Assembly: GCA_009914755.4 (NCBI GenBank)
Contig: CP068257.2
Span: forward strand, 5,792,001-5,856,000
Origin: the human T2T-CHM13v2.0 reference genome, Homo sapiens
DNA: 64,000 nt
Reading direction: 5' to 3'
In this document: positions 1-64,000 of the stretch, piece by piece
Layout of the letters: each line of letters starts with the position of its first letter
Numbering within the stretch: the stretch's first letter is position 1
Program-made: the position numbers and the translations under genes
Notes under the pieces: generated by a model
The model's input: only the letters and a program-made list of their open reading frames with translations
Told to the model about the DNA's origin: nothing
The model's database searches: none

Positions 1-14212: not shown

Positions 14213-15930
14213 GGAAGTAAAATTTCTTATCTTATAGATATAGCATGTTAACATGTTGGTACCTATCCTCCTGAGATGTAAAATTTTACATGGATAGATA
14301 TGTACATTTACAGTTGTACACAAAGAGAAACATATTCTGTAGCCTCTTTGTTTTTCTGCAGTTTCATTCAACACTATCTGGTTTATATGGGTGATTACAT
14401 ATATAATGCTAGGATTAAGGTTCTTCTCTATAACTTTGAAACTTCCTTGATTATCAACCCTTGGTATATTCTTAGAATAGGATTTTATTTTAGAATTAAG
14501 ATCCTTGTTTCAGGACTCTAGACTGTTAACACACAGAGCCAATAATTATTCAGAATGGTTGGGTTAGTTCACATTCCCACAGAGGAGACATCAAATGTCC
14601 AGGCTGCACAGCCTCATTAACACTAGATTTTCTGGACATTTTATATAGTATTTCATCTGATATAAAAAGTAGAATTCTAATTTGATTATGGTTGTTAATT
14701 TATTTTTACATTTTTAGTCATTATGAAAATGTTTTACTATATGAAAAGCCAGGAAAGGGTTTTTTTTTTAAGGTAGTACTTCAGAAATATTTATGATACT
14801 TAATTTTTAAAAATTAACTCTAAAAGAATCTTGAAATGTCTGTTTAATAAAATAGGACATAAATACTGGTCACATTAGTGAAAAATATTTGTTTAAAATT
14901 AAAATATCTGCAGCAATCCTGTAGATATTAATAAGTTTTTAAAGAATGACATCTTCAAAATATAACTGTTCTAAACTAATATGTCTCCATTAATACATAT
15001 AGATACATATATCTAAATAAATTTGAAGACTTCAAATTCCAGGTACAATATAATTTTTTTCTATCCTTTGATTTGTCATTCAGGATTTTGTAATTTGAAC
15101 AGAAATATTTTGCCCTAACCACATGTCTGTCTTTTCTCTTACTAAAAATATTATTTTATGTAAAATTGTTTTAAAGGTCAGTTAGCACGTTTGAAAAGCA
15201 TCTTGTACAATGTTACATAATATATTGCATATTTGGTTACATTGTTTTAACTGTGTAAATATGGTTTAAATCTGTGATGCTCTTTAGTGCTGATCATGAT
15301 GCAAATCAAATTTATCTGTATAAAAGGCTCCTGTTAATTTTTTTTATTATACTTTAAGTTTTAGGGTACATGTGCACAACGTGCAGGTTTGCTACATATG
15401 TACACATGTGCCATGTTGGTGTGCTGCACCCATTAACTCCTCATTTAACATTAGGTATATCTCCTAATGCTATCCCTACCCCCTCCACCCACCCCACAAC
15501 AGTCCCCGGTGTGTGATGTTCCCCTTCCTGTATCCATGTTTCCTCATTGTTCAATTCCCACCTATGAGTGAGAACATGTGGTGTTTGATTTTTTGTCCTT
15601 GTGATAGTTTGCTGAGAATGATGGTTTCCAGCTTCATCCATGTCCCTACAAAGGACATGAACTCATCATTTTTTATGGCTGCATGGTATTCCATGGTGTA
15701 TATGTGTCACATTTTCTTAATCCAGTCTATCATTGTTGGACATTTGGGTTGGTTCCAAGTCTTTGCTATTGTGAATACTGCCACAATAAACATACGTGTG
15801 CATGTGTCTTTAGAGCAGCATGATTTATAATCCTTTGGGTATATACCCAGTAATGGGATGGCTGGGTCAAATGGTATTTCTAGTTCTAGATCCCTGAGGA
15901 ATCACCACACTGACTTCCACAATGGTTGAA

Positions 15931-16599
<669 letters not shown>

Positions 16600-16602
16600 C
16601 TA

Positions 16603-16707
<105 letters not shown>

Positions 16708-16909
16708 CTAATACCATGCTGTTTTGGTTACTGTAGCCTTGTAGTATAGTTTGAAGTCAGGTAGCATGATGCCTCCAGCTTTGTTCTTTTGCCTTAGGAT
16801 TGACTTGGCAATGCAGGCTCTTTTTTGGTTCCATATGAACTTTAAAGTAATTTTTTTCCAATTCTGTTAAGAAAGTCTTTGGTAGTTTGATGGAGATGGC
16901 ATTGAATCT

Positions 16910-18347
<1,438 letters not shown>

Positions 18348-18851
18348 CTAAGTTACTTCTTGCCTTCTGTTATCTTTTGAATGTGTTTGTTCTTGCTTCT
18401 CTAGTTCTTTTAATTGTGATGTTAGGATGTCAATTTTAGTTCTTTCATGCTTTCTCTTGTGGGCATTTAGTGCTATAAATTTCCCTCCACACACTGCTTT
18501 GAATGTGTCCCAGAGATACTGGTATGTTGTGTCTTTGTTCTTGTTGGTTTCAAATAACATCTTTATTTCTGCCTTCATTTCCTTATGTACCCAGTAGTCA
18601 TTCAGGAGCAGGTTGTTCAGTTTCCATGTAGTTGAGTGGTCTTGAGTGAGTTTTTAAATCCTGAGTTGTAGTTTGATTGCACTGTGTTCCGAGAGACAGT
18701 TTGTTATACTTTCTGTTCTTTTACATTTGCTAAGGAGTGCTTTACTTCCAACTATGTGCTCAATTTTGGAATAGGTGTGGTGTGGTGCTGAAAAGAATAC
18801 ATATTCTGTTGATTTGGGGTACAGAGTTCTGTAGATGTCTATTAGGTCTGC

Positions 18852-19370
18852 TTAGTGCAGAGCTGAGTTCAATTCCTGTATATCCTTGTTAACTTTCTGT
18901 CTCGTTGATCTGTCTAATGTTGACAGTGGGGTGTTAAAGTCTCCCATTATTATTGTGTGGGAGTCTAAATCACTTTGTAGGTCACTAAGGACTTGCTTTA
19001 TGAATCTGGGTGCTTCTGTATTGTGTGCATATATATTTAGGATAGTTAGTTCTTGTTGAATTGATCCCTTTACCATTATGTAATGGCCTTCTTTGTCTCT
19101 TTTGATCTTTGTTGGTTTAAAGTCTGTTTTATCCGAGACTAGGATTGCAACCCCTGCCTTTTTTTGTTTTCCATTTGCTTGGTAGATCTTCCTCCATCCC
19201 TTTATTTTGAGCCTATGTGTGTCTCTGCACGTGAGATGGGTTTCCTGGATACAGCACACTGATGGGTCTTGACTCTTTATCCAATTTGCCAGTCTGCACC
19301 TTTTAATTGGAGCATTTAACCCATTTACATTTAAGGTTAGTATTGTTATGTGTGAACTTGATCCTGTCAT
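18852..19370 (-). pseudogene. L1 ORF2p endonuclease-domain remnant
   Basis: The translation MTGSSSHITILTLNVNGLNAPIKRCRLANWIKSQDPSVCCIQETHL...ILVSDKTDFKPTKIKRDKEGHYIMVKGSIQQELTILNIYAHNTEAPRFIKQVL matches the L1 ORF2 N-terminal APE-like endonuclease and is terminated prematurely. Confidence 0.9.
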
Positions 19371-19658
19371 TATGACGTTAGCTGGTTATTTTCCTCGTTA
19401 GTTTATGCAGTTTCTTCCTAGCCTTGATGGTCTTTACAATTTGGCATGGTTTTACAGTGGCTGGTACCAGTTGTTCCTTTCCATGTTTAGTGCTTCCTTC
19501 AGGAGATCTTTTAGGGCAGGCCTGGTGGTGACAAAATCTCTCAGCATTTGCTTGTCTGTGGAGCATATTATTTCTCCCTCACTTATGAAGGTTAGTTTGG
19601 CTGGATATGAAATTCTGGGTTGAAAATTCTTTCCTTTAAGAATGTTGAATATTGGCCC

Positions 19659-20267
19659 CTACTCTCTTCTGGCTTGTAGAGTTTCTGCAGAGAGATCAGC
19701 AGTTAGTCTGATGGGCTTCCTTTTGTGGGTAACCCGACCTTTCTCTCTGGCTGCCTTTAAAATCTTTTCTTTCATTTCAACTTTGGTGAATCTGACAATT
19801 ATGTGTCTTGGAATTGCTCTTCTCGAGGAGTATCTTTGTGGCATTCTCTGTATTTCCTGAATGTGAATGTTGGCCTGCCTTGCTAGATTGGGGAAGTTCT
19901 CCTGGATAATATCCTGCAGAGTGTTTTCCAACTTGGTTCCATTCTCCCCGTCACATTCAGGTAAACCAAATAGACGTAGATTTGTTCTATTGACATAGTC
20001 CCATATTTCTTGGAGGCTTTGTTCATTTCTTTTTATTCTTTTTTCTCTAAACTTCTCTTCATGCTTCATTTCATTCATTTCATCTTCCATCGCTGATACC
20101 CTTTCTTCCCGTTGATCACATCGGTTACTGAGGCTTATGCATTTGTCGTGTAGTTCTCGTGCCATGGTTTTCAGCTCCATCAGGTCCTTTAAGGACTTCT
20201 CCACATTGGTTATTCTAGTTATCCATTCGTCTAATTTTTTTTTCAAAGTTTTTAACTTCTTTGCCAT
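19659..20267 (-). pseudogene. L1 ORF1p remnant (C-terminal ~200 aa in frame; N-terminal part frameshifted)
   Basis: The translation MAKKLKTLKKKLDEWITRITNVEKSLKDLMELKTMARELHDKCISLSNRCDQ...RFTKVEMKEKILKAAREKGRVTHKRKPIRLTADLSAETLQARRE is typical L1 ORF1p. The ORF1 ATG context atggggaaaaaaagagcagaaaaactgg lies upstream at about 20451 in another frame. Confidence 0.9.
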
Positions 20268-21029
20268 TGGTTCGAACTTCCTCCTTTAGCTCGGAGTACT
20301 TTGATCTTCTGAAGTCTTCCTCTCTCAACTCGTCAAAGTCATTCTCCGTCCAGCTTTGTTCCATTGCTGATGAGGAGTTGCATTCCTTTGGAGGAGGATA
20401 GGCACTCTGATTTTTAGAGTTTCCAGTTTTTCTGCTCTTTTTTTCCCCATCTTTGTGGTTTTATCTACCTTTGGTCCTTGATGATGGTGACATACAGATG
20501 GGGTTTTGGTGTGGATGTCCTTTCTGTTTGTTAGTTTTCCTTCTAACAGTCAGGATCCTCAGCTGCAGGTCTGTTGGAGTTTACTGGAGGTCTCCTCCAG
20601 ACACTATTTGCCTGGGGGGTATCAGCAGTGGTGGCTGCAGAACAGTGGATATTGGTGAACTGCAAATGCTGCTGCCTGATCGTTCCTCTGGAGGTTTTGT
20701 CTCAGAGGGGTACCCGGCCATGTGAGGTGTCAGTCTGTGCCTACTGGGGGGTGCCTCCCTGTTAGGCTACTCGGGGTTCAGGGACCCACTAGGTGGGGGT
20801 TGTCTGCCCGTTCTCAGATCTCAAGCTGCGTGCTGGGAGAACCACTATTCTCTTCAAAGCTGTCAGACAGGGACATTTAAGTCTGCAGAGGTTATTGCTG
20901 TCTTTTGTTGGTCTGTGCCCTGCCCCCCGAGGTGGAGCCTACAGAGGCAGGCTGTCCTCCTTGAGCTGTGGTGGGCTCCACCCAGTTCGAACTTCCTGGC
21001 TGCTTTGTTTACTTACTCAAGCCCGAGCA

Positions 21030-21212
21030 ATGGCGGGCGCCCCTCCCCCAGCCCAACTGTTACCTTGCAGTTTGATCTCAGACTGCTGTGCTAGCAAACA
21101 GCAAGGCTCCGGGGGTGTAGGACCCTCCAAGCCAGGTGCTGGATATAATCTCCTGGTGTGCCATTTGATAAGCCTGTTGGAAAAGCGCAATATTAGGGTG
21201 GGAGTGACCTGA
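21030..21212 (+). other. Antisense ORF within the L1 5'UTR, resembling the primate L1 ORF0 (61 codons from the internal ATG)
   Basis: Plus-strand ORF 20793..21212 contains MAGAPPPAQLLPCSLISDCCASKQQGSGGVGPSKPGAGYNLLVCHLISLLEKRNIRVGVT starting at ATG 21030. It lies antisense about 250-440 nt from the 5' end of the minus-strand L1. That position and strand fit the described primate L1 antisense ORF0. I have not checked identity to the published ORF0 peptide. Confidence 0.4.
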
Positions 21213-22835
21213 TTTTCCAGGTGCCATCTGTCACCCCTTTCTTTGACTAGGAAAGGGAATTCCCTGACCCATTGTGCTTCCCAGGTGAGGTGATGCCTTG
21301 CCCTGCTATGGCTCATGCATGGTGCGCTGCACCCACTGTCCAGCACTCCCCAGTGAGATGAACCTGGTACCTCAGTTGGAAATGCAGAAATCACCCGTCT
21401 TCTGCATCACTCACGCTGGGAGCTGTAGACTGGGGCTGTTCCTATTCGGCCATCTTGGCTCCACCCTCTAATTTTTAACTTTCAAAAGATTAGATACATT
21501 TACCCTCTTCTGAATTTTAATTCCTGATGGAAAGATTGTGAAATCTCAAGAGGATAATGAATCAGCTTCTGATTATATTCTGGAATTGAGATTTGATCAC
21601 ACATCCAAGAATGCGTATTCACTTTCCTTTACATTACACACATGCATAATACCATGCTGAGTGATGCTGGAAAAAGTGAGTCTTCAGTAATGCCCTCATG
21701 AAATTACAGTCTCACTACACTGAGGTATTTTCTTTTTAACCCTTTCTTTCTTTTCTGTTGTGAATATGTGCCTTCTAAGAGGTGAACAACGGGAAAAACT
21801 GAAAAAGAACCTTCATCTAATTCAGTAACTAGCTTTTGTATCTTCTAAGAATTTTTATCTCCAGAAAGCTCTAATTTTCATTCCTTTACAAGCTTTATTT
21901 CTCTCTCCTTTCCAACACCAGACTTTGCTCTGTTTGTTTTCTATATCTTTTTTAGAGATGCCTACAATAGAAAAAAACTATGACATATTCAATACATCTG
22001 AAAAGTTTGCATTACCATAGATAAGAATGAATTATCTGTTTATAAAGAAAAAATAATAAAAATATGAACCAAGAAAGCACAGAAGGTAGTAACCACATTT
22101 AGATGTTTATCATGGAATCATCTTTATAATCCATCTGTTACAATTCCACACAGCAAATTACAAGTAATTGTGAAGTTTCCCCTCATTTTATAGGTTTGGT
22201 CTTATAAGGCATACAACACAAATTTTAATTACTTTTCATTTTGGTATTTGGATCTTAATTTGGTCAAGTGGCCACTGGGTAGATGATGGAGACTCTTGAG
22301 ACATGCAGTCTTCTTCTAGCTTTGTTGATGTGAATATTACTGTGTATTTTTCATTCACTTATTATTTTACAAGGCATGCTTCATTAAAAATATATCAGCA
22401 TCTCATTGACAAATCACAAAATTTAAAAGGCACCAGAAAAAAACAATTTATTTAAAACATTCCTGTGTAAAAGTAGTCACCACTCTTACTATTCTTCAAA
22501 TATTTTTGTTATATTTAAACGCAAGCCTAATTTTATCTCGAGTGTCTGACCTTGATGATATTGTACACTTTAAACTTAGAAAAATTGAACTCTATTGGAA
22601 ATTTCCTACAGATCAGCTTTTCTAGATGCCAAGCGCCTTGTTTCAGCCATGGTGATGACAGCAAATTGGGTTCTCAGGGATTCTGGCCTCTGGCATCATC
22701 TCAGTTGTTTATAATTGAAGTTGGGTCTGATGAGAATGCAGCTTAGATGCATGGTGGGACTGCTGGGCTTAAGGCTGGCCTGCCAGGAGGTTGCATTGAG
22801 GTGTAACTAGGCAAAGAAAGAAAGAGTTTATTGAG

Positions 22836-23278
22836 GCACTACTGACAATAGCAAAGACTTGGAACCAACACAAATATCCAACAATGATAGACTGGATTAA
22901 GAAAATGTGGCACATAAACACCATGGAATACTATGCAGCCATAAAAATGATGAGTTCATGTCCTTTGTAGGGACATGGATGAAGCTGGAAACCATCATTC
23001 TCAGCAAACTATCACAAGGACAAAAAAACACCGCATGTTCTCACTCATAGGTGGGAATTAAACAATGAGAACACATGGACACAGGAAGAGGAACAGCACA
23101 CACTGGGGCCTGTTGTGGGGTGAGGGGCTAGGGGAGGGAAAGCATTAGGATATATACCTAATGTAAATGACGAGTTAATGGGTGCAGCACACCAACATGT
23201 CACATGTATACATCTGAAACAAACCTGCACGTTGTGCACATGTACCCTAGAACTTAAAGTATAACAAAAAAAAGAAGG
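22836..23278 (+). mobile_element. L1 3' terminal fragment of about 440 bp with A-tail
   Basis: gtttattgaggcactactgacaatagcaaagacttggaaccaacacaaatatccaacaatgatagactggattaagaaaatgtggcacataaacaccatggaatactatgcagccataaaaatgatgagttcatgtcctttgtagggacatggatgaagctggaaaccatcattctcagcaaactatcacaaggac...cttaaagtataacaaaaaaaag. Confidence 0.93.
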
Positions 23279-24865
23279 GGTTGGGCAAAATTACCAACAA
23301 TCTTCAACTATGAATTTGTATGAGTAGGGGCTTCCCACACCATCAGGCACTCCAAGTTGGAGAAACAAGGGATGTTGAATTGAAAGTTTAATTTTTTAGG
23401 CTTGATAGTCAGATTAGGGAAGTTTTGGGTACACCTTTCCCACTCTAGAGCCCTCTCCCTAACTCAGGGCCAATTTGGGGCATGGGCTCAGTGGAAAAGA
23501 GTGCCAAGATCAATTAGAAATATCCATCATGAACATAGGAGGCAGGCATTCTGGCCAAGGGGGTGCGTCTTCCCACTTTGTAATCCAGAGTGCGATTTCT
23601 TCTTGCTATCTGTCCCTCCATAAATAAGCGTTGGGTGAAGGACAAGCTAGTTACCATTGAGGATGGAATGAAATTCTACCAGAATTGCAAAATGAACTGA
23701 GAGCCACGAAAGTGTTCCTCTGTGAACCAGCAGAGAGATCTGTGGAAGGCAAAGGAAGAGGAGCCAAGAGGCCAGATAACATTCCTGCTTCCCCTACATT
23801 GTGAGAATGAAATTGTCAGCAACCTATATCAGTAATTAACCAGAGGCTTTTTAGAGAGTAAGACTTCTGATAGATACCTCAATAGCTGAAGTTGCTCTTC
23901 AGTACTGCATATAACCTGTGGACAGATTTTCATCATTATTAATTCATTTATTCAACACATAGATATTAAATTCAAGGCATAGTTCTAAACTATGCAGTCA
24001 ATTCCAAAAAAATAATAATGAAGGACATTAGCTCTGCCTCATAGGACGTTAAAACTCTAGCTGCTAAATGAGACAAATAGGGTTCCCACATCAAGTGCCT
24101 GGGCTCCTGTTATAAACTGGACTCTGCTTCCATTGGCTTCTCTTGTTTCTGTTTTGATAAACCCATCATTTGGCTTAGTCCCTACCCTTGCCATGCTCAC
24201 CCACCAGTAGGTGGACCTCCTTGACCATAACTACAGACATAGATCTTTGATTGTTTCTTTTCAAATGTTTGCTTACTTTAGAGGTGCAGTCAAATGTTGT
24301 TTGGACCATAAGACTCTGAGGCTGTGTGTGGTTGAAACTGTCTTGAGACTCAAAGAGCTATTGAGGAAGGGATTTGATAGCTGAACTCTTTTGAAGATTT
24401 TCTCTGTCTCTCACACATCTGGGGCTGAATAGCTTAACGTTTAATTTCTACATCGACGATAGTTTAATAGCCATTCATGCAAATCAGTTCTGCTGTGAGT
24501 TATTATCCTACTCCAATACCAACTAACGCATTCCTTAAATTTAGTGTACGTATAAATTCTACATGGTAAGTGAAGCTGTCTTTATGAATGGCTGCTATAG
24601 AATATACTAGATTGTGTAGGTTTTAGTACAATCCAGGTAATTATCAAGCCTTTGTAATATTTTCAGGAAAGTGATCCTTTCACTTCAGTTTATGGAACTT
24701 GAAAATTTTTTAGTTGCCACCGACTAGTTAGATCATAAACTTAATTCTATGTATCTGAATTTATTTTTCTATTTATAAATTTATCTGGGTGCTTTCTCAA
24801 AGGTTTCCCAGATTAAAAACCTATGGCTTTGTAAAATTAAAACAGAAGTAATAGGAATTGAGTTA

Positions 24866-25190
<325 letters not shown>

Positions 25191-25309
25191 ACAGAATCAT
25201 ACAATGAGAGAGATTGTATAGCCCTTTTAATTGTCCATAATGGATACATTTCTTTTTCTGTGTAATAGTTTATCAGCATGAAAAAAAAGAGTCACTGAAC
25301 ACTGATAAT

Positions 25310-25333
25310 TTTCTTTCTCTCTCTCTCTCTCTT
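25310..25333. repeat. (CT)n microsatellite abutting the Alu tail
   Basis: ttctctctctctctctctctc. Confidence 0.85.
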
Positions 25334-25600
<267 letters not shown>

Positions 25601-27998
25601 GTGATGATTTTCATTTAATGGTGTTCTACAAAGTGAGTTTAGGCAGTGAAAGGGCACAAGTCACCTATAGTTTACCAGAAAGTAGTACCAGTCACCAGCG
25701 TTGAAGCATACTCCTAACCCTGGAAAATTTCTTCAGCAGCCAGAATTAATCTCAGATTTTGAGACTGGAGCAAAGACTAATTTGGTATGTGTTCATTTAG
25801 ATTAGTAAATCTCTATGGTGTTCGAACTGTATAATATCAAATCTAAAATAAGTCAAGAGAGTTAGACAATATCTCATCTCTGAGAAAATAAATGCATTAT
25901 TTTCAAGAGATTTAAGACTGAATTTAAAATCCAACTGCCTGTTCCAGTGTATGTTTCTCTAGAATATGGCCAAGCCCTACAAATTCTGGATAGTGTCCTC
26001 CAAGTTGTGTTTAAGTGATAATTGATAAATCTATGGTTTAGATACATATGGAATTCCACATAACTCTAGCTCCAGCCTTTGCGAGTAAAAATTGGCAGTG
26101 ATCATGGCCTTAATGGAGGCATGTGGTTAATTGGAATTTTCAGTACCAAAAGTCTTCTTCTTACTAGTTTATCAGGGTACCCTATAATAGTATCCATAAC
26201 TCATTGCCCACTTGTCTGTTTTGATTTCTTTTTTAAAAATACAATTTTAAACTTAGAGGTTTTGTACCTCAAGTCACATATGTGGCACATTTATAAAATA
26301 ATCATGCCTTTGCATATTTTTCCTTTGATATCTTAGCTGTATATACAAGCCACTTATGTTTTTTAATTGCCACAAATATTGCACTGAAATAGAGCACTAG
26401 TTGCAAAAATGCCTGGTATAACATTTCTTCTTGTTCTTGAAAGTAATTTTAATACCCCATGTTTAAGATATTCCTAGACAACTATAAGTAACTATAATTA
26501 TTTCTGCTAGGTAGAAGCATCTTTGTGGTCAACATTTGTGAAGTGCCTTGTAAATAAAAATATGCTTGAGTAGAAATAGTATTTTGCAAATATAGCCCTA
26601 AATAGAGCTACTGATTTTACCAAGAATTAAAGACTCCAAACTCTGTCTTTGTCTTTCAAATTTGGTTTATAGGAACATCTCATTACAATGAGCAAAAAGC
26701 CTATCTGATCATTAAAGAGATAATTTTGACACTTTCAAATGACACAGCTAATTTGTAGTAGGTTTTTGAAGTGCAAATTACATGTTTCTGTTTAAATAAT
26801 GACAGTAAAATATGGACAGTATCTATTCACACTCTATATACACAACTACAACTTGTCCCTAGAAGAAAAGTTTAATTTTTCAGGTCTCATCCACAAAACG
26901 AAGTGTTAATAAGCTGTATCTTTATTCTCACTTTTAAGTAATTTCTTCTTAACCATTGTATAACACTACCACAGTTTGTATGGAGATAAAATAACTCATG
27001 GTGAGAAATCCAGTTCTTTAAAAAATCATTTTACCTTCAATCACTTTTAGGATGTCTATGGTTTTAGAGTAAGGACGAAAATTTATAAACATTTGTTAAA
27101 TTATGCAACTGTGTTTGAAGATGTTTCAAAATTACATTTTCCTTATTTTACAACTAGTTTTCATGTATTCACAAACGAGACACATGAGAATTATTAATGC
27201 AAAAGCACAGCATATCAACAAAGTTTATAATGTAAATAGTTTAGTTAGGAAAGAATGTAATGAGTGAATTATCAAAGCTATTTTATTGGTTCCTAGATTT
27301 ACCATAGAAGAAAATAAAGCAGCCTTTTAAAAATTTCTCAGCACTGAGTCCATTTAAGGTCTGTATTGTATGCCGTAAGTTCTAAAAAATGTTATTGCCG
27401 GTAAAAATAGGATGCCTATCTAAAATTGTCTTTTTAAAGGTTCTCTCTTATTCTTCTTCCCTTCCTATGTGTGCACAGAATACTGTCATCGTCTTGATTG
27501 GAACACTATCTCTCTTTCTCAGAGGGTGTACATTTGTAGAAGGGAGAAAATATTTGTTAATTTTGCTTCCTGTAAGATAAGGCCTCAATGGTTAAAGGTT
27601 AGTTAACAAACTTTTTTTTTGTCTTCATACTATTATCTTGGAATTACCAACTGGCTTCTACTTGGATTTTGAATAATGAAAGAAAAGAACTAGCATTTGT
27701 TAGAACTTACTGTGTTCCAGAAACTTTATTGATGCCATTTCTTCTCATTATCACATTCATTCTTTCAATTAGTATAATTTTTTTCCATCTTAATGAGGTG
27801 GGACCAGAGGTTTTGTAATATCCACTAACCCACTGTGGATTTCATGGATTGCAAGAGGAAGAAAGCATGGTGGAACTCAGGTTTCTCTGATTCCAAATTC
27901 ACATCCTTTCATGTCTCCATGAAAAATAGAAAAGATAAATTGGGCTCTATTCTAACAAGAGAAACACAATTTTCCGTCAGTTAAATGAATAATTCTTT

Positions 27999-28118
27999 TT
28001 TATTTTATTTTATTTTATTTTTATTATTATACTTTAAGTTTTAGGGTACATGTGCACATTGTGCAGATTAGTTACATATGTACACATGTGCCATGCTGGT
28101 GCGCTGCACCCAGATACC
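27999..28118 (-). mobile_element. Extremely 5'-truncated L1 (only about 95 bp of the 3' end plus A-tail), antisense, with a perfect 16 bp TSD taaatgaataattctt at 27983-27998 and 28119-28134
   Basis: ttttattttattttattttattattatactttaagttttagggtacatgtgcacattgtgcagattagttacatatgtacacatgtgccatgctggtgcgctgcacccagatacc, flanked on both sides by taaatgaataattctt. Confidence 0.9.
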
Positions 28119-31100
28119 TAAATGAATAATTCTTAAACCTCAAAAATAAAAAGTAGCAAAACCTCAATTCAAGAGTAGACATAAAGGTTGTGACATGGGT
28201 GGCAGGGACATATGTCTAGTGACAGATTTCCTATGCATATCTGACCAAAAATCCCCCTCATGATTTTCAAATCAGATGCTTAACTACATTTAATGAGTTT
28301 CCCGAATCATTAATATCAGGCTCTGAAAACAGGATCATTAAAAATGATTAAGACTTTCAACAACAAATATCTTATCTAAATAGTAAGGAAATTATATTAG
28401 ATGGCTCCATTCCCTGGGCAGTCTAGTTAACAATTCGACTTGTTCAAAGCTATAAAATATGGCAACTTAAAAAATTATGAAATTTTATCTAACTTTGTGC
28501 TTAAGGTAGTTGGCCATTCTTCCTCTTGGGAATAAGAAGGGTAGATTTTCTGTCGAAGCATTTTGCTATTGCTTTTCAATTTCCTTTTATGGAAAATAGA
28601 TAAAATAGCAATTTTTTAATTATAAATTTAAAGTCAAAATGGAGATAATTAAGTATCTCCATTAATTAAGTAAAGATTAATTTTTTTAAAATAGCATTTT
28701 CTACATTCTAATCAATTGATTGACTATTTTTATCCCTGGCTCAATGTAACTCTCTTTGACATACTCTTGTCTTAATTCTAGTTTAAGTCAACAATGTGTA
28801 ATCATAGATGACTCCTTGCCATTTTGATCTCTCAGTTCTATGAACACCTTTGTTCTAACAATAATGTTTTCCAACAGAATTATTTCTACTCAAACTTCTG
28901 AGATCAAATTTGTGGATTCAGTCTCACCCCAATCAATTCTTCAACTCTCAGGACACCAAATGGTGTCCTACAATTCAATTCAATCCTGAGACTATCTATC
29001 TGGAGATAGCATAGATCCCAAAAGTTCAGGGTTCAGGCCCACAAGACTGCCCCCACACTATTAGAGAGGAGTTGTGGGCCTCCCATACTCCTGACCAACT
29101 GGCTATAAATTAGGACCTCCATGGATTCCTTCCTCAGGTTCTATAATTTGCTAAGATGGCGCACAGAACCCAAGAAAGCACTTTGCTTACAGTTACTGTC
29201 TGATACAAATCAGGAACTCTCAAATAGAAGAGACACATAGGGCCAGGTATGGTGAAAAGGGGCACAAAGCTGCCATATGACCTATAAGTATATCACTCTA
29301 TCACCCTCCCAGCACCTCAGAGGTGATGGAGGAGAGGGCTGACAGTTTCAACCATCTAGTTATGCCTTCATGTTTCTGATGTCCAGCACACACCCTGAAG
29401 CTATACGGGTCTCCAGCCACCACTCATGTCATGTCAATAGCATAAACTCAGGTATGGCTAAGAGAGACTTATGACTAGTAAAGGATGGTCCTCTCATCTC
29501 TATCAGGAAATTTCAAGTTTTAGGAGCTCTGTACTGTGAACTGGGGAGGAAGACCAAATAGGACATACCCTAGACCAGTTGTGCTAACTACAGTGTGCCT
29601 CAAAATTGCCTACAGTTGTGTTACAATAAAAGATTGCTGAGACCTGCTATTGGAATTTCAGATTTGGTAGATCTGGGGCTGTAACCTGAGAATATGCACT
29701 TCTAGTAAGTTCCCAGGTGATGCTGATGCTGTTAGCACAGCGACCACACTTCCAGACGGACTGAGTGAAGCATCGTCGTTACTTATAATAGGAACTTCTC
29801 TGTAGTCACAATTTTATTCATCCCATTCTCTGAGCTCCTCCTTTAATCATTCCCTTTCATACGCTGACATAAAATTTTTCAATCTCTCTGAGACCTCCAA
29901 ACTATTATTTTATCATAATCACAATGACCCTTACCTACTTGATGTACTCTATTTCCTGTTCTCCTGCCTAAATTCCATGGCCAACCATTCCCAGGAAACT
30001 TCAACTTCCTTGTTTCTCTTTCACTTTGCTGAAGCTAACCAGGAAAATAACCCTGGTTAGATCCAAATTTCCACCAAATCCCCACATATATTTGAGCAAC
30101 TAGCTATATGGATCAAATTGAAAAATATCCCACTTGAAAATGAGAATCTCAGTGCTGCCTATCAATCAATCATACTACATATGTTCCAATCTATTCATTC
30201 TCTAATTTACCTAGTTTTGTATCTTATCCTCTCTCTAATCCCTAACACTTGCCCAGAAATCCTCAAAGTCTTTTTGGTTGTGCTTCCCTGAGAACATTGA
30301 ATCATCCAAAGACAACTTCCACAGACTCCTGAAACCATTTAAACTCACTTTCCCGTCTACCCCCACATACTCTCCATTTTCACCTATTATTATCTGTGAA
30401 ATAACTGGCCCCTATCTGTATATTGTCTGATGATGATTTCTATATTACAGGTGAAGAAAATGAGAATAGGGTTAGAGCTACTTTCTCATTATAGCATAGC
30501 TAAGAATCAAATCCACGCAGTCCACCACTGAAACTGGGGTTCCAAGTCAGTGTATTTGGAGAAGGAGAGCTAGTAGAAAAATAAGGATGAAAAGATCCAG
30601 GATGAAGCTTCTGATGGAAGAAAAGGACATTTTTACTATTATGAACTCCTTGAAGTAGACCTTAAGCATTCTCATCTGGACAAATATCCATTCATCCACT
30701 CCAGTGAGCTGATTAAGTTTTAGGATTTTAAGGGTCAGTGAACAATTATTCCTCATTCAGCAATTAAAGAAGGATTAATATGAATATTATCTTGGAGAAG
30801 TTTAATTTAAAACATATTTGATTGATTTTTGGCAATTGTCTTCTATCAGATCATTACCAATCCATATGAATTGGTAGGAAGGGAGAAAACCCAAAATTTA
30901 ATCAGATGCCTGAAGTTAGGGAACATTTTATAACCAACCCAGGGGGAGAAAAATGCTCAAAAGGGGAAAGATGAGGACAGAAAATACATTTCAAAGATTT
31001 TAACTTTTTGACAAAATGTCATTTCCGTGCAAGAAAAACTGATTGTGTGAATATAACTGTCATTTATATCTGCCAATGTGTTCAGAAATATATAACCTAT

Positions 31101-31332
31101 AATTTTTTTAATAGTAGTTTGTTAAAACAAAATTTATTCATCAAAGTATCTATAACATTCTAAAAATACTAAAAATTTTCAATTTAAATATTAACCTAAA
31201 CAGCTCTGTATATATAAATAAGCTCAAACAAACGTGCATGCTTCCCAACAATAACACTGCTACAGATATTGATTGGTGGTTTTGGTTTCATTTCATTTTA
31301 TAATGGCAAATCTGGTTAAAACCCAGATTCTG

Positions 31333-31612
31333 GGCTGGGCACAGTGGCTCACGTCTGTGATCTCAGCACTTTGGGAGGCTGAGACAGGCAAATCACAAGG
31401 TCAACAGATCGGGACCATCCTGGCCAACATGGCGAAACCCCATCTCTTCTAAAAAAAATACAGAAGTTAGCTGGGCATGGTGGCACGTGCCTGTAGTCCC
31501 AGCTACTTGGGAGGCTGAGGCAGGAGAATCACTTGGACCTGGGAGGCAGAGGTTGCATGAGCTGAGACTGTGCCACTGTACTCCAGCCTGGTAACAGAGA
31601 GAGACTCCATCT
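31333..31612 (+). mobile_element. Alu (+) with a TSD of about 14 bp (aaacccagattctg at 31319-31332, aaaccccagattctg at 31655-31669)
   Basis: ggctgggcacagtggctcacgtctgtgatctcagcactttgggaggctgagacaggcaaatcacaaggtcaacagatcgggaccatcctggccaacatggcgaaaccccatctc...ccactgtactccagcctggtaacagagagagactccatctc. Confidence 0.92.
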
Positions 31613-31657
31613 CAAAACAAAACAAAACAAAACAAAACAAAACAAAACAAAACAAAA
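31613..31657. repeat. (CAAAA)n pentanucleotide microsatellite derived from the Alu A-tail
   Basis: aaaacaaaacaaaacaaaacaaaacaaaacaaaacaaaacaaaac. Confidence 0.9.
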
Positions 31658-31671
31658 CCCCAGATTCTGAA

Positions 31672-33465
31672 CTGACTCTCACAATAAGGATCTCAATTGC
31701 TTCAAAGAGAATAAAACACCTAGAAATCCAACTTAAAAGGGATGTGAAGGACCTCTTCAAGGAAAACTACAAACCACTGCTCAATGAAATAAGATACAAA
31801 CAAATGTAAGAACCTTTCATGTTCATGGGTAGGAAGAATCCATATTGTGAAAATGGCCATACTGCCCAAGGTAATTTATAGATTCAATGCCATCCCCATC
31901 AAGCAACCAATGACTTTCTTCACAGAATTGGAAAAAACTACTTTAAAGTTCATATGGAACCAAAAAAGAGCCTGCATTGCCAAGTCAATCCTAAGGCAAA
32001 AGAACAAAGCTGGAGGTACTACGCTGCCTGACTTCAAACTATACTACAAGGTTACAGTGACCAAAACAGCATGGTACTGGTACCAAAAGAGAGATAGAGG
32101 CCAATGGAACAGAACAGAGCCCTCAGAAATAATGCCACATGTCTACAGCTATCTGATATTTGACAAACTTGACAGAAACAAGAACTAGGGAAAGGATTCC
32201 CTATTTAATAAATGGCGCTGGGAAAACTGGCTAGCCATATGTAGAAAGCTGAAACTGGATCCCTTCCTTACACCTTATACAAAAATTAATTCAAGATGGA
32301 TTAAAGACTTACATGTTAGACCTAAAACCATAAAAACCTTGGAAAAAAAACTAGGCAATACCATTCAGGACATAAGCATGGGCAGGGACTTCATGTCTAA
32401 AACACCAAAAGCAATGGCAACAAAAGCCAAAATTGACAAATGGGATCTAATTAAACTAAAGAGCTTCTGCACAGCCAAAGAAAGCACCATCAGAGTGAAC
32501 AGGCAACCTACAGAATGGGAGAAAAGTTTTGCAATCTACTCATCTGACAAAGGACAAATATCCAGAATCTACAATGAACTCCAACAAATTTACTAGAAAA
32601 AAGCAACCCCATCAAAAAGTGGGCGAAGGATATGAACAGACACTTCTCAAAAGAAGACATTTATGCAGCCAAAAAACACATGAAAAAATGCTCATCATCA
32701 CTGGCCATCAGAGAAATGCAAATCAAAACCACAATGAGATACCACCTCACACCAGTTAGAATGGCGATCATAAAAAGTCAGGAAACAACAGGTGCTGGAG
32801 AGGATGTGGAGAAATAGGAACACTTTTACACTGTTGATGGGACTGTAAACTAGTTCAAACATTGTGGAAGTCGGTGTGGCGATTCCTCAGGGATCTAGAA
32901 CTAGAAATACCATTTGATCCAGCCATCCCATTACTGGGTATATACCCAAAGGATTATAAATCATGCTGCTCTAAAGACACATGGACACGTATGTTTATTG
33001 TGGCACTATTCACAATAGCAAAGACTTGGAACCAACCCAAATGTCCAACAATGATAGACTGGATTAAGAAAATGTGGCACATATACACCATGGAATCCTA
33101 TGCAGCCATAAAAAATGATGAGTTTATGTCCTTTGTAGGGATATGGATGAAGCTGGAAACCATCATTCTCAGCAAACTATCACAAGGACAAAAAACCAAA
33201 CACCACATGTTCTCACTCATAGGTGGGAATTGAACAATGAGAACACATGGACACAGGAAGGGTAACATCACACACTGGGGACTGTTGTAGGGTGGGGGGA
33301 AGGGGGAGGGATAGCATTAGAAGATATACCTAATGTTAAATGACGAGTTAATGGTTGCAGCACGACAGCATGGCACATGTATACATATGTAACAAACGTG
33401 CACGTTCTGCACGTGTACCCTAAAACTTAATGTATAATAATAATAATTAAAAAAAATGAAAACAT
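31672..33465 (+). mobile_element. 5'-truncated L1 (L1PA-like), about 1.8 kb, covering the ORF2 RT/C-terminal region through the 3'UTR and A-rich tail
   Basis: It is the reverse complement of the ORF2 region of the full-length L1 at 15338-21468, for example gggatgtgaaggacctcttcaaggaaaactacaaaccactgctcaatgaaataa. Plus-strand ORF pieces 31847-32188, 32339-32596, 32632-32817 and 32862-33233 translate as ORF2p, ending ...TIILSKLSQGQKTKHHMFSLIGGN. The 3' end reads ...cctaaaacttaatgtataataataataattaaaaaaaa. Confidence 0.95.
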
Positions 33466-35533
33466 ATGTCCACACACACAAAAAAAAGAAAAAAATAAGG
33501 ATCTCAAAGAGGTCAATATGTATATAATCTATTCTTAAAAAAAAATTTTCTCCAATTGTTTATTGAAATATCACACAGGCTCTGACTTTGTTTATACCCT
33601 TAAAAACTATGTAGATTGATGTGTAGCTTTTGTAAAGTGAAAGCTCAGAATGTCTACTCTGTTCTGGTACCACTTTAGTTTAATTGTTGGGAAATATTTA
33701 ATAAAAATGAATTACTAAACAAATGGAAAATTTGAACTTTGCATACTAAATTTTTACTTCATATTATCAACTCTTGAAAAATAAGTGTGTATATTAGAAA
33801 TGACACTCATTTGACTATACCATAATATATTTCAGACATTTTATCTTCAGCTACAGAATTTCTCCATCCTTTGAATTATGTTAGAGGGCTTTAGTTGGTC
33901 AGTATTGGTGATTCGCCTCCACTAATTCACAACTCTATTATCTTACCCCCGGGGATGCATTTCCATAGTTCTGCCTTGTAATGAGTGTCATTTTTTCCTT
34001 CTGTTTTGTTGACTGCCATTCAAATAGTTTTGGCTTTATCAGAGATTTTCACTTTATTGTCACCCCCTCATTTTTTTAACTTCTCATAATTTACTGTATT
34101 ATATCTGCCTGGGCTTTTGGTTCCTTTACAGATTTGTTTCACTTTATTTTTAGCTTATGATACTTCTAAAGTCTGTACCCTTTTAATTTTCACTTGCTTC
34201 ATCGTCACATTCTTGTGTTTTGTTTTCATTTCAAAATACCAGAAAGTAGGATGTCTCAGCATCTTGGTGAGTGGAATAGTTTATTTATAATCCAAAAAAA
34301 TCCCCCATACTTTTTGTGAGCTATCTGCTTCTAAGTAAAAATTTTATATATAAATTCTTTAAAAAAAATCTTAAACTTCTGAGGGATTGAATGAGATTTT
34401 AAAAATCATTCTATACAACAATGGGTGCAAAATTTGTATTCCTCTACTCGAGAAATCATGAACATTTGTTATTAGTTTACTAACATCTAAATATTAATGT
34501 ATTCAATTATATATTATTAAAACACGATTAAGCTTAAGAGGTGGAAAAGTATAAAACAAACAAGTGTATAATCTACCTTTATTAATATGAAACATCTTTT
34601 TCTCTCCTGAAAATAAAGATTAACCAGGGGTGTGCTGGGGCGGGAGGGGGTGTGTTGGAGGGAGAAAAGCCATGATTTGCCAATTTCAGCACAAAACTGA
34701 AAATGGTTATTAATCTTTACTAGCTACAGATATCTTTTAACATATATTGAAATCTATGACCCTTAAAAGGAAACATATATACAGATTTTGACAAAACTTT
34801 GCAGTTCCACTCATGGATCCTTGTATAAGAATCCCTTTTATATGTGTGTTTGCAATTTAAAGAGTTCAGACTTTATGATTCACAGGTGACAATTAATGAT
34901 TTAAAATCATAACTTAGGCTTTTATAATTTGGGAGTCAGGTGTTTAACAGCTGTAGTAGTAACTGCTTCTTCTCAGAGAAACTTAGGAGCTAAGACCAGG
35001 GAAATGTCCCTTGGTGTGCAACACACCTCTTCTTTCTGAACATATCGTATAAGAAGCTAACTTTGTCTCAAAGTTTATATGACTTTTGCATTTGCAGTTA
35101 CTAGCTATTTTCTTTTGGAACTGTTGGACTTGGAGAACTTTCCCTCTACCCTCTGAAGGTATGATAACTGAGTCTATTGAATAAATGGATAACAGGCATG
35201 TCAAAAGAAGAAAATGTGTACACATTTATTACACGCATGGGGGAATCACAGGAAAGAAAAGTGGAATCAAAAACAAAACAAAACAAACAAAACACCACCA
35301 AGAAAAAACCCCAGTGAGATTTAGGAGCTTATAGGGAAGGCAGGAGGAAGAATGTAGGAAACTTAGGGGAGAGCAAATGACTTTTGTGAAAGATGACCAG
35401 ACCCTTAGGAGAATAGATGATAGTTTGTGGCAGTCTGTCTTAGTGTGGTATGGACCCTTAGTCTTGTCTCCTGTGATATGAGGAGTCAATTTTCCCTGGC
35501 TGATGAAACTCCTAGGAAGGAGATGAATGTCTT

Positions 35534-35685
35534 TGTGCTGACAAGACAGTATCTTGAAGTTTTGATTTCCAATTCAGTTCTAAATCTGCAGTGTATAAAA
35601 ATCTCATCATGCTTTGGATGTTATGGTAGATAAATGGTATCTTTACAAAGATACATTCATTCTGGTATTGAAAATTCCTTTTGGA
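35534..35685 (+). repeat. Copy A of a ~150 bp dispersed direct duplicate (about 92 percent identical to 36276-36420)
   Basis: ctttgtgctgacaagacagtatcttgaagttttgatttccaattcagttctaaatctgcagtgtataaaaatctcatcatgctttggatgttatggtagataaatggtatctttacaaagatacattcattctggtattgaaaattcc. Confidence 0.8.
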
Positions 35686-36275
35686 GGATCTCTCTTGAGG
35701 AACGTAAAGGGAGTGCAGAGAAAGCATGTCCCGCATTTGTTGTTTTTCAAATATTTTCAGTTCGATGTAATCGGTACACCAAAGCAATCCATTTAGGACT
35801 GGCATTTCCTGAACACCTTCAGAACTCTTTTTATCCCATGTTATTTCTATGAGATCACGTGATTTAAGAACAACTTTTACTTGCCACTTACATATATATT
35901 GAAAAGGCAAACTTTCCTTTCGTAGTTTGCTAATTTTGGCAAAGTACTTTAACAAAAGTTAAATTAAATGAGTAAGTGAAATTTTCTGTTCTATTGTTTT
36001 GAAAACAATTCTAGAAACTGTCCTTGTAAGAACAGCAAAAAGAGAAAAAGATAATTCTCAACTGCAGCTTCAACCATTCTTTGCTTAACAATGAGTTAAT
36101 TAAAAGGCAAAACTCTATTTCAGGTTTATATGTGTCAATTGCTTGATTAGAAAGTAAATTATTTACCACATATAATATGGTGTCAAAAAACTTATAATAA
36201 AATTACTTTGATTTTATTGCTTATAAGTTTGTGAATTTAAATCTCAACTTACAGTGATAAATTTATTTGCTTTGT

Positions 36276-36420
36276 GCTGACAAGACAGTATCTTGAAGTT
36301 TTGTTTTCCAACTCAGTTCTAAATCTGCAGTGTATCAAAATCTCCTCATTATGCTTTGGATGTTATGGTACATAAATGGTATCTTCACAAAGATACATTC
36401 ATTCTGGTACTGAAAGTGCC
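36276..36420 (+). repeat. Copy B of the ~150 bp dispersed direct duplicate
   Basis: ctttgtgctgacaagacagtatcttgaagttttgttttccaactcagttctaaatctgcagtgtatcaaaatctcctcattatgctttggatgttatggtacataaatggtatcttcacaaagatacattcattctggtactgaaagtgcc. Confidence 0.8.
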
Positions 36421-36840
36421 TACTTAAAATTCTGCATGAACAGTTTTATTGAAAAAATATGTAGACAAGCCATTAATTATACACAGTGATTTGGAACAAA
36501 TTCTTACAAGAAGCATAGCATGTCTTCCATTAACTGTATACAATTTAAAAAAGTTACTGAAAGTCTTCCTGAAGTTAAACAATAAATCTTTTAAATTTAA
36601 CCACTGTGCTCCGTCAAAGGTAATTTTTTCTTTATGACACTCACTTAGGGGATACAGTCAGATCTCAGCCTACTTTAAACAACTAGACAGTATTTTTAGT
36701 GCACTTTTCTGTTTGTTAAAAAGCTAGTTGTCAAAGTTGGCACCAGAGTTGGGGAGTTTTAAGAGGTTTAGAAGCCTAGCCATGAATACCCACAACAGTT
36801 ACGGAGGCAAAGGAAATAGGCCTTTGAAAAGAAGGTAATG

Positions 36841-36932
36841 CCCTCTCCCTCTCCCTCTCCCTCTCCCCACGGTCTCCCTCTCTCTCTCTTTCCACGGTCT
36901 CCCTCTCCCTCTCTTTCCACGGTCTCCCTCTG
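36841..36932 (+). repeat. SVA 5' (CCCTCT)n hexamer repeat
   Basis: ccctctccctctccctctccctctccccacggtctccctctctctctctttccacggtctccctctccctctctttccacggtctccctc. Confidence 0.9.
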
Positions 36933-37289
36933 ATGCCCAGCCGAAGCTGGACTGTACTGCTGCCATCTTGGCTCACTGCAACCTCCCTGCCTGATTCTCC
37001 TGCCTCAGCCTGCTGAGTGCCTGCAATTGCAGGCGTGCGCCGCCACTTCTGACTGGTTTTCTTATTTTTTTGGTGGAGACGGGGTTTCGCTGTGTTGGCC
37101 GGGCTGGTCTCCAGCTCCTAACCGCGAGTGATCCGCCAGCCTCGGCCTCCCGAGGTGCCGGGATTGCAGACAGAGTCTCGTTCACTCAGTGCTCAATGGT
37201 GCCCAGGCTGGAGTGCAGTGGCGTGATCTCTGCTCGCTACAACCTCCACCTTCCAGCTGCCTGACTTGGCCGCCCAATGTGCCGAGATT

Positions 37290-37870
37290 GCAGCCTCTGC
37301 CCGGCCGCCACCCCGTCTGGGAAGTGAGGAGCGTCTGCCTGGCCGCCCATCGTCTGGGATGTGAGGAGCCCCTCTGCCTGGCTGCCCAGTCTGGAAAGTG
37401 AGGAGCATCTCTGCCCGGCCGGCATCCCATCTAGGAAGTGAGGAGCACCTCTTCCCGGGTGCCATCCCATCTAGGAAGTGAGGAGCGTCTCTGCCTGGCC
37501 ACCCATAGTCTGAGATGTGGGGAGCGCCTCTGCCCTGCCGCCCCGTCTGGGATGTGAGGAGCCCCTCTGCCCGGCCGCCCATCGTCCGAGATGTGGGGAG
37601 CACCTCTGCCCGGCCGCGACCCCGTCTGGGAGGTGAGGAGCGTCTCTGCCCGGCCGCCCCATCTGAGAAGTGAGGAGCGTCTCCGCTCGGCAGCCACCCC
37701 GTCCGGGAGGGAGGTGGGGGTCAGCCCACGCCCAGCCAGCTGCCCCGTCCGGGAGGGAGGTGGGGGGTCAGCCCCCGCCCGGCCAGCTGCCCCGTCCATT
37801 AGGTGAGGGGTGCCTCTGCCCAGCCGCCCCTACTGGGAAGTGAGGAGCCCCTCTGCCCGGCCACCACCCC
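37290..37870 (+). repeat. SVA VNTR region (GC-rich tandem units of about 35-50 bp)
   Basis: Units repeat of the form cc(c)gtctgggaagtgaggagcgtctgcctggccgcccatcgtctgggatgtgaggagcccctctgcc. The apparent minus-strand ORFs here translate to Pro/Gly/Arg-rich low-complexity peptide and are artefacts. Confidence 0.88.
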
Positions 37871-39607
37871 GTCTGGGAGGTGTACCCAACAGCTCATTGA
37901 GAACAGGCCATCATGACAATGGCGGTTTTGTGGAATAGAAAAGGGGGAAAGGTGGGGAAAAGATTGAGAAATCAGATGGTCGCTGTGTCTGTGTAGAAAG
38001 AAGTAGACATGGGAGACTTTTCATTTTGTTCTGTACTAAGAAAAATTCTTCTGCCTTGTGATCCTGTTGATCTATGACCTTACCCCCAACGCTGTGCTCT
38101 CTGAAACATGTGCTGTGTCCACTCAGGGTTAAATGGATTAAGGGTGGTGCAAGATGTGCTTTGTTAAACAGATGCTTGAAGGCAGCATGCTCGTTAAGAG
38201 TCATCACCACTCCCTAATCTCAAGTACCCAGGGACACAAACACTGCGGAAGGCCGCAGGGTCCTCTGCCTAGGAAAACCAGAGACCTTTGTTCACTTGTT
38301 TATCTGCTGACCTTCCCTCCACTATTGTCCTATGACCCTGCCAAATCCCCCTCTGCGAGAACCACCCAAGAATGATCAATTAAAAAAAAAAAGCTAGTTG
38401 TCAAGAATAAGTTGCTCAAATATCTTTCTCAATTACTTTTTATTTTGTTTTGTAATTATTATTCTATTTTGGTTTTCCTTTAGAATTGTGAAATATCTTG
38501 AATCAGAAATTGCAGAGAATATATAAATGTGTAGGAATGTACTCTGCAATCAAACTAGATCTCGAAAGTGTTTTGTTGTAGTTTATACCTTGAATTCGAA
38601 GGCCATTCTATACAAGGCACTTGAAAAATTTTCAAGCTCATATATTTCATAATAGTACAGAATTTATTGTTCTTTTATTTGCAAGGAGATAGACCAGATA
38701 AAATATCACTTTATTTTTTACAGTGTTGACTTTGATATTCTAAACTTGTCAGTTTATACAGATTAATGAAGACTCCGTACATGTAAAATTCACTATAATT
38801 TTTTTTCTGGTATGAGAATATAAACAAATAGTAACTACATAACCAAACAGGTAAAGTAAAAATATACAATAGCTTGACAAAAAAAAAAAAAAAGAAGAAG
38901 AAAAAAGAAACCCCTATACATTACTTAACATTGTAAATCTCTGAGGACGAAATTGGATTCAAAAGAAACATTTCTCGTGGGCAGGGAAAGGGCTAAAAAT
39001 CTAAAGTATATAATAAGTATATTCCTCATTGCTATAAAATATATGACCAGCATGACATTTCAATACATGTTCAAGTTTTCTGAAGAAAGTTCTAGGATAA
39101 TAGGATTTCAACTTTTGATTCTACAGATATCATTCTTGTGATTGGTATGGGAGAATCATCCTCTCCATGTATTAGTGGATTCAAATGAAAAAAAAATCAG
39201 GCAGCTAGTTCCTTTCCAAGAAGCCTTAGAGATTGTTGTACATAAAAATAGCCATATTTCTGATTCAAATTTTAATTAGAGAATTCTCTTTATTCCCTCT
39301 TCAGCATAAAATTATGCACTGGCACTCTGCTCTGCAGACAAGTAAAACTTCTTACCTGCTATAATTTGAGATACCCAAGACTCAGAACATATTAACTCCT
39401 AGCTGAAAGTCCCAAAAACTTCTCAGGACAAAAAAAACAAAAAGTTAAATACACAGAGATAGAGTATAAAACAGTGGTTACCAGGGGCTGGGGGTGAGAA
39501 GAGAAAATGGAGATAGAGAATTCAAAAGATGCAAAGTTGCAGATATGTAGAATTAACAAGTTGAGGGATCTAATGTACAACATGAGGACTGTAGGTATTA
39601 ATATTTA

Positions 39608-40030
<423 letters not shown>

Positions 40031-40245
40031 CACTCCACTCCACTCCACTCCATTCCATTTCATTCCATTCCATTCCATTCCATTCCATTCCATTCCATCC
40101 CATCCCATTCCATTCCACTCCATTCCATTCCATCCCATTCCATTCCACTCCCTTCCACTCTATTCCACTCCATTCCACTCTACTCCAGTCCACTACACTC
40201 CATTCTATTCCATTCCATTTCATTCCAATCTATTCCATTCCATTC

Positions 40246-40310
40246 TTTTATTTTGTCAGGAATTCACTCCCTCACCCAGGTTGGAGTGCAGTGGCACAAT
40301 CTCAGCCCAC
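40246..40310 (-). repeat. Alu 3'-end fragment no. 1 (type A) embedded in the satellite
   Basis: cttttattttgtcaggaattcactccctcacccaggttggagtgcagtggcacaatctcagcccac, then satellite atttcatttc. Confidence 0.85.
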
Positions 40311-40522
40311 ATTTCATTTCAACGTGCCATTCCATTCCATTCCATTCCTTTCCATTCTATTCCACACCACTCCACAAAACTCCACTCTACTCCACTCCAC
40401 TGCATTCCTTTCCATTACATCCCATTCCCTTCCTCTTCTTTCCACTATACTCCACTACACTCCACTCTACTCCACTCCACTCCACCCCACTCCATTCCAT
40501 TCTACTCTAATCCGTTCCATTC

Positions 40523-40586
40523 TTTTCTTTCGATAGGATATCACCTGTCACCCAGGATGGAGTGCAGTGGCACAATCTCAGCTCAC
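40523..40586 (-). repeat. Alu 3'-end fragment no. 2 (type A)
   Basis: ttttctttcgataggatatcacctgtcacccaggatggagtgcagtggcacaatctcagctcac. Confidence 0.85.
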
Positions 40587-40922
40587 ATTTCATTTCACCA
40601 TTCTATTCCACTCTATTCCATTCCATTCCACTACACTCCTCTCCACTCCACTCTACTCCATTCAATTTGAATCCAATCCACTCAACTCCATTCCATCCCA
40701 TCCCATTCCATTCCACTCCACTCCAATAAACTCCACTCCACTCCACTCCTTTCTATTCCATCCCATTCCATTTCACTCCATTCCTCTCCACTCCACTCCA
40801 GGTCACTCCATTCCATTCTAATCCATCCCACTCAATTCCACTCCATTCTGCTCCATTCCACACCACTTCGCTACACTCCATTCGATTCCATTTCATTCCA
40901 TTTGACTGCATTCCATTCCATT

Positions 40923-40989
40923 CCTTTCTTTCGACAGGATCTCACTGTGTGACCCTGGTTGGAGTGCAGTGGCACTATCTCAGGTCACA
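40923..40989 (-). repeat. Alu 3'-end fragment no. 3 (type A)
   Basis: cctttctttcgacaggatctcactgtgtgaccctggttggagtgcagtggcactatctcaggtcac. Confidence 0.85.
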
Positions 40990-41430
40990 TTTAATTTCAC
41001 CATCCTTTCCTTTGTGTTCCATTGCATTGCATTCCATTCAATTCCATTCCATCCTTTTCCATTCCACTTATGTGAACTACACTCCACTACACTCTGCTGC
41101 ATTCCATTCCATTCCACTCCACTCCACTCAATTCCATTCAATCCAATTCCATTCCACTCCATTCCACTATACTCCACTCCATTCCATTCCTCCCCACTCC
41201 AGTCCATTCAACTCCCCTCCACTCTACTCCTCACCATTCCATTCCATTCCATCCCTTTCCATTCCACTCAATTCCACTCCACTCCACTCCACTCAACTAA
41301 ACTCCACTCCACTCCACTCCATTCCATTCCACTCCATCACTTTCTATTCCACTCTATTCCACTCCACTCCACTCCACTCCACTGCCTTCCATTCCATTCC
41401 ATTCCAGTCCATTCCTTTCCATTCCATTCC

Positions 41431-41494
41431 TTTCTTTCGAGAGGATCTCACACTGTCACCCAGGCTGGAGTTCGGTGGCACAATATCACCTCAC
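41431..41494 (-). repeat. Alu 3'-end fragment no. 4 (type A)
   Basis: tttctttcgagaggatctcacactgtcacccaggctggagttcggtggcacaatatcacctcac. Confidence 0.85.
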
Positions 41495-41750
41495 ATTTCA
41501 TTTCACTATTGCATTCAATTTCATTCCATTCCATTCCATTCCACTCCACTCCATTCCACTCCATTTCACTCCATTCTACTCCACTCCACTCCACTCAATC
41601 CTATTCCTTTCCACCCCACTCCACTCCATTCCACTCCATTCCATTCCATTTCATTCATTCCATTCCATTCCATTTCCCTCCATTCCGTTCTATTCCACTC
41701 CACTCCACTCCACTCCATTTTATTCCATTCTACTCCATTCCATTCCATTC

Positions 41751-41815
41751 CTTTATTTCGAATGAATCTCACACTGTCACACAGACCAGAGTGCAGTGGC
41801 AAAATCTTAGCTCAC
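41751..41815 (-). repeat. Alu 3'-end fragment no. 5 (type A)
   Basis: ctttatttcgaatgaatctcacactgtcacacagaccagagtgcagtggcaaaatcttagctcac. Confidence 0.85.
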
Positions 41816-42177
41816 ATTTCATTTCACCATTCCATTCCATTCCATTCCATTCCACTCCATTCAATTCCACTGCGCTCCACTCCACTTCATTCCATTCCAT
41901 TAAACTCATTACATTCCACTCCACTCCACTCCACGCCACCCCATTACACTCCACTCAACTGTACTCCATTCCTGTCCACTCCATTCCGTTACATTCCATT
42001 CCACTCCATTCCACTTCATTCCACTGCACTCTTCTCCACTGCACTCCATTCCACTCCACTCCATTCCATTCCACTCCACTCCACTCGGTTCCACTCCACT
42101 CCACTCCACTCCATTCCACTCCACTCGACTCCAGTCCACTCCACTCCATTCCATTCTACCACATTCCATTCCATTCC

Positions 42178-42241
42178 TTTATTTCGTTTGGATCTCACTC
42201 TGTCACCCAGACTGAAGTGCAGTGGCACAATCTTAGCTCAC
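42178..42241 (-). repeat. Alu 3'-end fragment no. 6 (type A)
   Basis: tttatttcgtttggatctcactctgtcacccagactgaagtgcagtggcacaatcttagctcac. Confidence 0.85.
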
Positions 42242-42345
42242 ATTTTATTTCACCATTCCATTCCATTCCATTCCATTCCATCCCATTCCATTCCATCCCA
42301 TTCCATTGCACTCCATTCCATTCCAACACATTCCATTTCATTCCT

Positions 42346-42408
42346 TTCCTTTGACAGGATCTCACTGTGTCAAAAAAGGCTGTAATACAGTGTGACCATC
42401 TCAGCTCA
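42346..42408 (-). repeat. Alu 3'-end fragment no. 7 (type A, degenerate, only about 168 bp after no. 6)
   Basis: tcctttcctttgacaggatctcactgtgtcaaaaaaggctgtaatacagtgtgaccatctcagctcac. Confidence 0.75.
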
Positions 42409-42715
42409 CATTTCTTTCATCATTCCATTGCATTCCGTTCCACTCCACTCCATTCCACTACACTCCACTCCCCTCTATTCCATTCCATTCCATTCCATTC
42501 CATTCCACTGCTCTCCACTCCACTCCATTCCACTCCACTCCATTCCATTCCATTCCATTTCACTCCACTCCACTCCACTCCATTCCACTCCATCCCATTC
42601 TATTCCAGTCCATCCCATCCCACTCCATCCCATCTCTTTCCATTCTTCTCCATTCCACTCCATTCCACTCCAGTGCATTATCCTCCATTACATTCCCCTC
42701 CATTCTATTCCATTC

Positions 42716-42795
42716 CTTTCTGTCAAAGGAATGGAATGGAATCCATGGGATTCATCCTGGGGGATGGAGTGAAGTGCCATAATCTCAGCTATGAT
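42716..42795 (-). repeat. Alu 3'-end fragment no. 8 (highly degenerate), preceded by a short inverted satellite segment ggaatggaatggaat
   Basis: ttctgtcaaaggaatggaatggaatccatgggattcatcctgggggatggagtgaagtgccataatctcagctatgatttcatttc. Confidence 0.65.
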
Positions 42796-43206
42796 TTCAT
42801 TTCATGATTCCATTCCATTCCATTCTATTCCATTCCTTTCCATTCAATTCCATTCCATTCTATTCCATCCTTTGCCATTCCAATCCATTCCACTCCACTC
42901 TAATGCACTCCTCTGCAATCCATTACATTCCCCTCCATTCCATTCCATTGCACTCCATTGCACTCCACTCCAATCCACTCCACTCCACTCCATTCCATTC
43001 CATCCCTTGAATTCCACTCAATTCCATTCCACTCCACTCCACACCACTCCTCTCCACTCCTTTACATTCCACTCCATCACATTCCATTCCACTCCATTCC
43101 ACTCAACTGCACTCACATCCAGTCCACTCCACTCCACACCATTCCACTCCACTCCAGTCCACTCCATTCCACTCCATTCCATTCCACTCCATTCAATTCC
43201 ATTCCT

Positions 43207-43269
43207 ATCTTTTGACAGGGTCTCACTCTGTCACCCAGGGTCTGGTGCAGTGGCACTATCTCAGCTCAC
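43207..43269 (-). repeat. Alu 3'-end fragment no. 9 (type A)
   Basis: atcttttgacagggtctcactctgtcacccagggtctggtgcagtggcactatctcagctcac. Confidence 0.85.
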
Positions 43270-43541
43270 ATTTCATTTCCCATTCCATTCCATTGCATTC
43301 CATTGCATTCCATTCCATTATATTTCTTTCAATTCCATTCCATCCCATTCCATTCCACTCCTATGCATTCCAATCCACTCCACTACATTGCACTCCATTC
43401 CATTCCTTTCAATTCCATTCCACTCCACCCCACTTCTTTCCACTCCACTCCATTCCATTCCATCCCATTCCATTCCACTATACTGCACTCCACTCAACTG
43501 CACTCCACTCCACTCCACTTCATTCTATTCCGTTCCACTTC

Positions 43542-43603
43542 TTTCCTTCGACAGGATCTCACTCTGTAACCCAGGCTGGAGTGCAGTGGCACAATCTCAG
43601 CTC
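43542..43603 (-). repeat. Alu 3'-end fragment no. 10 (type A)
   Basis: ctttccttcgacaggatctcactctgtaacccaggctggagtgcagtggcacaatctcagctcat. Confidence 0.85.
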
Positions 43604-44145
43604 ATATTTCATTTCATCATTCCATTCTATTCCATTCCTTTCTTTTCCTTTCCATTCCATTATATTCCATTCCATGCCACCGCAATCCACTCTACTCCAC
43701 TCCACTTCATTCCATTCCATTCCATTCCACTCTGCTCCACTCTTCGTCACCAAAATCGACTCCACTCCATTCCATTTCATCCAATACCATTCCTTTCCAC
43801 TCCTCGTCCCTTCTCTCCACTCCATTCCCCTCTTCGTCACCAAAATCGACTCCACTCCATTCCATTTCATCCAATACCATTCCTTTCCACTCCTCGTCCC
43901 TTCTCTCCACTCCACTCCCCTCCACTCCCCTCCACTCCCCTCCACTTCATTCCATTCGATTCCATCCCATTCCGTTCAATTCCACTCCACTCCACTCCTC
44001 CCCATTCCACTCCATTCCATTCTATTCCATGCCATTCCATTCCATTCCATTCCATTCCATTCCATTCCATTCCATTCCATTCCATTCCATTCCATTTTAT
44101 TCCATTCCATTCCTTTCCACTCCACTCTATTCCTTTCCATACCTT

Positions 44146-44208
44146 ACATTCGACAGGATCTCACTCTGTCACCGAGTCTGGAGTGCAGTGGCAGAATCTC
44201 AGCTCACA
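44146..44208 (-). repeat. Alu 3'-end fragment no. 11 (type A)
   Basis: ttacattcgacaggatctcactctgtcaccgagtctggagtgcagtggcagaatctcagctcac. Confidence 0.85.
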
Positions 44209-44595
44209 TTTCATTTCACTATTCCATTCCATCCCATTCCTTTCCATTCCATTCCATTCCATTCCACTCCACTCCATTCCCCTCCACTCCACTCCCCTCC
44301 ATTCCATTCCATTGCATTCCATTCCATTCCACTCCACTCCACTCCACTCCAATCCATTCCATTCCACTCCACTTCACTCCATTCCAGTCCATTCCATTCC
44401 ATTCCATTCGTTTCCACTTCACCCCTCTCCACTGCACTCTACTCCACTTCATTCCATTCCATTCCACTACATTCCATTCCAGTCCACTGCTTTCATCTCC
44501 ACTCCATTCCATTCCATCGCATTCCATTCCACTCCATTCCATTCCATACCACTCCACTCCACTCTGCTATACTCCACTGAATTCCATTCCATTCC

Positions 44596-44658
44596 TTTCT
44601 TTTGACAGCATCTCACTCTGTCACCCAGGCTGGCATGCAGTGGCACAAACTAGGCTCA
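44596..44658 (-). repeat. Alu 3'-end fragment no. 12 (type A)
   Basis: tttcttttgacagcatctcactctgtcacccaggctggcatgcagtggcacaaactaggctcac. Confidence 0.85.
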
Positions 44659-45157
44659 CATTTCATTTCACCATTCCATTGCATTCCATCCCTTTGCATT
44701 CCATTCCATTCCATTCCATTTTTTCCATTCCATTCCATTCCACTCCACTGCATTCCACTCTACTCCACTCCAATCCACTCCACTGCATTCCACTCTACTC
44801 CACTCCAATCCACTCCACTGCACTCCATGATATTCCATTCCATCCCATTCCATTCCACTTGATTCCACTCTACTCCACTCCAATCCACTCCCCTCCACTC
44901 CATTCCATTCCATTCCAATCCATTCCATTCCACTCGATTCCTTTCCATTCCACTCCATTCTATTCCACTCCCCTCCAGTCCATTTCACTCCATTCCATTC
45001 CATTCCACTCCACTCCACTCCATTCCATTATACTCCACTTCAATCCTTTAAACTCTACTCCATTCCATTCCACACCACTCCCCTCATCTACACTCCATTC
45101 CACTCCTCTCCACTCAATTCCACTCCACTCAGCTCCACTCCATCCCATTCCACACCT

Positions 45158-45218
45158 TTGTTTTGACAGGATCTTCCTCTATCACACAGGCTGTAGCGCT
45201 TTTGCACAATCTCAGCAC
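45158..45218 (-). repeat. Alu 3'-end fragment no. 13 (type B variant)
   Basis: tttgttttgacaggatcttcctctatcacacaggctgtagcgcttttgcacaatctcagcaccc, then attccattc. Confidence 0.8.
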
Positions 45219-45878
45219 CCATTCCATTCTGATCTGTTCCATTACATTCCATTCCATTCCTTTCCACTCCACTCCACTCCAATACATTCCATTACATGCG
45301 ATTCTATTCCACTACATTCCACTCTTCTCAACTTCACTGCATTCCATTCCACTCCATTCTACTCCATTCCTTTCCACCCCACTCCACTCAACTCCACTCC
45401 ATTCCATTCCATTCCATTCCACTGTACCCCACTACCCTCCACTCAATTCCACTCCACTCCACTCCACTTCGTTCCATTCCATTCTACTCTACTCCATCCA
45501 CTCCACGCCTCTCCATTCCATTCCACTCCACTCCATTCCACTCCAAACCACTCCACTTCATTCCATTCCACTCCATTCCATTCCGCTCTACTCCACACCA
45601 TTCCATTCCACTCCACTCCATTGCATTCCACTCCATTCCATTCCAGTAAACTCCAGTCCATTCCACTACACTCCATTGCATTCAACTCCACTCCACTCCA
45701 TTCCTTTCCACTCCACTATACTCCATTCCATTCCACTCGAATCCATTCGATTCCACTACAGTCCATTTCATTCAACTCCACTCCACTCCATTCTACGCCA
45801 CTCCACTCCATTCCACTCTTTTCCACTCCACTGCTCTCCTGTCCACTCCACTCCACTCCACTAAATCCCATTCCACAC

Positions 45879-45941
45879 TTTTTTCGACATTATCACCCTC
45901 TGTCGCACAGGCTGTAGCGCAGTGGCACTAAATCAGCACCC
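45879..45941 (-). repeat. Alu 3'-end fragment no. 14 (type B)
   Basis: cttttttcgacattatcaccctctgtcgcacaggctgtagcgcagtggcactaaatcagcaccc. Confidence 0.8.
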
Positions 45942-46066
45942 ATTCCATTCCATTCCATTACATTCCATTCCATCCCATTCCATTCGATTCCATCCCATTC
46001 CATTCCATTCCATTCCTCTCCACTCCACACAACTCCACTGCACTCCACTCCATCCCATTCCACTCC

Positions 46067-46130
46067 TTTCTTTCGATAGGATCTCCTTCTGTCAAACAGA
46101 GTGTAGCTCAGTGGCACAATCTTGGCACCC
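46067..46130 (-). repeat. Alu 3'-end fragment no. 15 (type B)
   Basis: ctttctttcgataggatctccttctgtcaaacagagtgtagctcagtggcacaatcttggcaccc. Confidence 0.8.
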
Positions 46131-46613
46131 ATTCCGTTCCATTCCTTTGCTCTCTATTCTGTTCCATTCCGTTCCACTCCCCTCCACTCCACTCCACTAA
46201 ATTCCATTACGTAAGATTCCATTACACTCCATTCCACTCCTCTCCACTCCACTGCAATCCATTCCACTCCATTCCTTTCCACTCCACTTTAATCCTCTCC
46301 ACTCCACTCTATTCCACTACATTCCATTCCACTCCACTACATTCCATTCCATTCCATTCCACTCCACTACATTCCACTGTTCTCCACTCAACTCCACTCC
46401 AATCCATTCCAATCCACTCAATTCCATTCCACTCCACTCCATTCCATTAAACTCCACTCCACTCCACTCCAGTCCACCACACTCCACTCCATTCCTTTCT
46501 ACTCCATTCCACTCCACTCCACTCCTCTCTAGTCCACTCCACTCCATTCTACTCCACTCCACACCACTCCATTCCTCTCCATTCCACTCCACTCCACTCC
46601 ATCCCATTCCTCT

Positions 46614-46681
46614 CCTTTCTTTCGACAGGATCTTCCTCTGTCACACATGCTGTAGCACAACGGGACAATCTCAACACCCAT
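46614..46681 (-). repeat. Alu 3'-end fragment no. 16 (type B)
   Basis: cctttctttcgacaggatcttcctctgtcacacatgctgtagcacaacgggacaatctcaacaccc. Confidence 0.8.
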
Positions 46682-47403
46682 TTCATTCCATTCCATTGCA
46701 TTCCATTCCATTCCTTTCCGTTTCACTCAAATCTACTCCACACCACTCCATTCCATTCCACCCCACCCCATTCCGTTGCATTCCTTTCCACTCCACTCCA
46801 TTGTATTCCACCCCACTCCACTCCACACCACTCCATTCCACTCCACTCCATTCCAATCCATTCCACTCTATTCCATTCCATTCCAATCCAATCCATACCA
46901 ATCTACTCCAGTAAATTACACTCCATTCCACTCCATTCCATTCCACTCCACCCCATTCGATTACACACAATTACACTCCACTCCACTCCAATCCACTCCA
47001 ATCCACTCCACTCCATTCCACTCCACTCTACTCTATTCCATTAAACTCCATTCCATTCCATTCCACTACAGACCATTCCATCCCACTCCAGTCCATTCCA
47101 CTCCACTCCACTCAATTCCCCTCCACTCCACTCCATCCACTCCTCTCCACTCCATTCCACTCCACTCCACTGCATTCCACTCCACTCCACTCCATTCCAT
47201 TCAACTCCATTCCAGTCCATTCCATTCCATACCATTCCATTCCATTCCACTCCAGTCCTTTCCACTCGATTCCGTTCCATTCCACTGCACTCCATTCCGT
47301 TCCACTACACTCCACTCCATTCCATTCCACTCCTCTACACTCCATTCCACTCCACTCCACTCCATTCCACTCCACGCCTTTGCAATCTATCCCATTCCAC
47401 TCC

Positions 47404-47468
47404 TTTCTTTTGACAGGGTCTCCCTCTGTCACACAGGCTGTAGCGAATTGGCACAATCTCTGCACCCA
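47404..47468 (-). repeat. Alu 3'-end fragment no. 17 (type B). This is the last one; none was found downstream to 64000
   Basis: ctttcttttgacagggtctccctctgtcacacaggctgtagcgaattggcacaatctctgcaccc. Confidence 0.8.
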
Positions 47469-50400
47469 TGTCATTCCATTCTATTCCATTCAACTCCCTT
47501 CCGCTCCACTCCATTCCACTCAATTCAGTGCCAGTCCCGTCCAATGCATTACACTCCATTCCAGTAAATTCCACTCCACTCCATTCCATTCCACTCCATT
47601 CCTTTCCATTCTACTCCACTTCGTTCCACTCCACTCCACTCCACTAGATTCTACTCCTCTCCACTCCATTCCATTCCATTCCATTCAATTACATTCCAAT
47701 CCATTCTATTCCACTGGATTCCTTTCCTTTCCACTCCAGTCTATTCCACTCCTCTCCAGGCCACTCCACTCCACTCCATTCCATTCCAATCCACTCCACT
47801 CCATTCCATTCCACTCCAATGCTTTAAACTCTACTACAATCCATTCCACAGCACTCCACTCCTCTCAACTCCATTCCACTCCCCCCCACTCAATTCCACT
47901 CCACTCCTCTCCACTCCATTCCTTTCCATTCCACTCCATTCCATTCTATTCCACTCCACTCCATTCCACTCAACTCCATTCCACTCCACTATATTCCACT
48001 CCCCTCCACTCCATTCCATTCCATTCCATTCCAATCCATTCCTTTCCACTCGATTCTTTTCCATTCCACTCCAGTCTATTCCACTCCCCTCCACTCCATT
48101 CCACTCCACTTCATTCCATTCCACTCCACTCCACTGCACTCCATTCCACTCCATTTCTATCCATTCTATTCCATTCCACTCCACTCCACTCCAATCCCTT
48201 CCATTCCTTTCCACTGCACTCCAATCCGCACCACTCCATTCCATTCTATTCCAATCCCTTCAATTCCATTCCACTCCACTCCATTGCATTCTACTTCACT
48301 CCATCCCATTCCATTCCACTCCATTCCATTCCATTCCATTCCACTCCACTCCACAACACTCCATTCCATTCTACTTCATTCAACTCCACTCCACACCTTT
48401 CTATTCCATTCCACTAAATTCCACTCCCCTCCACTATACCCCACTACACTCAACTCCATTCCATTATATTCCACTCCACTCCATTCCACTCCAGTATGCT
48501 CCATTCTACTGCACCCCAATCCATTCCATTCCACCCAATTCCTTTCCACTCCACTCCATTCCACTCCTCTCCATTCCACTCCATTCCATTCCATTCCATT
48601 CCATTCCATTCCACTCCACTCCATTCCACTCCATTCCATTCCATTCCATTATACTACACTTCAGTCCATTCTATTCCATTCCATTACATTCCATTTTACA
48701 CCACTCCATTCCTTTCGTCTCCATTCCAATCTATTCCATGCCACTCCCTTCAATTCTACTAAACTCACTTCCATCCACTCCACTCCATTCCAGTCCATTC
48801 CAGTCCATTTCACTCCATTTCACTCCACTCCACTCCGTTCCATTTAATTGCACTCCAACCACTCCACTACTCTCTATTCCATTCCTTTAAATTCCATTGC
48901 ATTCCACTCCACTCCACTCCACCCCTCTCCACTCCACTCCATTCCATTCAATTCCACTCCAGTCCACTCCACTCCACTCCACTCAATTCCACTCCATTGC
49001 ACTCCCCTCCACTACATTCCGTTGCACTCCATTCCATTCCATTCCACTCCACTCCAATCAATTCCAATCCACTCCATTCCAATCCATTCCACTCCTTTCC
49101 ATTCCATGCATTTCCACTCTATTCCATTCCACTACACTCCATTCCATTCCACTCGAATACATTCTACTCCATTCCATTCGACTCCACTCAACTCCACTCC
49201 AATTCACTCCACTCCACTGCTTTCCATTCCATTCCACTCCACTCCATTCCATTCAATTCCATTCCATTCCACTCCACTCTATTTAATTCCACTCCATTCT
49301 AATCCATTCCAAGCCACTCCATTCCATTCCACTCCACTCCATTATATTCACCTCAACTCCATTCCATTCCACTCGTCTATTCCAATCCTCTCCACTCCAT
49401 TTCACTATATTCCCCTCCATTCCATTCCACTAGACTCCACTGCACTCCATTCCATTCCATTACATTCCTCTCCATTCCATTCCATTCCGTTCTATTCCAT
49501 TCCATTCCATTCCATTCTATTCCATTCCAATCAACTCCTTTCCATTCCATTCTATTCCATTCCACTCCATTCTATTCCTTTCCGTTCCATTCCACTACAC
49601 TCCACTTCATTCCAGTCCATTCCATTCCACTCCATTCCACAGCACTGATTCCACTGCATTCCACTACACTCCACTTCTCTCCACTCCACTCCATTCCATT
49701 CCAATGCACTCCACTCCACACCACTCAACTGCACTGCACTGCACTTTGTTCCATTCAATTCCTTGCGATTTCACTCCATTACATTCCATTCCACTCCACT
49801 CCAATCCACTCATCTCAACTCTGTTCCACTCCACTGCATTCCATTCCACTCCACTCCATTCTACTCCACTCCATTCCATTGCCTTGCAATCCACCCCATT
49901 GCTTTCCACCCCACTCCATTCCATTCCACTCCATTCCACTCCATTTCTCTAAAATCCATTCCATTCTACTCCACTCCATTCCATTCCAGTCCATTCCATT
50001 CCATTAAATTCCATTGAACTCCACTCCTTTCCATTGCATTCCAATCCACTCCATTCGATTCCATGCCATGCCATTCCATTCCAGTCCTCTCCAAATCCAT
50101 TCCATTCCATTCCATTCCTCTCCATTCCATTCCACTCCATTCCACAACACTCCAGTCCCTTTAACTGCACTACATTGCATTTCAATTCATTCCATTCCAT
50201 TCCAATTCATTCCTTTGCAATCCACTCCATTCCATTCCAGTCCAATCCATTTCATTCCAATCCATTCCACTCCACTACATTCCATTCCATTCCAATCCAC
50301 TCCAATCCATTCCACTCAATTGCCTTCCATTCGACTACATTGCATACAATTCCATCCCACTCCTTTCCATTCCTCTCCACTTCATTCCACTCCACAGCAC

Positions 50401-53400
50401 TACATTCCAATCCAATCTATTCCAATCCACTCCATTCCATTCCACTGCTTTCTACTCCACTCTGTTCCATTCCATTCCATTCCACTCCAGTCAAATCCAC
50501 TCCAATAGACACCACTCATCCACAGTCCACTCCAATCCATTCCATTCGATTCCTTGCCATTCCATTATATTCCATTCCACTCTTCAGCATTCCACCCCAC
50601 TCAAATCCGTTCCCCTCCACTGCATTCCTTTCCTCTCCCCTCCATTCCACTCCACTCCATTCCATTCCATTGCAATCCACTCCATTACACTCCACTCCAC
50701 TCCATTCCATTGAAGCCCATTCCATTGTACTCCACTGCATTACATTCTAGTCCGCTCCATTCCATTCCTTTCCATTCCACTCCACTCCACTTCATTCCAT
50801 TCCAATACATTCCATTCCACTCCACTCCAATGCATTCTACAGCATTCCACTGCACTCAACTCCATTCCTCTCCACTCTGCTGCAATCCATGTCATTCCAG
50901 TCCACTCCATTCCATTCCACTCCACTCCGCTCCATTCCACTCCACTTCATTCCGTTCCAATCCACTCCGTTCCATTCCACTCCACTCCATTCCATTCCAC
51001 TCAATTCCATTCCACTCCATTCTTATCCACTCCACTCCACTCCATTCCATTAAAATCCATTCACTTCTACTCTTCTCCATTCCATTCCAGTCTACTCTAT
51101 TCCATTCCATTCCATTCTATTCCATTCTACTCTACTCCATTCCATTGCATTCCAATCCACCCCATTCGATTCTATTCTTTCCATTCCATTCCAGTCCTCT
51201 CCATTCTATTCCATTCCACTCCACTCCATTCCACTTCACTACACTCAATTCCACTTCACTCCATTCCATTCCATTCCATTCCACTCCACACCATTCCATT
51301 CCATTCCATTGCATTCCGTTCCATTCCTGTCCCTTCCAGTCCACTCCTTTCCGATCCATTCCACTCCATTCCATTCCCCTCCATTGCCTTCCACTTCCAC
51401 TACATTCCATCCCACTCCATCCCACTCCATTCCATTCCTCTCCACTCCATTCCACTCCACTCCACTCCATTCCAATCCACTCGATTCTACTCCAATCCAT
51501 TCCAATCCCCTCCATTGCCTTCCCATCCACTACATTCCATACCATTACATCCCACTCCATTCCATTCCTCTCCACTCCATTCCACTCCACTCCACTCCAT
51601 TCCAATCCACTACATTCCACTCCACTCCATTCCAATCCAATGCCTTCCACTGCACTCCATTTCATTCCATTCCCTTCGACTCCATTCCAATCCACTCCAC
51701 TCCACACCACTCTACCGCAGTGCACTCCACTACATTCCATTCTATTCCCTTCCATTCCACTCCATTCCATTCCACTGCTCTCCATTCCACCCCACTCAAC
51801 TCCGTTCTACTCCATTGCATTCCATTCCACTCCACTCTATTCCATTCAACTCCATTCCATTTCATTGCAATCCACCTCATTGCATTCCACTCCTCTCCAT
51901 TCCATTGCACTCCACTCCATTGTACTCCATTCCATTCCATTCCACTCCATTGCATTCCACTTCATTCCACTCTACTATACTCCATTCCGTTAAAATCAAT
52001 TCCATTCTACTCCACTCCATTCCATTCCAGGCCACTCAATTCCATTCCATTCCATTCCACTCCACTCCAATCCATTCCACTCCATTCCACTCCACTCAAC
52101 TCCATTCCACTCCACTCCATTCCACTCCACTCCATTGCAGTATATTCCAATCCACCTCACTCCATTCCATTCCACTCCACTCCGTTCCATTCCGCTCCAC
52201 TCCACTCCATTGCATTCCACTGCACTAATCTCCATTCCACTCCACTCCATTCAACACCACTCCTTTCCATTCCATTCCACTGCCGTCCACCCTACTACAC
52301 TCTATTTCACTCCATTCCACTCCACTCCACTCAAATCCATTCCACTCCATTCCATTCCATTCCACTCCACTGCATTCCATTCCACTCCACTCCATTCCTT
52401 TCCAGTGCATTCCATTCTATTCCATTTCATTCCACCCCATTCCATTCGCTTCCATTCCATTCCTTTCCACTCCACTCCATTCCACTCCACTCAACTCCGT
52501 TCCACTCCACTGCATTACATTCCACTCCACTGCATTCCATTCCATTGCAATCCAGTCCCTTCCATTCCACTCCACTCCATTACATTCCTCTCCACTCCAT
52601 TCCATTCCACTCCATACCATTCCACTCCATTTCACTCCATTCAATTCTGATCCATTTCATTCTACTCCACTCCTTTGCAATCCAGTCCACTCCATTACAC
52701 TCCATTATATTATACCCCACTCCTTTCCATTCCATTCCACTCCGCTGCATTCGATTCGATTCCATTCCATTCCTTTCCATTCCACTCCTCTCCATTCCAT
52801 TCCACTCCATTCATCTCCACTCCACTCCATTCCACTTCACTACTCTCCATTCCAATCCACTCCATTCCATTCCAGTCCAATTCATTCCATTCCATTACAT
52901 TCCACTCCACTCCATTTCATTCCACTCCACTTCGCTCCATTCCATTCCACTCCACTCCATTCCATCCCACTCCACTCCACACAATTCCACTCCATTCCAC
53001 TCCACTTCATTCCATTCCGCTCCATTGCATTCAACTCCATTCCACTCCATTCCCCTCCACTCCTCTCCATTCCACTCCACTCCTCTTAATTTCACTTAAT
53101 TTCACTCTACTCCATTGCATTCCACTCCATTCCCCTCCACTCCTCTCCATTCCCCTCCACTCCACCGAAATAGATTCCATTCCACACCACTCCATTCCAT
53201 TCAACTCTTCTCAGTACCGTTTCACTCCACTCCACTCCATTCCATTCCAATTGATTCCACTCCACTCCGTTCCATTGCAGTCCACTCCATGCCACTCTTT
53301 TCCTCTCCATTCCACTCCACTCCAATCCATTCCAATCCATTCCATTCCACTCCACTCCATTCAATTCCATTGCACTCCACTCCAATGCACTCCACTCTAT

Positions 53401-56400
53401 TTCACTCCACTCCACTCCATTACACTCAAATCAGTTCCACTCCATTCCACTGCACTCCATTTCTTTCCACTCTACTCCATTCCATTCCAATACTTTCCAT
53501 TGTATTCTGTTCCATTCCACTCCATTCCATTCCCTTCCATTCCGTTCCTTTCCCTACATCTCCACACCACTCCATTCCACTCCGTTGCATTCCACTCCAC
53601 TCCATAGCATACTATACCATTCCAATGCATTCCACTCCACTCTACTCCATTCCCATCAACTCCATTCCAGTACACTCTATTCCACTCGACTCCACTTGAT
53701 TCCACTCCACTCCTTTCCACTCCGTTCCGTTCAATTCCATTTGATTCCATTCCATTGCATTCCAATCCACTACACTCCATATCACTCTGCTGCAATGCAC
53801 TCCACTCCATTCCATTCCATTCCTTCCCATTCCATTCCATTCCGGTCCGTTCCATTCCACTCGATTCCATTCTCTTCGATTCCATTCCCTTCCACCACAG
53901 TCAACTCCATTCCTTCACATTCCATTCTACTCCACTCCATTACATTCCACTCCACTCCACTCCATTCCGTTCCACACCACTCCCCTCCATTCCACTCCAC
54001 TCCATTCAATTCCACTTCATTCCACTCCACTCCAGTCCGTTCCAATCCACTCCACTCCATTCCACTCCACTCCACACAATTCCACTCCATTCCACTCCAC
54101 TCCATTGCACTCCAAGCCATTCCATTCCACTCTACTTCATTCCATTTGACTCCACTACACTCCTCTCCATTCCAGTCCACTACACTCCACTCCACTCTTC
54201 TCCACTCCACTGCATTCCATTCCTGTTCATTCCACTCCACTCCACTCCATTCCACTGCACTCCATTCCATTCCACTCCACTCCATTCCATTCCACTCCAC
54301 TCCAATGCACTTCGCTGCATTCCATTTCACTTCAATCCACTCCCCTCCAATGTACTCCACTCCACTCCATTCAGTTCCACTCCACTCCATTCCATTCCAC
54401 TCCACTCCATACCATTCCACTCTATTCCACTCCACTCCAGTTCATTCCACTCCATTCCACTCCACCTCATTCCACTCCATTCAAGTCCATTCCATTCCAC
54501 TGTTCTCAATTGCACTCTACTCCATTCCATTTTTCTACACTTCATGCCATTCCTCTCCACTCCATTGCACTCCATTCCATGCTACTCCATTCCATTTGAT
54601 TCCCCTCCACTCCAATTTATTCGACTCCACTGCATTCCATTTCATTCTATTCCACTCCACTCCATTCCTTTCCACTCCATTCCACTCCACTCCACTCCAA
54701 TCCACTCCAACACACTCCACACCAGTCCATTCCACTCCATTCGAAAACGCTCTATTGCACTCCATTCCACTCCACTCCGCTCTACTCCCCACCACTCCAC
54801 TCCATTCCTGTCCTTTTCAATCCACGCCACTCCATTCCACTCCACTCCATTCCATTCCACTCCAGTGCACTCCATTCCACTCCGCTCTACTATTCTCCAC
54901 TCCACTCCGTTTTATTCCACTCCATTCCATTTCATTCCACTCCACTGCATTCCATTCCATTCCACTCCTTTCCATTCCACTCCACTCCATTCCATTCCAC
55001 TCCGTTCCACTCCACTCTTCTCGATTCCACTCCACCCCATTCCATTCCACACCCTCCACTCCATTCCACTCTATTCCACACCATTCCATTTCATTCCTCT
55101 CCAATCCACTGCACTCCACTCCACTCCACTCCACTCCACTCTATTCCACTCCACTCCATTCCATTCCATTCCATTCCAATCCATTCCATTCCACTCCACT
55201 CCATTCCATTCCACTCCACTCTACGCCATTCCTCTCCGCTCCATTCCATTCCACACTCTCCACTCCTTTCCACATCATTCCATTCTACTACACTCCTTTC
55301 CACTCCATTCCATTCCTCTCCACTCCACTTTACTCCACTACACACCATTCCATTCCATACCATTGCTTGCCATACCATTCCTTTCCATTCCTTTCAACTC
55401 ACTCCATTCCAGTCTGCTCCAATATGGTCCACTCCACTCCATTCATTTCCTCTCCACTCCATTCCATTCCACTCCATTCCATTCCATTACATTCCACTCC
55501 ACTGCATTCCGTTCCATTCCATTCCATGCCACTCCTTTCCGTTTCATTACATTTCACTCCATTCCATTCAACTCCACTCCATTCCATTCCAGTCCACTCA
55601 ACTCCTTTCACATCCACTCAATTCCACTCCACTCCAATCCATTCCATACCATCCCTCTCCATTCCATTCCATTCCACTCCATTCCATTCCACTCCACTCC
55701 TTTCCACTCCATTTCACTCCATTCCATTCCATGCCATTCTTTTCCATTCCGTTCCATACATTTCTACATAATTCCTTTCTATTCCATTCCACTATACTCC
55801 ATTCGATTTCACTCCAGTATTCTCCATTCCACTCCATTCCATTCCAATCCATTCCATTGCAGTTCACTACATTCCATTCCACTCCATTACATTCAACTCC
55901 TTTTAACTCCGCTGCACTCCATTTCACTCTGCTCCTCTCTACTCCACTCTACTCTTCATTACTCCATTCTATACCATTATACTCCACTTCCTCCACTCCA
56001 CTCCATTCCATTGATCTCCACTCCATTCCATTCCATTCCATTCCACTCCATTCCTCTCAACTTCACTGCATTCTATTCCACACCAGTTCGTTCCATTCCA
56101 TTCCATTATACTCCATTCCATTCCATTCCATGGCTCTGCATTCGATTCCAATCCATTCTATTCCTTTCGATTCCACTCTACTCAGTTCCATTCCTTTTCG
56201 TTCCATTCCATTCCATTCCATTCCATTCCATTCCATTCCATGCCATTCCACTCTACTCGACTCCATTCCAGTCCACTCCATTCAACTCCACTCCATTCCA
56301 TTTCATTCCATTCCACTCGATTCCAATCCACTCCACTCCATTCCATTCCACTCGACTCCATTCAACTCCACTCCATTCTAGTCCACTCCACACAACTCCA

Positions 56401-58900
56401 CTGCACTCCAATACACTCCATTCCATTCCTTTCCATTCCATTCAGTTCCTTTCCTCTCCATTCCTTTCCAATCCATTCCATTGCACTCCACACCACTCCA
56501 CTGCATTCCACTCCAGTCCCCTCCATTTTACCCCCCTCCATTCCATTCCACTCCACTCCACGCTCCTCTAATCTACTCCACTCCATTCCATTCCACCCCA
56601 CACCGTTTTATTCCTATCCACTCCAGTTTATTTCTCTCCACTCCATTCCATTCCACTCAATTCCTTTCTATTCCACTCCCATCTATTCCATTCCATTCCA
56701 TTCCATTCAATTCCCTTACTTTCCAGTCCATTTCATTCCATTCCTCTCCACTCCATTCCACTCCATTCCATTCCTTTCCTTTCCATTCCATTACATTCCA
56801 TTGCAGTTCATTCCATTCCATTGCAATCCAATTCATTTAACTGCTCTCCATTCCACTACATTCCATTCCACTCCACTCCACTCCACTCCATTCCACTCCA
56901 ATCCAATCCATTGAATTCCAATCCATTCCATTCCACTCCACTCCACTCCATTGCATTCCACTTGACTCCACTTCACTCCACTCCATTCCATTCCATTCCT
57001 TTCCATTCGATAACTGTCTACTCCATTCCTTTCCAATTCATTCCATTTCACTCCATTCGATTCTGCTCCACTCCACTCCCTTCCACTCCATTCCACTCCA
57101 TTGTACTCCATTCCATTCCATTCCACTCCAAAACATCCCATTCCACTCCTCTCAATTTCACTCCACTCCATTGCATTCCACTCCATTCCACTCCACTGCC
57201 CTCCGTTACACTGCACTCCATTCAATTCCTTTCCACTCCACTGCTCTCCAGCGCACTCCACTCCACTCCATTCCACTACGCTGTGCTCCACTCGACTTCG
57301 TCTATCTCCACTCCATTCACTTCCATTCCATTCCACAGCACTCCACTCCACTCCACTGCATTCCATTTCACACCACTCCATTCTATCCCTTTCCATTCCA
57401 TTCCATTCCATTCCAATTCTCTCCATTCCATTCCATACCATTCCACTCCACTCCACTCTACTCCATATCCCACCATTCCACTCCATTCCATTTCATGTCA
57501 TTCCAGTTCATTCCACTCCACTCCATTCCAATCTACTCCATTTCATTCCATTGCATTCCACTCCATTGCATTCCACTCCACTCCATTCCATTCCACTCCA
57601 TTGCATTCCACTCCACTCCATGCCATTCCACTACATTCCACTCCACTCCACTCCATTCCATTCCACTCCATTCCACTCCACTCCACTCCATTCCTTCCTA
57701 CTCCATTCCATTCCACTACACTCCATTCCATTCACTCCATTTCATTCCACTCCATTACACTCCACAGCAGTCCACTCTTCTCCACTCCACCCCATTCAGT
57801 TCCAGTCCACTTCTTGCCATTCCATTCAATTCCACTCCTCTCCACTCCACTCCACTTCATTCCATTCTACTCCATTACACTCAATTCTACTACGTTCCAC
57901 TCCACTCCATTCCATTCCCCTCCATTCCATCCACTCAACTCTATTCAACTGCACTCCATTGCATTCCTCTCCAATACACTCTACTCCTCTCCATTCCGTT
58001 TTATTGCATTCCATTCCACTCCACTCCACTCCATTCCATTCCACTCAATTCCAATTAAATCCATCCCATTGCATTGCATTCCATTCCATTCCACTCCGCT
58101 CCATTCTACTCCACTCCACTCCACTCCATTCCATTCCAATCGATTACACTCCATCCCAATCCACTCCACTCCATTCCATTCCACTCCACTCCATTACACT
58201 CCACTCCATTACTTTTCATTCCTTTTCACTACACTCCAATCCAATGAACTCCACTCCATACTATTTCATTGCATCCCGTTCCACTCTACTGCATTCCATT
58301 CCACTCCATTCCACTCCACTCCACTCGTTTCCTCTCCATTCCACTCCATTCCAGTCCACTCTGATCCATTCCATTCCATTTAATTCCATTCCATTCCGTT
58401 CCACTCCATGCCATTCCATTCCTCTCCTCTCCCCTCCATTCCACTCCATCCACTCCATTCCACTCCACTCCATTCCACTCCATTCCATTCCACTCCACTC
58501 TAATCCATTCCACTCCACTCTACTCCAAACTATTCCATTGCATTGCATTCCATTGCATTCCATTCCATTTCATTCCATTCCATTCCATTCCATTATATTG
58601 CATTGCATTTCACGCCTTTCCAGTCCACCTCTCTCCACTCCATTCCACTCCATTCCACTCCATTCCATTCCATTCGACTCCATTCCATTCCATTACACTC
58701 CATTACACTCCGCTCCATTCCACTCAACCCCATTAAACCCCATTCCACTAGACTCCACTCTATTCCATTCCTTTCCACTCCATTCAATTCCATTCTATTC
58801 CACTCAACTCCATTCCATTCTATTTCAACCTAACCCCATTCATTCAACTCTATTCCATTCCATTCTATACCATTCCATTCCATTACATTCAAGTACACTC

Positions 58901-58980
58901 CATTTCATTCCATTCCATTAAAGTCGATCCCATACCACTCCATTTCATTCCATTCCATTAAAGTCGATCCCATACCACTC
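58901..58980. repeat. Exact 40 bp tandem duplication of a diverged unit within the satellite
   Basis: catttcattccattccattaaagtcgatcccataccactc occurs twice consecutively, at 58901-58940 and 58941-58980. Confidence 0.85.
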
Positions 58981-61900
58981 CACTCCATTCCATTCCACTC
59001 TACTCCTTCCACTCCATTCCACTCGATTGCACTCGATTCCATTCCACTCCACTCCATTCAATGAAACGCCAATCTTCTCCACACTATTCCATTCCATTCC
59101 ACTACATTCCATTCCACTCCATTCCATTCAGCAACACTCCATTCCATTCCACTCCAGTCCATTCCATTCCTCTCCACTCCATTCCATTCCACTCCACTCT
59201 ACTCCAAACTGTTCAATTCTATTCCATTCTATTCCATAACATTCCATTCCACTCCATTCAATTCCACAATTCTGTATTCCATTCCACTCCATTTCACTTC
59301 ACTCCACTCATTTCTACTACACTCCATTCCATTCCTCACAAGTCCACTCCACTACACCCCACTCCTTTCCATTTCACTCCATTCCAATCCACTCCACTCC
59401 ACTGCACTCCACTCTACTCCATTCCATTCCATTCGATTACACTCCATTCCATTCAACTCCTCTCCATTCCATTCGACTCCACTCCTCTCCACTCCACTCA
59501 ATTCAACTCCCTTCCATTCCACTACACTTCACTCCAGTGCACTCCACTCCATTCTACTCCACTCCTTTCCATTCTGTCCCATTTCATTCCACTCCTTTCC
59601 TTTCCATTATATTGTATTCCACTGCACGCTTTTGCATTCTACTCAACTCCAATCCATTCCACTCCATTCCACTACATTTCATTCCTTTCGACTCCATTCC
59701 ATTTCACTGCACTCCATTACACTCCACTCCATTCCTCTCCAATCCACTCCACTTCATTCCTCTAGACTCCACTCCAGTCCATTCCTTTCCACTCCTTTCC
59801 ATTCCATTCCACTCCACTCCATGCCATTCTTTTCCACCCCAAACCATTTCATTCAACTCTCTTCCATTCAATTCCATACCATTCCATTCCATTCCTTTCA
59901 AGTCCACTTCATTTCATTCAAATGCATTAAAATCCATTCTATTCAACTCCACTCCACTCCATTCCACTCCAATCCATTCCACACCATTCCATTCCACTCC
60001 ACTCCTCTCAATTCCACTCCACTCTTCTCCACACTATTCCATTCCATTCCTCTACATTCCATTCCACTCCATTCCATTCCACTCCATTCCATTCAACAAC
60101 ACTCCATTCCATTCCACTACATTCTATTCCAATCTACTGCACTCCACTCCATTCCACTACACTCCATTCTACTCCAATCCACTCCCATTCACTCCAGCAC
60201 ACTCCATTCCACTCCGCTACTATCCACTCCAATACATTCCACTCCATTCCATTCCATTCCATTCCCTTTCACTCCATTCCATTCCACTCTTCTCCATTCC
60301 ACTCCATTCCATTACACTGCACTAGACTCCGCTGCACTCCACTCAGTTCCATTCCATTCCATCCCTTTCCACTCCACTCCATTCCATTGCACTCCCTTCC
60401 AATCTACTCCACTCCATTCCACTCCATTCCACTCCTTTAAATTCCACTGCTTTCCATTCCATTCCACTCCAGTCCACTCCATTAAACTCAATTCCATTCA
60501 TCTCCATTCCATTCGATTCCTCTCCACTCCTTTACATTTCATTCCATTGCACTCTATTCCATTCCATTCTATTCCATTCCATTCCTTTCCCATCGATTCG
60601 ATTCGATTCCATTCCATTCTATTCCATTCCATTCCACTCCACAACCCTCTAATCCACTCCAGTGCATTCCAATCCACTCAACAGCACTCCATTCCATTCC
60701 ACTCCTTTCCATTCATTTTCTCTCCACTCCACACCCCTGCACTCCATTCCATTCCACTCCATTCCATTCCACTCCCATCCACTCAATTTTATTCCACTCC
60801 ACTGCATTATATTCCACTCCATTCTACTACATTACTTTCCCCTTCACTCCATTATATTCCACACCACTGCATTTTATACCTCTCCAATCAACTCCATTCC
60901 ACTCCACTTCAATCCTCTCCACTCCATTGAACTCCAAGCCACTGCATTCCAATCCATTGCATTCCATGCCATTCCACTCCATTCCATTCCAATCCATTCC
61001 ATTCAATTCCACTCCACACCACTCCAATCCACTCCACTCCTGTCCATTCCAATCCACTCGATTCCATTCCATTCCATTCCATACCATTGCACCCAACTCC
61101 ACTCCACTCCATTTCATTCCGTTCCATTCCATTCCATTTTACTCCATTCAATTGCACTCCATTCGCTTCCTCTCCACTCCGTTTAATTCTGCTCTACTCC
61201 ATTCCATTCGACTCCACTCGACTCCAATCCACTCCACTCCATTCCATTTCATTTCATTCAATTTCACTCCACTATACTCTACTCACTTCCATTCCATTCC
61301 ATTCCATTCCACTCCTCTCCACTACACTCCATTCCATTCCACTCCATTCCATTCAATTCTACTCCACTCCACTCCACTCCATTTCACTCTATTCCACTCC
61401 CTTCCATTCCATTCCAATCCATTCCATTCCACTGCACCCCATTCCACTCCACTCCATTCAATTCCACTCCAATCCACTCAATTCCATACCATTCCACTCC
61501 ACTCCATTCCATCCCACTCCATTCCAGTGCACTACACTCCATTCCACTCCACTCCATTCCATTCCACTCCACTCCACCATGCTCTACTACACTCCTTTCC
61601 ACTCCACTCTACTACACTCTACTACACTCCACTCCATTCCATTCCAGTCTACTTTCCGGTCCACTCCAATCCATTCCACTAAATTCCCTTCCATTCCACT
61701 CCACTCCATTCCATTCCTCTCCCCTCCATTCAATTGAAATCCACTCGAATCACTTCCACTCCATTCCACTCCACTCCATTCCACTCCAATCCAATCCATT
61801 CCACTCCACTCCACTCAATTCCACTCCTCTCCACTGAATACCACTCCATTCCACTCCACTCCCTTCCAGAACATTCCACCTCATTCCTCTCGAATCCATT

Positions 61901-64000
61901 AAATTCCGTTTCACTCCATTCCATACCATTCATCTTCACTTTTCTCCAATCCACTCCATTCCACTCCAGTCCACTCCATTCCACTCGACTCCATTCCATA
62001 CTACTCTACTCCATTCCATTCCATTCCACTCCACTTCATTCCATTCCATTCCATTCCACTCCACTTCATTCCATTCCATTCCATTCCGTTACCATCCACT
62101 CCACTCCATTGTATTCCACTCCATTCAACTCCACTTCATTCCATTCCAATATATCCCATTCCATTCCACTGCACTCCACTCTATTCCATTCCAGTCCTCT
62201 CTATTCCTCTGTACTCCATTCCATTCCACTACACTCCATTTCATTCCTCTAAACTCCATTCCATTCCACTCCAATCCACTCCTTTCCTCTCCATTCCACC
62301 ACATTGCTTTCCAGTCCATGACAATCCATTGCATTCCACTTCTCTCCATTCTACTCCATTACACTTAATTCCATTCCATTGCACTTCACTCCATTCCCTT
62401 CCACTCCAATCCACTCCATTCCACTCTGCTCCATTCCTTTCCATTCCATTCCACTCCACTCCATTCTATTCCATTTCATTCTATGCCAGTCCACTTCATT
62501 CCATTGCACTCCACTCCACTCCATTCCATTCCATTCAACCGTATTCCAATCCACTCTATAATATTCCATTCCATTCCACTCCATTCCATTACACAAGTGT
62601 CCAATCCATTAAATTCCATTCCATTCCATTGCTTTCCACTCCATTCCATTCCATTCCACTCTATTCCATTCCATTCCACTCCACTCCATTCCACTCCATT
62701 CCACTCCACTCTATTCCACTCCATTCCACTGCACTTCATTCCATTTCATTCCACTCAACTCCATTCCATTCCTTTCCACTCCATTCCTTTCCACTCCATT
62801 CCAGTCCACTCCATGCCATTCCGCTCGACTCCACTTCTCTCCTCTCCATTCCACTTCATTCCATTACACTCCACTCCATTCTCCTTCACTCCACTGCACT
62901 CCATCCTTTTCACCCACTCCATTTCATTCAACTCCACTCCACTCATTAACACTACATTCCACTCCTCTTCATTCCATTCATCTCCATTCCACTCTACTTC
63001 ACTCCATTCCTTTCCACTCCACTCAATTGCATTCCATTCCACACCATTCCGTTACTCTCATCTCCATTCCATTCCACTCCATTCCACTCCACTCCATTCC
63101 ATTCCACACCACACCTCTCCATTCCACTCCATTCCACACCATTCCACTGCAGTCCACTCCATTCCACTCCAATCAATTCCATTCCATTCCACTCCACTCC
63201 ATTTTATTCCACTCCACTCCATTTTATTCCACTCCACTGCCTTTCATTACACTCTATTCCACTCTATGACATTCCCTTCCATTCCCCTCCATTCCATTCC
63301 ACTCCACTCCACTCCATTCCACTCCACATCATTCCATTCCATTCCTCTCTATTACATTCCATTCCACTCCATTGTATTCTATTCAATTCCCCTCCACACC
63401 CCTTAGCTACATTCCACTCCACCAGACTCCACTCCACTCCATTCCATTCCACAACACTCCACTTCAATCGACTCCATTCCACTCCTCTCAACTCTATTCC
63501 ATTCCACTAAATTCCACTGCACTCCACTCCATTTCATTCCACTGCAATCCTTCCCTTCAAACTATGCCACAGCATTCCATTACATTCCACTCCATTTCAT
63601 TCCACTCCACTCCCTTCCACTGCATTCCATTCCATTCCATCCCACTCTACAAAACTCTTCTCCATTTCACTCCATTCCATTCCATTCGTTGCCTTTCCAT
63701 TACATTCAAATCCATTCCATTCCACTCCACCCCATTCCACTCCACTCCACTACTTTCCACTCCACTCCATTCCATTCCATTCCACTCCTTTCAACTCCAC
63801 TCCATTCCATTCCTTTCCATTCCATTCCACACCATTCCATTCCACTCCACTACATTCCATTCGACTGCTCTCCCTGCCACTCCACTTCATACTTCTCCAC
63901 TCCACTCCTCTCCATTGCATTCCATTCCATTCTCCTCCATTCCATTCCATTTCTTTCCATTCCACTCCACTCCATTCCATTCCACGCAACTCCTTTCCAT

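What the first reader, a model, noticed from the sequence alone, without database searches (positions are those of the whole stretch)
36718..38403. SVA insertion with a clear 16 bp TSD and about 107 bp of non-SVA sequence upstream of the CCCTCT hexamer, a candidate 5' transduction
aaaagctagttgtcaa occurs at 36718-36733 and again right after the SVA polyA at 38388-38403. The canonical SVA 5' hexamer starts only at 36841. The 107 bp at 36734-36840 therefore lies inside the TSD-bounded insertion but is not SVA sequence. The usual explanation is transcription of the source SVA starting from an upstream promoter, a known SVA behaviour. If so, this 107 bp tags the source locus.
Basis: partly seen in the sequence, partly recalled or inferred. 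Interest (0 to 1): 0.55.

Follow-up and report, generated by a model that had tools for sequence, protein, structure and literature searches.

The report
SVA insertion carrying a 5' transduction
This is an ordinary full-length SVA retrotransposon that carried along 106 bases of its source locus, a piece of an old endogenous retrovirus, when it jumped; a second locus with the same bases directly upstream of another SVA supports this well-known behaviour.

Summary
An exact 17-nt target-site duplication (AAAAAGCTAGTTGTCAA, 36718-36734 and 38388-38404) encloses a full-length SVA (36841-38381, plus a short A-tail) and 106 nt of non-SVA sequence (36735-36840). The target is a consensus L1 endonuclease site (TTTTT/AA on the bottom strand).

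One human-derived metagenome contig (L005) has the same 106 nt (104/106) directly abutting an SVA hexamer, with a different upstream flank. In L005 the 106 nt runs colinearly into a gammaretrovirus-like endogenous retrovirus. Two SVA-free copies of that retrovirus (L010, L011) carry the segment at 97/106 and continue past the SVA insertion point. The segment is therefore antisense retroviral protease sequence, native to the L005-type locus. It is not an exon; the splice-donor look is chance.

The 5' junction shows 6/7 microhomology, so the segment's start need not mark a transcription start site.

The whole locus (flank, duplication, 106 nt and SVA) also occurs in at least five diverged copies (96-99.4% in the flank). 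It lies 1.6 kb from a (CATTC)n satellite array, so it was probably duplicated after insertion.

Not obtained: the source SVA's own duplication, an empty site, the SVA subfamily, or the chromosome. This is an ordinary instance of a known process.

The parts
36716..36717 (+). TT immediately 5' of the duplication. Together with the A-run it gives 5'-TTTTT/AA-3' on the bottom strand, the L1 endonuclease consensus.
   Evidence: Read directly from the sequence. The consensus TTTT/AA for SVA insertions is as stated in PMC3287187.
36718..36734 (+). 5' copy of the target-site duplication, AAAAAGCTAGTTGTCAA (17 nt).
36735..36840 (+). 5'-transduced segment, 106 nt. It is antisense protease-coding sequence of a gammaretrovirus-like ERV. 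It is 104/106 identical to L005 and 97/106 to the SVA-free ERV copies L010 and L011.
36841..36931 (+). SVA (CCCTCT)n hexamer region, interrupted by CCACGGTCT units.
   Evidence: TRF; sequence.
36932..37292 (+). SVA Alu-like region. About 36922-37169 matches the reverse complement of a +-oriented Alu at 12300-12559 at 72%. Boundaries are approximate.
   Evidence: The A-run after 12559 is seen in the ORF translation.
37293..37882 (+). SVA GC-rich VNTR. Repeat units are 37-47 nt. TRF arrays cover 37293-37797; the 3' boundary was read by eye.
37883..38381 (+). SVA SINE-R region, about 500 nt. It was assigned by eye from the recalled SVA consensus and was not tested against a repeat library.
   Evidence: own knowledge.
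38382..38387 (+). A-tail. Six A's are unambiguous. The A-run is 11 long (38382-38392) and its last five belong to the duplication.
38388..38404 (+). 3' copy of the target-site duplication, AAAAAGCTAGTTGTCAA.

Best explanation
A full-length SVA had inserted, antisense, into the protease-coding part of a gammaretrovirus-like endogenous retrovirus. This is the L005-type locus.

A transcript that started upstream of that SVA, in the retroviral flank, ran through the SVA and ended at the SVA's own 3' end. The promoter was not identified.

The L1 machinery nicked the target at 5'-TTTTT/AA-3' and primed reverse transcription on the A-tail. It copied the whole SVA plus at least 106 nt of the retroviral flank.

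The 5' end was joined to the target where 6 of 7 bases matched (target TTGTCAA, source TTGTCTA), leaving a 17-nt target-site duplication. The 106 nt are therefore a 5' transduction, possibly cut short at that microhomology.

Later the locus, insertion included, was copied several times by segmental duplication next to a (CATTC)n satellite.

Shown directly: the duplication, the endonuclease site, the SVA anatomy, the foreign origin of the 106 nt, and the second locus with the same junction. Inferred: where the transcript started, the role of the microhomology, that L005 is the source itself rather than a sibling carrying a longer transduction, and that the variant copies are paralogues.
For: - **Duplication and target site.** The 17-nt exact duplication is the only match of 8 nt or more between the junction zones, and it sits at a TT|AAAAA site.
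- **SVA anatomy.** The hexamer starts at 36841, followed by the VNTR. The Alu-like part is antisense to an Alu in the window.
- **Bait search.** The 66-aa minus-strand ORF spanning the junction (36776-36976) retrieved seven protein clusters that carry the peptide coded by the segment.
- **L005.** One of their contigs, L005, has a different upstream flank. Its homology to the window runs from 36728 through the segment, the hexamer and the Alu-like region at 96%. The segment itself is 104/106 identical.
- **Retroviral flank.** The L005 flank encodes, antisense to the SVA, the N-terminus of a MoMLV-like reverse transcriptase (E = 4e-7).
- **SVA-free ERV copies.** L010 and L011 are colinear with the L005 flank plus the segment, and read on past the insertion point (...GAAAAGAAGGTAATG|TGGAGTGGG...). 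Their translation, stitched across one frameshift in L011, matches XMRV protease 3NR6 at E = 3.5e-14. The segment covers the residues just after the active site.
- **Copy-specific variants.** The window and L005 share six states against both other ERV copies.
- **No ERV in the window flanks.** The window's own flanks show no ERV homology beyond shuffled controls.
- **L005 is not a simple chimera.** It has five private variants spread over the segment and the SVA. None is seen in the nine window-type contigs.
- **Literature.** 5' transductions are frequent for SVA and about threefold enriched for ERV sequence (PMC12593883; PMC10681720). Short microhomologies at SVA 5' junctions have been reported (PMC3287187).
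Against: - The second locus rests on one 941-nt contig from a human-contaminated metagenome assembly. Several other contigs of this kind were visibly chimeric inside SVA sequence (L006, L009; probably L003 and L007).
- The 3' end of the L005 SVA, and hence its own target-site duplication, was not recovered.
- No empty site was found; the one search for it returned nothing.
- Two sites (36835 A/G, and C/T in CATCTTGG) group L005 with some window-type copies against the window copy. This requires either reversions or gene conversion.
- There is no extra 5' G and no promoter evidence, so an upstream start is inferred rather than shown.
Confidence: 0.85

Rival explanations
1. The mechanism is the same, but L005 is not the source. 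Both L005 and the window copy descend from a third ERV+SVA locus, and L005 carries a longer 5' transduction of at least 743 nt.
For: L005 shows only 637 nt of ERV upstream of the segment and no contig end-point information. It has five private variants relative to all window-type copies.
Against: This needs an extra, unobserved locus and an unusually long transduction. The ERV sequence in L005 is colinear over protease and reverse transcriptase, as in an ordinary provirus. The conclusion that the 106 nt are a 5' transduction from an ERV-embedded SVA would not change.
Confidence: 0.08
2. Template switch. During reverse transcription the enzyme reached the 5' end of a canonical SVA RNA and jumped onto an unrelated antisense ERV transcript, creating a chimeric retrocopy. 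L005 would then be an assembly chimera joining that ERV copy to a window-type SVA through the shared 106 nt.
For: Template switching has been proposed for some SVA transductions (PMC12593883). Metagenome contigs of this locus are often chimeric within SVA sequence. L005 is the only contig showing the ERV-SVA junction.
Against: The SVA part of L005 carries private variants (a 5-nt deletion and three substitutions), and the segment carries one more. None occurs in any of nine window-type contigs. The junction lies just downstream of an A-rich stretch (TTT|GAAAAGAAGATAATG). That is what an L1-mediated SVA insertion into the ERV would leave as its duplication.
Confidence: 0.05
3. The 106 nt are native to this locus and the 17-nt repeat is coincidental. 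The SVA simply landed next to them.
For: No direct evidence. No empty site was recovered to exclude it.
Against: A 17-nt exact repeat sits exactly at the two ends, with an A-tail and an L1 endonuclease site. The segment is an isolated 106-nt piece of ERV protease sequence, and neither flank shows ERV homology. No alternative duplication bounds the SVA alone. The same segment-hexamer junction exists elsewhere.
Confidence: 0.02

Closest known systems
SVA 5' transduction by read-through from an upstream start site (Damert et al. 2009 and Hancks et al. 2009, as cited in PMC12593883; population surveys PMC10681720 and PMC12593883)
   Same: Non-SVA sequence lies between the 5' duplication and an intact (CCCTCT)n 5' end. 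The same sequence lies directly upstream of another SVA elsewhere. The transduced sequence is ERV-derived, a class reported as about threefold enriched among 5' transductions.
   Different: Only one offspring locus was seen, and it was later multiplied by duplication of the whole locus rather than by further retrotransposition. The start of the transduced segment coincides with a 6/7 microhomology to the target. That is longer than the 1-2 nt patches reported for de novo SVA insertions.
SVA_F1 / MAST2 and other spliced 5' transductions
   Same: Foreign sequence is attached at the 5' end of a mobilised SVA.
   Different: In those elements an exon is spliced into the Alu-like region and replaces the hexamer. 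Here the hexamer and Alu-like region are intact and the junction is colinear genomic sequence. The GGTAATG that looks like a splice donor is plain ERV sequence; it reads GATAATG in L005 and in several paralogues.
L1 5' junction microhomology and 5' truncation
   Same: The end of the insertion coincides with bases shared between the target end and the template.
   Different: Here the truncation, if that is what it is, falls in transduced flank rather than inside the element. The inference rests on one junction (chance about 0.001 for at least 6 of 7 matches with equal base frequencies; a post hoc estimate).

Membership tests
SVA retrotransposon | (CCCTCT)n hexamer array at the 5' end | tested here: met
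   TRF finds a period-6 CCCTCT array at 36841-36913.
SVA retrotransposon | Alu-like region made of antisense Alu fragments | tested here: met
   About 36922-37169 aligns at 72% to the reverse complement of the +-oriented Alu at 12300-12559. The A-run after 12559 is seen.
SVA retrotransposon | GC-rich VNTR | tested here: met
   TRF arrays of period 37/76/156 and 47 cover 37293-37797.
SVA retrotransposon | SINE-R derived from HERV-K10 env/LTR | not tested
   No repeat library was available. 37883-38381 was recognised only from my recollection of the SVA consensus.
SVA retrotransposon | L1-mediated insertion hallmarks: A-tail, duplication of 4-20 nt, TTTT/AA target | tested here: met
   A-run at 38382-38392, a 17-nt duplication, and TT|AAAAA at the 5' edge. 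The criteria are as listed in PMC3287187.
SVA subfamily A-F | Diagnostic SINE-R substitutions | not testable with these tools
   No subfamily consensus sequences were held. Many CpG-type differences and the 1-4% divergence among paralogues suggest an older subfamily; this is inference only.
5' transduction | Non-element sequence inside the duplication, directly joined to the element's 5' end, with no intervening A-tail | tested here: met
   36735-36840 is unique in the window and abuts CCCTCT.
5' transduction | The same sequence directly upstream of another copy of the element at a different locus, colinear with that locus | tested here: met
   L005: 104/106 identical, same junction, ERV flank. 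The SVA-free ERV copies L010 and L011 are colinear across the segment. This rests on a single contig.
5' transduction | The source element has its own duplication that excludes the transduced sequence | not testable with these tools
   The 3' end of the L005 SVA was not recovered. The candidate duplication is (G)AAAAGAAGATAATG.
5' transduction | The empty site lacks both the element and the transduced sequence | tested here: inconclusive
   A search with a flank ORF found no other copy. All seven to nine retrieved copies of the locus are filled.
SVA_F1 (MAST2) / spliced 5' exon-trapping SVAs | Hexamer and most of the Alu-like region replaced by an exon joined at the Alu-like splice acceptor | tested here: not met
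   The hexamer and Alu-like region are intact. The segment is ERV protease antisense sequence, not an exon.

The most novel reading that the evidence does not exclude
The source transcript began well upstream, inside the antisense ERV. The 106-nt transduction was then cut to length by annealing at a 6/7-nt microhomology, not by the transcription start site. The several copies carrying this transduction arose by pericentromeric segmental duplication, not by retrotransposition. If so, this locus is a clean example of how duplication can imitate a '5'-transduction group', in sequence likely absent from older reference assemblies.
Probability: 0.4. Interest if true: 0.25.

Novelty: new member of a known kind. 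Interest (0 to 1): 0.2.

Why it matters
It matters little beyond annotation. The result links one SVA copy beside a satellite array to a probable source SVA embedded in an endogenous retrovirus.

It also gives two practical cautions. A transduced tag can be repeat-derived, so mapping it needs copy-specific variants. And several copies sharing a transduction may be segmental duplicates rather than separate jumps, which would inflate counts of source-element activity.

Tried and rejected
- **Exon idea.** The segment contains ATG...AAG|GTAATG and so looks like a first coding exon with a splice donor. Rejected: it is ERV protease antisense sequence. The G of GGTAATG is A in L005 and in several paralogues.
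- **Target site itself ERV-related.** MAFFT aligned a 10-mer and other bases of the window flank to the ERV. Rejected: local alignment scores of both flanks against L005, L010 and L011 fall within shuffled controls.
- **Search for an empty-site paralogue.** The 73-aa flank ORF of L008 found only itself.
- **Collection scans with a 26-mer from the segment.** The metagenome scan returned only the window-type locus, as a chimeric contig (L009). The viral scan returned nothing.
- **Other reading frames of the segment among retrieved proteins.** None found.
- **Naming the ERV family.** A literature search with nucleocapsid peptide strings gave no hits. Pfam on the L005 ORF gave nothing useful.
- **Damert et al. 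2009.** The catalogue of 5'-transduction groups could not be read.
- **Third protein-database search for the source's 3' junction.** Not run. I judged the chance of success too low for its cost.

Full report
**Observation.** The region was read directly.
That is one base to the right of the stated coordinates.
- The repeat extends to 17 exact bases, AAAAAGCTAGTTGTCAA, at 36718-36734 and 38388-38404. It is the only exact match of 8 nt or more between the two junction zones.
- In the non-satellite 39.8 kb, the other direct repeats of 14 nt or more at 300-5000 nt spacing come from the VNTR, a simple repeat or a local 150-nt duplication, apart from three short AT-rich 14-mers of no evident origin.
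- The two bases before the 5' copy are TT. The bottom strand therefore reads 5'-TTTTT/AA-3', the L1 endonuclease consensus listed for SVA insertions in PMC3287187.
- The 3' copy follows an 11-A run that ends the element.

**Anatomy of the insertion.**
- Tandem Repeats Finder places a CCCTCT array at 36841-36913, and GC-rich arrays of 37-47-nt units at 37293-37797.
- About 36922-37169 aligns to the reverse complement of a +-oriented Alu elsewhere in the window (the A-run of that Alu is visible). This is an antisense Alu-like region.
- I recognise the last 500 nt or so (37883-38381) as SINE-R from memory. No repeat library was available to test this.
- This is a full-length SVA with a short VNTR.
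- Between the 5' duplication and the hexamer lie 106 nt (36735-36840), 44% G+C with one CpG, unique in the window.

**Looking for the segment elsewhere.** No human genome was available, so I used a 66-aa minus-strand ORF spanning the segment/hexamer junction (36776-36976) as bait.
- An exact look-up found the same locus in a Logan contig, 100% identical over 956 nt.
- A similarity search returned 197 SVA 5'-end ORFs. Seven clusters carried the peptide coded by the segment...SFQRPISFASVTVVGIHG.
- I fetched the contigs of these seven clusters and of one further cluster member (compared).
- Seven of these eight (L002, L003, L004, L006, L007, L008, L012), plus one JGI contig (L009), show the window's arrangement: duplication sequence, segment and SVA. 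All except L003, which starts inside the duplication, also show the window's upstream flank. 5'-flank identity is 96-99.4% and the segment is 104-106 of 106 identical.
- Differences of 1-4% are too large for alleles. I infer that these are paralogous copies of the whole locus, made after the insertion. Some contigs are visibly chimeric inside SVA or Alu sequence (L006, L009; probably L003 and L007).

**The second locus.** One contig, L005, is different.
- Its homology to the window begins at 36728. It runs through the segment (104/106), the same segment/hexamer junction and the Alu-like region at 96%.
- Its 637 nt upstream are unrelated to the window.
- That flank encodes, on the strand antisense to the SVA, the N-terminus of a Moloney-MLV-like reverse transcriptase (E = 4e-7).

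**SVA-free copies of the retrovirus.**
- A scan of bacterial genome assemblies with TTGTCWAAGTTGGCACCAGAGTTGGGG hit two short contigs. One is filed under Stenotrophomonas rhizophila (L010) and one under Arthrobacter antarcticus (L011). Both are evidently primate, presumably human, contamination.
- They are SVA-free copies of the same retrovirus family. They are colinear with the L005 flank plus the segment at 87-91% identity.
- They read straight on past the point where L005 has its SVA (...GAAAAGAAGGTAATG|TGGAGTGGGTAGC...) into gag-like sequence with CCHC zinc knuckles.
- A translation stitched across one frameshift in L011 matches XMRV protease 3NR6 at E = 3.5e-14. The segment corresponds to the residues just after the protease active site.
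- The 106 nt are therefore antisense protease-coding sequence of a gammaretrovirus-like ERV. They are native where L005 comes from.
- The window's own flanks have no ERV similarity beyond shuffled controls.
- At six sites the window and L005 share a state that differs from both other ERV copies; the segment is 97/106 identical to each of them. The segment therefore derives from that particular ERV copy.

**Interpretation.**
The mechanism I consider most likely is a transcript that started upstream of an ERV-embedded SVA, ran through it and was retrotransposed by L1.
- 5' transductions are common for SVA: 1389 among 7554 polymorphic insertions in PMC10681720. They are about threefold enriched for ERV sequence (PMC12593883).
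- The splice-donor look of AAG|GTAATG and the short ATG-initiated ORF in the segment are accidents of ERV sequence. L005 and several paralogues read GATAATG.
- The base immediately before the segment in all three ERV copies is part of TTGTCTA. The target duplication ends TTGTCAA. Six of seven matches right at the junction has a chance of about 0.001 with equal base frequencies; this is a post hoc estimate.
- Short microhomologies at SVA and L1 5' junctions are known. I therefore infer that the cDNA extended further into the ERV and was joined at this patch. If so, the start of the segment does not mark the transcription start site. No promoter evidence was obtained.

**Weak points.**
- L005 is one 941-nt contig from a metagenome assembly. 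However, it carries five private variants spread over the segment and the SVA. None occurs in the nine window-type contigs. This argues against a simple assembly chimera.
- I could not recover the 3' end of the L005 SVA. Its own duplication, probably (G)AAAAGAAGATAATG, is therefore unverified.
- L005 could be a sibling with a longer transduction rather than the source itself.
- No empty site was found.
- Two sites group L005 with some paralogues against the window copy. This requires reversions or gene conversion.
- The SVA subfamily, the chromosome, and presence in other apes could not be determined.

**Context and verdict.**
- The SVA's 3' duplication ends about 1.6 kb before a (CATTC)n satellite. 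The satellite starts at 40034, directly after an L1 ORF2 fragment, and fills the rest of the window. That fits a pericentromeric duplicon and the multiple paralogues.
- It is an ordinary example of a well-described process, so the interest is low.
- Its modest value is as an annotated source-offspring pair. It is also a reminder that repeat-derived tags and segmental duplicates complicate the counting of transduction families.

Noticed in passing
window 40034-64000: A continuous (CATTC/TCCAT)n pentamer satellite of HSat2/3 type, at least 24 kb long, with GC skew of -0.75 to -0.9. It begins directly after an L1 ORF2-like fragment at about 39690-40033. The SVA's 3' duplication ends about 1.6 kb before its edge.
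   Followed up: partly
L002, L004, L006, L007, L008, L009, L012 versus window 35857-37535: The whole locus (5' flank, duplication sequence, 106-nt segment and SVA) exists in at least five sequence variants, 96-99.4% identical in the flank. This is best read as paralogous segmental duplicates made after the insertion. The 3' junctions of these copies were not seen.
   Followed up: partly
L010 (NZ_JACWUO010000044.1, Stenotrophomonas rhizophila GN_RF2.1) and L011 (CZJT01000023.1, Arthrobacter antarcticus W2): Short contigs in two bacterial genome assemblies are primate endogenous-retrovirus gag-pro(-pol) sequence. This is eukaryotic, presumably human, contamination in the deposited assemblies.
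   Followed up: partly
window 35531-35679 and 36270-36421: A local direct duplication of about 150 nt at about 92% identity, 740 nt apart, just upstream of the SVA. It is present in the paralogous contigs too. Its origin is unexplained.
   Followed up: no
window about 15930-20270 (- strand) and about 31850-33230 (+ strand): L1 remnants with recognisable ORF1 and ORF2 pieces (endonuclease and reverse-transcriptase-like translations) in the ORF list.
   Followed up: no
L003, L006, L007, L009: Metagenome contigs of this locus switch partway through the SVA or Alu-like region into other SVA or Alu copies. L009 even joins a second SVA in the opposite orientation. These are assembly chimeras, so single short contigs need caution.
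   Followed up: partly
window 36835 and 36971; L005, L006, L008, L012: At two sites (G/A in GGTAATG, and C/T in CATCTTGG) the putative source L005 agrees with some paralogues and not with the window copy. This needs two reversions in the window lineage, parallel changes, or gene conversion.
   Followed up: no
window 38378-38392: The SVA ends ...GATCAATTAAAAAAAAAAA. The canonical AATAAA is not intact, and only six A's are unambiguously tail. An ATTAAA variant runs straight into the A-run.
   Followed up: no
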